Source: an uncultured Planctomycetota bacterium (GTDB taxonomy: Bacteria > Planctomycetota > Planctomycetia > Isosphaerales > Isosphaeraceae). Taken from it: 64,000 nucleotides of DNA. This document shows positions 1 to 64,000 of this stretch, one piece after another. Every line of letters starts with the position of its first letter. Positions within the stretch are counted from its first letter, which is position 1. Made by a program: the position numbers and the translations under genes. The DNA lies in assembly GCA_963737655.1 (NCBI GenBank), contig CAVTTN010000002.1:288001-352000 (forward strand), read 5' to 3'. Under the pieces are notes generated by a model. That model did no database searches. It worked only from the letters and a program-made list of their open reading frames with translations, and was not told the DNA's origin.

Positions 1-191
1 CCGTCTTGTATCAGGCCCCCGACGAGGAAGGATTCGCCGAGTTGAGGGATTGGTTCCGCTCACTCGGCATTGAGGTGCAAGCGGAGAGCATCGAGGATCT
101 CGCGTGCAACACAGATGACCCTGCCCCCGACAAGCTGCACCACGAATTATACGAGCGATACCTGGGCCTGACGCCCGGCGCCTCCCCGTGA
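1..191 (+). CDS. 3' end of a hypothetical cassette-like gene (5' truncated by window edge)
   Basis: Open frame ending GASP-TGA. The TGA lies inside the IS110 end motif CTCCCCGTGAAC. Confidence 0.6.
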   Translation, partial: VLYQAPDEEGFAELRDWFRSLGIEVQAESIEDLACNTDDPAPDKLHHELYERYLGLTPGASP

Positions 192-343
192 ACTCTTCGC
201 GCCGGCGGTTCGGCATCGGTTGATACTATGTGGGCGTGATCATCGATCGGCCCGCATCCCCCCCGGCCCCCGCGACGACGGGGACGGCCCGATCCGGCTC
301 GGCGGGGCTTGCGGCCGGGCGCCCCGCCTCCGACCCGTCGCCC

Positions 344-1696
344 TCACGACGGCGGCGACGGCGGCGACTTCGCCACCAGCTCGTAGCCCAGCGACCTCGC
401 CTTGCGCCGCAGCGAACGCTCCTGCTTCCGCCTCACCTCCGCCTCGTACTCCGCCAGCGACCTCGACACGTACTCCTCGCCGTGCCTGAGCAGCCGGTAC
501 ACCAGCCGCGACAGCTTGTGCGCCGTCGCCGTGATCGCCCCCCGGCCGCCGATCCGGCCCTTGATCCGCCGGTAGAACTGGCCCGTCGCCGTCGCCGTCC
601 GGCCCGCCGCCTGCGCCGCCATCCGCAGCGCCTGACCCACCCGGTTCTTGCCCTTGCGGGGCGTGCGACGCCGCTCGGTCTTGTTGCTCCGGTCGGTCCG
701 CGGGCAGAGGCCCAGCCAGCTGGCGAAGTGCTTCTCGCTCGGGAACCGCCCCACGTCGCCGCCGAGCTCGGCCAGGATCACCGTCGCCGTCGTCGCGTCG
801 ATCCCCTCGATGGCCGTCAGGTCCACGCCCATCGCCCGGGCCAGCTTGGCCGGGGCGTCGAACCGCACGTCGTTGGCCTTGCGGCCGCGACGCCGCGGCC
901 TCGGGGCGACCGGCTCGCCCCCGGAGCGGTCGGGCAGGCGGTCCAGCTCCTCGGCGATCCGGGCGTCGCACTCGTCGACCTGGCGGTGGAGGTAGTGGTA
1001 CAGGTCGGACGCCTGCTTCAGGGCGAACAGGTGCTCGGGCCGCCAGGTGCCCTCCAGGGCCCGGGCGATCTCCGCCTCGTCCCGGGCGCACTGCTCGTGC
1101 CGCAGCGCGGCCAGCTTCGCCGGGTGGCGCTCGCCGGCGAGGATGGCGGCGATGATCGCCGTGCCGGTGACGCCCGTGATGCTGCTGACGACCTCGGTCA
1201 GCTTCACATTCATCTGCTCCAAAGCCTTCTGCATGTGCTGGACGTGGTGCGAGGCGTACCGCACGAGCATCTGCCGCTGCCGCCAGTAGCCGCGCAGGGC
1301 CAGGACGGCCCCGGGCGGGCGGAAGGACGGGCGGAGCAGGCCGCAGGCGTGGAGGCGCTGGAGCCACTGGCAGTCGAGCCGGTCGGTCTTGGGCCGGGCG
1401 CCGCAGTGGCTGGCCTGGCTCGGCTCGATGAGGAAGACCTCGAAGCCGCGCGATTCGAGCAGCTCGAACAGGGGGATCCAGTAGACGCCGGTGGACTCCA
1501 GGACCACCGAGGTGACGCCCTCGGCCCGGAACCAATCGGCCAGGGCGTGGAGGTCGGCCGAGCAGGCGCCGAAGGTGCGGACCCGTCCGGGCCCGACGCA
1601 GGCGACGTGGTTGTCGGAGTGGACGTCGACGGCGGCGGCGTGGGGGTGGACGACCGGCAGGGACGCGTCGGGATCGGGGGGCGTGCGGCGACTCAT
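344..1696 (-). CDS. IS110-family transposase/recombinase (DEDD RuvC-like domain plus Transposase_20 domain)
   Basis: Motifs AAVDVH, VVLESTGVYW and KTDRLDCQWL form the DEDD tetrad. The C-terminal IEGID...RFPSEKHFASWLGLCPRTDRSNK carries the conserved Ser. Confidence 0.95.
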   Translation of the reverse strand: MSRRTPPDPDASLPVVHPHAAAVDVHSDNHVACVGPGRVRTFGACSADLHALADWFRAEGVTSVVLESTGVYWIPLFELLESRGFEVFLIEPSQASHCGARPKTDRLDCQWLQRLHACGLLRPSFRPPGAVLALRGYWRQRQMLVRYASHHVQHMQKALEQMNVKLTEVVSSITGVTGTAIIAAILAGERHPAKLAALRHEQCARDEAEIARALEGTWRPEHLFALKQASDLYHYLHRQVDECDARIAEELDRLPDRSGGEPVAPRPRRRGRKANDVRFDAPAKLARAMGVDLTAIEGIDATTATVILAELGGDVGRFPSEKHFASWLGLCPRTDRSNKTERRRTPRKGKNRVGQALRMAAQAAGRTATATGQFYRRIKGRIGGRGAITATAHKLSRLVYRLLRHGEEYVSRSLAEYEAEVRRKQERSLRRKARSLGYELVAKSPPSPPS

Positions 1697-1725
1697 GGCG
1701 AGGGCTCCGGCGGGTGGGGGGCCAA

Positions 1726-1901
1726 GCCGTCGCGGGCCGAGAGGGGGTCCGGGGACGAGGTAGTCTCCCCGACGGGAACGTCGCGGGGCCGTGTTGACAC
1801 GGCGCCGCGGGTCACCAATGATGGGGCCACGGCCTCTCGGGCCATGCTAACCTGCGGGCGGCGAGCACCAGGGAGATGACGGCCGGGAGGCCCGCGACGG
1901 C
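1726..1901 (-). ncRNA. Putative IS110 bridge RNA (target-binding and donor-binding loops)
   Basis: A perfect 13-bp stem (1726-1738/1889-1901) encloses two UGGUG...CCCGY-guide loops. The guides are AGGUUAG (reverse complement of 1847-1853, matching attC CTAACCT) and CGGGGAG (reverse complement of 1765-1771, matching the IS end CTCCCCG). Confidence 0.75.
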
Positions 1902-1984
1902 GTGCCCCAGCGTATCGCGCCCGGTGGTCGGGGCCACCCCCGGTTCACGTCCGTCGGGGAGCGGTCGGAGACGGCGCGGAGAGT

Positions 1985-2080
1985 TAACCTCGCGCTGCAG
2001 CGGACCCGGCCCGCAGCGGCGACTTCCGCGTTACCGTCGTCTGCCCGGCGGTGCGGGTCCGCTGAGCTTCGTCGTTAGGC
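1985..2080 (+). other. Integron attC site, R'' box disrupted/adjacent to IS110
   Basis: TAAC...GCAGCGGACCC...GGGTCCGCTGAGC...GTTAGGC gives an imperfect palindrome ending in GTTRRRY. It is homologous to the attC at 3352. Confidence 0.85.
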
Positions 2081-2104
2081 GCCGGCTACGGGAAAGGCTG
2101 ATTA

Positions 2105-2299
2105 ATGTCTGGTACGATCCGAACGGCCCTCTCCGCGGTCCTCCTGCTTATGGCGGCGGCCTGCCTCTTCCTCTTTCTCGCAGCCCGGGAGGCACCTCGC
2201 GATAGCTGGCGGGCATTTGGGATTATCTACGGCGTCGTGGGTCTCTCGTGTCTGCTCGGGGCGGGATCGTTGCTCTGGTCGAAGCGTCCTCGCGGATAG
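2105..2299 (+). CDS. Small two-TM membrane protein (cassette gene)
   Basis: 64-aa ORF starting 25 bp after GTTAGGC, with two hydrophobic segments. Confidence 0.6.
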   Translation: MSGTIRTALSAVLLLMAAACLFLFLAAREAPRDSWRAFGIIYGVVGLSCLLGAGSLLWSKRPRG

Positions 2300-2420
2300 C
2301 CCCGCGCACCGGCGGGCCGCGGCGAACTCTTTGAATCATCCGCCTATCCTCGGCGGGCCGGCCCGCCGAGAATGATCACCGGGCGGTCGCGCGGCGTTCG
2401 ATCCAGGGAGGCGTCTGGGG

Positions 2421-2843
2421 ATGAATGACGAAGACACGCGGGTCTTGTTCGAGGAGCCGCAGATCCTGGCGGTGGCTATCTTCGTCGCCCTGCTCGTGGT
2501 CGCGATCCTCATGATCCCCTGCTTCTACATTTCCCGTCGCCGGGAGACGAGGGTCCTGGCGGGCGTCGGTGCCTCCATGTTCGCGATCGCGGCGGTCGTT
2601 TATGGAGACCTGGCGTTCACTCGCTGGGCACTTTACGATGGCGGCCATGGTCGCTCCCCCGGGACGGCCCCGTTAAAGGATTGGCTTGTATTCGCGGCAA
2701 TCAATGCGGTCCTGGCGATCGTGGGCTCAATTCCTGGCGGGGTGCTGGGCTTGGCCATCGGGTTGCTGATCGAGCGAAGGCACCGAAGACGAACCGGAGC
2801 GAACAAGTCGCCGATCGAGCCGTCGGACGCCGCCTCCCCGTGA
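2421..2843 (+). CDS. Hypothetical three-TM membrane protein (cassette gene)
   Basis: GGAGG RBS and hydrophobic helices. It ends DAASP-TGA within the IS110-end-like motif. Confidence 0.7.
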   Translation: MNDEDTRVLFEEPQILAVAIFVALLVVAILMIPCFYISRRRETRVLAGVGASMFAIAAVVYGDLAFTRWALYDGGHGRSPGTAPLKDWLVFAAINAVLAIVGSIPGGVLGLAIGLLIERRHRRRTGANKSPIEPSDAASP

Positions 2844-2956
2844 ACTTTGAACGGGCGCATACTGTCGAGGACTGATGGTATGTTCGAGCGATTCCGTGCG
2901 CGCATGACGTCCCCTGCCCCCCCGCATTCGTCGGGTGTGATCCTCACGGGGGGCGG
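2834..2956. repeat. IS110-end-like fragment type A (MITE-like)
   Basis: CTCCCCGTGAACTTTGAACGGGCGCATACTGTC... is homologous to 3157-3190 and 5672-5755. An inverted copy TCACGGGGGGCGG lies at 2944-2956. Confidence 0.75.
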
Positions 2957-2972
2957 AAAAGGGGACGGAGGT

Positions 2973-3113
2973 GCTCTGTAGAAAACCCTCTTGAGAATGA
3001 GGAAAACGAGTAGGTCCGACTTCAGTCGGGCCTACAAAATAAGACCTTCTTGTAGGCCCGACTGAAGTCGGACCTACTCGTTTCCTTCTCCATCACCGGG
3101 TTTTCTACAAAGC
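2973..3113. repeat. Nested palindrome: GCTCTGTAGAAAACCC arms around an inverted GTAG-REP pair (REPIN-like)
   Basis: GTAGGTCCGACTTCAGTCGGGCCTAC at 3010-3035 and its reverse complement at 3052-3077. Outer arms are 2973-2988 and 3098-3113. Confidence 0.85.
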
Positions 3114-3156
3114 AGGACGGAGGGAATTCTGAGCTTCCCGAGCCACTGAAGGCCGC

Positions 3157-3190
3157 CTCCCCGTGAACTTTACACGGGCGTATACCATCG
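3157..3190. repeat. Truncated IS110-end-like fragment type A
   Basis: GGCCGC|CTCCCCGTGAACTTTACACGGGCGTATAC. Confidence 0.7.
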
Positions 3191-3318
3191 GGCGAGGAAA
3201 AGGGGACGGGGCGAGGAAAAGGGGACGGGCGAGGAAAAGGGGACGGAGCGGAATGCCACGAAGTTAGTGGTAAATCCCGAACTGGAGAAGGGGACGGAGA
3301 ACTGGAGAAGGGGACGGA
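3190..3318 (+). repeat. Short tandem repeats built on AAGGGGACG
   Basis: GGGCGAGGAAAAGGGGACG x3 (3190-3245) and GAACTGGAGAAGGGGACGGA x2 (3279-3318). Confidence 0.85.
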
Positions 3319-3351
3319 GGGAATTACGAGGTTACTGTGTCGTCAAAGATC

Positions 3352-3451
3352 GCCTAACCTCGCGCCGCATCGGACCCCGCACCGTCGCGACCTCCTTCGT
3401 GTTATCATGACTCACTCGGCGGTGCGAGTCCGCTGAGCTTGGTTGTTAGGC
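3352..3451 (+). other. Intact integron attC site
   Basis: GCCTAAC (RYYYAAC) ... GTTAGGC (GTTRRRY) with inner complementary arms CGGACCCCGCACCG and CGGTGCGAGTCCG. Confidence 0.9.
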
Positions 3452-3559
3452 GGCGACAAACACGACCCCCACTTGAGGCTTGAAACGGTGAGCCAATCGG
3501 GCGTCAAGTCTCCCTGAGGGGAACATCGAAACGCGACGACCACTCTTGCGAGGGCTGAT

Positions 3560-4321
3560 ATGGCGAGCACCCAACGCACGATTGTTGAGGCGGAAGTCAA
3601 GAAGCCGTCTCCGGACTGGACCGCGGCGATCGACAACCTGAATGCCCTGACCATGGTCGAGATGCTTCCCACCCTCGCCGGCCTGGCTCCATCGATCCGC
3701 AAAGAGGTGGTGAGCCAGGCCTGGAAGCTGCTCTCCGTCCAGCGCGGCTGGAAGGACTGCTACGAACGCATCGAGTTCGCGGCCGAGGTGGTCACGGAAC
3801 AGAAATTCAAGCAAGACGACACCAGGGCCCCCGCCGGCCAGATTCAGGACGCGACCAACTTCCTGGTCGCCCTCCTGAAACCGGCGAAGAGTCAGGCGGT
3901 GCAGGTCGGCTTCACCTCCGCAGATGACGCAGCGATCGCCGCCCTGCAGGAGATCATCCCGACGACGATAGCCGTCGGGCTAGAATTCGCCGGCAGCATC
4001 TTTTCACGGTCGGGCTCCTTCCGGTTCACCGCGCCGAAGCAGGGCGAGGCGACCGCGTCCGACTCGAACGTCCCCGTGCCGACGGGGACCGGGGCCGTGG
4101 GGTCGTATCACACCCACCCGGAGACAACGCGCAACTCCGAGAACTTTTCGCCACAAGACATGATGATCTGCCGTGGAAATGAGCAAATTCATCTGCCACC
4201 GCGCGTGTTCTACCTCGGCACCCCCAGCGGGAAGATCAAGAGGTTGATCCCGCCGGCCCTGCTCACCGGCCAGGACAAGGAGAATTTCGGCCTGCTTGGC
4301 AAGCTCACGATCCTTCGGTAG
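3560..4321 (+). CDS. DUF4329-type (JAB-like HTHP) domain protein
   Basis: C-terminal half has FTSADDAAIAAL...EFAGSIF...GSYHTHP...NFSPQD, the HxH...S..D pattern of DUF4329/JAB-like domains. Confidence 0.7.
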   Translation: MASTQRTIVEAEVKKPSPDWTAAIDNLNALTMVEMLPTLAGLAPSIRKEVVSQAWKLLSVQRGWKDCYERIEFAAEVVTEQKFKQDDTRAPAGQIQDATNFLVALLKPAKSQAVQVGFTSADDAAIAALQEIIPTTIAVGLEFAGSIFSRSGSFRFTAPKQGEATASDSNVPVPTGTGAVGSYHTHPETTRNSENFSPQDMMICRGNEQIHLPPRVFYLGTPSGKIKRLIPPALLTGQDKENFGLLGKLTILR

Positions 4322-4328
4322 GCGGGTG

Positions 4329-4455
4329 AAAAGGGGACATCCCGGAATGGCATGAAGTCTCCGGCGAGCGAAACAGGGACGAAGTCGGGCCTACTCGTCT
4401 CGATCCTTCGAACGGGTTTTCGACGGGGCACTCCTGACCTCGTTTCGCCCCTTTT
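4329..4455. repeat. Degenerate nested palindrome (AAAAGGGG...CCCCTTTT with half REP)
   Basis: Contains GAAGTCGGGCCTACTCGT and GGGTTTTCGAC remnants of the 2973 and 5005 elements. Confidence 0.6.
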
Positions 4456-4524
4456 GGTATGATCCACGGTTTCTGGGCGGTGCGGGTCCGCGGAGCTTTG
4501 GCCTTCGGAGGCGGGAGGTTCCTC

Positions 4525-4914
4525 GTGGGAATGGAATGGGCGGACTGGCGACCGGACGCTGAGGATCTGGATTTTCGGGGCATTACCTCGCGCTATTCCG
4601 ACATTCCCGGGCTCGTTCTTGACGAGTCTCGCGTGCCGGAGGCCTTCCGCCATCTCCTCCCGCTGGCCAGGCACTGGGCCGTGGGCGATGACCGCGAGCG
4701 GGCCAACCTGATGTGGCTCACGGACACCGAAGAACTCCGACGATTCGTCGATGCCGTCTGGACTCAGTTCGAGGCGATCGATGCCTGGTGCGGATCGCGT
4801 CGCGGCCTCGTCCCGGTCCCCGACGAGGTGGTCCTCTTCGATATGATGCTGGAGGCGGCGGCGGACGCCGTGGCCATCCACGCCGATGAACCGGATGAAG
4901 CCGCCTCCTCGTGA
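4525..4914 (+). CDS. Hypothetical acidic protein (cassette gene)
   Basis: GGAGG RBS. It ends EAASS-TGA within the GCCTCCTCGTGAAC motif. Confidence 0.7.
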   Translation: MGMEWADWRPDAEDLDFRGITSRYSDIPGLVLDESRVPEAFRHLLPLARHWAVGDDRERANLMWLTDTEELRRFVDAVWTQFEAIDAWCGSRRGLVPVPDEVVLFDMMLEAAADAVAIHADEPDEAASS

Positions 4915-4998
4915 ACGAGTCTGGCCCGGGCGGCCGAATCCTCGCGGATCGTCCCTGCGACCGTTACGGCGGGGCTTGACATGGTCGGTTGGGCCGGG
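4905..4998. repeat. IS110-end-like fragment type B
   Basis: CTCCTCGTGAACGAGT...CCCTGCGACC...CGGCGGGGCTTGACATGG is homologous to 6230-6320. It shares CGGCGGGGCTTG with the intact IS end (300-311). Confidence 0.7.
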
Positions 4999-5004
4999 GA
5001 AGGA

Positions 5005-5172
5005 AAGGGGACATTCTTGCTCTGTAGAAAACCCGGTTCGCAGAGGTTTATCGAGTCGGTCCGACTTCGGTCGGGCCTACAAAAAGGCCTTATTTTGCAG
5101 GCCCGACCGAAGTCGGACCGACTCGATTCCTGACTCACACCGGGGTTTTCTACAGAGCAAGAACGTCCCCTT
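5005..5172. repeat. 168-bp three-layer palindrome (AAGGGGAC / GCTCTGTAGAAAACCC / REP pair)
   Basis: Near-perfect inverted arms AAGGGGACATTCTTGCTCTGTAGAAAACCC ... GGGTTTTCTACAGAGCAAGAACGTCCCCTT. Confidence 0.9.
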
Positions 5173-5338
5173 GAAGGGCTTTCAATCTTTCCGACATGAC
5201 GCTTGCATGGCCAACAAAGGAGGGATAATTTCAAAGGGCGTTGACGCGTGTACGGAGCGAGGGCATAAGCCACCATTCTGCTTTTGGTCCGTCCAAGTCT
5301 TGTTCGGCGAAAACGAACCGCAAGCCAGGGGGGACGCC

Positions 5339-5681
5339 ATGCCGGTCAGCATCTGGCTTGAGCCTGTGAACGATAGGCCCTCGCATGATTACACGGGGCC
5401 GAGGGGTAAGATCGAATTACACGACGGCCAAGAAGTCCTGATCGGTAGACACCCTCACTGCGGAGTCGTCCTCTTCAGAGATAAAGTCGCGCAACCACTG
5501 CGTCATCTCGCAGCGTGATGGTGTCGCGGTGATCGAAGATTTAAGATCGAGATATGGCATCTCTGTGAATGGCCTACGCTTCGAGAAAGCGAGCCTCGCC
5601 CCAGGCGACCTGGTCATCATCGGCGATTTTGAATATATCGTGCGAGACATCCACTCCGAACTCGTCGGAGCCTCCTCGTGA
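5339..5681 (+). CDS. FHA domain protein (frameshift near 5488, probably a sequencing error)
   Basis: VLIGRHPHC in the first frame. The second frame reads (S)RNHCVI...IEDLRSRYGISVNG...LAPGDLVIIG and ends GASS-TGA in the IS-end motif. Confidence 0.8.
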
Positions 5682-5755
5682 ACTTTGCACGGGCTTGTAC
5701 TGTCAAGGATTGATGGCGTGTTCGAACGATTTCATGTGTGCGCGTGAGGCCCCTG
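5672..5755. repeat. IS110-end-like fragment type A
   Basis: Aligns over ~85 bp with 2834-2916. Confidence 0.75.
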
Positions 5756-5892
5756 AACCACGCGTGGGTCGGATGAGCTTCGCACGGGTTCGGCGCCGGT
5801 CCGGGGTGGGCGCCGCTCCTCCGCCCTGGCGATCTTACCAGGGCGACGGCTTGAGGCGGAGAATGGGGTCATGAGTGCTCGGAGGGCGGGCC

Positions 5893-6219
5893 GTGTCGGT
5901 CAACTTGCACCTATCGGTTACTGTCCGGGGTTACGACCCCTCGCGTGCCGGGGCGATCGGGCGCGAGGTGCGCGACGTGATCGAGTCGGAGGACCTCGGG
6001 GAGCAGCTTCCCCCGCTGGTCGAGACGTCCGACGGGTTGGGTCGGGTCCTGACCTCCCGCACGGATCGAGACGAGCCGGTCATCCTCAGTCGCGCCTTTC
6101 TGTGGGCACCGGGTTTCCTCCAGGCCCTCCGGCTCGCGGCCGAGCGAGGCAACGGAGGGCCCTGCGAAGTCGAGTTGGACTGCACTGATGCCGACGAGGA
6201 CGACCCGGAAGCCGATTGA
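5893..6219 (+). CDS. Hypothetical protein (cassette-like)
   Basis: GGAGGG RBS, GTG start and an acidic C-terminus. It is followed by a type B fragment. Confidence 0.6.
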   Translation: MSVNLHLSVTVRGYDPSRAGAIGREVRDVIESEDLGEQLPPLVETSDGLGRVLTSRTDRDEPVILSRAFLWAPGFLQALRLAAERGNGGPCEVELDCTDADEDDPEAD

Positions 6220-6229
6220 GGCCGGGTGC

Positions 6230-6330
6230 CCCTTCGTGAACGATTTCGGCCCGGACGCTCGAACCCGCGCGGATCGACCCTGCGACCCTCTCGGCGGGGC
6301 TTGGCATGGCCGGTTAGGCCGTGTTAGCAT
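6230..6330. repeat. IS110-end-like fragment type B with a possible sigma70 promoter
   Basis: Homologous to 4905-4998. TTGGCA (6301-6306) and TG-t-TAGCAT (6322-6330) face the TPR gene. Confidence 0.6.
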
Positions 6331-6408
6331 GGAACGTCCGAGAGGAGAGAGGGCCCCCCGCTGGGGTTGCGGCCCGGCCTCGTCGCGATTCGGTCCGGAG
6401 GGGGCGTC

Positions 6409-8637
6409 ATGGCTGACTCACTGCGAATCCCGGTCCTGGCCCTCGCGCTGATGATGGGCGCGTCCGCCGCGATGGCCGACGATCCGCCTCGCCCGGACGG
6501 CCCGAAAGCCAAGGCGCCCGGACCCTCGAAGACGTCCCCGAGAACTTCGTCCCGCTCCACCCGCGGACTACCGAGGACCAGCAACGGATCGAGGCCCTCC
6601 GCCTCTATTCCTCGGCCCGGGCCTTGGAAGACCGCCACCAGTTGACCGAGGCGCTGGACCTCCTGGAGCAGGCCCGCAAGCTCGACCCGGATTCTCCCGC
6701 GGTCCTCCGGCGGATCAGCCGGCTGGATTTCGTCCTGGGCCGCGTCGATCAGGCGGTGGCCCACTCGCGGAGGGTCCTGGAGCTGGACCCGGGAGACACC
6801 GACACGCTCTCCCTGCTCGTCGCCCACTACCTCGAACGCAAGAGCGACCCCGCCGCCGCCGAGAACCTCTTGAAGAAGGTGGCGACCAGCCCGAAGCTGG
6901 ACAAGACCTCCGCCGGCTACTACCTCGTCCAGCGCGACCTGGGGGACATCTACGCCGACCTCCTGGACAAGCCCGACCAGGCCGCCGACGCCTACGCGAA
7001 GCTGATGGACGCCCTGGACGACCGCGCCGCCGTGGCCCTGTCGGCCATCGACAAGAAGCGAATCCTGGAAGACGACGAGGCGGGCTCCTACCTGAAGTTC
7101 GGCGAGGTATTCCTCCGCGCCAAGAAGTTCGGCCTGGCGATCCGGGCGTTTCAACGAGGGCTGATCTACCGCCCCGACCATCCCCAGATCCCCCGATTCC
7201 TGGCCGAAGCCCTGCTCCGAGGGGGCCGGGTCGACGACGCGCTGAAGACCCTCGAATCGTTCCTCCGCCGCCAGCCCACGGGCGTCGAGCCGTATGAGCT
7301 GCTCGCCGAGATCCTCACCGAGCTGAAGCAGGTGGACCAGATCCTCCCGAGGATCGAGGCCGCCGCCCAGGCCGACTCCAAGAACCTCCGGCTCCAGTTC
7401 CTCCTGGTCGATCGCTACCGGGCTTCGGGCCAGGAAGAGAAGGCCGACGCCCTGTTGAAGACCCTCCTGGCCAACCAGTCCGACCCCCAGGTCTACGCCG
7501 CCCTGGCCGCGTCGTACCTCAAGGAGAAGAAGGCCGAGGAGCTGGTCCGCCTCCTGGGCGAGGCGCTCGACGAAGCCCGGCGGACTCGACGCCGTGAAGC
7601 CGCAGGTCGATGCGCTCTCCGAAGACCAGGCGCTGGCCGCCCAGGCGCTGGACTCCGGCATCAAGCTGCTGGGCGAGAACCCGCCGAGGCTCTCCGACGC
7701 CTCGCGAAAAATCCTCGCCTACATCGCCGGCAAGGCCAAGCAGACCGATCGGCTCGTCCGCATCGATCGGCTGGCCGTCAAGAACGCGCCGACGCCGCAG
7801 AACTATCAGGAACTCTTCTTCGACCTCTTCCGGGCCGATCGCCACGACGAGGCCGAGGCGGCGATGGACGAATACCTGGCCAAGTTCCCGGTCGAACGGA
7901 CGAGCCGGACGGTCCTGCTGCTCTCGAAGAACCGCTACTTCGGCGGCAAGATCGAGTCGTCCCTGGAGGCGGCCCGGGAGGCCCAGAAGCTCGACCCGGG
8001 GGATCGCGACGTCCTGGAATTCCTCGGCTACGTCCTGTCCAAGGTCGGCAAGGACGACGACGCGATCGCCCTGTACGAAGACATGCTGCGTCGGTTCGCC
8101 AATGACGAGGACGCGGTCAAGAAGGCGCGATCGGGCCTGTCGACGGCGTTCGTGAACAAGGGGAACTTCGCCCGGGGGGAGGCGGAGCTGGAGATCCTCC
8201 TCCAGAAATTCCCCGAGGACCCCGGGGTGAACAACGACCTGGGCTACCTCTACGCCGACCAGGGCAAGAACCTCGAACGGGCCGAGATCATGATCCGCAA
8301 GGCGGTCGAGGAGGAGCCCGAGAACGCGGCGTACCTCGACAGCCTGGGCTGGGTCCTGTTCAAGAGGGGCAAGATGAAGGAGGCCGTCGAGCCCCTGGAA
8401 AAGGCCGCGAAGAGCGAGCGGGTGGATACCACGATCTGCGAGCACCTCGGCGACGTCCTGTTCCGGCTCCAGGAATACGGCCGGGCCAAGGAGTTCTGGA
8501 CCCGGGCGGAGGGGTACGCCACCAAGGCCCAACCGCCGGACAAGCGACTGGCCGAGATCAAGAAGAAACTGGCCGACCTGGAAAAGCTCGGACCGACCCG
8601 CTCCGACGCGGCCAAGGGCCCCGCCGACCGTCCCTGA
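6409..8637 (+). CDS. Secreted tetratricopeptide repeat protein (frameshifts ~6530 and ~7580)
   Basis: Signal peptide plus TPR repeats, e.g. NNDLGYLYADQGKNLERAE...YLDSLGWVLFK. Split over three ORFs. Confidence 0.85.
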
Positions 8638-8763
8638 ACGCCCGATCGACCGTCGATTCCCCTCCGACCCCGGGCGAGCCGATCGCCGCGAAGGGCCGGA
8701 GGTCTCCTCGTCTCGCCGGCCCCCGACCCCGGCCGGGCCGGCCTTCCCGGAGAGAACCCGTTC

Positions 8764-9501
8764 ATGGCTGGGCACTCACACTCCGCCAACATCGCCCACC
8801 GCAAGGGCGTCGTCGATGCCAAGCGAGGCAAGCTCTTCAGCAAGCTCTGCCGGGCCATCTACGTGGCGGCCAAGAACGGCGACCCCAACCCCGACGCCAA
8901 CATCCGCCTCCGCTACGCCATCGACAAGGCCCGCTCCTACAGCTGCCCCAAGGAGAACATCGAGCGGTCGATCAAGAAGGCCAGCGGCGAGCTCGGCGCC
9001 GAGAATTTCGAAGAAGTCATGTACGAGGGCTACGGGCCCGGCGGGGTCGCCGTGATGTGCTCGGCGCTGACCGACAACCGTAACCGCACCGCCGGGGAGC
9101 TCCGCAAGGCGTTCGAAGTGGCCGGAGGCAACCTCGGCGCCACCGGCTGCGTCTCGTACCTGTTCTCGTACAAGGGCCTCTTCCTGATCGACGCCAAGCA
9201 CGCGACCGAGGACCGTCTGATCGAGGTCGCCCTCGAAGCCGGCGCCGACGACGTCCACCGGGCCGGCGACTACTTCGAGGTCACCTGCGACCCCAAGGCA
9301 TTCGACGCCGTGCAGAAGGCTTTCGAAGAGGCCCGGATCGCCGCCGAATCGGCCGAGACCACGTACATCCCGGCCAATTACGTCGACCTCGACGGCGACA
9401 ACGCCAGGAGGATGCTCAAGCTCCGCGACGTCCTCGAAGAGAACGAGGACGTCCAGAACGTCTACGCCAACGACAACCTCCCCGAAGAAGCGATGGCCTG
9501 A
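8764..9501 (+). CDS. yebC: YebC/PmpR family protein
   Basis: MAGHS...YEGYGPGGVA...TDNRNRT...DVQNVYAN. Confidence 0.97.
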   Translation: MAGHSHSANIAHRKGVVDAKRGKLFSKLCRAIYVAAKNGDPNPDANIRLRYAIDKARSYSCPKENIERSIKKASGELGAENFEEVMYEGYGPGGVAVMCSALTDNRNRTAGELRKAFEVAGGNLGATGCVSYLFSYKGLFLIDAKHATEDRLIEVALEAGADDVHRAGDYFEVTCDPKAFDAVQKAFEEARIAAESAETTYIPANYVDLDGDNARRMLKLRDVLEENEDVQNVYANDNLPEEAMA

Positions 9502-9653
9502 GGCCACGAATCCCCTTCGCGTCCCATGCCCGAGCGAGCCTATCCGACCCTAGATTTCCCGGTTGATGACGGCATGCCCACGAGGACGCGGGCATGCCTC
9601 GCGGTCGCGATCCGCCGAAGCCGTCCTCCCTCCCACCCGCGAGACCCGCACCG

Positions 9654-10826
9654 ATGCCCGCCCCGACGTTCGTGAAGGCCGACCGGCTCCAGAAGCTCCC
9701 GCCCTACCTGTTCGCCGAGATCGACCGGAAGAAGAAGGCCGCCATCGCCGCCGGCAAGGACGTGATCAACCTCGGCGTGGGCGACCCCGACCGACCCACC
9801 CCGCGGCCGATCATCGAGAGCCTCCAGAAGCACGTCGAGAACCCCGCGTTCCACCAGTACGCCCTCGACCAGGGCGCGCCCGAGCTGCGGCGATCCATCG
9901 CCGGGTTCATGAAGCATCGGTACGACGTGGACGTCGATCCCAACGCCGAGATCCTCCCCCTGATCGGCTCCAAGGAAGGCATCGCGCACTTCCCCTTCGC
10001 CGTGATCAACCCGGGAGACGTGGCCCTGGTGCCCGACCCGTGCTACCCGGTCTATCGCTCCAGCACGCAGTTCGCCGGCGGCGAGGTCCACCCGATGCCG
10101 CTGCTGCCGGCCCAGGGCTTCCGCCCCGACCTCGACGCCATCCCGGCCGACGTCTGGAAGAAGGCCCGGCTCCTCTTCCTCAACTACCCGAACAACCCCA
10201 CCGGCGCGACCGTCGATCGCGGGTTCTTCGAGAAGGTGGTGGCGCTGGCTCATGAGCACGACCTGATCATTGCGCAGGACGCCGCGTACAACGAGATGTA
10301 TTTCGAGACCCCTCCGCCCAGCATCCTCGAAGTCCCCGGGGCGAAGGACGTTTGCGTGGAGTTCCACAGCCTCTCCAAGACGTTCAACATGACCGGCTGG
10401 CGGGTCGGGTTCGCCGTCGGGGGCGCCCCGATGGTGGCCGCGCTCGGGCAGGTCAAGGCGAACACCGATTCGGGCATCTTCACCGCGATCCAGTTCGCCG
10501 CGAAGACCGCCCTGGACGAGTACGACACGATCACCCCGCCCCTCCGGGCGACGTACAAGGAGCGCCGAGACGCCTTCGTCGCCGCCTTCCGCAACATCGG
10601 CTGGGACGTCCCCTCGCCCAACGCGACGTTTTACATGTGGATTCCATGCCCGAAGGGCCATTCCTCCACCGACACCTGCGCCAGGCTCCTGGACGAGGCC
10701 GCCGTGGTCACCACGCCCGGGATCGGCTTCGGAAAGAGCGCCGAAGGCTTCATCCGGGCCACCCTGACCGTCGAAACGCCCCGACTCGTCGAGGCCGTCG
10801 AGCGGATCGGCAAGCTCTCGTGGTGA
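9654..10826 (+). CDS. dapL: LL-diaminopimelate aminotransferase (class I/II PLP)
   Basis: RLQKLPPYLFAEID, NLGVGDPD, NYPNNPTG, HSLSKTFNMTGWRVG. Confidence 0.88.
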   Translation: MPAPTFVKADRLQKLPPYLFAEIDRKKKAAIAAGKDVINLGVGDPDRPTPRPIIESLQKHVENPAFHQYALDQGAPELRRSIAGFMKHRYDVDVDPNAEILPLIGSKEGIAHFPFAVINPGDVALVPDPCYPVYRSSTQFAGGEVHPMPLLPAQGFRPDLDAIPADVWKKARLLFLNYPNNPTGATVDRGFFEKVVALAHEHDLIIAQDAAYNEMYFETPPPSILEVPGAKDVCVEFHSLSKTFNMTGWRVGFAVGGAPMVAALGQVKANTDSGIFTAIQFAAKTALDEYDTITPPLRATYKERRDAFVAAFRNIGWDVPSPNATFYMWIPCPKGHSSTDTCARLLDEAAVVTTPGIGFGKSAEGFIRATLTVETPRLVEAVERIGKLSW

Positions 10827-10914
10827 ATTCCTCCGTTCCTCCGCGGAGGACACCCGAGGGACGCGGATGGGATCGAGCTGTGACGGCGTCGGGCCAGGGA
10901 CATCGATCGTCGGC

Positions 10915-10980
10915 AACCGCGGAGTTCGCAGAGGCGGGAATCAAGGTTTTTGATTCCATGATCTGCGGAATCTGTGGTTG
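10915..10980. repeat. Intergenic inverted repeat (CCACAGAT-type REP-like)
   Basis: AACCGCGGAGTTCGCAGA ... TCTGCGGAATCTGTGGTT. Confidence 0.55.
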
Positions 10981-11098
10981 CCGAAGACCCTCCACGAATC
11001 CCTCGTCGTGAACAAGGGACGTCACATCGACCCAAATTCAAAATCCAGCTGCGCCTCTCCGTGTCACCCGCGGATCTATCCCCCTGCGCGACCCTCCG

Positions 11099-12009
11099 AT
11101 GGCCAAGGTCTACGACGCCTCCTCGAAATACCTCCTGGAGGCGGACCCGGAATCCTGGCTCCGCCTCTTCGGGATCGCGCCGACGGGTCCGGTGTCGGTG
11201 ATCGACGCCGACCTCTCGACCATCACGAGCGAGGCGGATAAGGTCCTGAGGATCGGCGGGCCGTCTCCCTGGCTGGTCCACGTCGAGATGCAGGCCGCCC
11301 GGGACCGCGAGCTCGCCCGCCGCCTCCTGCGGTATCACGTCCTGCTCGACCTGAAAGAGGGCGTGCCGGTCCACTCGGTGGCCGTCCTGCTGAGGCCCGA
11401 GGTGGACGGCCCCGACCTCTCGGGCACGCTCCACCTGGGCTCCCCGGCGGGCCTCGGCGGCCTCCGATTCGAATATCAGGTGGTTCGCATCTGGGAGCGG
11501 CCCGTGGGCCCGATCCTCGCCGGAGGGCCCGGGACGCTGCCCCTGGCGCCGGTCTGCGACGTCCCGACGACGGAGGTCCCCGACCTCCTCGCCCTCCTCG
11601 CCGCCCGGTTCCGGGACGAGGTCCCGCCCCGGCTCGGCGGGAGCTCTGGACGGCCACGCGAGCCATGCTAGGATTGAGGTTCGAGAAGGCGGAGATCGAC
11701 GCCCTCATCCAGGGAGTCCGGGCCATGATCATGGGGATTCGGGGGATCGAGACGTCCTCCTACTTCCAGGAAATCTTCGGGAACGGCCGCGCCGAGGGCC
11801 TCGCCGAGGGCCGGATCGAAGGCCGAAACGAAGGCCGGATCGAGGAAGCGAAGGCCATCCTCCTTCGTCAGGGTCGGGCCCGATGGGGCGAGCCCGACGC
11901 CCCCATCGCCCAGCAAATCGAGGCCCTCAACGACCTTGACGCGATCGAATCCCGGCTCGATCGCATCCTCACCGCAGCCGATTGGCACGACCTGATCCCG
12001 AAAGCATGA
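11099..12009 (+). CDS. Rpn/PD-(D/E)XK-like 'putative transposase' protein (frameshift ~11640)
   Basis: DADLSTITSEADKVL...LVHVEMQ with a C-terminal EGRxEG repeat tail, as in Rpn/DUF4351-like proteins. Confidence 0.7.
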
Positions 12010-12046
12010 GCATCGACCCAATAGACCGCGAGATCGCGAGGCCCCG

Positions 12047-13189
12047 ATGGGTCAGCTCGCCCTGATCGGCCTGGGATCGAACCTGGGGGACCGCCGGGCG
12101 ATCCTCGCCCGGGCCGTCCAGGCCCTCCGCGACTCGCCGGGATTGGCGGTGGTCTCCGTCAGCCGCCTGCACGAGACCGACCCGGTCGGCGGGCCGGCGG
12201 GGCAGGGGCCGTTCCTCAACGCGGCGGCGGCCCTGGATTGCTCGATCTCCCCATTCGAGCTCCACCGAATCCTCCGAGAAATCGAGGATCGGGAAGGCCG
12301 GACCCGCACCGTCCGCTGGGGCGAACGCACGCTCGACCTCGACCTCCTCCTCTTCGGCGATCAGATCCTCGACACGCCCGGATTGACCATTCCCCACCTG
12401 AGGATGGCCGTCCGCCGGTTCGTGCTCGTCCCCCTCGCCGAGATCGCCCCGGCGGCCCTCGACCCGCTCAGCGGATGGTCGATCGCCCGGCTGCTGGCGA
12501 ACATCGAGAGGCGCCCGGGGTACGTCCCCTTGCCGGAATGCCTAAACACACAACCATGCGATAGACCGGATTCCATCCGAAATCGACTGATGCGAACATC
12601 CCTCTTTACCCTGCTGAGCCGGCAGTTCGATCCCCTGAGGCTCCTGGACGAAGAACCGGAAAGGCGGAGGGTGGGCGGTCTCATCGAGCCCGTCCTGACG
12701 CTGTCCGACCTCCACCGGGATCGGTGGGCCAGCCCTTCGCATCCGGATCGGTGGTTGCTCACGGACGACTGGTTCCCGGATCGGTTGCGCGAGGTTGATT
12801 CGCTCCGGGAATCCCCGGAAATCCTGACCTCCACGACCGCCATCGCCGCCGCCGCGTATCCCTCGATCCAGGCGACGTTCCTCCCGGTCGCCTATGACGA
12901 CGCCGACGCCCCTCTCGCCCCGATCCCCGTCGAGTGGCAACGCGAATCGGGCCGATGCCACACCGGCCCTCCCCCTGCAACCCCTCGACTGCGAATCCGG
13001 GGGCTCGAGGCACGGACGCTCCGAAAGCAACTCGGCCAACTCCCTGCCGATGCATGCTCGCGCGAACTCGGCCAAATTCCAGAGATCCAAACTCTTCTTG
13101 ATGACGCCAGAGATCGCGACGAACAAACGATCACCGACGAGATCCTCGCGGCCTGCCTGGCGAGCCGGGCCGCGGTCCATCCGGTTTGA
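12047..13189 (+). CDS. folK: 2-amino-4-hydroxy-6-hydroxymethyldihydropteridine diphosphokinase with a long C-terminal extension
   Basis: IGLGSNLGDR, FLNAAA, RWGERTLDLDLL, PHLRMAVRRFVLVPLAEIAP. Confidence 0.92.
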   Translation: MGQLALIGLGSNLGDRRAILARAVQALRDSPGLAVVSVSRLHETDPVGGPAGQGPFLNAAAALDCSISPFELHRILREIEDREGRTRTVRWGERTLDLDLLLFGDQILDTPGLTIPHLRMAVRRFVLVPLAEIAPAALDPLSGWSIARLLANIERRPGYVPLPECLNTQPCDRPDSIRNRLMRTSLFTLLSRQFDPLRLLDEEPERRRVGGLIEPVLTLSDLHRDRWASPSHPDRWLLTDDWFPDRLREVDSLRESPEILTSTTAIAAAAYPSIQATFLPVAYDDADAPLAPIPVEWQRESGRCHTGPPPATPRLRIRGLEARTLRKQLGQLPADACSRELGQIPEIQTLLDDARDRDEQTITDEILAACLASRAAVHPV

Positions 13190-13394
13190 TCCTTTCCCTT
13201 CCCAGGTTCACGTTGCTGCCTCCGGAATCGGCGGAATCCTCGATCGGAAGACGTTGACCACGATGACCACGCACTCGGTTTGGTCGGCCTTCTCGTCCCG
13301 GTTCTCCTCGGGGCCATGTCCCTGGCGGGGAAATCCTTTATAATTCCTCCACGAACCGGGCGAGTCTCGCGAGGGTCGGACGAGGGTGAGGCCG

Positions 13395-13910
13395 ATGGCC
13401 AAGAAATCCGTGAGCAAGCCCAAGACCAAGACCAAGGCCCCGGAGAAGCCGAAGGGCGACGACGGGTTCCACGTCGTCGCCCGGAACCGCCGGGCCCGGT
13501 TCGAGTTCGACCTGATCGAGAAGATCGAGGCGGGGATCGTCCTGACCGGCACCGAGGTGAAGTCGTTGCGGAACGGCAAGGCGAACCTGGAAGACTCGTA
13601 CGCGGGGCTGGAGCACGGCGAGGTCTGGCTTTATGGGTGCGACATCCCGGAGTATCTCCAGGCCAACCGGATGAACCATAAGCCCAAGAGGCCCCGGAAG
13701 TTGCTCCTCCACCGGAGCGAAATCCAGAAGGTCGCGGCGAAGTCCTCCGAACGCGGCCTGACGCTCGTCCCCCTGCAGATCTACTTCAAGAAGGGCATGG
13801 CCAAGGTCGAAATCTGCATCGCCAAGGGACGCAAGACGTTCGACAAGCGCAAGGCGCTCAAGAAGCAGGACGCCAAGCGCGACATGGACCGCGCCATCCG
13901 TCGGGGTTGA
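13395..13910 (+). CDS. smpB: SsrA-binding protein
   Basis: NRRARFEF...EAGIVLTGTEVKSLR...RKLLLHR...AKGRKTFDKR. Confidence 0.97.
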   Translation: MAKKSVSKPKTKTKAPEKPKGDDGFHVVARNRRARFEFDLIEKIEAGIVLTGTEVKSLRNGKANLEDSYAGLEHGEVWLYGCDIPEYLQANRMNHKPKRPRKLLLHRSEIQKVAAKSSERGLTLVPLQIYFKKGMAKVEICIAKGRKTFDKRKALKKQDAKRDMDRAIRRG

Positions 13911-13924
13911 AACCTTCCCGTCTC

Positions 13925-15448
13925 TCACCGACGGGCGTCGAACAGGATCTGGGCCAGCCGGGCGCGATCGGGCGTCTTCCAGAGGTGAAGCCCCGCCAGG
14001 CTATCGACGCGCCGAGGCGGCCGGGATCGCTCGGGCGAGAGCGGGACCGCAGGCCCGAGCCGGGCGATCCGGATCAGGTCTCGCGGAGTCAGGCCGGGAC
14101 TCGCCGCCTTCAACACCGCCACCACGCCCGCCACGTAGGCCGCCGCGTCCGAGGAGCCGCCCGAGACCTCCCCGTCCGAGAAATAGGCCCGCGAATCCTG
14201 GATGACCGCGTCGGGCTTCGGCCTCCGGTCCAGGGTCGGGCCGACCGAGGAGGACGGGTCGGCATCGCCCACGGTCAGCACCAGCGGATGGTCGGCCGGC
14301 GGGTAGATCTCCCCCTCGCCCGAGGCGTCGAGGAACTCGATCGCCGCCGTCGGGGTCGTCGAGCCCGGGGGCAGGAACGACTCGCGAGACGCCGAGACCA
14401 GGACGCGAATCCGGTCGTCCGCCGTGAACCGGCCCCGTTTGGCCCGGACCCGAATCCGATAGGCGTAGTCGGGATCGGTCCGAACTCGCGGGCTGGCCGG
14501 GAGATTCGTCAAGACGACCCGTTCCCTGGGATTCCGGGTTTCCTCGGGACCAAGCTCCCCGGGCCGGGAGGTCTGCTCCTTCTCGCCCGAGCCGACGCGC
14601 CTGCCGGCCGGGTCCTCGACGAAGACGTCGAGGTCCTTGTCGGTCCCGGCGTCCTCCTCCTCGCGGTAGTCGTTCCAGGTCAAGGTGATCGTGACGGCGT
14701 TCTCATCCAGGTAATTCCGGAAACGGAGGGCGGCAATGTCCGAGCCGCCCCTCAGCCGGAGGAAGCCGTCGTTCAGGATCCTCACCGGACCGTTGTACAC
14801 ATGGCCGCCGAAATTCCCCGCCGCGTTGACCCAGAGGATTCCCGAGTCGATCGCCTCGGAGACGATCTGATCAATCGGCCCCCGGCCATCGCCGTTGCCG
14901 CCCCCTTCGAACGATCCGCTGAACAGGATCACATCGACCTTGTGCTCCATCGCGAACCGGACACCCCGGCGCAACATGGTGGGTCCATTGGCGTTCAGGA
15001 GATAGAACTTCGGCCCTCCTCGGTGAGACCCGGTCATCGCCCAGACGATCTGGGCCATGACCCGGCCGTGACGGTTGCCCGGCTCGAACCCCTTGCGATA
15101 CTCCGGGTCGCCCAGGCCGAACCGGCGGATGAAGTCGGGGTCGTAATGTTCCACGACCTCCGCCGAGTTCGGGAGATAGGGCCCGCCGTCGGCCATCCCG
15201 TCGAAGCCGTAATCCAGGATCGCGACCTTCACGGCCTCGATCCCGGCGAAGTCTTCATAATCCGGTGAGAGGCCGAACCGCTTGCGGGCCTCGCGGGCCT
15301 CGACCAGGTGCGAAGCCCCTCGCCGAACCGGGGTTGCGTCGTTTCGAACCGCCTGGGCCCACCCCGAAGCGGTCGGGGCGAGCCAGGCGATCAGCAAGGC
15401 GGGGACGAAGCCCGTCCACCCGGATCGACCGAGGAGGGAAGGCGGCAT
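13925..15448 (-). CDS. Secreted S8 (subtilisin-like) serine peptidase
   Basis: Signal peptide plus triad motifs VAILDYGF, HGRVMA and GGSSDAAAYVAG. Also WVNAAGN and KPD. Confidence 0.85.
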   Translation of the reverse strand: MPPSLLGRSGWTGFVPALLIAWLAPTASGWAQAVRNDATPVRRGASHLVEAREARKRFGLSPDYEDFAGIEAVKVAILDYGFDGMADGGPYLPNSAEVVEHYDPDFIRRFGLGDPEYRKGFEPGNRHGRVMAQIVWAMTGSHRGGPKFYLLNANGPTMLRRGVRFAMEHKVDVILFSGSFEGGGNGDGRGPIDQIVSEAIDSGILWVNAAGNFGGHVYNGPVRILNDGFLRLRGGSDIAALRFRNYLDENAVTITLTWNDYREEEDAGTDKDLDVFVEDPAGRRVGSGEKEQTSRPGELGPEETRNPRERVVLTNLPASPRVRTDPDYAYRIRVRAKRGRFTADDRIRVLVSASRESFLPPGSTTPTAAIEFLDASGEGEIYPPADHPLVLTVGDADPSSSVGPTLDRRPKPDAVIQDSRAYFSDGEVSGGSSDAAAYVAGVVAVLKAASPGLTPRDLIRIARLGPAVPLSPERSRPPRRVDSLAGLHLWKTPDRARLAQILFDARR

Positions 15449-15492
15449 GGGTCCTCGTTCCTCACAAGTCCAATCAAGGGCCGGAGATCGGT

Positions 15493-15981
15493 CTACCAGC
15501 AGAACCGGCGATAGCCGAAGCCGAAGCCGCCGAAACCACCGTAACCGCCGTAGCCCAGACCATAGCCGCCGAAGCCGCCGTAGCCGAACCCGGGATATCC
15601 GTAGCCGTAACCTCCATAGCCTCCATACCCGTAGCCGCCGTAGCCCCCGAATCCGCCGAAGCCTCCGTAGCCCAGGCCCAGGCCCAGCCCGCCATACCCG
15701 AGGCCGAAACCGAAGCCGCGGAAGCCCCCGAAGCCGCCGTAATGACCCAGCCCACCCCATCCGAAGCCGTGATGGTAGCCCCCGAAGTGGTGCCAGGCCT
15801 GGGTCGGCCCCTCGGCGTCCATCTCGGCCGACCTCGGCGCGTCCGACCTGGCCAGGGCCGAGGCCGTCGCGGTCCCGGGCGAGAGGTTCCGCCTGGGCCC
15901 GAATTCCGAATCCATCTCGCCCGCGAAGGCCGGGGAGGCCAGCAGGGCGGTCGTCGCGAGGAAGCCGAAGAAACGAGTCAT
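15493..15981 (-). CDS. Secreted Gly/Tyr/Phe-rich low-complexity protein
   Basis: CAGGAGG RBS, signal peptide, acidic pro-region, then a ~95-aa GYG/GFG repeat region ending RRFCW. Confidence 0.85.
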   Translation of the reverse strand: MTRFFGFLATTALLASPAFAGEMDSEFGPRRNLSPGTATASALARSDAPRSAEMDAEGPTQAWHHFGGYHHGFGWGGLGHYGGFGGFRGFGFGLGYGGLGLGLGYGGFGGFGGYGGYGYGGYGGYGYGYPGFGYGGFGGYGLGYGGYGGFGGFGFGYRRFCW

Positions 15982-16106
15982 GGTGTCCTCCTGAACCGGA
16001 AAGGGTTCCACCTCAGAGTCCCCACCCGAATTGTACCCTCCAGGGCGGCCTTCGCCAAAAGCAAACCTGTGAATCCTGATGCGTTGTACGCGACGCCCGA
16101 AAATAC

Positions 16107-16135
16107 TTGACATGGAACCTAATCACCCTTAAGCT
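16107..16135 (+). promoter_or_regulatory. Sigma70-like promoter of the marR-pirin-wrbA operon
   Basis: TTGACA-17 bp-TAAGCT. Confidence 0.65.
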
Positions 16136-16176
16136 GATGAGGTCCAATCGATCCACGGACGATCCATGGGGTGGTC

Positions 16177-16656
16177 ATGAGCGGAGAGCTTGGCAGGGAG
16201 TTGAAGAAGAGGGGTCCGTTCGAATCGCCCGAGCAGGAAGCCATGCTGAACCTGTTCCGCACCCACGATCGGTTCTCCCTGCGATTCGCCCGGCTGTTTC
16301 GAGAGCATGGCATCACCCCCTCGCAATACAACGTCCTGCGGATCCTGAGGGGGGAAGGGGCCCCGCTGCCGAGCCTGGAAATCGCCCAACGGATGGTCAC
16401 GGCCGTCCCCGGGATCACCGGGCTGATCGATCGCCTCGAATGCCTCGAACTGGTGGCCCGGGACCGCTCGACCGAGGACCGCCGGATCGTCTTCGTGGCC
16501 ATCACCCCGAAGGGTCGGGAGGTCCTCGACCGGCTCGACGGCCCGGTCGCCGAGCTTCATCGGTCCCTCCTGGGACACATGACCCTCCTGGAAGTCCACG
16601 AATTGAACCGATTGCTCGAAAAGGCCCGGAAACCGCTCCCGGACGCCGAGGACTGA
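16177..16656 (+). CDS. MarR family transcriptional regulator
   Basis: ITPSQYNVLRIL...ITGLIDRLE...DRRIVFVAITPKG. Confidence 0.93.
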   Translation: MSGELGRELKKRGPFESPEQEAMLNLFRTHDRFSLRFARLFREHGITPSQYNVLRILRGEGAPLPSLEIAQRMVTAVPGITGLIDRLECLELVARDRSTEDRRIVFVAITPKGREVLDRLDGPVAELHRSLLGHMTLLEVHELNRLLEKARKPLPDAED

Positions 16657-16730
16657 GGCGAAAGACCCGGTACTTTTTTCGGATCAATGGTCGATTGGTC
16701 AATCATTCAGGTTTCAACAGGAGACGTGCC

Positions 16731-17429
16731 ATGCTTCGCGTTCGCCGGTCCGCCGAGCGAGGCCATCTTGACCACGGGTGGCTGGACACCTACCACACGT
16801 TTTCGTTCGGGAGTTACCATGATCCCCGCCACATGGGGTTCCGATCCCTGAGGGTCATGAACGAGGACTGGATCGCGGGAGGGCGAGGGTTCGGGACGCA
16901 TCCCCATGAGGACATGGAGATCGTGACGTACGTCCTCGAAGGCGGTCTGGCGCATCGCGACAGCCTGGGGACCGGCAGCACGATCGTCCCGGGCGAGCTC
17001 CAGAGGATGACCGCCGGGACCGGGATCGCCCACAGCGAGGCCAACGCGTCCCCCGATCGTCCGGTGCATCTGTACCAGATCTGGCTCTACCCCGAGAGGG
17101 ACGGCCTGGAACCGTCCTACGAGCAGAAGGCGTTTCCCGAAGAGGAGAGGAGGAACCGGCTTCGGCTGGTCGCCTCGCCCGACGGGTCGGACGGATCGCT
17201 CTCGGTCCGCCAGGATGCCCGGCTTTACCTCGCTTCTCTCGACGACGCGGTCTCCGCCACCATGCCGCTCAAGGAAGGCCGTCATGGGTGGGTGCAGGTG
17301 CTCCGGGGGTCGATCGAGCTGAACGGGCAGGCCCTTTCCGCCGGGGACGGCGCCTCGGCCAGCGAGGAGCGATCGCTGGAGATCACGTCCCGGGGTCCGT
17401 CGGAAGTGCTCGTTTTCGACCTTTCTTGA
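16731..17429 (+). CDS. Pirin family protein (YhhW-like)
   Basis: [39 protein letters not shown]. Confidence 0.95.
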
Positions 17430-17478
17430 TCGATTTCGTCCGTCATTCCGCCCCAAAGTCCTCGTCAGGAGACTTGCG

Positions 17479-18090
17479 ATGAAGGTCCAGGTGGTGTTCT
17501 ACAGCATGTATGGCCACATCTACCGGATGGCCGAGGCGATCGCCGAGGGGGCCCGGCAGGTGGAGGGGGCCGAGGTGTCCCTGTTCCAGGTGCCGGAGCT
17601 GGTCCCCGAGGAGGCCCTGGAGAAGAGCGGGGCGAAGGGGGCGAAATCCGCCTTCGCTCACGTCCCGGTGATGGAGCCCGAGACCCTGGCCGAGGCCGAC
17701 GCGATCCTGTTCGGCACGCCGACGAGGTTCGGCAACATGTGCGCCCAGATGAGGCAGTTTCTCGACCGGACCACGTCCCTCTGGCTCCAGGGCCGCCTGA
17801 TCGGCAAGGTCGGCAGCGTGTTCGCCAGCACGGGGAGCCAGCACGGCGGGCAGGAGACGACGATCACGAGCTTCCACACCACGTTGTTGCATCATGGGAT
17901 GGTGATCGTGGGGGTTCCCTACTCCGAGCCCCGGCTGGTGGCGATGGACGAGATCAGCGGAGGGACGCCCTACGGGGCCACCACGCTCGCCGGGCCCGAC
18001 GGCCGTCGCCAGCCCAGCGAGAACGAGCTGGCGATCGCCCGGTTCCAGGGCCGGCATGTGGCCGAAATCGCCCGGAAGCTCCATTCGTGA
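17479..18090 (+). CDS. wrbA: NAD(P)H:quinone oxidoreductase WrbA
   Basis: [31 protein letters not shown]. Confidence 0.96.
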
Positions 18091-18222
18091 GATCGTACGC
18101 CCCGCTCCTCGCGAGAGGATGGAGCGAAAGGGACGAGGAGGGCCCGAGGCTGGACCTTACGGCCGGTCCCGGCGTCTTCTATAATGATCCGGGTCGACCC
18201 CTCCCGTCCTGGATTCCCGCCG

Positions 18223-21081
18223 ATGAGCGTCGCGGATTCGACCTACAACCTCGATGAGGCCCTCCACGATCGCTTCGGATTGGAGCGGTTCCGTCCCGGC
18301 CAGCGCGAGGCGATCGTCGAGGTCCTCGCCGGCCGGGACGTCCTTTGCGTGATGCCCACCGGCGGGGGCAAGAGCCTTTGCTACCAGCTTTCGGCCGTGC
18401 TCCTGCCGGGCGTCACCCTGGTCGTCAGCCCGTTGATCGCGTTGATGAAGGACCAGGTGGACGCTTTGACCGTCCGGGGCATCCGCGCCACCTTGATCAA
18501 CAGCACCCTCGACGCGAACGAGCAGGCGGCCCGGATCGCCGAGGTCGAGATGGGGCGGTATGACCTCGTCTACGTGGCCCCGGAGCGGTTCCGCAGCGGC
18601 CGGTTCGTCGAGATGATGAACCGGGTCAAGCCGGCGCTGCTCGCGGTCGATGAGGCGCATTGCATCTCCGAGTGGGGCCATGACTTCCGACCCGATTACG
18701 CCCGGCTCGGACTCGCCCGGAAGGCCCTGGGGATGCCGCCGTGCATCGCCCTGACCGCCACCGCGACCGACCAGGTCCGCCGGGACATCGCCGACCAGCT
18801 GGACCTCCGCGACCCCGCCCAGTTCGTCACCGGGTTCGACCGCCCGAACCTTTCGTACCGGGTGATCGAGGCGAGGAAGGACGTCGAGAAACTCACCGCG
18901 CTGGCCCAGGCCCTGGAACGCAATCCGGGTGCGGCGGTCGTTTATGCGAGCAGCCGCAAGAAGGTGGAGGAAGTGGGCAACTTCCTCGGCCGAGAGCTCC
19001 GTCGAGAAGCCGTGATCTATCACGCCGGGCTCGAACGAGACGCCCGGACCGAGGCCCAGGAACGCTTCATGAGCGGCCGGGCCGATGTCGTGGTGGCCAC
19101 CAACGCGTTCGGGATGGGCGTCGATAAGTCGAACATCCGCGCCGTGGTCCACTTCAACATGCCGGGAACCGTCGAGGCCTATTACCAGGAAGCCGGCCGC
19201 GCAGGACGCGACGGCCTGCCCGCCGAGTGCGTTTTGATCCATGCCCCGGGCGATCGCTACCTCCAGGAGATGTTCATCGAGAATGAATATCCCCCGCCCG
19301 ACGCGGTTTATCGCGTTTACGACTATCTCCGGGGCATCGAGGCCGACCCGATCGAGTTGACCCAGAGCGAGATCAAGGAAGCGGTCCCCCTCGATCTGAA
19401 CGAGACGGCCGTGGGAACGGCGTTGCGCATTCTCGAATCGGCCGGGGCCCTGGAACGGTTCTCCCCTCGCGAGAACCAGGCCATCATCCGGATTCAATCG
19501 GTCCCCGAGGAGGGGAGGCTAGCCGATCGGGTCTCGTCCTCGGCCCACGTGCAGAAGATCGTGATGACGGCCCTTGAAGGGCTCGTCAATCGGCGGATCG
19601 GCGAGCCGGTGTACTTCCATCCCGACGATTTTGCCACGAGCCTCGGCCTCGATCGATCGGCGTTAACGCGTGCTCTCAAAAATCTTTGCGCCGAGTTGCC
19701 GATCGATTACATCCCGCCCTTCCGAGGCCACGCGATCCGCGTCTTGAACCGCTCCCGGAAGGCCCGCGACCTCAAGATCGACTTCTCGACGCTCCAGAAG
19801 AGGAAGAACCAGGAATACGACAAGCTAGAGCGCATGATCAAGTACGCCGAGGCCCGCGCGTGTCGGAGGGCCTACATCCTCCAGTACTTCGGCGATCCCG
19901 AGGTCTCCCGCTGCGGCCGGTGCGACAACTGCGGGGTCTCCCCGACCGACCATCCTTCGCAGACGGCGTCCGTGGACACTCCGGCAGGCCGCGAGGTCCT
20001 GCAGAAGGTGCTTTCGGGCGTGGCGCGGTCGAAGGGGAAATTCGGCAAGACCGCGGTGGCAAAAATGCTCGTCGGTTCTTCTTCGGAGCAAATTGAACGC
20101 TCCGGTTTGATGAAATTGAGCACTTTCGGCATCCTGGCCGGCTCCGGGTTCACTCAGAAGGAGGTGGTCGAGATCCTCGACGCCCTCCTGGCGGGCGGAT
20201 TGGTCGAAGCGGAGGACGTCGATCGGTTCCGGCCGGTGGTCAAGCTCTCGGAGGCGGGCTGGACGTGGATCAAATCGACGACCCCGCCCTCGGTCGAGCT
20301 TGCCCTGACCCCTTATCTTGCGGAAAAGGTCCGAAGCGGGGGGCTGGAACGGCTGACTCCGGCCGCGAAACCGCCGGAACCTCCCCCCCAGACGACGGCC
20401 GATTTCGACGCCGACGCCGATGCCTCGGGGTGGGAGCCGCCGTCCGCGGCCAACGGCGACCCTCTGTACGAGACGCTCAAGGCGCTCCGCCTCCAGTGGG
20501 CGAAGGCGGCGAACGTCCGGGCGTTTCAGGTCTTCTCGAACCGGGTGCTGGAGGAGCTGGTCCGGCTCCGGCCGACCACGCCCCGGGACCTGGCGGCGAT
20601 CAAGGGGATCGGCCCCTCCACCCTGGAGCGATACGGTTCCGGCCTCCTCGACGCGATCCGAGGGGGCGGCCCGGGGTCGCCTCGGGGTGCCTCGCCCTCC
20701 CCTTCGCCCAGGCCGAGCGGCCCCGAACCCGAATTCGCCGAGCCTCCGCCGCTTCCCCGCCCTCCGCAATCCGCATCATCCTCCTCGGCAACGGCTTATG
20801 TGCCGACCGAGGAGCTGACCTGGAAGTTGCTGGACCGGGGGTTTTCGGTCGAGGAGGCGGCGGCAATCCGGGGGTTGGAGTCCTCGGCGATCCTCCGCCA
20901 TGCCTCGTGGATGCTCAAGAAGGGCAAGCCGGTGCCGGTGGCCTCGTTCCTCGACCCCGAGAGGGCCGCTCTCTGGGACGCCTGGCTCGCCCGGTCCGGG
21001 GAGGTGGCCCCGGAGAGCGACCCCCTGGCGGCCAGTTTGTGGGCTTTATTCGTCCAGTGCCGGCGGCTTGGCGGTGAATGA
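18223..21081 (+). CDS. recQ: RecQ family ATP-dependent DNA helicase with RQC and HRDC domains
   Basis: MPTGGGKSLCYQ, DEAHCISEWGHDFRP, ATNAFGMGVDK, YYQEAGRAGRDG, CGRCDNC. Confidence 0.93.
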   Translation: MSVADSTYNLDEALHDRFGLERFRPGQREAIVEVLAGRDVLCVMPTGGGKSLCYQLSAVLLPGVTLVVSPLIALMKDQVDALTVRGIRATLINSTLDANEQAARIAEVEMGRYDLVYVAPERFRSGRFVEMMNRVKPALLAVDEAHCISEWGHDFRPDYARLGLARKALGMPPCIALTATATDQVRRDIADQLDLRDPAQFVTGFDRPNLSYRVIEARKDVEKLTALAQALERNPGAAVVYASSRKKVEEVGNFLGRELRREAVIYHAGLERDARTEAQERFMSGRADVVVATNAFGMGVDKSNIRAVVHFNMPGTVEAYYQEAGRAGRDGLPAECVLIHAPGDRYLQEMFIENEYPPPDAVYRVYDYLRGIEADPIELTQSEIKEAVPLDLNETAVGTALRILESAGALERFSPRENQAIIRIQSVPEEGRLADRVSSSAHVQKIVMTALEGLVNRRIGEPVYFHPDDFATSLGLDRSALTRALKNLCAELPIDYIPPFRGHAIRVLNRSRKARDLKIDFSTLQKRKNQEYDKLERMIKYAEARACRRAYILQYFGDPEVSRCGRCDNCGVSPTDHPSQTASVDTPAGREVLQKVLSGVARSKGKFGKTAVAKMLVGSSSEQIERSGLMKLSTFGILAGSGFTQKEVVEILDALLAGGLVEAEDVDRFRPVVKLSEAGWTWIKSTTPPSVELALTPYLAEKVRSGGLERLTPAAKPPEPPPQTTADFDADADASGWEPPSAANGDPLYETLKALRLQWAKAANVRAFQVFSNRVLEELVRLRPTTPRDLAAIKGIGPSTLERYGSGLLDAIRGGGPGSPRGASPSPSPRPSGPEPEFAEPPPLPRPPQSASSSSATAYVPTEELTWKLLDRGFSVEEAAAIRGLESSAILRHASWMLKKGKPVPVASFLDPERAALWDAWLARSGEVAPESDPLAASLWALFVQCRRLGGE

Positions 21082-21219
21082 ATGGCTTCGGAGGGAGTGG
21101 GGGCGGTTGATTTCGTAAATGTTGAGGCGCATAATCGACGCCTGGGTCGCACCCAGGGCGTTCCGGGCGGCGATCGAGGCGAGAATCGACCGGGGAATCG
21201 GCCGGCGGAGAGGTTCGGG

Positions 21220-21948
21220 ATGGCAGCGTCGGTAATGATCGAGGCCGTGTCGCTCCACAAGCAGTTCGGCCACTTCCTGGCCGTCCGCGACGTGAGCTTC
21301 CAGATCCCCCAAGGGCAGGTGGTGGCGTTCCTCGGCCCCAACGGCGCGGGCAAGACCACCACGATGAGACTCCTGACGGGTTTCATGGCCCCGACTTCGG
21401 GCTCGGCCCGGATCGCCGGGATCGACGTCCAGCACGACCGCCTCGCCGCCGCCGAGCAGCTGGGCTATCTCCCCGAGAACGGCCCGCTTTACCTGGACAT
21501 GACCCCTCTGGGCCTCCTCAAGTTCTTCGGCTCGGCCCGGGGGATGACCGGCCCGGAGCTGGCCTCCCGGATCGACGCGGTGGTGACGCTCTGCTCGCTC
21601 GGGACGGTGGCGAACAAGCCGATCGGCAAGCTCTCCAAGGGGTATCGCCAGCGGGTCGCGATGGCCCAGGCCCTGTTGCACGACCCCGAGGTTCTGATTT
21701 TGGACGAGCCGACCTCGGGCCTGGACCCCAACCAGATCCAGGGGGTCCGCCGGCTGATCCGCGACCTGGGTCGATCCAAGACGATTTTGGTTTCCACCCA
21801 CATCCTCCAGGAAGTCGAGCCCGTGGCCGACCGCGTCCTGTTCCTCCACGAAGGCCGGATCGTCTTCGACGGCACGCCCAAGGAACTGGTCGGCCCGGGG
21901 AAGAGCCTGGAGGAGCAGTTCCACCGCCTGACGGCCCAGCCCTCCTGA
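21220..21948 (+). CDS. ABC transporter ATP-binding protein (GldA-like)
   Basis: GPNGAGKTT, LSKGYRQRV, ILDEPTSGLD. Confidence 0.93.
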   Translation: MAASVMIEAVSLHKQFGHFLAVRDVSFQIPQGQVVAFLGPNGAGKTTTMRLLTGFMAPTSGSARIAGIDVQHDRLAAAEQLGYLPENGPLYLDMTPLGLLKFFGSARGMTGPELASRIDAVVTLCSLGTVANKPIGKLSKGYRQRVAMAQALLHDPEVLILDEPTSGLDPNQIQGVRRLIRDLGRSKTILVSTHILQEVEPVADRVLFLHEGRIVFDGTPKELVGPGKSLEEQFHRLTAQPS

Positions 21949-21999
21949 GCCGAGGCCCGGCCCGGCGGGATCCGATCGCATGTCGAGGAGAGGACGAAG

Positions 22000-24759
22000 G
22001 TGACCAAGCTCGAAGAGAAGCCCCGAGAGGCCGCCGGATCGCCGGAGCCGCCTCCCCGGCGATCCGCCCCGTTGCGGCTCCACGTCCTGGGCGCCATCCT
22101 GGCCCGGAACTTCACCGGATATTTCAGCAACCCCGCCGGTTATGTCTTCATCGCCTTCTTCGTCCTGGCCGGAGGTCTCGCCGAGTTCTGGCAGGCCGAG
22201 TTCTTCGCCAACAACCTGGCGAATCTCGGCCCCTTGAACGTCTGGATGCCGTTCGTCCTCCTGTTCTTCATCCCGGCCATCACGATGAGCGTCTGGGCCG
22301 ACGAGCGGAGGCAGGGGACCGAGGAGCTTCTGCTGACCTTGCCGGCCCGGGACGTGGAGATCGTCCTGGGCAAGTACCTGGCGGCGCTGGGGATCTACAC
22401 CGTCGCCCTCGGCTTCCTCGCCCTCGGGCTGATCAGTCTCCTGCTGCTCCTGGGAAGCCCGGACCTCGGCGTGTTCGCGGCGAACATCCTGGGTTACTGG
22501 CTGGTGGGGGCCATGCTCCTGTCGTTCGGGATGGTCGCCTCGATGCTCACGTCCAACGTGACCGTGGCGTTCATCCTCGGGGCGGTCCTCTGCTCGGTCC
22601 CCGTGGTGACCAAGCTCCTGGGCTCCCCCACGGCCGGCTCGACCCGCCGGTTCATCGAGTGGCTGTCGGTCTCCGAGCAGTCCCGCGAGTTCGGCAACGG
22701 CGGCGTCTCCCTGGCGGGGGTCCTCTACTTCGTCACCCTGGCCGCCGGGATGCTCTATCTCAACGTGATCCTCCTGGGCCGCAGGCACTGGGCCGGAGGG
22801 CCCGACGCCCCGAAGCGCTGGACCCACTCGGCCGTCCGGTTCGGCTCGATCGTCCTGGCCCTGATCAGCCTGGACGTCCTGGCCCACCGGGTCCTCGGCT
22901 CCTGGCAGGTCGATCTGACCGAGGAACGGCTCCACTCGCTCTCGCCCGTCACGCGGTCAATCCTCCGCAAGATCCCGAGCGATCGTCCGGTGCTGATCCA
23001 GGCCTACATCAGCCCCGAAGTGCCCCGGGAATACGTCCAGACCCGCCTGGACCTGATCGACACCCTGCAAACCTACGCGGCGATGGCCGGCGACCGGATT
23101 CGCCTGAAGATCTTCGAGGTCGATCGCTACAGCGACACCGCCCGGGACGCCGAGAAGCGGTTCGGGATCACGCCGAAGCGCGTCCCGACCTCCGACGACG
23201 CCCGGCAATCGTCGAAGGAAATCTATCTGGGCGTGGCGTTTACGTCGGGCCCCGAGGAAGTCGTCGTGCCGTTCTTCGACCGCGGCTTGCCGGTCGAATA
23301 CGAACTGACGCGCTCGATCCGGGTCGTTTCGGGCGAGAAGCGGAAGCGGGTCGGCATCCTGGCGACCGACGCCCGGCTCCTGGGCGGGATCGATTTCCGG
23401 TCGATGGGCCAGGACCCGGAATGGGCGGTGGTCACCGAGCTGAAGAAGCAGTACGACGTGACGAGCGTGGCGGCCGACGCCCCGATCCCCGGCGACCTGG
23501 CGGCCCTGGTGGTGGCCCAGCCGTCGAGCCTGACCCAGAGGCAGGTCGGCCAGTTGACCGAGTACGTGCGGAAGGGCGGGGCGACGCTCCTCCTGATGGA
23601 CCCGTTCCCCCAGTTCGACCCGTCGCTCGCCCCCACCGAGCCCAAGACCCCGCCCGGAGGCGGCTTCGGCGGCCCTCCGCCCGAGCCCAAGGGCGACCTG
23701 GGCCCGTTGCTCGACGTGATCGGCGTGGACTGGCCGGCGACGGAGATCGTCTGGAACCGTTATAACCCGCATCAACAACTGGACGTCCCGCCCGAGATCG
23801 TCTTCGTCGGCCCCGGCAGCGGGGCCCGGCCGGCCTTCTCCGAGGACCCGAGCACCTCGGGCCTCCAGGAGGTCGTGTTCCTGTTCTGCGGGACGTTCCG
23901 GCCCCGGCCGTCGGCCTCGACCGAGTTCACGTCCCTGTTGAAGACGAATGACCGAGGCGGGACGATGGGTTACGAGGACCTCGTCCGCCGGGGCGCGTTC
24001 GGGATGTCGGGCCTCCAGAGGGATCGGCCCTACGTCGAGGGGCTGACCTCCTACACCCTCGCCGCCCGGATCACCGGGACACTCCCGCCCGAGCCGGCGG
24101 CCCCTCCGGCCGCAGGCCAGCCCCGGCCGAACCCGAAACCCTCGGCCAAGGCCAACGTGATCGCCGTGGCCGACCTGGACTTCATCGCCGACAACTTCTT
24201 CGAACTCCGGCGGAAGACCGTCGAGGCCTGGGATGCCTTCGACTTCGACAACGTCAGCTTCATCCTCAATTGCGTGGATGAACTCTCCGGGGACGACCAG
24301 TTCATCGCCCTTCGAAAGAAGAGGGCGAGGCACCGGACCCTCCGCCGCGTGGAGGAGCAATCCGAAAAATTCGTCAAAAAAGCCCAGGAGGAGTCGAGGA
24401 AGGCGGAGGACGACGCTAAGTCACAATTGGAAGAGGCCCGCAAGAGGTTGGAGGACCAGGTCGAGGAGATCCGCAAGAGCAAGGAATACGACGAAAAGAC
24501 CAAGGAAACGATGGTCGAGTATCGTCGCGAGGTCGAGAGCCGCCGCCTGGCCGTCCGCGAGGCGGAGATCGAGGACCGCAAGCGTCGGCAGATCCAGGAA
24601 AGCCTGGACCGCAAGGACGAGGCGATCCTCCAGATCCGCAACAACATCCGCCGGATGGCCTTGCTGATGCCCTTGCCGGCCGTCCTGCTCGGGGCGATGG
24701 TCTCCCTGGCCCGAGCGGGCCGGGAGAATCGCGGGGCCAACCCCAATCGCCTGGCCTGA
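22000..24759 (+). CDS. ABC permease fused to a GldG/ABC_transp_aux domain
   Basis: IPAITMSVWADERRQGTEELLLTLP (GldF-like), DLTEERLHSLS and EYELTRSI (GldG-like), coiled-coil C-terminus. Confidence 0.88.
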   Translation: MTKLEEKPREAAGSPEPPPRRSAPLRLHVLGAILARNFTGYFSNPAGYVFIAFFVLAGGLAEFWQAEFFANNLANLGPLNVWMPFVLLFFIPAITMSVWADERRQGTEELLLTLPARDVEIVLGKYLAALGIYTVALGFLALGLISLLLLLGSPDLGVFAANILGYWLVGAMLLSFGMVASMLTSNVTVAFILGAVLCSVPVVTKLLGSPTAGSTRRFIEWLSVSEQSREFGNGGVSLAGVLYFVTLAAGMLYLNVILLGRRHWAGGPDAPKRWTHSAVRFGSIVLALISLDVLAHRVLGSWQVDLTEERLHSLSPVTRSILRKIPSDRPVLIQAYISPEVPREYVQTRLDLIDTLQTYAAMAGDRIRLKIFEVDRYSDTARDAEKRFGITPKRVPTSDDARQSSKEIYLGVAFTSGPEEVVVPFFDRGLPVEYELTRSIRVVSGEKRKRVGILATDARLLGGIDFRSMGQDPEWAVVTELKKQYDVTSVAADAPIPGDLAALVVAQPSSLTQRQVGQLTEYVRKGGATLLLMDPFPQFDPSLAPTEPKTPPGGGFGGPPPEPKGDLGPLLDVIGVDWPATEIVWNRYNPHQQLDVPPEIVFVGPGSGARPAFSEDPSTSGLQEVVFLFCGTFRPRPSASTEFTSLLKTNDRGGTMGYEDLVRRGAFGMSGLQRDRPYVEGLTSYTLAARITGTLPPEPAAPPAAGQPRPNPKPSAKANVIAVADLDFIADNFFELRRKTVEAWDAFDFDNVSFILNCVDELSGDDQFIALRKKRARHRTLRRVEEQSEKFVKKAQEESRKAEDDAKSQLEEARKRLEDQVEEIRKSKEYDEKTKETMVEYRREVESRRLAVREAEIEDRKRRQIQESLDRKDEAILQIRNNIRRMALLMPLPAVLLGAMVSLARAGRENRGANPNRLA

Positions 24760-24829
24760 GTGGATCTCCTCCTCCCCAAGACCAAGACCAAGACTTCTCG
24801 CATCGGCCCGGCCCCGGGATGGATTGACG

Positions 24830-26374
24830 ATGACTGATTTCCGCAAGACCCTGGTGTTCGTCGCGGTCGCGGCCGTCCTCGGCGGCTCGGCCTTGCTCGC
24901 CTCGATCGAGAGGGACCGCTCGTCCGAGGAGTTCCGGGACCAGGGGCAGCCGTTCTTCCCGGACTTCCGCGACCCGGCCCAATGCACGTCCCTGGAGGTC
25001 GTGGACGTGGACCCGGTCACGGCCGCCCCCCGGACCTTCAAGGTCATGCTCAAGGACGGCCGCTGGGTGATCCCCTCGCACTACGACTACCCGGCCGACG
25101 CCAAGGACCGCCTGGCCCAGACCGCCGCCCGGGTGATCGACCTTCGCAAGGACACGATCCGCTCGGACCGGGTCGAGGACCAGAAGACCTTCGGCGTCCT
25201 CGACCCGACGGACCTGAAGCTCACCTCGCCGGAGGGCGTGGGCAAGCGGATCACCCTGAAGGATCGCTCCGATCGCGTGCTGGCCGAGTACATCATCGGC
25301 AAGGACGTCCCGGGGCATAACGGCCAGAAGTACGTGCGAAGACCGAGCCAGGCGAGGACTTACGGCGTGGAAGTCAAGGCCGAACCCTCGACCCGCTTCG
25401 CCGACTGGATCGAGACCAACCTCCTGAAGCTGGAGGCGTCGCGGCTCCGCTCGGTCACGTTCGACAACACCAAGGTCGACGCCCGCCAGGGCCGGATCCT
25501 GCCCGGGGAAACCCTGAAGATCGAGAGGGCCGACGCCTCGGCCCCCTGGACGATGGCGGGCCTGGCCCCGACCGAGGAGATCGACCCGGCGAAGAGTTCC
25601 TCGCTGAGCTCGACCCTGGGCGACCTGAAGATCGTCGGGGTCCGGCCCAAGCCGGCGGGCCTCACGGCCGAGCTCAAGGCGGCCGGGGGCGAGGGCATCC
25701 GGCTCGACCGGACGGCGCTCAGCTCCCTGGCCCGTCGGGGGTTCTACTTCGCCGACGGTCGCCTGCTCTCGAACGAGGGGGGCCTGTTCGCCTCGACCGA
25801 CGAGGGGATCGTCTACGCCCTCCAGTTCGGCGACGTCACGTTCGCCGAGGGCGAGGCGCTGTCGGCCGGCTCGGAAGACGAGAGCGCCGCCGGGGCTGAG
25901 CCGGATGAGAAGGCGAAATCCAAGGACCCCAAGGCCCCGCCCAAGAAGGGGGACGGGGCCATCGAGAGCCGGTTCCTGTTCGTCCGGGCGCAGTTCGAGC
26001 CCGACCTGATCGCCAGGCCCGAGGAACCCCCGGCCGACGGCGAGCTGCCCGCCGAGCCGTTCCAGACGACCCCGGCCGAGCGTCAGGCGGCCCAAAGGAA
26101 GATCGAGACGGCCAGGGCCGAGTATCAGCGAAAGCTCGACCAGGGAAAGACGAGGGCCGCCGAACTCTCCGGACGGTTTGCCGCATGGTATTATGTCGTG
26201 CCGGGAGACTCGTATCGCAATCTCGTCCTGAATCGAGCCAGCCTGGTCCATCCCAAGCCCGATCCAGCCGCCCCCCCCACGGGCGGCGGCTTCCCGATGC
26301 CCGGCCCCGGCGGCCCATTCGGCGGAGGCCATCCCTTCGGCGACCTCCCCGCTCCCTCGGGCCGGCCGCGATAA
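24830..26374 (+). CDS. DUF4340 domain protein
   Basis: N-terminal TM, WVIPSHYDYPAD motif, and position after a Gld-type ABC. Confidence 0.8.
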   Translation: MTDFRKTLVFVAVAAVLGGSALLASIERDRSSEEFRDQGQPFFPDFRDPAQCTSLEVVDVDPVTAAPRTFKVMLKDGRWVIPSHYDYPADAKDRLAQTAARVIDLRKDTIRSDRVEDQKTFGVLDPTDLKLTSPEGVGKRITLKDRSDRVLAEYIIGKDVPGHNGQKYVRRPSQARTYGVEVKAEPSTRFADWIETNLLKLEASRLRSVTFDNTKVDARQGRILPGETLKIERADASAPWTMAGLAPTEEIDPAKSSSLSSTLGDLKIVGVRPKPAGLTAELKAAGGEGIRLDRTALSSLARRGFYFADGRLLSNEGGLFASTDEGIVYALQFGDVTFAEGEALSAGSEDESAAGAEPDEKAKSKDPKAPPKKGDGAIESRFLFVRAQFEPDLIARPEEPPADGELPAEPFQTTPAERQAAQRKIETARAEYQRKLDQGKTRAAELSGRFAAWYYVVPGDSYRNLVLNRASLVHPKPDPAAPPTGGGFPMPGPGGPFGGGHPFGDLPAPSGRPR

Positions 26375-26600
26375 TCGCTCTGACCGGGCTCGATCCGATC
26401 CATTCGCAGGATCCTCTCCTCTCCTGTTGCTCGCGGCGTCTCCCCCCTCTCGGGCCATCCGGCCTGGGTTCCCAGGTACCGTGTCTTGAGGAGGTCCCGA
26501 TCATTCCCCTCCCGAACCCCACATCGTCCCCCTCTCGCATCCCGCGACGAGGCCCTTCCCCAGGACCGAATCCCCACCCGTCCAGCCCGAGGGAGCACCG

Positions 26601-27779
26601 ATGAGGCCCTTGCGCGTCGTCACGATCGGCCATTCCTACGTCATCGGCCTGAATCGAGCGGTGATGGATCGGATCGCCCGCCGTTCCGGGATCGAGCTGA
26701 CGGTCGTGGCCCCGAAGGCCTTTCATGGCGACCTTCGCCCGGTCGTCCTGGATGAAGCGGGCGAGAACACGCCGTACCGGCTCGTGGGGGTCGAGGCGAG
26801 GCTGACTCGCTACATCCACCTGTTCTATTACAAGCACCTCCGCGAGCTGATCCAGCGCGATCGATTCGACCTGGTCCACGCCTGGGAAGAGCCCTACATC
26901 CTGGCCGGCTACCAGATCGCCCGGGCGGCCGCCGCGGCGAAGTCTCGCTACTTCTTCCGGACCGCCCAGAGCCTGCCCAAGGCCTACCCCCCGCCGTTCG
27001 TCTACTTCGAGCGGTACTGCGCCCGCAATGCCGTCGGCTGGGTGGCCGGAGGCCGGATGGTCCAGAGGGCCCTGCAAGTTCGGGGCGGCTATCCGGCCAC
27101 CTCCGAGGTCATCACCCTGGGCGTGGACGAGGAGGACTTCCATCCCGATGAGGCCTCCGGCGCGGCCAAGAGGGCGGAGCTGAACTTCCCCCCCGGGCCG
27201 ATCATCGGCTTCCTCGGCCGGCTCACGGCGGCCAAGGGCCTGGACGTGTTGATGACGGCCCTGGAGAAGGTGCCCGGCCCGTGGAACCTCCTGGCCCTGG
27301 GCAGCGGGGTCTACGAGGCCAAGATCAATCGATGGGCGGCCGAGCGCGGCCTGTCGGATCGCGTCCGCGTCCTCCTCGCCCGTCACGAGCACGTCCCGGC
27401 CTACATCCGCGCCATGGACATGCTCGTGGCCCCGAGCCAGACCACCCCGAACTGGAAAGAGCAGTTCGGCCGGATGCTGATCGAGGCGTTCGCCACCAAG
27501 GTCGCCGTGATCGGCTCGGACTCCGGCGAGATCCCGTTCGTGATCGCCGACGCCGGCCTGATCGTCCCCGAGGCCGATCCGAACGCCTGGGCCGAGGCGA
27601 TCTCCGAGCTCCTGAATGACCCGGCCCGCCGCAACGCCCTGGCCGAGGCCGGCCTCGATCGGTTCCACAACCACTACAACTCCGCCCGGGTCGCCGATCG
27701 CTACTTCGACTTCTACCACCGGCTGATGGAGGTCCCTCTGCCCTCGGTCGGCGCCGAATCGGTCCCGGGGCTCGCCTGA
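26601..27779 (+). CDS. Glycosyltransferase family 4
   Basis: GFLGRLTAAKGL, EQFGRMLIEAFA...VIGSDSG. Confidence 0.92.
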   Translation: MRPLRVVTIGHSYVIGLNRAVMDRIARRSGIELTVVAPKAFHGDLRPVVLDEAGENTPYRLVGVEARLTRYIHLFYYKHLRELIQRDRFDLVHAWEEPYILAGYQIARAAAAAKSRYFFRTAQSLPKAYPPPFVYFERYCARNAVGWVAGGRMVQRALQVRGGYPATSEVITLGVDEEDFHPDEASGAAKRAELNFPPGPIIGFLGRLTAAKGLDVLMTALEKVPGPWNLLALGSGVYEAKINRWAAERGLSDRVRVLLARHEHVPAYIRAMDMLVAPSQTTPNWKEQFGRMLIEAFATKVAVIGSDSGEIPFVIADAGLIVPEADPNAWAEAISELLNDPARRNALAEAGLDRFHNHYNSARVADRYFDFYHRLMEVPLPSVGAESVPGLA

Positions 27780-27917
27780 GCCCCGGGGCCGAGCGACAGG
27801 GACGGGCCCAGGAGTCAGGCCCGGACCCTTGCGAACCCCGCCCCGAGTCGAGTAAATTGGGGCGGTCCGCCCCGGAGGGGCGGGGTCCGAAGCGTGACGC
27901 AAGGGGTCGAGGCGACG

Positions 27918-28514
27918 ATGGGTTCCGATCAGATCGGCGGAGGACCTTCCCCCGGGGGAGGCCGGATCAGGCATCTCCTGTCGGCCCTCGTCCGCAACCA
28001 GCCGGGCGTCCTCGCCCACGTCTCCGGGATGCTCGGCTCTCGCGGGTTCAACATCGATAGCCTGGCCGTCGGCGAGACCGAGGACCCGCACCTCTCCCGG
28101 ATCACCTTCGTCGTGAAGGGGGATGACCGCGTCCTGGAGCAGGTCCGCAAGCAGTTGGAGAAGATCGTCACCGTCGTCCGGGTGATCGACATCTCCCGCG
28201 AAGACTTCGTCGAGCGCGACCTGATGCTCCTGAAGATCGACGCCCCTCCCGAACGGCGGACCGAGATCCGCGGGCTCGTCCAGGATTTTCGCGGCCGGAT
28301 CGTCGATTACGGGACCGATCAGCTCATGATCGAGATTTCCGGCCAGGAAAAGAAGATCGAGGCGTTCATCGAGCTGATCCGCCCCTACGGCATCCGCGAG
28401 CTGGTCCGGACCGGCCGGATTGCCCTGGTCCGCAGCGGGTCCAGCGGCTCGGCCGACGACGCCGACGCCCCGGACGAGCCCGAAGCGGCGGTCGTCGGCC
28501 ATTCCAACCTGTGA
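27918..28514 (+). CDS. ilvN: Acetolactate synthase small subunit
   Basis: LVRNQPGVLAHVSGML..RGFNIDSLAV, ELVRTGRIAL. Confidence 0.95.
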   Translation: MGSDQIGGGPSPGGGRIRHLLSALVRNQPGVLAHVSGMLGSRGFNIDSLAVGETEDPHLSRITFVVKGDDRVLEQVRKQLEKIVTVVRVIDISREDFVERDLMLLKIDAPPERRTEIRGLVQDFRGRIVDYGTDQLMIEISGQEKKIEAFIELIRPYGIRELVRTGRIALVRSGSSGSADDADAPDEPEAAVVGHSNL

Positions 28515-28670
28515 GTCCAGACCCCGAGTGACCCCGGCCGTCGGCTGTCAGCGAGCAGCCCCGGCCGGACGGGGCCCCGGAACCCGCCGAGGCCCCGAAG
28601 GCTTCCCCGCCCCCCTCTCCGGCCGAGGGCCGATCGCTGCCCGCCCCTCGGCCCGCGCAAAGGTCCGCCG

Positions 28671-29675
28671 ATGCCGGCCACGATGTTCTACGACCAGGAC
28701 GCCGACCTGGGCTTGCTCAAGGGCAAGACGATCGCCATCATCGGCTACGGCAGCCAGGGACATGCCCAGGCCCAGAACCTCCGCGACTCGGGCTGCGACG
28801 TGATCGTCGGCCAGCGCCCCGGTTCGGCCAATTATGACCTCGCCGTGAAGGACGGTTTCCAGCCCGTCAGCGCCTCCGAGGCCGCCTCGCGGGGCGACCT
28901 CGTCAACCTCTTGCTGCCCGACGAGGTCACGGCCGAGGTCTACGACCGCGACGTCAAGCCCAACCTCAAGCCCGGCGACCTGTTGCTCTGCTCCCACGGG
29001 TTCAACATCCACTTCGGCCAGGTCGTCCCGCCGGTGGGCGTCGATAGCGCCCTGGTCGCCCCGAAGGGGCCGGGCCACCTCGTCCGCAGCGAGTTCGTCA
29101 AGGGAGGCGGAGTCCCCTGCCTGATCGCCTTCGGCGAGGGATGCTCCGAAACCGGCAAGAAACTCGCCCTCGCCTACGCCAAGGGGATCGGCGGCACCCG
29201 GGGAGGCGTCCTCCAGACCACCTTCGCCGAGGAGACCGAGACCGACCTGTTCGGCGAGCAGGTGGTCCTCTGCGGAGGCGTCAGCGCCCTGGTGAAGATG
29301 GGCTTCGAGACCCTCATCGAGGCCGGTTACCAGCCCGAGAGCGCCTATTTCGAGTGCCTCCACGAGCTGAAGCTGATCGTGGACCTCATGTACCAGGGCG
29401 GCCTGAACTACATGAGGTACAGCATCTCTAACACGGCCGAATATGGCGATTACACCCGGGGCCCCCGGATCGTCAACGAGCAAACCCGGGCCGAGATGAA
29501 GAAGATCCTCGGCGAGATCCAGTCCGGCCAGTTCGCCCGGGAGTGGATCCTGGAGAACAAGGCCGGGCGGCCCGGCTTCCTCGCCACCAAGAGGCGGGAA
29601 CGTCAGCACCCGGTCGAGGAAGTCGGCAAGAGGCTCCGCTCGCTGATGACCTGGATCGATTCGAAGACCGTGTGA
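28671..29675 (+). CDS. ilvC: Ketol-acid reductoisomerase
   Basis: [42 protein letters not shown]. Confidence 0.97.
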
Positions 29676-29751
29676 TCGCGACGGCGGGACGGCAACCACC
29701 TTCCGCGCTTGGAAACGCGGAAGATGGTGCCCCGCTCCACCTCGCCGACGA

Positions 29752-30263
29752 TCAGGCGACGCACTCGGCCAGTTCCTCGGCCTTGGGGGCCTGCATGGCG
29801 GCCATCGCCTCTTTCATCTTCGCGTCCATCTGTTCCGGGGTGAGGTCTTCGACGTGGGTGGCCAGCGACCAGAGGTGGCCGGCCGGGTCCTGGATCTTGG
29901 CGAAGCGATCGCCCCAGAACATGTCCATCGGCGGCATCAGCACGGTGGCGCCGGCCTCGACCGCCCTGGCGAACGTCGCATCCACGTCCTCGATATAATG
30001 ATGGATCGTCACCGGGGAGCCGCCCAGGGCCAGGGGCTCTTCGGACCCATCGACGGGAACTCCTCGGAGAGCATCACCAGCGAATCGCCGATCTTCAGGG
30101 TCGAATGCATGATCAGGCCCGTCTGCGGGCAGGTCATCCGGTGCATCTCCTTCGCACCGAACGCCTTCTCGTAGAATGCCACCGCGCTCGGGGCATCCTT
30201 CGCCGTCAGGTACGGCGTGATCGCGTGCTGACCATCCGGGATCGGCTTCACACCATCGGCCAT
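29752..30263 (-). CDS. VOC/PhnB family protein (frameshift ~30035)
   Basis: KPIPDGQHAITPYL...FYEKAFGA in one frame, DMFWGDRFAKIQDPAGHLW in the other. Confidence 0.88.
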
Positions 30264-30430
30264 GACACCCTCCTGGGCGAAAAGGGATCGATCCTTGGGT
30301 CCTGACCACCTGTGCATCAGGACCGGGATCGAGCGATGAACAGACCACAGATCGGACGGGATGTCAACGTCCGTTCAGTCCTTTTTCGCGATTTTCGGGA
30401 TTTCGGGCGGAACCGAACGGAGGGCGAATC

Positions 30431-30661
30431 ATGGCCGAGATCGCGGAAAAAGTCCCAGAGAGCGTCCCCGGAAGGTTTTACGTCGATCGCACATGTATCG
30501 ACTGCGACCTCTGCCGCGAGACCGCGCCCGGGAATTTCGCCCGAGAAGATCGTCAGGGGTACAGCTTCGTGACCCGCCAGCCCGCCAACCCGGCCGAGGA
30601 AGCCGCCTGCCGGGCCGCCCTGGAAGAATGCCCGGTCGAGGCGATCGGCTGCGACGGATGA
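30431..30661 (+). CDS. Ferredoxin
   Basis: CIDCDLC...CPVEAI. Confidence 0.93.
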   Translation: MAEIAEKVPESVPGRFYVDRTCIDCDLCRETAPGNFAREDRQGYSFVTRQPANPAEEAACRAALEECPVEAIGCDG

Positions 30662-30724
30662 TCCGGTGCTGGAACGGCACCGACCACGAGACCATCGGGT
30701 GCATTTCATGCACCGATGGCGATG

Positions 30725-32293
30725 TCAGTCGCCGTTCAGGACCGCCATCGCGGCGTTCCTTCCGTTGATCCCGATCACGCTGCCTCCGGGGTGGGTGCAG
30801 GCCCCGCAGAGGAACAGGCCGTCCATGGGCGTTTTGGATTTAAGTCGTTGGTCCCAGAGATATTGCGGCAGGCATTCCCCCTGGAAGATGTGGCCGCCCG
30901 AGAGCCCGACCCTCGCCTCGATGTCCGGCGGGCCGAGCACCTGGACGGCCTCGATCGCCTCGGGCCAGTTCGTCACGAATCGGCCGATCGAGTCGAGAAC
31001 AGCCTTCTGAACGTCCCCTCGCCGCGAGTCCCAATCGCCGTTTATGAACGAATTTGGCACATACTGGGCGAAAACGCTCATCGTGTGGCGACCCGGAGGG
31101 GCCACGCTCGGATCGACGGCCGTTTGAAAGTACAGCTCGGTCCAAATTCGTTCGGGTATCCGGCCCGATTGGGCCGTCCGATGCGCCGAGTGCCATTCCA
31201 TCTTGCTCAAGGGCGTATTGATCTGGCCCCGATGATGCGGCTGATCGGTTCCGGGGAGGCAGGCGAAGTTCGGCAATTCCCGGAGGGCCAGGTTGAGTTT
31301 CGCGGTGCATCCAAGTTGCGGGATGGATTCGACTTGCGACTTCCACGCCGGGTCCGCCATGTCGCCCAGAAGGCTCAAAGTCCGCCGAGGGTCGGCGTTG
31401 GAGACGACGCATCGGGCCTCGATCCGGTCGCCGCCCTCCAGCTCCACGCCTCGCCCCGGCACGACCCTCGCCACGGGGGCCTCGGCAAGGATCACGGCGC
31501 CGGCCTCCCGGGCGGCTTCGGCCAAAAAGAGCGAGACGCGGCCCATCCCGCCGTGGACATAGCCCCAGCCCCCGGGGACCCCTCCGAGGCGACCCGACTG
31601 GTGGTGGAAGTGGATCGAGGCCGTGCCCGGATCGTGCGGGCTCGCATTGGTCCCGATCACTCCCTGGCCAAGATAGGCCATCTGGAGGCGTTCGTCGGAC
31701 AGGAAATGCTCGACGTACTCGACCATGGACCACTCGAAGAGCATCTTGATTGCTTCGGAATCGCCTCGGAGGCGGCCTTCGAGCTGCTCGCGAGACGGGG
31801 CGGGGCCGATCCAGACGTCCCGGTCGTCGTCGGGGCGGAGGGCGTCGCGGAGCCGCCGTTTCACGTCGCCCATCGCCCGCCAGCCGTCGAAATCCCTGGG
31901 GAACTTCCGGCGGATCTCGGCCTGGCAGCGGGCGTCGTCGTCCCAGAGCTGGACGTGGCTGCCATCGTCGAACGGGACGAACAGCCCGGCGTCGGCGAGG
32001 GTCCAGGTCAGCCCTCGTTCGACCAGACGAAGCTCGCGGATCACCAGGGGATGCAGCAAGCCGAGGAGGTAGGCGCAGGGGCTCACGGTGAAGCCGGGCC
32101 AGGTCTCTTCCAGGGTGCAGGCCCCTCCGAGCCGGGGGCGGCTTTCCAGGACGAGGACCGACTTGCCGGCCTGGGCGAGATAGGCGGCGCAGGTCAAGCC
32201 GTTGTGCCCGGCCCCGACGATCACCACGTCCCAGTTTCGAGCGGCGATGTCTCGGATCGAGGGGGAGGAGGAAGAGGAACGCGACGGGCTCAT
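30725..32293 (-). CDS. Phytoene dehydrogenase-like FAD-dependent oxidoreductase
   Basis: VGAGHNGLTCAAYLA, GGHIFQG, GLFLCGACTHPGGSV. Confidence 0.9.
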   Translation of the reverse strand: MSPSRSSSSSPSIRDIAARNWDVVIVGAGHNGLTCAAYLAQAGKSVLVLESRPRLGGACTLEETWPGFTVSPCAYLLGLLHPLVIRELRLVERGLTWTLADAGLFVPFDDGSHVQLWDDDARCQAEIRRKFPRDFDGWRAMGDVKRRLRDALRPDDDRDVWIGPAPSREQLEGRLRGDSEAIKMLFEWSMVEYVEHFLSDERLQMAYLGQGVIGTNASPHDPGTASIHFHHQSGRLGGVPGGWGYVHGGMGRVSLFLAEAAREAGAVILAEAPVARVVPGRGVELEGGDRIEARCVVSNADPRRTLSLLGDMADPAWKSQVESIPQLGCTAKLNLALRELPNFACLPGTDQPHHRGQINTPLSKMEWHSAHRTAQSGRIPERIWTELYFQTAVDPSVAPPGRHTMSVFAQYVPNSFINGDWDSRRGDVQKAVLDSIGRFVTNWPEAIEAVQVLGPPDIEARVGLSGGHIFQGECLPQYLWDQRLKSKTPMDGLFLCGACTHPGGSVIGINGRNAAMAVLNGD

Positions 32294-32317
32294 CGATGGC
32301 GTTCCTCGTGATCCTGT

Positions 32318-32385
32318 CGGGCGCATGAGATGCGCCATCTTCCGGTTTTGGGCGAAGGAAGATGGTGCATTTCATGCACCCTACG
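32318..32385. repeat. Inverted REP pair (GTAGGGTGCATGAAATGCACC family)
   Basis: GGGCGCATGAGATGCGCCATC / TGGTGCATTTCATGCACCCTACG. Related copies are near 30698, 47670 and 62204. Confidence 0.7.
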
Positions 32386-32392
32386 AAGACGT

Positions 32393-36030
<3,638 letters not shown>

Positions 36031-36204
36031 TGCCGTCCTTCGCCCCCTCGGCCGGAGACCCGGTCGTTCCGTTCTAAGTCGTCCAAAGCATAAAATTTAC
36101 AGCGATTCGGACGGATCGGTCAAGGCGAGCCGACCCGCCCGGGGACCGCCCCTCCGCCCCATGATGGGACGCCCCGTCGCCCGAAAATCGCCCCCATCCT
36201 GTCT

Positions 36205-37462
36205 CTACGACGAGGCGACGCCCTCGGATCGCGCGAGCCGATCGCCCGGAATCGCCGTCCCCGGCAGGAACAGGAGGGTGACGAGCGTCGCCACGAGCGC
36301 GAGGTTGCGCAGATTGAGCAGGATCAACGCCGACGGATGGAGGTCGCGAAGCGCGAGGAATCCCCAGGGGTAGAGGATCAGGGTCAGGACGCTCGCGACG
36401 AGAAAGATCGGGCGGCCGACCCGGCCGGACGGCCCGTCGATCGCCGCGACGAACGGATAGACCCAGATCAGGTACTGGGGAGAGATCACCTTGCCCGTGA
36501 CCGAAAAGGCCAGAACGGCCGCGCCGGCCAGCCGGAGGCCGTCGGCCGGGTCGGCCCGGACCGATCGCCAGGCCACCACGAGCATCGCCAGAAGCTGGAT
36601 CGGAACCCCAAATCTGGCCGCCATTTCCGATCCCGGCGCGTCCAGGTTCGACGACTCATGGGAGAAGAAAACGCGCATCGGCGATTCGTTCCACCATCCC
36701 CAGAGCCCCAGGACGCCCGAGGCCACCGACCCGATCTCCACCCCCCGACCCGAATGGTAGGCGAGCGAGTCCCCCACGCCCGATCGTCCGCCGACCGCCA
36801 GCCACGACGCCAGCCCGAGAGCCAGGGTGATCGAGAACGCGAGCCCCTCCCGAGATTTTTTTCCGCCGAAGGTCGAACACCACGCCCGGGACCGCCACGG
36901 CCCCGGGGACCACCTTCACAAGGGTCCCCAGGGCCGCGCAAAACCCGCCCAGGACGGGTTTTCCGCCGCTCCAAAGGAGGGCCGCCCCGAAGCCAATCAG
37001 GGCCGGGACCGCGTCGTACCGGCCCATCACGAACGGACAGACCGCCGCGAAGAACGCGGTCAACCAGATCAATCGACGGGCGACGGCCCCCGGCCCGACC
37101 GTCCTGGCGACCCTCCAGGCCACCAGACCGACGATCCCACACTCCACCAGCAACATCTCGGCCGCGAACAGGGCCACGAACGCCGACTGAGTGCCGGTCA
37201 AGAGCCTCGGAGCGAAGACGAACGGCAGGGCCAGGGGAGGATACTCGATCGGGTCGTCGCGATACGGCACCTTCCCCCCCCTCGCCGAGTTCGCGTGGTC
37301 CAGGAACTTCGGGACGTCGGCGAACACCAGAGGACGGTCCAGCGACCGGAACGCCGGAAGTTTCGAGGCCTCGGCCGCTCGGATCGCCCCGAAACTCACG
37401 ATGGCGATCGTGAAGTGCGCGAAACACGTCGCCATGACGCACAACCAGACGTTTCGCGTCAT
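36205..37462 (-). CDS. GT87/DUF2029-like membrane glycosyltransferase (frameshift ~36850)
   Basis: PYRDDPIEYPPLAL, MGRYDAVPA, KVISPQYLIW. Confidence 0.8.
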
Positions 37463-39077
37463 TTCGCCGTCCCGGGGGCGTTCGAGGGCTTTCTCCGCCG
37501 GACCTCGATCGAGCCGAACCGTTTCTCCGGGACGTATTCGCGTTCGATGACCTCGACCACCTTGGTCAAGGGCAAGGCGCGGGGCATGGTCTTCTCCTCG
37601 GGGCACCAGACGACGACGGAGTCGGCCCCGGCGTTCTGGAGGGCCTCGGCGAACGCCCCCTCATCCTCCTCGCGGACGACGGTCAGCCAGGCGACCGACT
37701 CGGCCGGGAAGGCGGGCATCCGCCCGGTGGGTCCGGTGACGGCCGGGACGTGCTTCAAGGCGTTGGCGATCCTGGTTTTCGGGCCCGTCGTCTTGCGGAG
37801 ATGGATCAGCAGATCGCGATAGTCGGACCACTCGTAATAAGCGGCGGCCGGAACGTCCGGATGGCGGGCGTAGCCGGTCGGCCGGGCCCGGGCTCCTCGT
37901 GGGCCTTCAGCAGAGAAGGTGCGAGCCGGCTGCCGTTGGGATTGCAGAATCGCGGCTTGGCGGTCAGGCCCAGGCCCAGGACCAGCAGCACCGAGACGAG
38001 CCGGACGGTGGCCGGCAATCGGCGTTGCTCCAGGAGGCTCTCCACCAAAAGGGCCACGAGCACGGCCCAGACCACCATCAACGGATGCGTCAAGTACGCA
38101 TGAGGATGGGGGCTCAGCGGCCGATAGAGCAAGACGCCCAGGAAGGCCAGGGCCCAGGGAAACGCCGCCCGGCGGGTCTCGGAAAGCGACCTCCTCGCGA
38201 GCAAGAGGATGCCGATCGGGACGATATCCACCCGTAAGGGCTGGAGCTGCAAGGAGAACTGCTCCAGGAACATCTGACCGGACACGAGGTTGTACTTGTT
38301 CCCGTAGCTCACGACTTTCAGCGACTTCAGAAAGTCGGGCCAGACGCCCGCCAGGACCAGGGGCAGGAAACCCAGGCCCACTCCGGCCGCCAGGACGATC
38401 CCCCACTCGGCCACGGCGGCGATCGCCGAGCGATCGCGGCTCCGGGCCGCGCCGCCGACGACCCACGCCTGGGCCGGCAACAACAGGATGGCCTGGGGGC
38501 GGATGATCAGCCCAAACGCCGTCAGGAGGGCCGCCACCAGCCGGGAGGTTCGACCCGGAAACGCCTGGGCGAGCAGGGTCCCGACGATCGCCAGGACGGG
38601 CCCGTGCCAGTCTCGTTGAGCGGCCTGGCTGTAATCCAGGGCGAGATAATAGCCGAGGAAGCCGCCGAACCCCGCCAGGCCCGGCAATGCCCGGCCGAAC
38701 CGGCGGAGGCTCCAGGCGAGCAGGGTCGCCCCGAAGACGATCACGAGCGAGACGTCGAAGCCATAAAGGGCCGGTCCCTGGGCCCATCCGAAGCCGAACA
38801 GCTTGCCGAAGGCCCAGAACAAGTAGATCGTCCCGGGGAAGTTGTTGCCCCGGAAGTCGCGATAGGGGAGCATCCCGCCTTGCCACGCCCGGGCGGCGGT
38901 GGAGAACACGTCGTGATCGGCCCAGAGCGGCCAGGTGAGGTAATTCGGGGCCCAGGTGGCCAGCTCCCAGAGGCAGAGCAGGCCCACGGCCAGGGCCAGG
39001 GGGCCTTTCATGGCCCACTCGGCGATCGCCTCGTGGCGAGAACCGTCGTCGTCATCGCCCTCGCTGTGATGGTCCAC
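37459..39077 (-). CDS. Polytopic membrane protein, GT-C-like (frameshift ~37885)
   Basis: WADHDVF...LPYRDFRGNNFPGT and AQRDWH motifs with multiple TM segments. Confidence 0.7.
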
Positions 39078-39260
39078 GGGAGCCGGCTCCGTCCGGAGAG
39101 GGGGGTGGGGTCGCGATCGGGGGCGGATTGTAAACCAAGCGGGCGGCGGAAGTCCAATCGGTGACGGCCGGACGCCGACGGCCGGCCTTCGCTCGAAATC
39201 CGGGCGGGATTGCCGTACAATCGGGGCCGGCGGCGGATCTCGGCAGAGGAGGAGGCGGCC

Positions 39261-40061
39261 TTGGCCGATTCGGGACGTCTGGGGCGGAGACGGTTGATCG
39301 TCCTCGGCAGCGGCACGTCCACGGGCGTCCCGGTGATCGGGTGTGATTGCCCGGTGTGTCGATCGGACGACCCGAGGAACCAGCGGACCCGTCCGAGCGT
39401 CTTGCTGGAACTGCCGGGGGGGAACCTCCTGATCGACACCACGCCCGAGATGAGGCTCCAACTGCTCCGCGAACGAATCGGCAAGGTCCACGCGATCCTC
39501 TTCACCCACCACCACGCCGACCACCTCTTCGGCCTGGACGACGCCCGGCTGTTCCCCAAGGCCCTGGGCGGGCCCGTCCCGGTGTTCTGCGAGGAAGAGA
39601 CCGAGGAGACCATCCGCCGGGTCTTCCACTACGCCTTCGACGACCACTCGGGCAAGATCCCCACCGGGGGCGTCCCCCAGTTGCAGTTCCGCCGGATCGC
39701 CCCGGGCGAGCCGTTCGACCTCCTGGGCCAGCGGGTCATCCCGGTCCGGCTGATCCACGGCCGGTTCCGGGTGCTAGGCTTCCGTTTCGGGGACCTGGCT
39801 TACTTGACCGACGTCTCGACGATCCCCGAAGAGAGCTGGCCGTGGCTGGAGGGGCTGGACACGCTCCTGCTCGATGCTTTGAGACGGTCCCCGCATCCGA
39901 CCCATTTCAACATCGATCAGGCCCTGGGCGTGGTCGAGCGGCTCCGGCCCCGGCGGACGTTCTTCACGCATCTCTCGCACGACCTGGACCATCAGGCGAC
40001 CGAGTCGAGCTTGCCGGCCGGAGTCGGATTGGCCTACGATGGGCTGGCGCTGGAATTCTGA
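39261..40061 (+). CDS. MBL-fold metallo-hydrolase (PhnP/YcfH-associated type)
   Basis: LGSGTSTGVPVIGCDCPVC, THHHADHLFGLDD, THLSH. Confidence 0.92.
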   Translation: MADSGRLGRRRLIVLGSGTSTGVPVIGCDCPVCRSDDPRNQRTRPSVLLELPGGNLLIDTTPEMRLQLLRERIGKVHAILFTHHHADHLFGLDDARLFPKALGGPVPVFCEEETEETIRRVFHYAFDDHSGKIPTGGVPQLQFRRIAPGEPFDLLGQRVIPVRLIHGRFRVLGFRFGDLAYLTDVSTIPEESWPWLEGLDTLLLDALRRSPHPTHFNIDQALGVVERLRPRRTFFTHLSHDLDHQATESSLPAGVGLAYDGLALEF

Positions 40062-40135
40062 CCGCCGATCCCCGGGCGACGACCGGCCCCTCGACCTTTC
40101 TTCGCTTCGCGAACCGAACTCAGGAGCCTGCGAGC

Positions 40136-41560
40136 ATGTCCGCCGACCCGCAATTGGCCGCCCTCCTGGACCATCACGGCCAGGGCCATTTGCTCCGCTG
40201 GTGGGACGTCCTGGACGACGCCGGCCGGGCCCGACTCGCCCGGGAGATCCGGGACCTGGACCTCGTCCGGCTCGACGACCTGATCGAGCGGCTCGTGTTC
40301 CACGACGAGGCCGCCGCGCCCCCGGCCGAGGCCGTCCAGCCCGTCCCGGTCAGCCGATTGCCCCGGACCGACGGCGAGCGAGTGACCCGCAGGCTCGCGG
40401 CCGAGGTGGGCGAGGGCATGCTGGCTCGCGGAGAGGTCGGCGTGGTCCTCGTCGCCGGAGGGCAGGGGACCCGCCTGGGGTTCGACGGCCCGAAGGGCAC
40501 CTATCCGATCGGCCCGGTCTCCGCCGCGACCCTCTTCCAGATCCACGCCGAGAAGATCGCGGCCCTCGGCAAGAGGTTCGGCCGCCCCCTGCCGCTTTAC
40601 GTGATGACCAGCCCGGACAACCACGAGGCCACCGCCCGATTCTTCGCCGAGAATCACGACTTCGGCCTCGACCGCGTCCGCCTGTTCGTCCAGGGTCAGA
40701 TGCCGGCCGTGGATCGGGCCTCGGGCAAGGTCCTGATGGCCTCGAAGGACGGGCTCGCGCTCAGCCCCGACGGCCACGGAGGGACCCTCAAGGCCCTCGC
40801 GGCGCCCGGGCCCGACGGAGGGCCGTCCTGCCTTGAGGAGATGAACGATCGCGGCATCCGCACCCTGTTCTACTTCCAGGTCGATAACCCGATGGTCCAG
40901 ATCGCCGACCCGGCGTTCCTGGGGCTGCACCGGAGGGCCGAGGCCGAGGTCTCGTTCAAGGTCGTCGAGAAGGTCCACCCCGACGAGAAAGTCGGCGTCG
41001 TGGTCGAGGTGGACGGCAAGCCGCAGGTCATCGAGTATTCCGACCTGCCGCGGGACCTGGCCGAGCGTCGCGAGCCCGACGGCGGCCTGGAGCTCTGGGC
41101 CGGGAGCATCGCCATCCACGTCTTCGAGCGCGCGTTCATCGAACGGCTGGTGAGCGAGGCGAGCCTGCCGTATCACCGGGCGATCAAGAAGGTGAAGTTC
41201 GTGGACGAGGCGGGCAACCTCGTCGATCCGCCGTCGCCCAACGCGGTGAAGTTCGAGACGTTCATCTTCGACGCCCTGCCGCTGGCCGAACGGTACGCGG
41301 TGGTGGAGACGGATCGGGCCGTGGAGTTCGAGCCGTTGAAGAACGCGACGGGGCCGGACTCGCCGGCGACGGTCCGCCAGAGGATGAGCGACCTGTTCGC
41401 CGGCTGGCTCGAAGGGGCCGGGGCGAGCGTCCCGAGGAGGCCCGACGGCTCGGTCCCGTTCGGGATCGAGATCAGCCCCCTGTTCGCGCTCGACGCGGCC
41501 GAGCTGAAGGCCAAGATCCCCCCCGGGACGAGGATCGACGGACCCACGTATCTTCGATGA
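40136..41560 (+). CDS. UDPGP-family UDP-N-acetylglucosamine pyrophosphorylase
   Basis: LVAGGQGTRLGFDGPKG, SPDGHGG, QVDNP, KFETFIFD, EFEPLKN. Confidence 0.9.
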   Translation: MSADPQLAALLDHHGQGHLLRWWDVLDDAGRARLAREIRDLDLVRLDDLIERLVFHDEAAAPPAEAVQPVPVSRLPRTDGERVTRRLAAEVGEGMLARGEVGVVLVAGGQGTRLGFDGPKGTYPIGPVSAATLFQIHAEKIAALGKRFGRPLPLYVMTSPDNHEATARFFAENHDFGLDRVRLFVQGQMPAVDRASGKVLMASKDGLALSPDGHGGTLKALAAPGPDGGPSCLEEMNDRGIRTLFYFQVDNPMVQIADPAFLGLHRRAEAEVSFKVVEKVHPDEKVGVVVEVDGKPQVIEYSDLPRDLAERREPDGGLELWAGSIAIHVFERAFIERLVSEASLPYHRAIKKVKFVDEAGNLVDPPSPNAVKFETFIFDALPLAERYAVVETDRAVEFEPLKNATGPDSPATVRQRMSDLFAGWLEGAGASVPRRPDGSVPFGIEISPLFALDAAELKAKIPPGTRIDGPTYLR

Positions 41561-41587
41561 TCGGCCCGAGGGGCCTGGGATCGACCC

Positions 41588-42289
41588 ATGAGGCTGGACG
41601 AGCGAACAACCCTGGAGAAGATGACCCGGACGATCGTCGATCGCTTCCGTCCCGAGCGCCTGGTGTTGTTCGGCTCGCGGGCCCGAGGCGACAACGGCCC
41701 GGGTAGCGACTTCGATTTGCTGATGATCGCGCCTTCGGACCGTCCCCGGCTCGGGCGGTCCGTCCCGGTCTTCGCCGCCCTGGCCGGCTCCGGCGTCTCG
41801 AAAGACATCGTCTGGTGGACCCCGGAGGAGGTCGAGGAATGGCGAGGCGTGAAGTCGCACTTCATCAACACCGCCCTGAGCGAGGGGGTCACCCTGTATG
41901 ACAAGCCGACCGACCACGCCTGGGCCCTCTGGAAGCAGGCGGAGAACGACCTCTTCGCGGCCAGGACCGTCCTGGAGACCGGCCGGGCGCTGGATACCGT
42001 TTGCTTCCATGCCCAGCAGGCGGCGGAGAAGAGCCTGAAGGTGGTCGCTCGGGTTGACGTCGAATACCCCCGTCGGCACGATCTGGGGGAGCTGCTGAGC
42101 CTCGTCGGAACCCTGGCGACCGACCTCGACCTCGCCGGGATTTCGGCCATCGAACTGGCCCCCTTCGCCGTCCAGGTCCGGTATGAGACCGGCCCCGAGC
42201 CGACGCCCGAACTCTCGGGTGAAGCGTTGAAGATCGCCGAGGCGATCCCCCAGGAGGTCGGCCGGTGGATCGAATCCCGAGGATCCTGA
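41588..42289 (+). CDS. Minimal nucleotidyltransferase-HEPN fusion
   Basis: LFGSRARGD...SDFDLL (MNT) in frame with CFHAQQAAEKSLK...PRRHDL...VRY (HEPN). Confidence 0.85.
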   Translation: MRLDERTTLEKMTRTIVDRFRPERLVLFGSRARGDNGPGSDFDLLMIAPSDRPRLGRSVPVFAALAGSGVSKDIVWWTPEEVEEWRGVKSHFINTALSEGVTLYDKPTDHAWALWKQAENDLFAARTVLETGRALDTVCFHAQQAAEKSLKVVARVDVEYPRRHDLGELLSLVGTLATDLDLAGISAIELAPFAVQVRYETGPEPTPELSGEALKIAEAIPQEVGRWIESRGS

Positions 42290-42375
42290 ACGGTCTCCGC
42301 GATCGATGATCGCCTCGATGCCCACCCGAGCGTGGGCCGCATCCCTCCCTTCTCGAACGAGGTGGCCCTCCTCTC

Positions 42376-43455
42376 ATGCTCCACGCCGTCGTGATGGCCG
42401 GCGGAAGCGGCACCCGGTTCTGGCCCAAGAGCCGCCGCTCCCGCCCCAAGCAGTTGCTCCAGCTCTCCGGGGAGGGCACGCTCCTCCAGCAGACCGTGGA
42501 GAGGATCGCGCCGATGGTCCCCCCCGAACGGGTGCGGATCATCACCGGGGCCGACCAGGCCGAGGCGGTCCGCTCGCAGCTCCCCGGCTTGCCTCCCGGC
42601 AACGTGGTGGCCGAGCCCTGCCCCCGGGACACCGCCCCGTGCGTCGGCCTGGCGGCGTCGATCATCGCCCGGCTCGATCCCGAGGCGACCATGATCGTGA
42701 TGCCCGCCGATCACGTGATCATGCCTCCGGCCACGTTCCGCAAGACCGTCGAGGCCGCCTTCGACGTGATCGAGGCCGACCCCTCCGCGTTCGTGACCTT
42801 CGGCGTGACGCCCACCCGGCCCGAGACGGGCTATGGCTACATCGAGAGGGGCGAGCTCCTCGGCCATCCCGGCGGGATCGCCATGCATCGGGTGGCCCAG
42901 TTCCGCGAGAAGCCCGACCGCCTCACGGCCGAGCGATTCCTGGCCGAGGGCCGGTTCGCCTGGAACGCCGGGATCTTTCTCTGGAAGGCGAAGGCGATCC
43001 TCGACGCCCTGGCCCTCCACCGGCCCGGCCTCTCGGCCGCCCTCCGCCGGGTGGCCAACACCCTGGGCACCCCGGCCGAGGCCGCGACGATCGCCCTGGA
43101 ATTCCCGAGGATGGAGCGCATCCCGATCGACAAGGCCGTGATGGAGAAGGCCGACAACGTCCGAGTCCTCGAGGTCACCTACGACTGGTCGGACGTCGGC
43201 GACTGGCGGTCCCTGGCCGAGCTCCTGCCCAGCGACCCGAGCGGCAACACCGTGCAAGGGCCGGTCCATGCCGTCGAGACCAGGGGCTCGATCGTGATCG
43301 CCGACGAGGGGAAGCTGGTCGCCACCCTCGGGGTCGAGGACCTCGTGATCGTCCAGTCCGGAGGCGCCACCCTGGTCGCCCGCCGCGATCAGCTCGACAA
43401 GCTCAAGGGGCTGGTCGAGGGGCTGGAGCCGGCCGGCTTCTCCTCGGAACTCTGA
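42376..43455 (+). CDS. manC: Mannose-1-phosphate guanylyltransferase
   Basis: MAGGSGTRFWPKSR..PKQ, PETGYGYI, FREKP, WSDVGDW. Confidence 0.94.
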   Translation: MLHAVVMAGGSGTRFWPKSRRSRPKQLLQLSGEGTLLQQTVERIAPMVPPERVRIITGADQAEAVRSQLPGLPPGNVVAEPCPRDTAPCVGLAASIIARLDPEATMIVMPADHVIMPPATFRKTVEAAFDVIEADPSAFVTFGVTPTRPETGYGYIERGELLGHPGGIAMHRVAQFREKPDRLTAERFLAEGRFAWNAGIFLWKAKAILDALALHRPGLSAALRRVANTLGTPAEAATIALEFPRMERIPIDKAVMEKADNVRVLEVTYDWSDVGDWRSLAELLPSDPSGNTVQGPVHAVETRGSIVIADEGKLVATLGVEDLVIVQSGGATLVARRDQLDKLKGLVEGLEPAGFSSEL

Positions 43456-43468
43456 CCGGGGACTGGCG

Positions 43469-43924
43469 ATGGGGCGAATCCTCGGGATCGATTTCGGGAC
43501 CAGGCGGGTCGGCGCGGCCCTGAGCGACCCGAGGCACCAAATCGCCTCGCCCCTGGAAGTCTACGAACGACGAGACCCGCGCCAGGACGCCCGACACTAT
43601 GCGAAGCTGGTGAGCGAGGAAGAAATCGATGCCATCGTCGTCGGCCTCCCCCTGCACACCGGAGGAGGGGAAGGGGAGCTCGCCGCCCTCGCCCGGAAGT
43701 TCGGCCGGTGGCTCGGCGAGACGACCGCCCGGCCGGTCGTCTTCTTCGACGAGCGGTATACCAGCGTCGCCGCCGAGGAAGCCCTCCGATCGGCCGGGCT
43801 CTCCCCGAAGGAACGCAAGGCCCGTCGCGACATGCTGGCCGCCCAGATCCTCTTGCAGGACTACCTCGACGCCGGTTGCCCCCGGGAAGACTCCGCCCCT
43901 TCACCTCTGGAAGACCCGGATTGA
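43469..43924 (+). CDS. ruvX: Holliday junction resolvase-like RuvX/YqgF
   Basis: LGIDFGTRRVGAALSD, VVGLP, DERYTS, AAQILLQDYLD. Confidence 0.94.
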   Translation: MGRILGIDFGTRRVGAALSDPRHQIASPLEVYERRDPRQDARHYAKLVSEEEIDAIVVGLPLHTGGGEGELAALARKFGRWLGETTARPVVFFDERYTSVAAEEALRSAGLSPKERKARRDMLAAQILLQDYLDAGCPREDSAPSPLEDPD

Positions 43925-44799
43925 TGACCTCCTTGATCGTCGGCTGCGGCTACCTGGGTCGGAGGGTCGGCCGTCTCCTCGTCGCCCGGGGGGATCGGGT
44001 CTTCGGCTCCGTGCGCTCGGCTCGAAGCGCCGAAACCGTTCGGGGCTGGGGGATCGAGCCAGCCCTGGCCGACGTGACGGAACCGGATTCCTTGAAGGGC
44101 CTACCTCCCGTCGATCGGGTGGTCTACTGCGTCGGTTTCGACCGCTCGGCGGGCGTCCCGATGCGGGAAATCTACGAAGAGGGGCTGGCCCGATTCCTGA
44201 AAAGCCTGAAAAAACCGCCTATGCGGATCGTTTATGCGAGCTCGACCGGCGTTTACGGCCAGGATGACGGGTCCTGGGTCGATGAGGAGTCGCCGACCGA
44301 GCCGAGGCACGAGTCGGGGACCGTCTGCCTCCGGGCCGAGGAGATCTTGCGTTCCTGGTCGCGGGAGAACTCGGTCGAGTCCGTGGTCTTGAGGTTCGCG
44401 GGGCTTTATGGGCCGGATCGGATCGTCCGCCGGGCGCCGATCGAGCGGGGCGAGCCGATCCCGGGCGACCCGGACCGCTTCCTCAACCTCGTCCACATCG
44501 ACGACGCCGCCGAGGCCGCCGTTCTCTCCCTGCTCCGGGCCGAGGTCGGGCCCCTGTTCACGATCGCCGACGATCGTCCCGTGACCCGCCGCGAGTATTA
44601 CGGCCTGGTGGCGAGGACGATCGGCGCCCCCGAGCCGGTTTACCGCGTTCCCGAGCCGGGCAGCCCGGAAAGCCGTCGGGACGAGGCGAACAAGCGGGTC
44701 TCCAACCGCCGGGTCCGGCGGGAACTCGGGTGGGTGCCGACGTTTCCCGACATCTCCTCGGGCGTCCCGAACGCCCTGGGCGTCCGAGTCACGGGTTGA
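43924..44799 (+). CDS. SDR/NAD-dependent epimerase family oxidoreductase
   Basis: IVGCGYLG, SSTGVYG, LRFAGLYGP, LNLVHIDD. Confidence 0.88.
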   Translation: MTSLIVGCGYLGRRVGRLLVARGDRVFGSVRSARSAETVRGWGIEPALADVTEPDSLKGLPPVDRVVYCVGFDRSAGVPMREIYEEGLARFLKSLKKPPMRIVYASSTGVYGQDDGSWVDEESPTEPRHESGTVCLRAEEILRSWSRENSVESVVLRFAGLYGPDRIVRRAPIERGEPIPGDPDRFLNLVHIDDAAEAAVLSLLRAEVGPLFTIADDRPVTRREYYGLVARTIGAPEPVYRVPEPGSPESRRDEANKRVSNRRVRRELGWVPTFPDISSGVPNALGVRVTG

Positions 44800-44900
44800 T
44801 CCGAGTTTCGGCATCGGAATCGCATGCTCATTCCGGGCATCGACCGACGGCCGGGCCGGGGCCCGTCCGTCCCGGGTTTTGCCGAAGGAAGCTCTCCGTC

Positions 44901-45413
44901 ATGAACACGAATACTCCGTTCGAGCGGGCCATGAAGCTCGCGATCGTCTCGGGCCTGAGGGCCGCGATGGGGCCGGCCCTGGTGGCGGCCTCGCAGAACC
45001 GGCCGGAGAAGGCCGCCCTGGTCGCCGCGGCGATGGGGGAGATGATCCTGGACAAGCTGCCGATCCTGCCCAGCCGCGCCCGCCTGCCGCTCCTGCTGCC
45101 TCGGGTCTTCGCCGGTTGGTGGTCCGCCAAGCAGAGCCTGGAGCACGACGGCGTGGACGACCCGACGGCCGCCGCCACCGCCGCCGCCGTCTCGGCCGGG
45201 GTCGCCACCCTGGCCCCGATGGTCCGAGGGGCCTTGAAGAAAGTCCTGGGCATCCCCGACCCGGTCCTCGGCGCCCTGGAGGATTACCTCGCGCTGAGGC
45301 TCGGCGGCGAGGCCGTCGGCCTGTCTCTGGACGACCTCAAGGGGATCGCGATGGAGTCCGCCGGCCAGCTCCAGGAGCAGATCGCGCCGACCCTTCAGTC
45401 CATCCGGTCCTGA
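44901..45413 (+). CDS. Hypothetical membrane protein (DUF4126-like)
   Basis: SGLRAAMGPA, GEMILDKLP...EDYLA pattern. Confidence 0.6.
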   Translation: MNTNTPFERAMKLAIVSGLRAAMGPALVAASQNRPEKAALVAAAMGEMILDKLPILPSRARLPLLLPRVFAGWWSAKQSLEHDGVDDPTAAATAAAVSAGVATLAPMVRGALKKVLGIPDPVLGALEDYLALRLGGEAVGLSLDDLKGIAMESAGQLQEQIAPTLQSIRS

Positions 45414-45432
45414 ACCGCCGACTCCAGGTCGT

Positions 45433-45500
45433 GTAGGTCCCGCTCTTGCGGACTTCTTCCATTCATGCGGAATCGAAGAGGTCCGCAAGAGCGGACCCTA
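45433..45500. repeat. Inverted GTAG-REP pair between convergent genes
   Basis: GTAGGTCCCGCTCTTGCGGACTTC ... GAGGTCCGCAAGAGCGGACCCTAC. Confidence 0.75.
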
Positions 45501-45517
45501 CTCGACGCCAATGGCCT

Positions 45518-45889
45518 TCAATCCGTCGGGGCGGGCTCGATGTAGCAGCTCAACGGGCCCTTGGAGACGCTCATCCGGGGGTCGGGGCCGTAGGAGAGGA
45601 CCTGGTCCCTCTTGAGCTCGGCCTTCTCCTTGTGGGTCGTGTAGACGATGGCCCGGCCGGAGGTGTGGATCTTCCAGGTCAGGGTCTCGGCGGCGGAGAG
45701 CGGGTGGGCGAAGAGCTTGGTGAGCAACTCGATCACGTATTCGAACGTGTGCTCCTCGTCGTTGAGGATGATCACGTTGTAGGGCGGCAGTTGACGGCTC
45801 TGCGTGGCCGTCCTGGACTTGGGCTGGGTCATGGTGGTGACGACGGTCTCGCCCTCGCCACGATCCGATTCGAACGGCCCGCTCATCAT
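45518..45889 (-). CDS. clpS: ATP-dependent Clp protease adaptor
   Basis: PPYNVIILNDEEHTFEYVI...IHTSGRAIV...AELK. Confidence 0.9.
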   Translation of the reverse strand: MMSGPFESDRGEGETVVTTMTQPKSRTATQSRQLPPYNVIILNDEEHTFEYVIELLTKLFAHPLSAAETLTWKIHTSGRAIVYTTHKEKAELKRDQVLSYGPDPRMSVSKGPLSCYIEPAPTD

Positions 45890-46000
45890 CCGGCTCCCGT
45901 CGGGTGGTTGAGCATTTGACAGAAGGGCCCTATCATACCCGAATCGGGGGCCGATCGGTAGCGGTTTCCCTCGTCCGACGCCCCGGGAACCCCGCGAACC

Positions 46001-46321
46001 ATGCCCGAAATCTCTCCGGGAGCGGCCCTCCGCCAGCTCCAGCACGCCCAGGCGGCCATGAAGAAGGCGAGGCAGGCGCTCGCCCAGGCCCGCGGGGGCG
46101 AGATCGATCCCCAGAAAATCCTGCCCCTGGGCTGGGACAGCCTGATCCGCGCCCACAAGGCCCTGGCCGAGGTCCCCCTGGCAGCCGCCACCGATCCGGT
46201 GCTCACGAAGGCCCTGGCGGTCCAGAGGTACGCCACGGCGTTGCTCGTCCGGCTCCGGCGGATCGTCCGCAACGACCCCAACGCCCTGGAGGGGATCGAC
46301 GACGACCCGGACGACGAATGA
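46001..46321 (+). CDS. Hypothetical helical protein
   Basis: 106-aa ORF with an ATGA overlap to the next gene. Confidence 0.65.
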   Translation: MPEISPGAALRQLQHAQAAMKKARQALAQARGGEIDPQKILPLGWDSLIRAHKALAEVPLAAATDPVLTKALAVQRYATALLVRLRRIVRNDPNALEGIDDDPDDE

Positions 46322-47624
46322 ACGAGCCGAGACGACCCCAGGCCGCCGAAGCGCCCCGGATCGACGTCCCCAACCGCCCCCTGGCGGCCGAGGGGCCGTT
46401 GCCGACGGTCTCCGTCCGATCGGCCGGGCTGCATCCGTTCGTCTATCAGAAGATGGTGATCGGCCCCCAGGGGATGCCCCGCCCTCGCGCCGGAGACCTC
46501 GTCCGGGTGGTCGATCGCGACGGCATTCCTCTCGGGTTCGGCCTGTGGAACTCCCGTTCCCAGATCGCCTTGCGCTTCCTGACCTCGGGCATCGAACCGC
46601 CCGACGAGTCGTTCTGGACCTCCCGGATCGACGAGGCCCTGGCCCTCCGTCGCGACGTCCTGGGCCTGGATGCCTCGACGGACGCCTATCGCGTCCTCCA
46701 CGCCGAGGGGGACGGCCTCTCGGGCCTGATCGTCGATCGGTTCGCCGACGTCCTCTCGGTCGAGTGCTTCAGCCTGGGGATGTACCAGAGGATCGGGCCG
46801 ATCCTGGATTTGCTGGCCTCCCGGCTCGGGACGACCCATTTCCGGGTGAACGTGGATGAACGGATCGCCCTGGCCGAGGACTTCCCGGGCTTGCCAGTAC
46901 AGTCCCCGAAGCTCCCGGCCCGCGTGACGATCCGGGAAGGCGAGGTCCGCTACCGGGTCCGCTTCGAGGGCGGCCACAAGACGGGCTTCTTCTGCGACCA
47001 GAGGGATAACCGCCGGGAGCTGGCGAAGTTCTCCGCCGATCGGACCGTCCTGGATGCGTGCTGCTACACCGGAGGGTTCGGCTCTCGGCCCTGATCCGCG
47101 GCAAGGCGCGCGAGGTCACCTGCGTGGACCTGGACGAGAAGGCGATCGCCCAGGCCCGCGAGAACGCGAACCTCAACCAGGTCCGGCCGACGTTCGTCCA
47201 CGCCGACGCCTTCGGCTACATGAGGCAGATGGGGCTGAACGAGAAGAGTTATGGCGTGGTCGTGCTCGACCCCCCGAAGCTGATCCCCGGTCGGCTCGAC
47301 ATCTCGGCCGGGAAGCGGAAATATTTTGATTTGAACGTCCTGGCGATGGGGTTGGTCGAGCCCGGGGGCCTGTTGCTGACGTGTTCCTGCTCGGGCCTCC
47401 TGCCGGTCGAGGAGTTCTTGATCCTGCTGAGGGCGGCGGCGAGGAAGGCAGGGCGATCGGCCCGCGTCCTGGCCGTGACCGGGGCGTCCAGCGACCACCC
47501 GGTGGGCCTGGAGGCGCTGGAAGGGGCCTATTTAAAGGCCGTCTGGCTCCAGATGGGCGAGAAGAAGGCCCGACGGGATGAAGAGATGGCGCCGGAGGGT
47601 GGGGATTCGACGGACGAGGGATGA
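46318..47624 (+). CDS. rlmI: RlmI-like class I SAM-dependent rRNA methyltransferase (frameshift ~47085)
   Basis: HPFVY, HAEGDGLSGLIVDRF, HKTGFFCDQRDNR, VVLDPPKL, TCSCS, YLKAV. Confidence 0.85.
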
Positions 47625-47746
47625 CCGGCCGCGGACGGCCCCGGTGCGGTCTTTCGGCCTTCGCGAGTTGGTGCATTTCATCCACTCTACGCTGCTCGGC
47701 CTTCGTCGGTTAGGATGAGGGTTCATCGCCTCGGAGGACTCGCCCG

Positions 47747-48434
47747 GTGCCGAGCCTGACCGTCGAAAATTATGTGAAGATGATCTATCTGATCTCCGCC
47801 CGATCGGAGGCGGGATCGGCCGTCTCGACGGGTTCCCTGGCGCATGCGCCTGAATGTCTCCCCGGGGACCGTCACGGGGATGCTCAAGACGCTCTCCGAG
47901 GCCGACCTCGCCTCGTACACGCCGTATGAAGGGGCGAGGCTCTCGCCGTCGGGCCAGAGGCTGGCCCTGGCGGTCCTCCGCCGTCATCGGCTCCTGGAAT
48001 TGTTCCTGGCCCAGACGCTGGCGCTGTCGTGGGACGAGGTCCACGAGGAGGCCGAGCACATGGAGCATGCGGTCTCCGATCGCCTGGTCGATCGGATCGA
48101 CGCCTACCTCGGCCATCCGGCCGTCGATCCCCACGGCGACCCGATCCCCCGGGCCGACGGCACCCTGGTCCAGCCCCCGGGGCAACCGCTGGCGAGCCTG
48201 CCCCGAGGGCAATCCTTCCGCCTGGTCCGCGTGGTCGATCAGGGGGCGACGTTCCTCCGCTACCTGACCGAGTGCGGGCTGGACCTGGGGACCGAGGGCA
48301 TCCTGGACGAGAACCGGCCCGAGGCGGGCGCGGTGATCGTCCGGGTGGGGGGCCGGACGGTGGCCCTGGGCCGCGACGAGGCCGGCAAAGTCCTCGTGGC
48401 CCCTATCCTCGTCGCGGCCGGTCCCGAAGGTTGA
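47747..48434 (+). CDS. mntR: DtxR/MntR family metal-dependent regulator (frameshift ~47845)
   Basis: TVENYVKMIY, RRHRLLELFL, VHEEAEHMEH, DPHGDPIP. Confidence 0.88.
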
Positions 48435-48513
48435 GGCATTGGGTCGTGATCCGTCCCGCCCCTCGCCGATGATCGCCGGGAATCGAGCGACTTTCGCCAT
48501 TGCGGAGGGGACG

Positions 48514-49239
48514 ATGGATCGTCGAGAGCGAAGGGCCTGGTCTCCCAGTCTGGAGAGGGTCGAGGCCCGCAACCTCCTGTCCACGATGGGGACCATCGCC
48601 CTGAACCGCCCGGGGCTGGAATCGGCGACGCTGAACGCCTTGCTCGCCCAGCGCCATGCCTCGACCGGGGCCCTGGCCGCGGACTCCTCGGGCTTGCCCG
48701 CGGGGGGCTCGGGGATGTCGTCCGTGCCGATCGTCCCCAGCAGCGGCCAGCCCACCCCTCGCGAACTCGCCCGGGAAGCGTTCAAGGCGTATTTCCACGG
48801 CCCGGTTTACTACGGCCCCCCCCGATTCAGCGACCAGAAGCAGATCTTTTACATCCGGGGCACCGGAGGCTCGAACCAGTTCCTCCACGGCGATTTCCAG
48901 ATGGCGATCGTGGTCCCGACCGACCCCTCGGCGCCGATCACCGGCGCGGCCGTGATGCAGGACAAGAACACGAATTCCGGCGGGTTGCTCGGCCTGGACC
49001 TGGTGGCCGTCCCCAACGCCTTCGATCGGCTCGGCCGCCCCACGCGATTCACCTTCACCAGCGACCCTAACATTTATGGCGGGACCTACTACGCCTCCAC
49101 CTCCACCGGCACGGTGAAGGTCGCGTACCTCGGCAACACGGCCACCGCCACCTTCCAGGGCCGGGTCTACAACTCGGGCCTGACCGACCCGCTCCGCAAC
49201 TCGGACCTGATCGGCCGAGGCGGCAAGGTCGCCCCCTGA
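48514..49239 (+). CDS. Planctomycete extracellular protein (LExRxLL signal peptide)
   Basis: MDRRERRAWSPSLERVEARNLLS followed by a beta-rich domain. Confidence 0.8.
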   Translation: MDRRERRAWSPSLERVEARNLLSTMGTIALNRPGLESATLNALLAQRHASTGALAADSSGLPAGGSGMSSVPIVPSSGQPTPRELAREAFKAYFHGPVYYGPPRFSDQKQIFYIRGTGGSNQFLHGDFQMAIVVPTDPSAPITGAAVMQDKNTNSGGLLGLDLVAVPNAFDRLGRPTRFTFTSDPNIYGGTYYASTSTGTVKVAYLGNTATATFQGRVYNSGLTDPLRNSDLIGRGGKVAP

Positions 49240-49493
49240 TCGCCTCGGATCGGCCCGAGGCGAGGAATCGGAGGATTTTCGGGGCGAGGCGAGGCTGGGG
49301 CGTTGCCTCGGGGCGTCCGCTCGGGTAGGAATGACGCGACCCCGGGGGCGGCGCGAGGGATCGTCCCGGACGGTCCGCGCCGAGCCCCGACCCGACCTCC
49401 TCCCGCTCGTCTCGACGACCCACGATCGACCGCTCGCCCCGAGAGGCCCGGCCCTCGGCCGATCGTCCCCCTTTCCGTCGCACCGAGGATTCC

Positions 49494-51257
49494 ATGAAGC
49501 CCGACGCCGCCGACGCCGCCCCGGTCGCACCGAACGCCTACCGCCTGCTCTGGGCCGGGTTCATGGCCATCATGGCCTCGGGAGTGGGGTTCTCGATCCG
49601 CGCGGGCATCCTCGGCCAGTGGGCCAACCAGTACGGATTCACGCAAACCGAGCTCGGGCAGATCACCGGGGGCGGCCTCACGGGTTTCGGGATCATCATC
49701 CTGCTGAGTGCCCTGATCGCCGACCGGATCGGCTACGGGACGCTCATGATCTCGGCCTTCGTGATGCACATCGCCTCGGCCGCCCTCACGCTCGCCGCCC
49801 TGACGACCACGAGCAAGCCGGTGGCGTTCCAGTTCCTGTTCTGGGGGATGTTCCTCTTCGCCGTGGGCAACGGGATCTGCGAGGCGGTGGTCAACCCCCT
49901 GGTGGCCACCCTCTTCCCCAAGAACCGGACGCATTTTCTCAACATCCTCCATGCCGGATGGCCGGCCGGGCTGGTCGTCGGCGGGCTGGTGGCGGCGGTC
50001 ATGGCCGGCGACCCGCTTTTCGGCGTGAAGCTGATGGACAAGCCGGTCCCCTGGCAATATCAGATTTCTCTGTTCCTCGTCCCGGTCGCGTTCTACGGGA
50101 TCATGCTCCTGGGCCAGTCGTTCCCGAAGTCCGAGGCGAGCCAGCAGGGCGTTTCGTTCAAGAACATGCTCCGAGAGATCGGGATGCTCGGCGGGGCGAT
50201 CCTTTGCGTGCTGCTCGGGCTGTTCTTCCATAGCGACCTCGGCCTGCCGACCTGGGGCGCCGTCGCCCTGGCGAGCGTCCTGTGGCTGGCGTTCTCCTAC
50301 GCCACGGGGTTCCACCTCGGGCCGGTCCTCCTGGCCGTCTTGCTCGTGACCCATGCCCTGGTCGGCTACGTCGAGCTCGGCACGGATTCGTGGATCGCCA
50401 AGATCACCGGCGCGATCATGGACTCGAAGCAGAACGGCCTGCTGCTGTTCGTCTACACGTCGTCCTTGATGTTCATCCTCCGGTTCTTCGCCGGGCCGAT
50501 CGTCGAGAGGACGTCTCCTCTGGGCCTGTTGTTCGTCAGCGCGATCCTCGGCGCCACGGGCCTGACCTTGCTCGGCAATGCCCAGGGCGTGGTGTTCTGC
50601 GTCCTGGCGGCCACGGTCTACGCCTGCGGCAAGACGTTCCTCTGGCCGACGATGCTCGCCGTGGTCTCCGAGCAATTCCCCCGGGGAGGGGCGATCACCA
50701 TCGGCGCCGTCGGCGGCATCGGGATGCTTTCGGCCGGCTTGCTCGGCGGACCGGGGATCGGGTTCGAGCAGGACCATTATGCGTCGGCGAACCTCCGCAA
50801 GGCCGACCCGGCGGTCTTCGCCCGCTACGAAGACCCCAATCCGAAGCACTTCCTCGGGTTCGAAACCGTCGGCCTGAACGGCTCGAAGGTGGGCATCCTC
50901 GAAGACGCGGGCGAGAACGGCGTGAAGACCGTTCAGCGCGACCTCGACCGCCTGAGGGCCGACCCCAAGGCCAAGCCGGAGGACGTGGAGAACCTTCAGA
51001 AGCTGGTCGATTGGTGGAAGGCGGCGGAACCCTCGGCCGAGGCCGACAAGACGTTGGTGACCGCCGCCACGCTCGACGGCAGCCGGATGGCCCTGAAGCT
51101 CACCGCGATCATCCCCGCCACGATGGCCGTGATCTACCTCGGCCTGATCGGCTATTTCCGAACCAAGGGCGGCTACAAGCCCCAGGACCTGAACATCACC
51201 AAGCAGGAAGAGGCCGAGATGATGGTCGGCGGAGTGGCCGGCCCGGCCGAGTATTGA
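49494..51257 (+). CDS. MFS transporter
   Basis: About 12 TM segments, with ADRIGYG, EAVVNPLVATLFP and LHAGWPAGL motifs. Confidence 0.9.
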   Translation: MKPDAADAAPVAPNAYRLLWAGFMAIMASGVGFSIRAGILGQWANQYGFTQTELGQITGGGLTGFGIIILLSALIADRIGYGTLMISAFVMHIASAALTLAALTTTSKPVAFQFLFWGMFLFAVGNGICEAVVNPLVATLFPKNRTHFLNILHAGWPAGLVVGGLVAAVMAGDPLFGVKLMDKPVPWQYQISLFLVPVAFYGIMLLGQSFPKSEASQQGVSFKNMLREIGMLGGAILCVLLGLFFHSDLGLPTWGAVALASVLWLAFSYATGFHLGPVLLAVLLVTHALVGYVELGTDSWIAKITGAIMDSKQNGLLLFVYTSSLMFILRFFAGPIVERTSPLGLLFVSAILGATGLTLLGNAQGVVFCVLAATVYACGKTFLWPTMLAVVSEQFPRGGAITIGAVGGIGMLSAGLLGGPGIGFEQDHYASANLRKADPAVFARYEDPNPKHFLGFETVGLNGSKVGILEDAGENGVKTVQRDLDRLRADPKAKPEDVENLQKLVDWWKAAEPSAEADKTLVTAATLDGSRMALKLTAIIPATMAVIYLGLIGYFRTKGGYKPQDLNITKQEEAEMMVGGVAGPAEY

Positions 51258-51301
51258 TCGTGGACGAGGCCGGGGACCGGGCCGGAGAGTTGCCGTCTCC
51301 C

Positions 51302-52883
51302 ATGAGCGATGACATCTCGGCGGGCGAGCCTTCGCCCCATCCGCCCGGACCGGCCGAACCGCTGCCCCGATCGCTGGCCGACGCCCTCGCCGCCCCCGCC
51401 GTCCCGCCCAGGCCGTGGCAGGACGGCGTGGCCCCGGCGTTCATCGCCCTGTTCCTCTCCGTGGTGTTCCTGGATCGGATCGCCGTCGGCACCCTGAGCG
51501 TCGGAGGGGCTCGCCCCGGCCGCCCTCGGCGCGACGCTGGCCGGCGTCTTCGGCTACTGGTTGCTCTACGCCCCCTCCGCGGGATGGGGCGCGTCCACGA
51601 GACGGCCCCTCGCCGTCGTCTCCACCAGCACCTTCGGCACGACCGGCGCGCTCTGGGTGCCCGGCGCCTTGCTCGGCGTCGTGGGGATGGTTTGGTTCGC
51701 GATCACGATCCAGTTCGCGACCGATTACGCCCTCCGAGGGGCTCGCCGCCTGCGGGCTCCTCGACCCTCGAATCCTGCCGAGGCTCGACTCCGACGCGAT
51801 CCGGCCGCCCGGCGTCACGTTCGTGGTCGTCGCCTTCGCCTGGTCGGTCGCCTCGGCGATCATCGGGACCCTGGCGGTCCGCCTGGTGGCCGGCGTGATG
51901 GCCGTCTACCCGATCTTCCCGGCCCTGGCATCGGGGCCACGCTCGTCTGGGCGATTCCCGGAGTCCCCGACGCCCCGATGCCCGCTCCCGACCTGGATTC
52001 GAGCGGCTACTGGGCCGTGGCGACCACCTTCCAGCTCGTCTTCGCCTTCCTCGCAACCTACGGCCTGGCCTCCGCCGACTGGGGCGCCGCGTGCCCGTCT
52101 CCTCGGGAGGCCCGGGTCGGCGGGCTGGTCGGCGTGATGCTGGCGGCGCCCATCCTGTCCATCATCGGGATGCTGATCGTGGCCGGGTCGATGGGCCGGG
52201 AGATCGCCAGGTCTCCGCAACCGGAATTCTCGACCAATCGCCCGAGGTTGTCGGCGAACCGGCCGCCCCTTCGGGGGATGAAGGCCGCGCCCGAGCCCGA
52301 AGCCCCGCCGGGGCCCCGGGCGGTGAGCGTCGGCGGCTTCACGCTCCGCGAGGTCTATTTCCGAAGGGTCGGAGGCGCGGTCGGCGGGACGGCGTTGCTC
52401 GTCCTGGCGCTGGGCCTGCTCGGACCGGCCTGTTACGCCCCCTTCACGATCGCCCGCCAGTTCAGCCCGATCCGGCCGGCGATTCCCGGATGGGCCTGGT
52501 CGCTCCTGGGGGCGGTGGCGGGCTGGCCCCTGATCGCCTCGGGCCTGGCCGGCCGGACGGACATCCTCTTCGGCCTGATCGGCGCGCTGACCGCCCCGGC
52601 CGTCGGCGCGATGGCCGGCGATTCGATCCGCCACCGACGAGGCTGGCCGGGGCCGACGCTCGGGGTGAATCTCGCCGGGATGATCGCCTGGGCCGTCGGA
52701 GTCGGGGTCGGCCTGATCCCGACGATCGGCCGGATCGGCGGGTTGCCGACCCTCACGAGGGCCGAGCCCGCCGCCGTCTTCGCGTTCCTGGCGGCCTTCG
52801 CCGCGAACCTGGTCCTCGGGCTCCTCCGATGGGAGCCCAGGAGGCTGGCGATCGGCCCGGCCAGGGCCGAGTCGGGGGGATGA
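51302..52883 (+). CDS. NCS1/cytosine permease-like transporter (several frameshifts ~51510-51930)
   Basis: STFGTTG...MVWFAI and GVNLAGMIAWAVG motifs with many TM segments. Confidence 0.65.
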
Positions 52884-52908
52884 ACTCCTCCCTCCGCGGG
52901 CCCCGACC

Positions 52909-53949
52909 TCAGAACGGCTCGTCCTCGGCCGGCAATTCCAGGGGGATTCCCTTGTAGAACCGCCGGTTCTCCATCGCGAAGACCTTGTCGGTGAACTCCC
53001 CCTCGTCCGGCGCCGCCATCCGGTGCTTCACGGCGATGTTGATCTTGGCGTCGAGGTCGTCGATGAACGAGACGATCAGCGCCTCGATCGTCTGGGGCAC
53101 GATGGGGGCGCCGAACTCGCGACGGCCGTGATGGGCGAGGATCGCGTGCTCCAGGAGCAGCAACGTCTCCTCGGGGAACCCCTCGATCCGGGTCGCCGCC
53201 AGGCGGACCAGGTCCCGGCCCATCAGGACGTGGCCGATCAGGCTCCCTTCCTTCGTGTACCGGGCCTCGACCGGGTGGTATTCCAGCTCCTTGAGCTTGC
53301 CGATGTCGTGGAGGATCGCCGCCGCCACCACGATCGACCGGTTCAGCGGAGGGTTCAGCGAATCATAATATCGGGCGTAATGCTCGGCCACGAAACCGGC
53401 AATCCGGGTCATGCTCCACACGTGTTCGAGCAATCCGCCGTTATAACTGTGATGGAAATTCGTCGCCGCCTGGATTTTCGAGAACAGCGCCCCATGCTCG
53501 TGGAGGATCGCCAGGACGACCTGCTTGATGAACGGGTCCTCCACGTACCGCTCGACGAACCCGAGGATCTTGCTCGTCAGGTGGTCGGCGGGGAACCGTG
53601 AGCTCTCGTAGAGGTCGCGGAAATCGAAGCCGTCGGCCTCGTCGCCGTCCTCGATGGGGCGGATGTCGAGGACGTCGATCTGCAAGCCATACTTCGCCTT
53701 GAGCTCGGCCTTGACCTGGAGCCGATACGGCGAGCCATCGACCCACGTTTCCGCCTGCCGCAACAGCCGATGATTGGCCCAGAGCGGGGCTTCGAGGACG
53801 ACGCGGCTATCCCGAAAGTAGCATTTCAGGAAGTTTTCATTCTTGTAAGTCGTACCCCGGACCTTGCGGACCAGGGCCGCGAAGCACACGGCCTCCTGGC
53901 CGTCGCGGAGCTCCGAGAGCCGCACCACCGTGGATTCGCCGACGGCCAT
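52909..53949 (-). CDS. OB-fold + HD domain 3'-5' exoribonuclease (YhaM/Cbf1-like)
   Basis: HHSYNGGLLEH, ILHDIGK, LIGHV, HAILAHHG, DDLDAK. Confidence 0.9.
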   Translation of the reverse strand: MAVGESTVVRLSELRDGQEAVCFAALVRKVRGTTYKNENFLKCYFRDSRVVLEAPLWANHRLLRQAETWVDGSPYRLQVKAELKAKYGLQIDVLDIRPIEDGDEADGFDFRDLYESSRFPADHLTSKILGFVERYVEDPFIKQVVLAILHEHGALFSKIQAATNFHHSYNGGLLEHVWSMTRIAGFVAEHYARYYDSLNPPLNRSIVVAAAILHDIGKLKELEYHPVEARYTKEGSLIGHVLMGRDLVRLAATRIEGFPEETLLLLEHAILAHHGRREFGAPIVPQTIEALIVSFIDDLDAKINIAVKHRMAAPDEGEFTDKVFAMENRRFYKGIPLELPAEDEPF

Positions 53950-53999
53950 GACCCGCCCCCGTATCGTCGTCGCCATTCGCATGAAGGTCGCCGGATGGT

Positions 54000-54115
54000 C
54001 CCCTTCGCACCATCATCGGACCGCGACGGCCCCCGCCTTCACCAAACATTTGACGACTACGATGCAAACATCTACCACGGCTGTCGAAATCGGGCAATTC
54101 TGTTCAGAATGACAG
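54000..54115 (+). repeat. Direct repeat A (diverged copy at ~55318-55430)
   Basis: CACCATCATCGG...AAACATTTGRCGACTACG...CTACCACGG...TCGGGCAA.TC.GTTCA is shared by both copies. Confidence 0.8.
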
Positions 54116-54328
54116 TATTCCTCCACGGAGGGATCGGGACATCGCGAGGCCGACCGGGGGTCGGACCAAGAAGTCACTCGGCCGTCGATCTCGTCCCGCG
54201 TCGGATGAATTTCGGGTGTACTTTCGCGAATATTGTTGTCTATTTGCGATTGTTCGATATGTTGGGCGGTCGCAAGCTGGGGCATCGACGTCCGATGCCC
54301 GGGCCGGCCAAACCTCCAAGGGTCCCCG

Positions 54329-54919
54329 ATGCGACGCAACGTGAAATGGGCGGCGGCGTTCTTCTTGCTGATCGGCGGGGCGTCGGCCCGGGCCGACATG
54401 ACCTTCATGCTGTCGGGCAGCTTCGGCGACAACAATCCGAGCGGCCCCACGGGACTGGAGTACGGGTCGTTCTCCGGGACCTACACGGTCTCGGGCTTCG
54501 ATACGACGGGCGCCACGGCCCCCCTCACCGGGTTCGACCTCACCCTGTTCGATTCCTCGGGGAACGTCTTCACCTCGTACAATTTCTCGGATCCGCACGA
54601 AGGTGCCACCCTCAAAGATGACGGGTCGATCGCAACCCTTTTCTTCGGGACGGACGGGTCCGACCCCAATGAAGCGAATGCCGGCTTCCAGCTCCTGTTC
54701 GCGGGCGGGTTCGAAGGCGTGGGCCCGGTCCTCTACACGGATTCAACGGTCCGCCTCTCATCGCATATTCTTGTCACCTTCGCCAGCGGCGTCACCCACG
54801 TGACGCAGGTCCATGCGGGGGGGTCCTCGGCGGTCCCCGAGCCGTCGTCGCTCGTGCTGATGGGGATCGCCGGCCTCGGCCTGGCCTGGCGACGTCGCAA
54901 GAAGGGCAGGGCGGCCTGA
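54329..54919 (+). CDS. PEP-CTERM sorting domain protein
   Basis: Signal peptide ending ARA, and C-terminal VPEPSSLVLMGIAGLGLAWRRRKK. Confidence 0.93.
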   Translation: MRRNVKWAAAFFLLIGGASARADMTFMLSGSFGDNNPSGPTGLEYGSFSGTYTVSGFDTTGATAPLTGFDLTLFDSSGNVFTSYNFSDPHEGATLKDDGSIATLFFGTDGSDPNEANAGFQLLFAGGFEGVGPVLYTDSTVRLSSHILVTFASGVTHVTQVHAGGSSAVPEPSSLVLMGIAGLGLAWRRRKKGRAA

Positions 54920-55096
54920 GCCGGGCGCGGCCCGGACCGGATACGACGAGCGGGACGAAGGCCGGGCCGCGACCCTCCGAGTGGGGCGGGTGGCATGCTT
55001 CTGTCCGCGTCATCCTGACTTCACGCCACCAAGGGGCCGAAGCCATGCTCACGCGGACGTCAACGCGCCACCCGGGGAGAAGATTGCGGGCGTCGG

Positions 55097-55309
55097 CTAG
55101 ATCGTCTGGTCCCCGCCCATCGACGTGAGGCCCTTCTTGTGGCCGAGCCTGTCGAGCAGGTGGTCGAGGGCGCGTTCGAGCTCGTCGGCCGAGGCGTCGA
55201 TGGCCTCGTCGATCGTGGCGGCCTCGTGGCTGACGGCGATGGGCTGATGGCCGCTGAGCCGGGCCTCCATCATGCACCTCTTGCCGTTGATCCCGCCCTT
55301 GTGGGCGTT
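55097..55309 (-). pseudogene. 5'-truncated diverged copy of the HPF/RaiA-like gene at 57930-58280
   Basis: NAHKGGINGKRCMMEARL...KKGLTSMGGDQTI versus NAHKGGDHDKRCVMEARL...KKGRTSMGGDQTI. Confidence 0.85.
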
Positions 55310-55329
55310 CGTAGGATCCCCTCCCACCA

Positions 55330-56112
55330 TCATCGGCGAGGGGAGCACTCGGCCTCCATGAAACATTTGGCGACTACGGTTTGAACAGCTACCACGGGGC
55401 GAGGTCTCGGGCAAGTCCGTTCAAAACGCCAGCATGGGGCCAGGGGGGCGCCATGCTGGCTGACACCGAATCTCCTGCACGAACTCCCCGCGTCCTCAGA
55501 CCCGGACGCCCCGGCGACGACGCGCCGGACGCCCCGAAGAATCAGCCCGCCCAGGCCGACCAGCGCCAGGGTCGAGGGCTCGGGGACCGCTCGGATCGAG
55601 CTGTTCCAGGCCGCGTTCACACCATCAAAAGCCACCAGCAGGTCGCCGGAGGCCGTGGAGAACGTCCCGCCGCCGCCGATGGCCCCGAGGTAGCCGGAAA
55701 ACGTCGTCGGGACCGGGTTGGAGGCGTCGAAGGTCGGTGTCGCCGTGGTGTAAAACGGGGCGAAGAGTCCGTTGCCCCCCAGGGCCGGGATGTTGTATCC
55801 CATATATTGCGGGTTCGTGGGATCGACCAGAAGCACCGACCAACTGCCAGGGTTGCTCTCCGAGTAAAGAGTCCCGCCGACATTGACCGTGATCTGACTG
55901 GCCGCGTAGACATAGGCTCCCTGCGTAATGGGCATGCCCGACGAAGTGTCGAAGACCGTCTGGATTTCCAGGCTGGTGCCATCGGCGATGGCATTGCCGG
56001 CAAGGGTGCTTCCCAGGGTCACGCCCTGGTAGTCCAACACGAGCAGGTCGGCTCGTGCCGGGACCGAAGCCAACGCCACGAAGGCCAGGGACGCGAGCAG
56101 GCGACGAATCAT
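55330..56112 (-). CDS. PEP-CTERM sorting domain protein (tail runs on into repeat A')
   Basis: Signal peptide PARA-D and VPEPSTLALVGLGGLILRGVRR. Confidence 0.88.
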   Translation of the reverse strand: MIRRLLASLAFVALASVPARADLLVLDYQGVTLGSTLAGNAIADGTSLEIQTVFDTSSGMPITQGAYVYAASQITVNVGGTLYSESNPGSWSVLLVDPTNPQYMGYNIPALGGNGLFAPFYTTATPTFDASNPVPTTFSGYLGAIGGGGTFSTASGDLLVAFDGVNAAWNSSIRAVPEPSTLALVGLGGLILRGVRRVVAGASGSEDAGSSCRRFGVSQHGAPLAPCWRFERTCPRPRPVVAVQTVVAKCFMEAECSPRR

Positions 56113-56557
56113 GGTCGGTCTCCACGAGGAGCGGGGAGGCACGGGGGGCGAACGGCGTCGCACGCGGACGCCGGCCGGGACGGCGCCAGTCCTGGGGCCG
56201 TCGGTGCGAAATATAACCCGATTCGGAATAGCTTTTCAACGATCAATTTTGAATTTGAAGAATCCATGTCGAGTTGAAGAAGGCATGTCGGGTGATCGCG
56301 ACGCCCGGCCCAACGATCCCGATCGCCGGGTCATGCGCGCCCCCCTCGGCCGAGAGATCGCCATCCGCCACGCGGAGACGATGCCTCCGACGGGACACGT
56401 GCGTGACTCCCGCGGCCCTCTCGGACTCTCGAAGCCCCGAGCTGACCTCGCAGGGGATTCGCGCCACCTCCACCCCTCCAGACCAGCGGCTTCCCGGGTC
56501 CAAAGCCACAGGATCGCGGGCAGGGGAGGCGTGGAGCCCATTGCGGAGGTTTCCCGC

Positions 56558-56977
56558 TCAGTCCTCCGGCTCCGGAGGGTCAGGCTTGATCGGGAGCCAG
56601 GGCGTCATCGCCGCATTGGCGTACTTCTGCGCCAATTCCCTATGAAACCTGGATTTGGCCGTCGGCCTCGATCCGTGAATATAGCCCTGTGAATCAAAGC
56701 GACCTGGCGTCCCCTGGCCGAACCGGGCCAGCGAGCGGTGGGCCTCGGCCAACTCGCGGTAAGATCGGGAGAGCCGGGCAAGCTGGTCGGCCTCGCGCGC
56801 CTCGCGCTCGATCCATCGGCTTTCCTGGGCGATCATCGCGGCCGAGAGTGCCGCGATGAGGATCAGCAGCAGGAACGTCCCCAGCCCGACCCGCCTCGGC
56901 CGGGCCGCCGCGATCGACCCGAGCCGACGTCGGAACCACGGGCCGAGAGTCGGGAAGTGCCCGGAATGGGGCATCAC
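56558..56977 (-). CDS. Hypothetical planctomycete membrane-anchored protein
   Basis: RRVGLGTFLLLILIAA TM segment and a C-terminal KYxxAAxxPWLPIxPDPPEP motif. Confidence 0.65.
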   Translation of the reverse strand: MMPHSGHFPTLGPWFRRRLGSIAAARPRRVGLGTFLLLILIAALSAAMIAQESRWIEREAREADQLARLSRSYRELAEAHRSLARFGQGTPGRFDSQGYIHGSRPTAKSRFHRELAQKYANAAMTPWLPIKPDPPEPED

Positions 56978-57035
56978 GAACCTTCTCTCCGATCGAAGAC
57001 GACCGCCCGGCCAAGGGATCGGGCCGATGTCCCTG

Positions 57036-57623
57036 TCAGGATCCCTGGCGACAGGTCACCCGGAGATTTCGGAGGCAGCCGGCCTCGACGAGGATCGGCC
57101 GGACCACGGCCCACAAGGCCTCGGCGTCGGGCCCGACCATGAAGAGCGTGCCGGAGTCCGAGTCGTCGGAAAATTCTTCGCCGTCGAAACGGCCCACCTC
57201 GGCGGCGTCGATCGCGGCTTCCAGCCGATCCACCACGTCATGAAAGGCAGCCGGGCTCGCTTCGGAGTAGTCGAATTGGGCGATGACCCAGTAGACTCTC
57301 GCGCCAGGTCCCGATGGACGCCCTCCTCCCTCGGCGCACCGGCGAACGCCTCGAATCACACAGAACGGCAGGCCGACCAGGACGACGGTCGGGAGGGCCG
57401 AGATCAACCCCATCATGAAGATCATCGGATACCAAAAGGCGAGATTGGCGATCCGAAAGACCAACTGCGGGTCGTGCGTCGCGATGAGGACGAGGAGGTT
57501 CGCGAACGCGCAGACGAGAGACCCGAGGATGACCGCTCGCGCGTAGTCTCGGACGTAGCCATGGACCACGGCGGCCATCGCGGCACACATGCCGACGTAC
57601 CATAAAATGCCGATCGTGTTCAC
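57036..57623 (-). CDS. Hypothetical membrane protein
   Basis: Three TM segments followed by a small acidic domain (RFDGEEF...TLFMVGPDA). Confidence 0.55.
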   Translation of the reverse strand: MNTIGILWYVGMCAAMAAVVHGYVRDYARAVILGSLVCAFANLLVLIATHDPQLVFRIANLAFWYPMIFMMGLISALPTVVLVGLPFCVIRGVRRCAEGGGRPSGPGARVYWVIAQFDYSEASPAAFHDVVDRLEAAIDAAEVGRFDGEEFSDDSDSGTLFMVGPDAEALWAVVRPILVEAGCLRNLRVTCRQGS

Positions 57624-57929
57624 CAGCGAGATTCTCGCACAAGATGGCCCGACGTCGAGCGCGAGGAGGAAGCGAGACGGCTTACCGGCGCTGGACGTCC
57701 ACAGGCGCGTGGGTCCACGAAACCCGGGAGGGCGTCTCGGTTCCGCGCTCGGCACCCGCGTCGCGGCGACTGTCGGGAGCCTACCAGCGCCTCGGCGCCC
57801 TCGCCATCGGATTCGTCGAAAGCCGCGGATTTCGAGAGCCGTGAGCCTGGCGCGATGTTGAGGAGGGCGACTCCGGTTTCGCGATCCGGGCCCCGGGTCG
57901 CCCCCTCGTCGAGCGGCTTCGGACCGCTC

Positions 57930-58280
57930 TCAAATCGTCTGGTCCCCGCCCATCGACGTGCGACCCTTCTTGTGGCCGAGCTTGTCGAGCAGGTGGTCGA
58001 GCGAGCGCTCGAGCTTTTCGGAGGCGCCGTCGATGGCCTCGTCGAGCGAGGCGGCGTCGTGGGTGACGGCCACGGGCTGGTGGCCGGCGAGCCGGGCCTC
58101 CATCACGCATCTCTTGTCGTGGTCACCCCCCTTGTGGGCGTTGTCGTCGTGGAGGTGGACCTCGACCCGTGTGATCTGGTCGGCGAACCGGCCGAACGTC
58201 CCCTCGACCTCGGTCTCGACCCTCTGGGCCAGGGCCTCGCTGCCTTCGATATGGTTGTCGGTGTGGACCAGGACGATCAT
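57930..58280 (-). CDS. HPF/RaiA family ribosome-associated protein
   Basis: VHTDNHIEG...ITRVEVHLHD...DKRCVMEARL. Confidence 0.85.
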   Translation of the reverse strand: MIVLVHTDNHIEGSEALAQRVETEVEGTFGRFADQITRVEVHLHDDNAHKGGDHDKRCVMEARLAGHQPVAVTHDAASLDEAIDGASEKLERSLDHLLDKLGHKKGRTSMGGDQTI

Positions 58281-58470
58281 GGCGGCGTCTCGATGGTTCG
58301 GTTTTGGGGGGCCGGAGAAATGATCGGACCCGTAATGCAGAAGGTATGCCGGGCGGGTCGCCTTTCGCAATGGCCGGGGGTCGTCTAAAATGAGGGGGAC
58401 GATCGCGGAGAGACGGGCGCCGACGGGGCGGCTCACTCCGGGGTGGCGTCGCGACGAAAGGGCCGGGCTC

Positions 58471-59925
58471 ATGGCGATCGGGTTGCTCTCGGAGAGCCGG
58501 GCCGGCTCGGCCGTCGATTCGGCCTATCAGCAATGCTTGAATCCCTCGTGCCGCCACACCCTGGGCCTCGACCAGGCCGTCTTCGCCTGCCCCGAGTGCG
58601 GCGACCTCCTGGACGTGGTTTATGACTGGGACCGCCTTCCCGTCCCGGCCAGCCTCCGCGACTTCGAGGCGAAATGGTCCCGGAGGCTCGACCCGTTGAG
58701 CTTCTCCGGGGTCTGGCGGTTCCGCGAGCTCCTGCCGTTCGCGCCGGCCGAGTCGATCGTGACCATCGGCGAGGGGCAAACCCTCCTCCAGCCGGCGGAC
58801 AAGGTCGGCCAGTACGTGGGCGTCGATCCGGGGAACCTGCTCCTCCAGTACGAGGGGATGAATCCCTCGGGGAGCTTCAAGGACAACGGGATGACCGCCG
58901 CGTTCACCCACGCGAGGATGGTCGGCGCCCGACGGGTCGCCTGCGCCTCGACGGGGAACACCTCGGCGGCCCTGGCGGTGTACTGCTCGGCCACGAACCA
59001 CGGGTTCAAGGCGATCATCTTCGTCGGCTCGGGCAAGATCGCCTATGGGAAGCTCGCGCAGGCCCTCGATCACGGGGCGTTGACGATCCAGATCGCCGGC
59101 GATTTCGACGACGCGATGCAACGGGTCCGCCAGGTGGCCGACCGCCTGGGCATCTACCTCATGAATTCGGTCAATCCCTTCCGCCTGGAGGGGCAGAAAA
59201 CGATCATGTATCGGGTCTTGGAGGCGCTGGCCTGGGAGCCCCCGGACTGGATCGTGGTCCCGGGCGGAAACCTCGGCAACTCGTCCGCGTTCGGCAAGGC
59301 GTTCATCGAATTGAAACACCTGGGATTGATCGACCGCGTGCCTCGGCTGGCGGTCATCAATGCCTTCGGGGCACGGACCCTGGAGGAACTCGTGGGGACC
59401 CACGGGCTTTCCTGGCTCGACGGGACGCCCGACGAGAAGGTCACCAACGCGTACTATGCTCTCCTGGATGCCTCGAAGGCGAAGGCCAACACGATCGCCT
59501 CGGCGATCGAGATCAACCGGCCGGTGAACCTCAAGAAATGCTTGCGGGCCCTGGATTTTTGCGATGGCGTCGTCCGGCAGGTCTCCGACCAGGAGATCAT
59601 GGACGCCAAGGCGCGGGTCGGCGCCGGGGGCCTCGGCTGCGAGCCGGCCAGCGCGGCGAGCGTCGCCGGGGCGAGGAAGCTCCGCGAAGAGGGCGTGATC
59701 GCGCCCTCGGACCGCGTGGTCTGCATCCTCACCGGCCATCAATTGAAGGACCCGACCGCGACGGTCGCCTATCACAGCGCCGATCAGGACCAGTTCGACC
59801 GCGTCCTGGCCAGCCGGGGCGTCCGCCGGGCGGGTTTCGCGAATCGGCCGGTGATGGTGCCGAACGACCTGGACGACATCATCCGGATGATCGCGCTATA
59901 CTCCGATTCCGGGGAGCCGGCGTAA
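58471..59925 (+). CDS. thrC: Threonine synthase
   Basis: [48 protein letters not shown]. Confidence 0.94.
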
Positions 59926-60029
59926 GGCTCCGCTTCAGGGCCGAGGCGGTCTTGGCCGAGGCGGCTCCGGGCGGTTAGGATGGGTGCCCCGCGATACTCG
60001 AGCGACCCCTCGGCGAAAGGTCCGCGAAC

Positions 60030-60824
60030 TTGGCTCCGCACTCGCCCTTACTCGTCGCGATCCACGGCGCCTCCGGCCGGATGGGCACCCGGCTGATCCA
60101 GTTGATCGCGGCCGACCCCGGCCTCGCCCTGGCCGGGGCGATCGACCGGCCGGGCCACCCTCGGATCGGCGAGGACGTGGGCACGGTCCTCGGGCTCGGC
60201 CCCCTCGGCGTGCCGATCAGCGGGTCTCTGGAGACGAGGCCGGACGTGGTGATCGACTTCGCCTCGCCAACCGCGACCCCGGCCCTGGCGGCGATTTGCG
60301 CCGAAAAAGGGGTGGCCCTGGTCGTGGGGACCACGGGGTTCGAGCCGGCGGAGCGGAGGGCCGTCGAGGCCGCGTCGGCGAAGGTGCCCGTGCTGATCTC
60401 GGCGAACTTCAGCAAGGCGGTCAACCTGCTGTTCCGCCTGGTCGGGGCGGCGGCGAAGGCCCTGGGGGACTCGGCCGACGTGGAGATCGTCGAACGTCAC
60501 CACCATTTCAAGAAGGACGCCCCCAGCGGCACGGCCCTGAAGATCGCCGACGTGGTGGCGAAGGCGATCGGCACGGATCGGCTGGTCCACGGCCGGAGCG
60601 GGCAGGTCGGCGAGAGGCCCCGAGGGGAGATCGGCCTCCACGCCCTCCGCGCCGGCGACAACCCGGGCGAGCATACCGTCGTGTTCGGCCTGATGGGCGA
60701 GTGCCTCGAAATCTCCCATCGCGCCCTGAACCGCGACGGCTTCGCGCTCGGGGCCCTGGATGCCGCGAAGTTCCTGGCGAACAAGCCGCCCGGCCTTTAT
60801 TCGATGGACGACCTCCTCGGCTGA
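60030..60824 (+). CDS. dapB: 4-hydroxy-tetrahydrodipicolinate reductase
   Basis: GASGRMG, VVGTTG, EIVERHHHFKKDAPSGTA. Confidence 0.96.
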   Translation: MAPHSPLLVAIHGASGRMGTRLIQLIAADPGLALAGAIDRPGHPRIGEDVGTVLGLGPLGVPISGSLETRPDVVIDFASPTATPALAAICAEKGVALVVGTTGFEPAERRAVEAASAKVPVLISANFSKAVNLLFRLVGAAAKALGDSADVEIVERHHHFKKDAPSGTALKIADVVAKAIGTDRLVHGRSGQVGERPRGEIGLHALRAGDNPGEHTVVFGLMGECLEISHRALNRDGFALGALDAAKFLANKPPGLYSMDDLLG

Positions 60825-60839
60825 ACGAGACGCCCCACG

Positions 60840-61235
60840 ATGGCCCAGTGCGAAACCGGATACCTGTGCGAGGTCTGCGGCGCCGAGGTCGAGGACATCA
60901 CCGAGTCCGACCTGTACTTGCGCTACGTCCTCGGCGAGGTGGACCCCGAAACGCTCCACGTCTCGCCGGAGCGTCACCTCGGCTGCAATCCCTCCCTGGC
61001 CCAGTTCATCGTCGACGAGCGATTCCCGGCGGTCGCCGTCGAGGGGTTCTTCGCCAAGGCGAACCTGGACCCGGCCTTCGTGGCGGCCGAAGAGGCTCGC
61101 GTGACGGCCGGATACCGCCGGCTCCGGGAGGTCTTCTTGACGGAGGGCCTGCCGATCACCGATTATCCCCTGCCGGGCGTCCTGGACAGGTGGTCCGACT
61201 CGTCCGAGGTCCTCGATCCGTCCGTTCGCCCCTGA
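60840..61235 (+). CDS. Conserved hypothetical Cys-containing protein
   Basis: [12 protein letters not shown]-terminus, located in the operon between dapB and uxs. Confidence 0.75.
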
Positions 61236-61254
61236 GATCCACAGGAGTCGGCCT

Positions 61255-62187
<933 letters not shown>

Positions 62188-62227
62188 AAAAAAACGGGGG
62201 ATCGGTGCATTTTCCTGCGCCGGACAC

Positions 62228-63205
62228 ATGAAGATCCTGGTCGTCGGCGGAGCGGGCTACATCGGCAGTCACACCACCCGGGCCCTGATGGCCGCCGGGC
62301 ATGACGTCGCGGTATTCGACAGCCTGGAAATCGGCCACGAGGCGGCCGTCCCGCCCGGGTCCCTGATCGTGGGCGACCTGGCCGACCGCGAGGCCCTGAA
62401 TCGGGCCGTCCGGGGCCGGGATGCCGTGATCCATTTCGCCGCGTACACCTCGGTCCCCGAGAGCGTGGCCGACCCCTCGCGCTATTATCGCAACAACCTG
62501 GTCGGCAGCCTCAACCTGCTCGACGCCCTGCGCGACGAGGGCTGCCGCCGCGTGGTCTTTTCCAGCACGGCGGCCGTCTACGGAATCCCGGAACGCGTCC
62601 CGATCTCCGAGACCTCGCCGACCCGGCCCATCAACCCGTACGGGTTCACCAAGCTGGCGATCGAGCAGGCGATGGGGGACTACGCCCGGGCCTTCGGCCT
62701 GGGGTTCGCCGCCCTCCGCTACTTCAACGCCTGCGGGGCCTCGTCCGACGGCTCGATCGGCGAGGACCACTCGCCCGAGACCCACCTGATCCCGATCGTC
62801 CTCCAGGTCGCGCTCGGCCAGAGGCCGAACGTCGCCGTCTTCGGCACCGATTATCCCACGCCCGACGGCACCTGCATCCGCGACTATATCCACGTCGAGG
62901 ACCTGGCCGACGCCCACGTCAAGGCCCTGGAGGCGATCGAGCCGGGCTCGGGCCTGATCTACAACGTCGGCACCGGCTCCGGGTTCAGCGTCCGCCAGGT
63001 CATCGACGCCTGCCGGAGAGTCACCGGCCAGCCGATCCCCACCGTCGAGAAGCCCCGGAGGGCCGGAGACCCCCCAACGCTGGTGGCCTCCTCCGAGACG
63101 ATCCGAAAAGACCTCGGCTGGTCGCCCCGGTTCACCGAGATCGAGCCGATCGTGGCCTCGGCCTGGAGCTGGCACAAGGCCCACCCCCGGGGGTATGGCT
63201 CGTAA
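62228..63205 (+). CDS. galE: UDP-glucose 4-epimerase
   Basis: GGAGYIGSH, FSSTAAVYG, LRYFNA, DGTCIRDYIHVEDLA. Confidence 0.95.
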   Translation: MKILVVGGAGYIGSHTTRALMAAGHDVAVFDSLEIGHEAAVPPGSLIVGDLADREALNRAVRGRDAVIHFAAYTSVPESVADPSRYYRNNLVGSLNLLDALRDEGCRRVVFSSTAAVYGIPERVPISETSPTRPINPYGFTKLAIEQAMGDYARAFGLGFAALRYFNACGASSDGSIGEDHSPETHLIPIVLQVALGQRPNVAVFGTDYPTPDGTCIRDYIHVEDLADAHVKALEAIEPGSGLIYNVGTGSGFSVRQVIDACRRVTGQPIPTVEKPRRAGDPPTLVASSETIRKDLGWSPRFTEIEPIVASAWSWHKAHPRGYGS

Positions 63206-63287
63206 GGCCCGCGATTGCGGCCCTTCACATGGCAGGGTGGCATGCTTACACGGACGTAAGCATCTACCCGGCCGCTCCGGCACAAGC

Positions 63288-63536
63288 TCAAGCGTCGGCC
63301 GATTGCCGGGACCCGCTCGGCAGGGGCTCGACGGCGGTGACGTGGAGCAGCGAGCAGATCTTGAACTCGGCGGGGACGCCGTCCTCCGAGTCGTCGAGCC
63401 CGACGAGGATGCTGGTCCGGGTCAACCACGCCATCTCCGGATGGCGGACCTCGTAGGTCTGGCCGCTGGACATAACCAGCCGGAACGGCTTGAACGGGCG
63501 CTGAGCCAGGATTTCGCGGAAGGTCTGTACGGTCAT
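63288..63536 (-). CDS. Small hypothetical protein (planctomycete family)
   Basis: RPFKPFRLVMSSGQTYEVRHPE motif, with an RBS-like GAGG upstream. Confidence 0.75.
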   Translation of the reverse strand: MTVQTFREILAQRPFKPFRLVMSSGQTYEVRHPEMAWLTRTSILVGLDDSEDGVPAEFKICSLLHVTAVEPLPSGSRQSADA

Positions 63537-63669
63537 TCCTCGATCTTACCGCCAGCCGGCTGGGCTGTCGAGGCGATGCCTCACGACCAAGCCCAGCGGA
63601 CCCGAACCGCCAGGACAGCAACGATCGCGGAGAAGGTACCGCGACGGTGAACGCCAGGTCCGGCGCGAT

Positions 63670-64000
63670 TTAAGCGCGTCGTTCCTCAACGAGACGTAGC
63701 AGGAGGGTGCCCTGGTCCGGAGTGACCGGGAAGTTGGTGCCCTGCTGAAAGCCGTGGAACACCGACAGGTTTTCCAGGCCCGGCACGGAACGCAAGAAGG
63801 TATGCGGCAAACTTACCTCCCAGTCCGTGATTGTGGCGAGCACACGCCATTGCACTTCGGTGTCAGGCTCGGCCCAATAGGTTTGCTCGCTCTCCATCTC
63901 GGGCATCTCTTGAGGCACGCTCTCCGCCCGGAGGACGGCGCGGATGCCTCGGTCTCGTCCGGTCTCCCAGATGAAGATCGTGTCGCCGGGTGCAATCTCT
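63670..64000 (-). CDS. EVE/PUA-like domain protein (5' truncated by window edge)
   Basis: The open frame extends to the window end: IAPGDTIFIWETG...GTNFPVT. Confidence 0.65.
   Translation of the reverse strand, partial: EIAPGDTIFIWETGRDRGIRAVLRAESVPQEMPEMESEQTYWAEPDTEVQWRVLATITDWEVSLPHTFLRSVPGLENLSVFHGFQQGTNFPVTPDQGTLLLRLVEERRA

Follow-up and report, generated by a model that had tools for sequence, protein, structure and literature searches.

How did a run of unrelated, co-oriented small genes come to end in one and the same junction, which looks like the end of an IS110-family insertion sequence (IS) where the attC site of an integron cassette would be expected? The question is raised by the first 6,330 nucleotides of the window, the 64,000-nucleotide stretch of DNA analysed here (w, window positions; C2, positions on the contig that carries it). 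Two answers were put forward in the initial annotation: the attC sites were cut by attC-targeting IS110 elements of at least three end types, or bridge recombination itself joined the genes to donor ends. The reading that is considered likely is that an attC array built by an integrase was later invaded by a site-specific IS110-family element and by a miniature element, with the ends called types A and B as old footprints.

Recurrent junctions at the cassette ends

An integron-type array spans C2:283,642-294,330, and w1-6330, its distal part, would be the decaying portion of a chromosomal cassette array. The motif GCCT|CC(C/T)CGTGAAC (GCCTCCYCGTGAAC) is found there at each of the positions first reported, exactly at w180, 2832, 3155, 4903 and 5670 (all + strand) and with two mismatches at w6228. 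At up to two mismatches the window holds 10 matches; 100 shuffles gave a mean of 2.65 and a maximum of 7 (0/100 reach 10). The seven small ORFs, all in one orientation, are confirmed, with a frameshift in one, an FHA-domain gene.

The first cassette ORF (w3-191, +) begins before the window (at about C2:287617) and ends in GASP plus a TGA taken from the end of an intact IS. This element, rightly recognized as an IS110 at w182, covers 1,802 bp (w184-1985, - strand; one boundary T is ambiguous) and parts GCCT (w180-183, +), the 5' part of an attC R'' box, from AAC; the rest of the split attC (w1986-2084, +) runs from AAC to GTTAGGC at w2074-2080. The next cassette (w2105-2843, +) holds two small membrane-like ORFs (w2105-2299 and w2421-2843), the second ending in AASP and the motif TGA, and GCCT at w2832-2835 is joined to an orphan end of type A (A1, w2836-2950, +). 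In its 3' part A1 can be aligned with a decayed 3' end of attC, and A1 adjoins a AAAGGGGAC-repeat element. A palindromic miniature element lies at w2950-3125; its terminal repeats are of the AAGGGGAC type, and further copies are found at w4996-5175 and C2:4335379. The non-coding repeated segment that comes next (w3125-3193, +) bears a relic junction, in which GCCT at w3155-3158 is joined to 35 nt of type A end sequence; other copies of the segment, preceded by the same flank, lie at C2:1118560(-) and C2:1119594(-). Tandem GAAAAGGGGACGG / GAGAAGGGGACGGA repeats (w3189-3320, +) lead to an intact attC (w3352-3455, +), the bottom strand of which folds with R'' (GCCTAAC, w3352-3358) and R' (GTTAGGC, w3445-3451) paired; GCCT is indeed the first half of R'', as had been pointed out.

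Downstream, an ORF with a DUF4329 domain match and its own TAG stop (w3560-4321, +) is followed by repeat fragments and then by the 3' half only of an attC (w4451-4514). An ORF of 127 aa from the ATG at w4531 (w4459/4531-4914, +) ends in AASS and the motif TGA, and GCCT at w4903-4906 is joined to an orphan end of type B (B1, w4907-4996, +), itself adjoining the palindromic element at w4996-5175. The FHA-domain gene (w5339-5681, +; frameshift at about w5478-5518, last frame w5529-5681) ends in GASS and the motif TGA. There, GCCT (w5670-5673) is joined to a second type A end of about 85 nt (A2, w5674-5795, +), the later part of this interval being a decayed attC 3' half (GGGTCGGATGAGCTTCG ... 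GTTCGGC, about w5755-5795). The last cassette ORF (w5875-6219, +; 114 aa) has its own TGA stop, and the motif copy 9 nt past it opens a second type B end (B2, w6228-6321, +; GCCC|CTTCGTGAAC...), which ends in an R'-like GTTAGGC at w6313-6319. With B2 as its terminal footprint the array ends, and core genes come next. The attC material of the window thus comprises the intact site, the split remainder and the two 3' halves.

The proposal that the motif marks gene ends stands for the four ORFs that take their TGA from it, and fails for the copy at w3155, which closes no gene. Frames of 100 codons or more are closed by the motif TGA at 22 of 40 junctions (3/40 and 7/40 in the other frames), and by the TAA of R'' at 12 of 29 intact sites (6 and 6 in the other frames). 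The TAA of GCCTAAC would be the stop of many cassette ORFs; insertion of an element would destroy it, and the conserved element end C-Y-Y-CGTGAAC would give an in-frame TGA two codons downstream. The A-S-P and A-S-S gene ends would arise because the element end supplies this TGA in place of the lost TAA. The 10-mer CYYCGTGAAC has 171 matches in the genome, 42 of them within arrays, which make up 1.7% of the genome, and 42/42 of these are co-oriented with their array.

Insertion into attC and the origin of the array

The transposase/recombinase gene of the IS (w344-1696, - strand; 450 aa) matches DEDD_Tnp_IS110 and Transposase_20 (Pfam PF01548, PF02371) and NCBIfam NF033542, "IS110 family RNA-guided transposase" (251 bits, cut-off 140), and a further match, in the C-terminal part, is to the IS621 transposase (8wt6, E=5e-11). 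Its closest plasmid-borne relatives are unnamed IS110-family genes of at most 49.6% identity. Six full-length copies (97-100% aa identity) and two deleted ones are present in the genome, all inside attC and all antisense to the cassettes (6/6 of the full-length ones). A miniature derivative of about 380 bp that lacks the transposase gene is present in 24-28 copies, as against 6-8 of the IS; it is also antisense to the cassettes at the same R'' position, and would be mobilized in trans. GCCT precedes the left end in 8/8 IS and 26/28 miniature elements, the flanks before it being all distinct (8 and 26), and among the 91 hits of an attC profile search of the genome the right junction GTT|AAC is found at 37 and an intact RYYYAAC at 32. 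The insertion point is GCCT|AAC of the R'' box, with one T common to both sides, and every IS or miniature copy with both junctions lies inside an otherwise complete attC. These counts bear out the view that the junction is an R'' box split by an attC-targeting IS110. Moreover, a related IS in a genome of the same genus (G085; transposase identity 63-65%) reads GCCT|CCCCGTGAAC ... GGGAGTT|AAC inside attC. Homologous genes elsewhere do end in the intact site, as had been predicted: an intact homolog of the FHA cassette (genome G063) ends GAC GCC TAA within an intact attC GCCTAAC, and a relative of the ORF at w4531-4914 (33% identical; genome G097) ends TCC GCC TAA within an intact attC.

No integrase gene (intI) adjoins the window's array. 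The sole intI of the genome, which the initial annotation had advised looking for elsewhere, is 6.5 Mb off at C2:6777135-6778073 (TIGR02249, 474.6 bits, cut-off 265). The head of the array (C2:283642-283822, 181 nt) shares 91.7% identity with the attI/promoter region next to this gene, and similar attI/promoter-like heads precede at least four other arrays. Five intact attC lie in the array upstream of the window, and the same attC type is present in 61/100 other genomes of the family. A cluster of attC sites lacking an integron integrase is known as a CALIN; the array resembles one in having no adjacent intI, but it has kept an attI/promoter-like head. It would have been built by the genome's integron integrase acting at an attI site, and its attC sites would later have been entered by the RNA-guided IS and its miniature derivative.

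Two other explanations bear on these data. An IS110 recombinase could itself have joined attC-flanked genes to donor ends, building the array by bridge recombination without an integrase; the absence of an adjacent intI and the consecutive gene ends of the window that bear an IS-type end instead of attC would agree with this. However, the array has its attI-like head, intact attC just upstream and one within the window together with remainders and halves, the two-junction copies all sit inside complete attC, homologous cassettes end in an intact GCCTAAC, and the genome contains no donor element that matches the ends, so that this proposal of the initial annotation is regarded as very improbable. 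Equally hard to credit is the idea of a stop or terminator module selected by the host at cassette ends, with no mobile element involved. The in-frame stop for 22/40 junction-adjacent long frames is in its favor, but in every case the motif makes up the initial 10 nt of a longer repeat (an IS, a miniature element, or type A or B), an intact attC already gives a TAA stop, and a stable hairpin was not found at the motif.

Orphan ends of types A and B

The type A and B ends share with the known elements a 10-nt terminus that begins at the target base. Only four A and two B copies are found in the genome, 67-83% alike, and they are therefore taken to be old and not proliferating. Beyond the 14-nt junction their likeness to IS ends is patchy, and most pairs are no better than shuffles; the few pairs that beat them include B2 with the IS of genome G000 (0/300) and the copy at C2:5893736 with the G085 IS (0/300). 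Copies of the known IS have been shortened to 71 bp (C2:1680648) and 407 bp (C2:6791930), and AAAGGGG(G)AC repeats adjoin the 71-bp copy, A1, B1 and one G085 copy. The shared terminus, the patchy interior likeness and the analogy with shortened IS copies hint that A and B may be ends of further IS types. They would be old footprints of related elements in which deletions would have removed the transposase together with the opposite end and, in most cases, half of the attC, with several deletion borders adjoining an unrelated AAAGGGGAC-repeat miniature element. The claim that IS110s of at least three end types had cut attC holds for the known IS and miniature element; the A and B ends are orphans, a full-length parent with such ends having been found neither in the genome nor in 3 same-genus genomes, 100 family genomes and metagenome contigs.

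Alternatively, A and B could each be a full short element or a site in its own right, such as a tiny non-autonomous element or a variant recombination site, and have in common with the IS only the terminal 10 nt that recognition needs. The missing parent, the weak interior likeness to IS ends and the 13-nt terminal inverted pairing of A1 would fit, as would the build of the type A copies: A1, A2 and a copy at C2:1701712 share one composite structure, homologous through the decayed attC 3' half and, for A2 and C2:1701712, for about 35 nt farther, which suits spread as a whole unit. This homology, which counts against the footprint reading, requires a single origin followed by spread, independent insertion and deletion being insufficient. 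However, folding is not attC-like (z-score of -0.66 for A1 and of +0.6 to +1.5 for A2, B1 and B2), the remainder of an attC target (AAC...) is absent after the A and B ends in the window, the copies are few and old, and the CT dinucleotide of CCTCGTG is not exactly matched by the guide states of the genome (GG, AA). Separate short elements are therefore thought unlikely, and old footprints are preferred.

Tetu and Holmes are said to have described attC-array invasion of this kind in 2008, their abstract reportedly mentioning degenerate footprints at array termini. B2 and the C2:5893736 copy resemble the footprints reported for the IS1111-attC group.

A candidate guide RNA and its relation to known systems

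The non-coding region 5' of the transposase gene (w1697-1985, - strand), a bridge-RNA-like candidate, is conserved not only in the IS but also in relatives of it and in the miniature element. Within it, AGGTTAG (w1847-1853, - strand) corresponds to the target on both sides of the insertion point, is invariant in 7/7 aligned regions and is placed in a predicted loop, and CGGGGAG (w1765-1771, - strand) matches the element end and flank. The second segment reads GTTCCCGTCG[GG]GAGAC in 7 IS copies, where the end is CCCCGTG, and GTTCCCGTCG[AA]GAGAC in 24 miniature-element copies, where it is CTTCGTG. GAC in place of AAC is seen at 0/37 occupied sites, and GCCTGAC at 7 unoccupied ones. The consensus fold has compensatory changes in 11/50 pairs and a covariation term of about zero, and the candidate has no match in Rfam. 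Guide and end co-vary in two states only (GG/CC and AA/TT), each in two or three related genomes, and therefore represent few independent events. The region would encode a bridge/seek-type RNA, with an AGGUUAG loop pairing to the target across the insertion point and a second segment, CG-GG-GAG, matching the IS's own end and flank; the miniature element would keep this RNA with CG-AA-GAG, fitting its own end CTTCGTG and not CCCCGTG. Insertion may be guided by RNA, as these matches, the conservation of the region and the NF033542 and IS621 matches of the transposase suggest.

The statement that no array of this architecture had been described does not hold, since IS1111-family elements are known that insert close to the 5' end of attC in antisense orientation to the cassettes (PMC3001079, PMC11187229). 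As far as the cited passages describe it, the IS1111-attC group (ISPa21, ISPst6, ISKpn4, ISPa25; reports by Tetu and Holmes, 2008, and by Post and Hall, 2009) likewise has a DEDD (IS110-superfamily) transposase, inserts into attC in a site- and orientation-specific manner with multiple copies in chromosomal arrays, and has its target picked by an element-encoded RNA (PMC11187229). By the same description, the non-coding region of IS1111 members lies downstream of the transposase gene (PMC11187229), whereas the conserved target-matching region here lies upstream, in an IS110-type layout. A further difference is that the 12-of-13 sub-terminal inverted repeat of the IS is, on our reading, shared neither by its relatives nor by the miniature element. 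The upstream candidate RNA region with segments for the target and for the element's own end is shared with IS621/IS110 recombinases, which have a two-loop RNA architecture (PMC12859917), but the target here is a folded-site motif (attC R'') and not plain chromosomal sequence, the shared core consists of a single T (within CT at the target and TT at the opposite junction) and not of CT on both sides, and the RNA structure is a predicted one. MITEPpu9 of ISPpu9 (Pseudomonas putida) is similarly short, lacks a transposase gene, has IS110-family ends and is proposed to use a transposase in trans; according to the passages that concern it (PMC12288879), it carries the Ssr9 small RNA and no bridge RNA, whereas the miniature element of this genome retains the non-coding region in full, with a re-coded putative guide. 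Group IIC-attC introns, too, enter attC close to its 5' end and antisense to the cassettes in the account cited (PMC3001079), but they are retroelements and the invaders here are DNA transposons. What is new in this locus is the planctomycete host for an IS110-type invasion of a cassette array; a non-coding region that carries the guide and lies upstream of the gene for the transposase, and a miniature element that keeps the RNA with a co-varied guide, would be new as well.

The integrase-less cassette array and its gene ends

The window (C2:288001-352000 in genome coordinates, with window positions marked w) belongs to a genome of 7.63 Mb with 68.7% G+C, and the array containing the motif copies extends from C2:283,642 to about 294,330. 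Its part in the window holds seven small, co-oriented + strand ORFs, most of them followed by an attC site or an attC remnant, the arrangement of a cassette array (short ORFs in one orientation, mostly lacking promoters and with an attC after each). A profile built from attC sites of the same genome has 91 matches genome-wide, distributed over several arrays, with nine in this array, and five intact attC lie within 4 kb upstream of the window in the same array. The repeated sites have complementary R'' (RYYYAAC) and R' (GTTRRRY) boxes and an imperfect hairpin; in the fold of w3349-3458, the bottom strand pairs the intact R'' GCCTAAC (w3352-3358) with its R', and compensatory changes between the attC arms are seen in the alignment. 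A weak, lone profile match lies far from the array (w63575-63668, - strand, E=1.2e-5). A cassette of about 331 bp with near-identical flanks is also repeated in tandem and across arrays (C2:284104-284767, 1673587-1674578, 1972339-1972669 and 6787137-6787467; attC spacing 331-332 bp).

The genome has a single intI, at C2:6777135-6778073 (TIGR02249, 474.6 bits against a cut-off of 265), and no IntI remnant was found by tblastn near C2:283-284 kb; since intI is not adjacent to the array, the locus is not a complete integron. The 181-nt array head shares 91.7% identity with the stretch that separates intI from its first cassette. Comparable heads are also found before arrays at 1.67, 1.97 and 5.88 Mb, and before a decayed one at 1.12 Mb. 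These attI/promoter-like heads (C2:283642-283822, 1672754, 1969509, 5884730, 5876219, 1121649 on the - strand, and 6778074) share 84-95% identity over 165-182 nt, with fragments at C2:5876219. As there are several heads but a single intI, these arrays may share one integrase acting in trans. The same attC type occurs in 61 of 100 other sampled family genomes. Given the single intI elsewhere, the attI-like head and this attC distribution, the cassettes were assembled ordinarily, by integrase at attI, and the array is now integrase-less; the integrase-independent assembly offered as an alternative in the initial annotation is unsupported.

On the + strand, the junction motif GCCTCCYCGTGAAC has exact copies at w180, 2832, 3155, 4903 and 5670 and a copy with two mismatches at w6228. 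Its recurrence is real and well beyond chance expectation, with 10 window matches at two or fewer mismatches against a mean of 2.65, and none of 100 dinucleotide-preserving shuffles reaching 10. Its TGA is the stop codon of ORFs 3..191 (GASP), 2421..2843 (AASP), 4459/4531..4914 (AASS) and 5529..5681 (GASS). The described association with gene ends holds for these four ORFs but not for every copy: the one at w3155 closes no gene and lies in a non-coding segment that recurs with its upstream flank at C2:1118560 and C2:1119594, and the one at w6228 starts 9 nt past a stop codon. Genome-wide, the 10-mer CYYCGTGAAC has 171 matches, including 42 in arrays (1.7% of the genome with 3-kb margins), all 42 on the array strand. 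Frames of 100 codons or more are closed by the motif TGA at 22 of 40 junctions (3 and 7 for the other two frames) and by the R'' TAA at 12 of 29 intact sites (6 and 6). Many cassette ORFs thus have the TAA of GCCTAAC as their stop; insertion after GCCT destroys it, and the element end gives TGA two codons on, which explains the observed A-S-P/S-stop gene ends.

Homologous cassettes elsewhere, whose 3' ends had been proposed as a check, carry the expected intact attC. In the related genome G063, an FHA homolog (74% nt identity over 218 nt) ends in GAC GCC TAA, is preceded by an attC as a clean cassette, and has its TAA within an intact GCCTAAC...GTTAGGC attC. A relative of ORF 4531..4914 (33% identical) in an array of G097 ends in TCC GCC TAA, again in an intact attC. 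A protein search of 100 family genomes found no relative of ORF 2421..2843. The FHA-domain cassette gene of the window is itself frameshifted (w5478-5518): frame 1 stops at 5516-5518 and the FHA match goes on in another frame, whereas the G063 homolog is intact.

An IS110-family element and its miniature derivative within attC

The element annotated as an intact IS110-family IS (w184-1985) is confirmed as such, with a transposase gene at w344..1696 on the - strand encoding 450 aa. The protein has the DEDD (RuvC-like) N-terminal and Transposase_20 C-terminal domains of the family (PF01548, 3.6e-17; PF02371, 9.9e-18), scores 251.3 bits against NF033542 'IS110 family RNA-guided transposase' (cut-off 140) and matches the IS621 transposase (E=5e-11); its best plasmid matches are unnamed. 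Six full-length copies (97-100% aa identity, no stops) and two internally deleted ones are present. GCCT precedes all eight left ends, in a different upstream flank each time, and every right end reads ...GAGAGTT|AAC with the remainder of attC behind it. The IS thus sits between GCCT and AAC with a single shared T in 8/8 copies, a specific target without long target duplication, as in IS110 elements, and all transposase genes are antisense to the cassettes. In the same-genus genome G085, an IS with 63-65% transposase identity lies inside attC, with GCCT|CCCCGTGAAC on one side and GGGAGTT|AAC on the other. A C-terminal fragment of a second IS110-family transposase (C2:286900-287583, + strand), 34% identical to that of the IS, is preceded by inverted CCGTCCCCTTTTCGGCCCC repeats within a cut attC.

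A second, tnp-less element is about 380 bp long. Of its 28 left junctions, 26 follow GCCT and 26 have distinct flanks, and each of the 19 aligned copies separates GCCT from AAC in a different attC. One copy is found 1.4 kb upstream of the window (C2:286269-286648), and others at 23-27 further places in the arrays of the genome. Over its tnp-proximal ~250 bp, this miniature element shares about 74% identity with w1731-1985, the part of the IS upstream of the transposase start. A motif search of five related genomes detected related IS ends, a miniature-element homolog (in G073) and truncated ends, among them one in G085 abutting a AAAGGGGGAC repeat. The 91 attC matches comprise 37 that begin with an element right junction, 32 with intact RYYYAAC (28 being GCCTAAC), 17 other variants (seven being GCCTGAC) and 5 without a 5' half. 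The earlier proposal that attC sites were cut by attC-targeting IS110-family elements is right, as the junctions, the attC occupancy and the homologous intact cassettes show.

Orphan ends of types A and B

Two types of orphan ends adjoin GCCT. Type A is found at w2836-2950 (A1), w5674-~5755 (A2), C2:1701716 and C2:5893740, with a 35-nt relic at w3159-3193, and type B at w4907-4996 (B1) and w6232-6321 (B2). The two types have their terminal 10 nt in common and are joined to GCCT in the same way (to GCCC at 6228). BLAST against the own genome gave four copies of type A and two of type B, both in the window. They were ruled out as attC variants, with fold z-scores of +0.58 to +1.47 for A2 and both B ends and -0.66 for A1 on either strand.

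The initial annotation attributed these ends to other IS110 elements. A full IS carrying either end was not found in the own genome, three same-genus genomes or 100 family genomes by BLAST, nor in metagenome contigs by exact pattern. The ends themselves did not appear in BLAST of w2300-6400 against the 100 family genomes, where matches were nearly all attC, GAAAAGGGGACGG repeats and one FHA gene, or in the motif search of five related genomes. The exact type A pattern gave 16 chance-like matches in metagenome contigs, none after GCCT and none near an IS110 transposase. The likeness to known IS ends is patchy past the junction: a few pairs beat shuffles (B2 against the IS of this genome, 0/300; B1, 8/300; the C2:5893740 copy against the G085 IS, 0/300), but most pairs are at chance.

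A decayed attC 3' half follows A2. Alignment of A1, A2 and the C2:1701716 copy extends through this half, and homology between A2 and C2:1701716 continues for ~35 nt more. This shared composite points to a single origin followed by spread. That both types are small units of their own is improbable; they are probably old footprints of related elements. Truncation has a precedent: copies of the known IS are reduced to 71 bp and 407 bp in length. B2 and the C2:5893740 copy lie at the distal ends of their arrays, and a 2008 study reportedly described degenerate IS footprints at the distal ends of Pseudomonas arrays. AAAGGGG(G)AC-type repeats, an unrelated miniature family littering the arrays, adjoin the 71-bp copy, A1, B1 and the G085 copy. 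GAAAAGGGGACGG(AG) repeats occur with a palindromic miniature element of ~170 bp, whose 30-nt terminal repeats are 97% complementary, at w2950-3125, 3189-3320, 4326-4420 and 4996-5175, C2:286703-286890 and C2:4335379-4335522. Where IS ends or attC sites are truncated, most of the deletion borders have this GAAAAGGGGACGG-repeat/palindromic family; AAAGGGGAC has 64+75 occurrences in the genome and is also present in several other family genomes.

A candidate guide region upstream of the transposase

The non-coding region that precedes the transposase gene (w1697-1985 in the IS, - strand) is conserved not only between the IS and the 380-bp element but also in the G085 IS, the G073 element and three MAG contigs that its core retrieved. 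A predicted consensus fold of seven sequences has two domains, with 11 of 50 pairs compensatory and a covariation term of +0.82 (about zero). A search of w1-7000 (E<=1) gave no Rfam family for the IS non-coding regions, with only sub-threshold miRNA/snoRNA-like matches on the palindromic miniature elements. Segments matching both the target and the element's own ends, as expected of a bridge or seek RNA, are present. AGGTTAG, predicted to be single-stranded and invariant in 7/7 sequences, equals the target GAGGTT|AGGC across the insertion point, and CGGGGAG, equal to the IS end plus flank, lies in the predicted single-stranded block GTTCCCGTCG-NN-GAGAC. Seven IS copies combine GG at NN with the end CCCCGTG; the 24 miniature copies of this internal guide block combine AA with the end CTTCGTG (CG-GG-GAG against CG-AA-GAG). 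This pairing of GG/AA with CC/TT is the relation expected of a bridge/seek-RNA guide reading its own element's end, although the co-variation involves only two guide states and few independent events. A GG guide could wobble-pair (G-T) with CC, CT, TC and TT ends, whereas AA would fit only TT. None of the 37 occupied sites has GAC in place of AAC, against seven unoccupied GCCTGAC sites, which fits a guide needing TAAC. The seven attC sites with R'' GCCTGAC may escape the element's AGGUUAG guide.

The guide block was confined to genus g1, the 10 pattern matches in other genera lacking the conserved core, and a core-pattern search of GTDB species genomes gave seven loci and no new guide state. 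Among sequencing runs matched against the stretch, none had more than 0.06 of the sampled words and no RNA run contained it. On a 2,273-bp MAG contig labelled Solirubrobacteraceae, a related IS is joined end to start (..GTTCACGGGG|AACTCGCC..) to a second, miniature-type element with an AA guide, with no attC between the two; homologs also occur on a contig labelled Acidimicrobiales.

The initial annotation regarded the architecture as undescribed, but IS1111-family elements targeting attC are already in print. They insert at one fixed position close to the attC 5' end and antisense to the cassettes (PMC3001079), and ISKpn4 and ISPst6 target one end of attC via a seekRNA encoded downstream of tnp (PMC11187229). 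The IS described here shares the attC targeting, position and antisense orientation of this group (PMC3001079). Unlike the downstream seekRNA reported there (PMC11187229), its target- and end-matching segments and the region kept in the miniature element are upstream of tnp, an IS110-type layout, and the 160-bp region downstream of tnp has no target or end matches. The IS1111-attC group is defined by 11-13 bp sub-terminal inverted repeats with 7-bp and 3-bp extensions. In the IS, the sub-terminal repeats AACTCTTCGCGCC and AACTCTCCGCGCC agree at 12/13, with a 7-nt extension at the tnp-distal end only, and about 7-8/13 are kept in the G085 IS and the miniature element. With the upstream guide layout and a repeat poorly kept in relatives, membership in the IS1111-attC group is not established.

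The sequence matches suggest a small element with a guide of its own that relies on a borrowed recombinase. We tentatively consider it, at somewhat less than even odds, a self-guided 'bridge-RNA miniature element', in which the end-recognising segment of a full guide-RNA gene would have co-varied with the element's own terminus (AA/TT against GG/CC) and the recombinase would be borrowed in trans; outnumbering its master IS by ~4:1 and jointly occupying with it ~40% of the attC of a planctomycete genome, it would have an end shaped to restore an in-frame stop. Literature searches limited to main texts turned up neither a miniature IS110 element that carries a guide nor any account of this planctomycete system. 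MITEPpu9, an IS110-family element lacking tnp that was reported in 2025, carries a different small RNA (PMC12288879), whereas the miniature element here keeps the guide-bearing region.

What makes the system interesting is mainly that the guide region lies upstream, that the miniature element is apparently self-guided and that attC saturation is so high. It offers a natural case of attC targeting with an IS110-type (upstream) guide layout. Co-evolution of guide and end is open to direct testing here, since a non-autonomous derivative is also present and seems to have a re-coded guide of its own. In annotation, GCCT|CYYCGTGAAC junctions can be used to recognise cassette 3' ends that attC finders will miss. 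With ~40% of one genome's attC split by a presumably RNA-guided element, distal cassettes can become fixed behind decayed footprints, a state that should block integrase-mediated excision and freeze the array.

What the first reader, a model, noticed from the sequence alone, without database searches (positions are those of the whole stretch)
1726..1901. Readable bridge RNA programmed against the integron attC core site
Seen: on the transposase strand the upstream non-coding region has a perfect 13-bp closing stem and two parallel modules, UGGUG...CCCGC-AGGUUAG and UGGUG...CCCGU-CGGGGAG. AGGUUAG is the exact reverse complement of CTAACCT, found in the attC at 3354-3360 (TAACCT at 1985). CGGGGAG is the exact reverse complement of the IS end CTCCCCG (182-188). 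Both share the CT/AG core. A CGCCGCC tract (reverse complement of 1857-1863) next to the target guide matches the flank at 2828-2834. Established: IS621-type bridge RNAs have target- and donor-binding loops around a CT core. The known IS1111-attC group has its non-coding region downstream of the transposase. Inference: this is an upstream-NCR IS110 lineage targeting the attC R'' box. The left-hand guides match less well.
Basis: partly seen in the sequence, partly recalled or inferred. Interest (0 to 1): 0.85.

Follow-up and report, generated by a model that had tools for sequence, protein, structure and literature searches.

The report
Integron-targeting bridge RNA, fold-back donor
A jumping gene carries an RNA guide that aims it at integron gene-cassette sites, and that RNA appears to read the element's own ends on one DNA strand folded back on itself rather than on a double helix, which would be a new way for these programmable recombinases to work.

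Summary
The bridge RNA is real. It belongs to an IS110 element of the ISPpu9 type (window 184-1985). All 8 IS left ends and all 28 copies of a 380-bp transposase-less derivative (MITE) in this genome sit in the attC R'' box. Both 7-nt right guides covary with DNA: the MITE's donor guide and end changed together, and family target guides match their own flanks (22 of 33 exact; null 1.4).

New here: the left donor guide does not match the DNA beside the core. It matches a 7-mer about 25 nt inside the left end, on the same strand as the right donor guide. This held in 31 elements and in 44 held-out ones. A hairpin and a 5-7-bp subterminal inverted repeat are spaced so that one strand folds into an IS621-sized donor bubble.

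Best model (inferred): one strand is copied out as a circle and inserted folded. Against it: this copy's hairpin is weak, and ISPpu9 hairpin mutants still circularise. No RNA or recombination data were available.

The parts
184..1985 (-). IS110 element of the ISPpu9 type, inserted in the attC R'' box
   Evidence: 6 full and 2 partial copies in the genome with identical boundaries
344..1696 (-). DEDD/serine bridge recombinase, 450 aa (E67, D105, D108 invariant; S337 aligned with the IS621 catalytic-loop serine)
   Evidence: Pfam PF01548+PF02371; NCBIfam NF033542 over cut-off; alignment; IS621 alignment; model pLDDT 89, best PDB hit IS621
1726..1901 (-). predicted bridge RNA, two internal-loop modules inside a 13-bp closing stem
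   Evidence: fold; 35-sequence alignment, 97.2% of cells paired, 11 of 22 pairs with compensatory change, 0 of 500 shuffles as high. Expression not shown
1873..1879 (-). left target guide position; degenerate in this element (1 of 7 identical to the attC left flank consensus)
   Evidence: position from the family signal at the IS621-like register, 3.02 of 7 vs 2.10, z 6.3, 51 elements
1847..1853 (-). right target guide AGGUUAG, pairs with core + AACCT of attC R''; followed by a 2-nt handshake guide at 1845-1846
1820..1826 (-). left donor guide CCCCAUC; predicted partner is the + strand at 1953-1959 (5 of 7)
1765..1771 (-). right donor guide CGGGGAG, pairs with core + right end
   Evidence: changes with the end in the MITE; first 5 nt equal the element end in 32 of 34 held-out elements
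1909..1914 (-). -10-like box TACGCT just upstream of the RNA
   Evidence: TAnnnT at this position in 50 of 61 family members vs 2.3% of control windows; inferred promoter
1794..1822 (+). antisense sigma70-like promoter (TTGACA-17-AATGAT) inside the donor loop, like Asr9 of ISPpu9
   Evidence: only hit in 150-2150, shuffle mean 0.0; function inferred
1943..1949 (+). left subterminal inverted repeat GTTCACG, complementary to CGTGAAC at 187-193
   Evidence: sequence; changes together with the right repeat across the family, TGAAC/GGAAC/GTAAC/GAAAC
1953..1959 (+). LD*: internal 7-mer read by the left donor guide on the CT strand
1961..1975 (+). left-end DNA hairpin (5 of 6 bp here; 6 bp with one G-T in 4 of 8 copies)
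   Evidence: weak in this copy
1976..1985 (+). 8-nt spacer and TT core at the left junction
177..193 (+). right junction: target left flank, CT core (182-183), right donor CCCCG (184-188), repeat TGAAC (189-193); its TGA is in frame with the TAA it replaced
1984..2080 (+). interrupted attC site (R'' remnant to R' GTTAGGC)
   Evidence: intI over the TIGR02249 cut-off at G000:C2:6777135-6778073
3351..3451 (+). empty attC with a perfect guide match CTAACCT at 3354-3360

Best explanation
An ISPpu9-type IS110 element makes a two-loop bridge RNA from a promoter in its left end. The right target guide selects CT-AACCT in attC R''. Cleavage 3' of the core on the CT strand is inferred from IS621. The donor loop differs from IS621: both donor guides pair with the same DNA strand. 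Most likely cycle (inferred): the right guides plus the handshake hold the two junctions and the CT strand is copied out as a single-stranded circle. Across the new junction that strand folds. The subterminal repeats pair on one side and the left-end hairpin closes the other, leaving an open bubble: 7 nt + core + 5 nt on one side, and LD* + 5-6 nt standing in for the missing bottom strand on the other. The folded strand is then joined into the target's CT strand and replication completes the insertion. The MITEs supply their own RNA, matched to their own ends, and borrow the protein. Shown by sequence: element, target, right-guide covariation, same-strand left-donor covariation, hairpin spacing. 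Inferred: expression, single-stranded substrate, order of steps.
For: Left donor guide vs DNA beside the core: 1.48 of 7 (null 1.60) in 31 elements and 1.66 (null 1.50) in 44 held-out elements. Against same-strand LD*, 5-6 nt inside the repeat: 4.68 (null 2.85, max 3.71 in 20000 permutations) and 4.75 (null 3.45, max 4.02 in 10000). In 34 tree-independent pairs, own beats cross 8 to 1 with 8 compensatory changes; the canonical site gives 2 to 7 with 0; eight control offsets give 0-4 compensatory changes and no bias. The hairpin starts 0-1 nt after LD* and ends 7-8 nt before the core in 22 of 44 held-out elements (shuffle mean 1.85, max 5); a guide-independent test gave 15 of 29 (null 1.0). GNA triloops lie on the CT strand 7 times vs 1 on the other strand. 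The first handshake base matches the base beside the left core in 24 of 29. Core order TT-left/CT-right: 36 of 36 in the genome, and 30 vs 1 reversed among 59 family elements. Literature: IS621 excises a single-stranded circle (10.64898/2026.08.31.748434); CazIS110 integrates top-strand ssDNA, about 20-fold worse than dsDNA at LD-RT (10.1101/2025.10.25.684509). ISPpu9's left box has the same layout of core, 6-7 nt, palindrome, 7 nt, 6 nt, repeat (PMC12288879 Table S2; my reading of the table).
Against: No RNA, protein or recombination data. This copy's left end folds no better than shuffles (z 0.66), and free DNA folding often prefers other structures; only 11 of 31 hairpins have z below -1.65. 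The LD* match is imperfect: position 6 is mismatched in 46 of 68 and the spacer is 5 or 6 nt. The independent-pair count is small (9 informative pairs of 34), with 10 both-changed positions that are not compensatory. ISPpu9 with a mutated left-end palindrome still gave normal circles by end-point PCR (PMC12288879 section 17), so the hairpin is not needed for excision. The core asymmetry does not separate single-strand transfer from IS621-like exchange with repair of a nicked bottom strand (PMC13626964).
Confidence: 0.55

Rival explanations
1. Same-strand reading on double-stranded DNA. The circle (or the integrated left end) is duplex, and supercoiling or the protein extrudes the CT-strand hairpin locally as a cruciform or three-way junction, bringing LD* next to the core. 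The bridge-RNA promoter firing away from the left end could supply the negative supercoils.
For: Explains all guide and spacing data equally well. The conserved -10 box lies about 30 nt inside the repeat. dsDNA circles are reported for IS621.
Against: Needs about 45 bp opened against weak hairpins. The subterminal repeats, 35 nt vs 5 nt from the core, pair in register only in a fold-back.
Confidence: 0.25
2. Right guides only. Recombination uses the two right guides and the handshake (half-match); LD* complementarity and the hairpin serve regulation (antisense RNA pairing, 5'-leader structure, protein docking) or are relics.
For: The left target guide is nearly unmatched in this element, yet targeting is strict. 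Half-match recombination is reported for IS621. ISPpu9 palindrome mutants circularise. An antisense promoter is present.
Against: The guide has the same sense as the transcript, so it cannot pair with it. Compensatory changes persist across proteins only 42-60% identical, which a relic would lose. The 7-nt spacing matches recombination geometry.
Confidence: 0.15
3. Ordinary IS621-like bridge recombination on duplex DNA, with a left donor guide that has simply drifted.
For: The fold and catalytic residues match IS621. The target loop follows the IS621 register.
Against: The canonical match is at chance level in both sets while the same-strand match is far above it.
Confidence: 0.05

Closest known systems
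ISPpu9 / MITEPpu9 of Pseudomonas putida (IS110 group; PMC12288879, PMC8450116)
   Same: About 440-450-aa transposase with the same motifs (sequence seen in a PMC11187229 supplement; compared by eye, not aligned). AG core on the transposase strand, palindrome in the left box, upstream RNA region, antisense RNA, and a non-autonomous RNA-carrying MITE whose right box differs in the 5 nt next to the core. L039 shows the same IS-MITE tandem.
   Different: ISPpu9 targets REP sequences; this element targets attC R''. In the parts I read, guides are not mapped, the palindrome is left unexplained, and Ssr9 is treated as a regulatory or selfish RNA rather than a bridge RNA with its own donor guide.
IS621 / ISCro4 bridge recombinases (PMC11208160, PMC13626964)
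   Same: RuvC-like DEDD plus serine Tnp fold, two-loop RNA in the left end, 7-nt right guides ending in AG, handshake dinucleotide, 7+2+5 site geometry.
   Different: [quoted passage not shown] The element is inverted relative to the CT strand, donor and target cores differ (TT vs CT), the repeats are 5-7 bp and asymmetric, and the protein is about 120 aa longer (19-20% identity).
IS1111-attC group (ISKpn4, ISPst6, ISPa25)
   Same: RNA-guided insertion into one end of attC sites (PMC11187229).
   Different: Those have a downstream RNA and 11-13-bp subterminal repeats; this element has an upstream RNA and a different transposase clade. Targeting is convergent. [quoted passage not shown]
Single-strand, hairpin-recognising systems (attC/IntI, IS200/IS605)
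   Same: Works-like resemblance only: a folded single strand serves as the recombination site (recalled from general knowledge, no call).
   Different: Unrelated enzymes; no RNA guide reads the folded site.

Membership tests
IS110 family bridge recombinases | DEDD_Tnp_IS110 + Transposase_20 protein with catalytic acidic residues and serine | tested here: met
IS110 family bridge recombinases | structured two-loop RNA in a non-coding end | tested here: met
   structure covariation, (predicted structure only)
IS110 family bridge recombinases | guides covary with target and donor | tested here: met
   right guides; left target guide weaker:
IS110 family bridge recombinases | RNA is expressed, binds the protein and is needed for recombination | not testable with these tools
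   no RNA holder listed; conserved -10 box only
IS621-type donor recognition | left donor guide pairs the bottom strand directly left of the core | tested here: not met
   chance-level match
IS621-type donor recognition | identical core dinucleotide in donor and target | tested here: not met
   TT vs CT in 36 of 36; identical cores in 26 of 59 family elements
IS1111-attC group | long non-coding region downstream of tnp | tested here: not met
   the guide RNA is upstream; definition from PMC11187229
IS1111-attC group | 11-13-bp subterminal repeats 7 and 3 bp from the ends | tested here: not met
   5-7-bp repeats about 35 and 5 nt from the core
IS1111-attC group | inserts at a fixed point in attC | tested here: met
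   36 of 36 junctions
ISPpu9 subgroup of IS110 | about 440-450-aa transposase homologous over its full length | tested here: inconclusive
   shared motifs seen by eye; no alignment or tree with ISPpu9 was run
ISPpu9 subgroup of IS110 | AG core, left box with palindrome, short right box | tested here: met
   searches compared with PMC12288879 Table S2

The most novel reading that the evidence does not exclude
The ISPpu9-type IS110 lineage is an RNA-guided recombinase whose natural donor is a folded single DNA strand: both donor guides read one strand, and the element's ends build their own pre-opened recombination bubble. In this host it has been aimed at integron attC sites and spread mainly through RNA-only mini-elements that carry their own reprogrammed guide.
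Probability: 0.5. Interest if true: 0.9.

Novelty: new variant of a known kind. Interest (0 to 1): 0.82.

Why it matters
How a copied-out single-stranded IS110 circle re-inserts is an open question in 2025-2026 preprints, which infer host conversion to dsDNA. This clade offers a sequence-encoded answer, testable at once in ISPpu9, where the left-end palindrome was noticed and left unexplained. If right, these are programmable recombinases for single-stranded cargo, with cores that need not match. It also explains why covariation next to the core would miss this clade's left donor guide, and gives usable rules for reprogramming it. For integron biology it is an independent origin of attC targeting: 29 of 57 catalogued attC sites in this genome carry the element or its MITE.

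Tried and rejected
CGCCGCC as left target guide: rejected. Left target guide pairing on the same strand as the right one, or elsewhere in either flank (offsets 0-51, 51 elements): no positive signal; only the canonical register and +1 stand out, so the target is not shown to fold back. Rfam: no relevant family, only sub-threshold miRNA/snoRNA hits on hairpin repeats. Replication-strand bias: arrays lie on both sides of the skew extremes, not informative. A scan of viral contigs for an ISPpu9 left-box motif found nothing, so ISPpu9's own guides were not tested. Handshake covariation in independent pairs was too sparse (3 vs 1). The attC occupancy test is inflated by a repeated cassette: 10 of the 13 empty AACCC sites are one cassette; raw p 7e-6, collapsed p 0.01. 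Earlier scan findings: none by sequence or in this genome; one word hit on IS1111 remnants elsewhere did not bear on this. Literature searches that showed no description of same-strand donor guides or of an upstream-RNA IS110 in attC: (open-access library only).

Full report
1. What is there. Window 344-1696 (-) encodes a 450-aa IS110 recombinase. Its model (pLDDT 89) matches IS621 best, at about 20% identity. The window is G000:C2:288001-352000. The genome holds 6 full and 2 partial copies and an integron integrase over the curated cut-off. A pattern search catalogued 57 attC-like sites: 7 carry the IS, 22 a MITE, 26 are empty and 2 carry other sequence. Counting junctions directly gives 8 IS and 28 MITE left ends, all followed by AACCT, all with core TT on the left and CT on the right. 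The reconstructed target is GCCGC-CT-AACCT, the R'' box. All 29 occupied catalogued sites read AACCT; empty ones read AACCT (13) or AACCC (13). Ten of the latter are one repeated cassette, so p is about 0.01 after collapsing. CTAACCT occurs 92 times in the genome, so 7 nt alone may not explain the specificity.

2. The RNA. The 13-bp stem and the two modules are as described. Of 109 loci matched a two-module pattern; the other 39 were truncated or too divergent and were dropped. An alignment of 35 distinct RNAs supports two internal loops, each with a small inner stem: 97.2% of cells paired, 11 of 22 pairs with compensatory changes, 0 of 500 shuffles as high, slid controls 36-51%. The structure was derived from these same sequences, which favours it. 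A TAnnnT box precedes the RNA in 50 of 61 elements (control 2.3%), and an antisense promoter lies inside the donor loop. Expression was not observed.

3. Right guides are real. The first 6 nt of the target guide occur in the left-junction window in 22 of 33 elements exactly and 30 of 33 with one mismatch (permutation means 1.4 and 6.5). The MITE (380 bp, 28 copies, 15 identical, no ORF) is a natural experiment: same target guide, same target, but donor guide CGAAGAG matching its own end where the IS has CGGGGAG. In held-out loci the donor guide equals the element end in 32 of 34. The dinucleotide after the target guide matches the first base inside the left end in 24 of 29, as for IS621 handshake guides (10.1101/2025.05.14.653916 passages).

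4. Left target guide. It is the 7 nt ending 2 nt before the first TGG (1873-1879), not CGCCGCC. Family-wide it matches the left flank at the IS621 register (3.02 of 7 vs 2.10, z 6.3, 51 elements). In this element it matches only the core C; shifting by one base gives 4-5 of 7 (my reading). Three relatives with the same right guide but other left guides sit outside attC (L141, L157, L162; L157 has only 8 nt of flank). How attC is singled out here is therefore only partly explained.

5. Left donor guide: the new observation. Next to the core it matches at chance. It is instead identical in sense to a 7-mer inside the left end, 5-6 nt before a subterminal repeat, so it pairs the same strand as the right donor guide. 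Discovery set: 31 elements with both ends anchored (4 more lacked a left anchor), 4.68 of 7 vs null 2.85, canonical 1.48 vs 1.60. Held-out set: of 80 metagenome loci, 11 had no motif, 20 no left anchor, 49 were usable and 44 new; 4.75 vs 3.45 (max 4.02), canonical 1.66 vs 1.50. The left anchor used the target guide, so this set tests the donor guide only. On a tree of 68 elements (four mis-anchored rows and the two MITE rows left out), 34 independent pairs gave own over cross 8 to 1 and 8 compensatory changes, against 2 to 7 and 0 at the canonical site. Positions 2-4 pair (with wobble) in 63-66 of 68; position 6 is usually mismatched.

6. Geometry. Between LD* and the core lies a hairpin of variable sequence and fixed position: 0-1 nt after LD* and 7-8 nt before the core in 22 of 44 held-out elements (null 1.85), and 15 of 29 in a guide-independent test (null 1.0). 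Folding the CT strand of the circle junction pairs the two repeats and leaves 7+2+5 nt facing LD* plus 5-6 nt. That is the size of the IS621 site, with the strand's own upstream part standing in for the bottom strand. The free-DNA minimum-energy fold often differs and this copy's hairpin is weak, so the structure would need the RNA and protein. Ends from more distant proteobacterial and viral loci fit partly by eye (L202, L203, L205 show a hairpin after the core; L201 barely).

7. Mechanism. Shown: element, target, guide covariation, spacing. Inferred: copy-out of the CT strand, folding, insertion of the folded strand (0.55). The rivals are hairpin extrusion from duplex DNA (0.25), right-guide-only recombination (0.15) and plain IS621 behaviour (0.05). 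Same-strand reading in some form is thus about 0.8. The element's right end puts TGA in frame with the R'' TAA it displaces; an ATG-started ORF of at least 60 codons ends there in 18 of 36 insertions (11 of 32 at empty sites). The left end restores TAAC, so cassette genes and probably attC function survive (inference). TGAAC is also present in non-attC relatives, so this predates the retargeting.

8. Known systems and what I read. IS621: PMC11208160 sections 6, 8, 12 and passages; its figures and supplements were not seen. It predicts bridge RNAs in 85.7% of IS110s, so an RNA in this clade may already be modelled; ISPpu9 is not among its six illustrated elements. PMC13626964: passages. IS1111-attC: PMC11187229 passages and a supplement search; PMC11089894 passages; Tetu and Holmes 2008 and Post and Hall 2009 seen only as citations. 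Single-strand excision: 10.64898/2026.08.31.748434 and 10.1101/2025.10.25.684509, first part and passages. 10.64898/2026.10.21.760802 section 2.4 and passages built 86 bridge-RNA models using 25-nt donor windows; its closed supplements could include this clade. 10.64898/2026.08.14.744561: passages. ISPpu9: PMC12288879 sections 14, 17, first part of 18, passages and supplement parts 1-2, and PMC8450116 passages and a supplement search; the figure with the exact mutations was not seen. ISPpu9 has the same end layout and a MITE. Its palindrome mutant still circularises, mutations just inside the left core or in the right box disrupt correct joining, and the authors suggest a role in integration. 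That fits the model's split between excision and insertion but does not test it. Searches showed no account of same-strand donor guides or of an upstream-RNA IS110 in attC; the library is open-access only.

9. Verdict. A true bridge RNA aimed at attC, in a known subfamily, with a donor-recognition geometry that appears undescribed and can be tested directly. New variant of a known kind; interest 0.82.

Noticed in passing
G000:C2, 28 sites (e.g. L118, L119; nearest 286268-286650, just upstream of the window): 380-bp ORF-less MITE with its own bridge RNA, a -35/-10-like pair read by eye, and a donor guide matched to its own end; it outnumbers the IS 28 to 8.
   Followed up: yes
G000:C2:4847050-4848545 (partial copy at 286890-287600): A second, distant IS110 (32% identity) with guide GTGTTAG sits in a site resembling the sequence just before the first cassette beside intI, a likely attI. 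Its donor guide matches its end CAGAACAG. Two IS110 lineages may target the two integron site types in one genome.
   Followed up: partly
L039, downstream of the transposase: IS right end joined directly to a second RNA-carrying MITE whose donor guide TGAAGAG matches its own end; the same tandem layout as ISPpu9-MITEPpu9.
   Followed up: partly
L188; G000:C2:4298601 (-): An element with a 57%-identical transposase and guide AGGTTAG also sits in attC R''; a 45-bp remnant of a similar left end is in this genome. Possibly a second origin of attC targeting; L188 was not in the tree.
   Followed up: partly
window 2834-2970, 3157-3200, 4905-5000, 5672-5790: Right-end stubs of related elements at cassette ends, at least three followed by AAAAGGGGAC-type repeats, with the left end and attC missing; the ORFs at 2421-2843 and 4459-4914 stop in the stub's TGA.
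   Followed up: partly
window 2985-3115 and 5030-5165: Long perfect inverted repeats (sub-threshold miRNA-like Rfam hits), REP/MITE-like; a similar one lies near G000:C2:819300.
   Followed up: no
L173, L186, L190, L195; L201-L203, L205: Relatives retargeted to tRNA-like flanks, and to A-run sites in what look like IS3-family elements (judged by eye).
   Followed up: no
window 344-1696 (model m31ca8c955a13): Relative to IS621 the protein has extra helices near 166-213, a basic loop at 254-280 and a C-terminal helix at 414-435: candidates for binding the DNA hairpin (speculation).
   Followed up: no
window 3560-4321: Cassette ORF with a DUF4329 domain.
   Followed up: no
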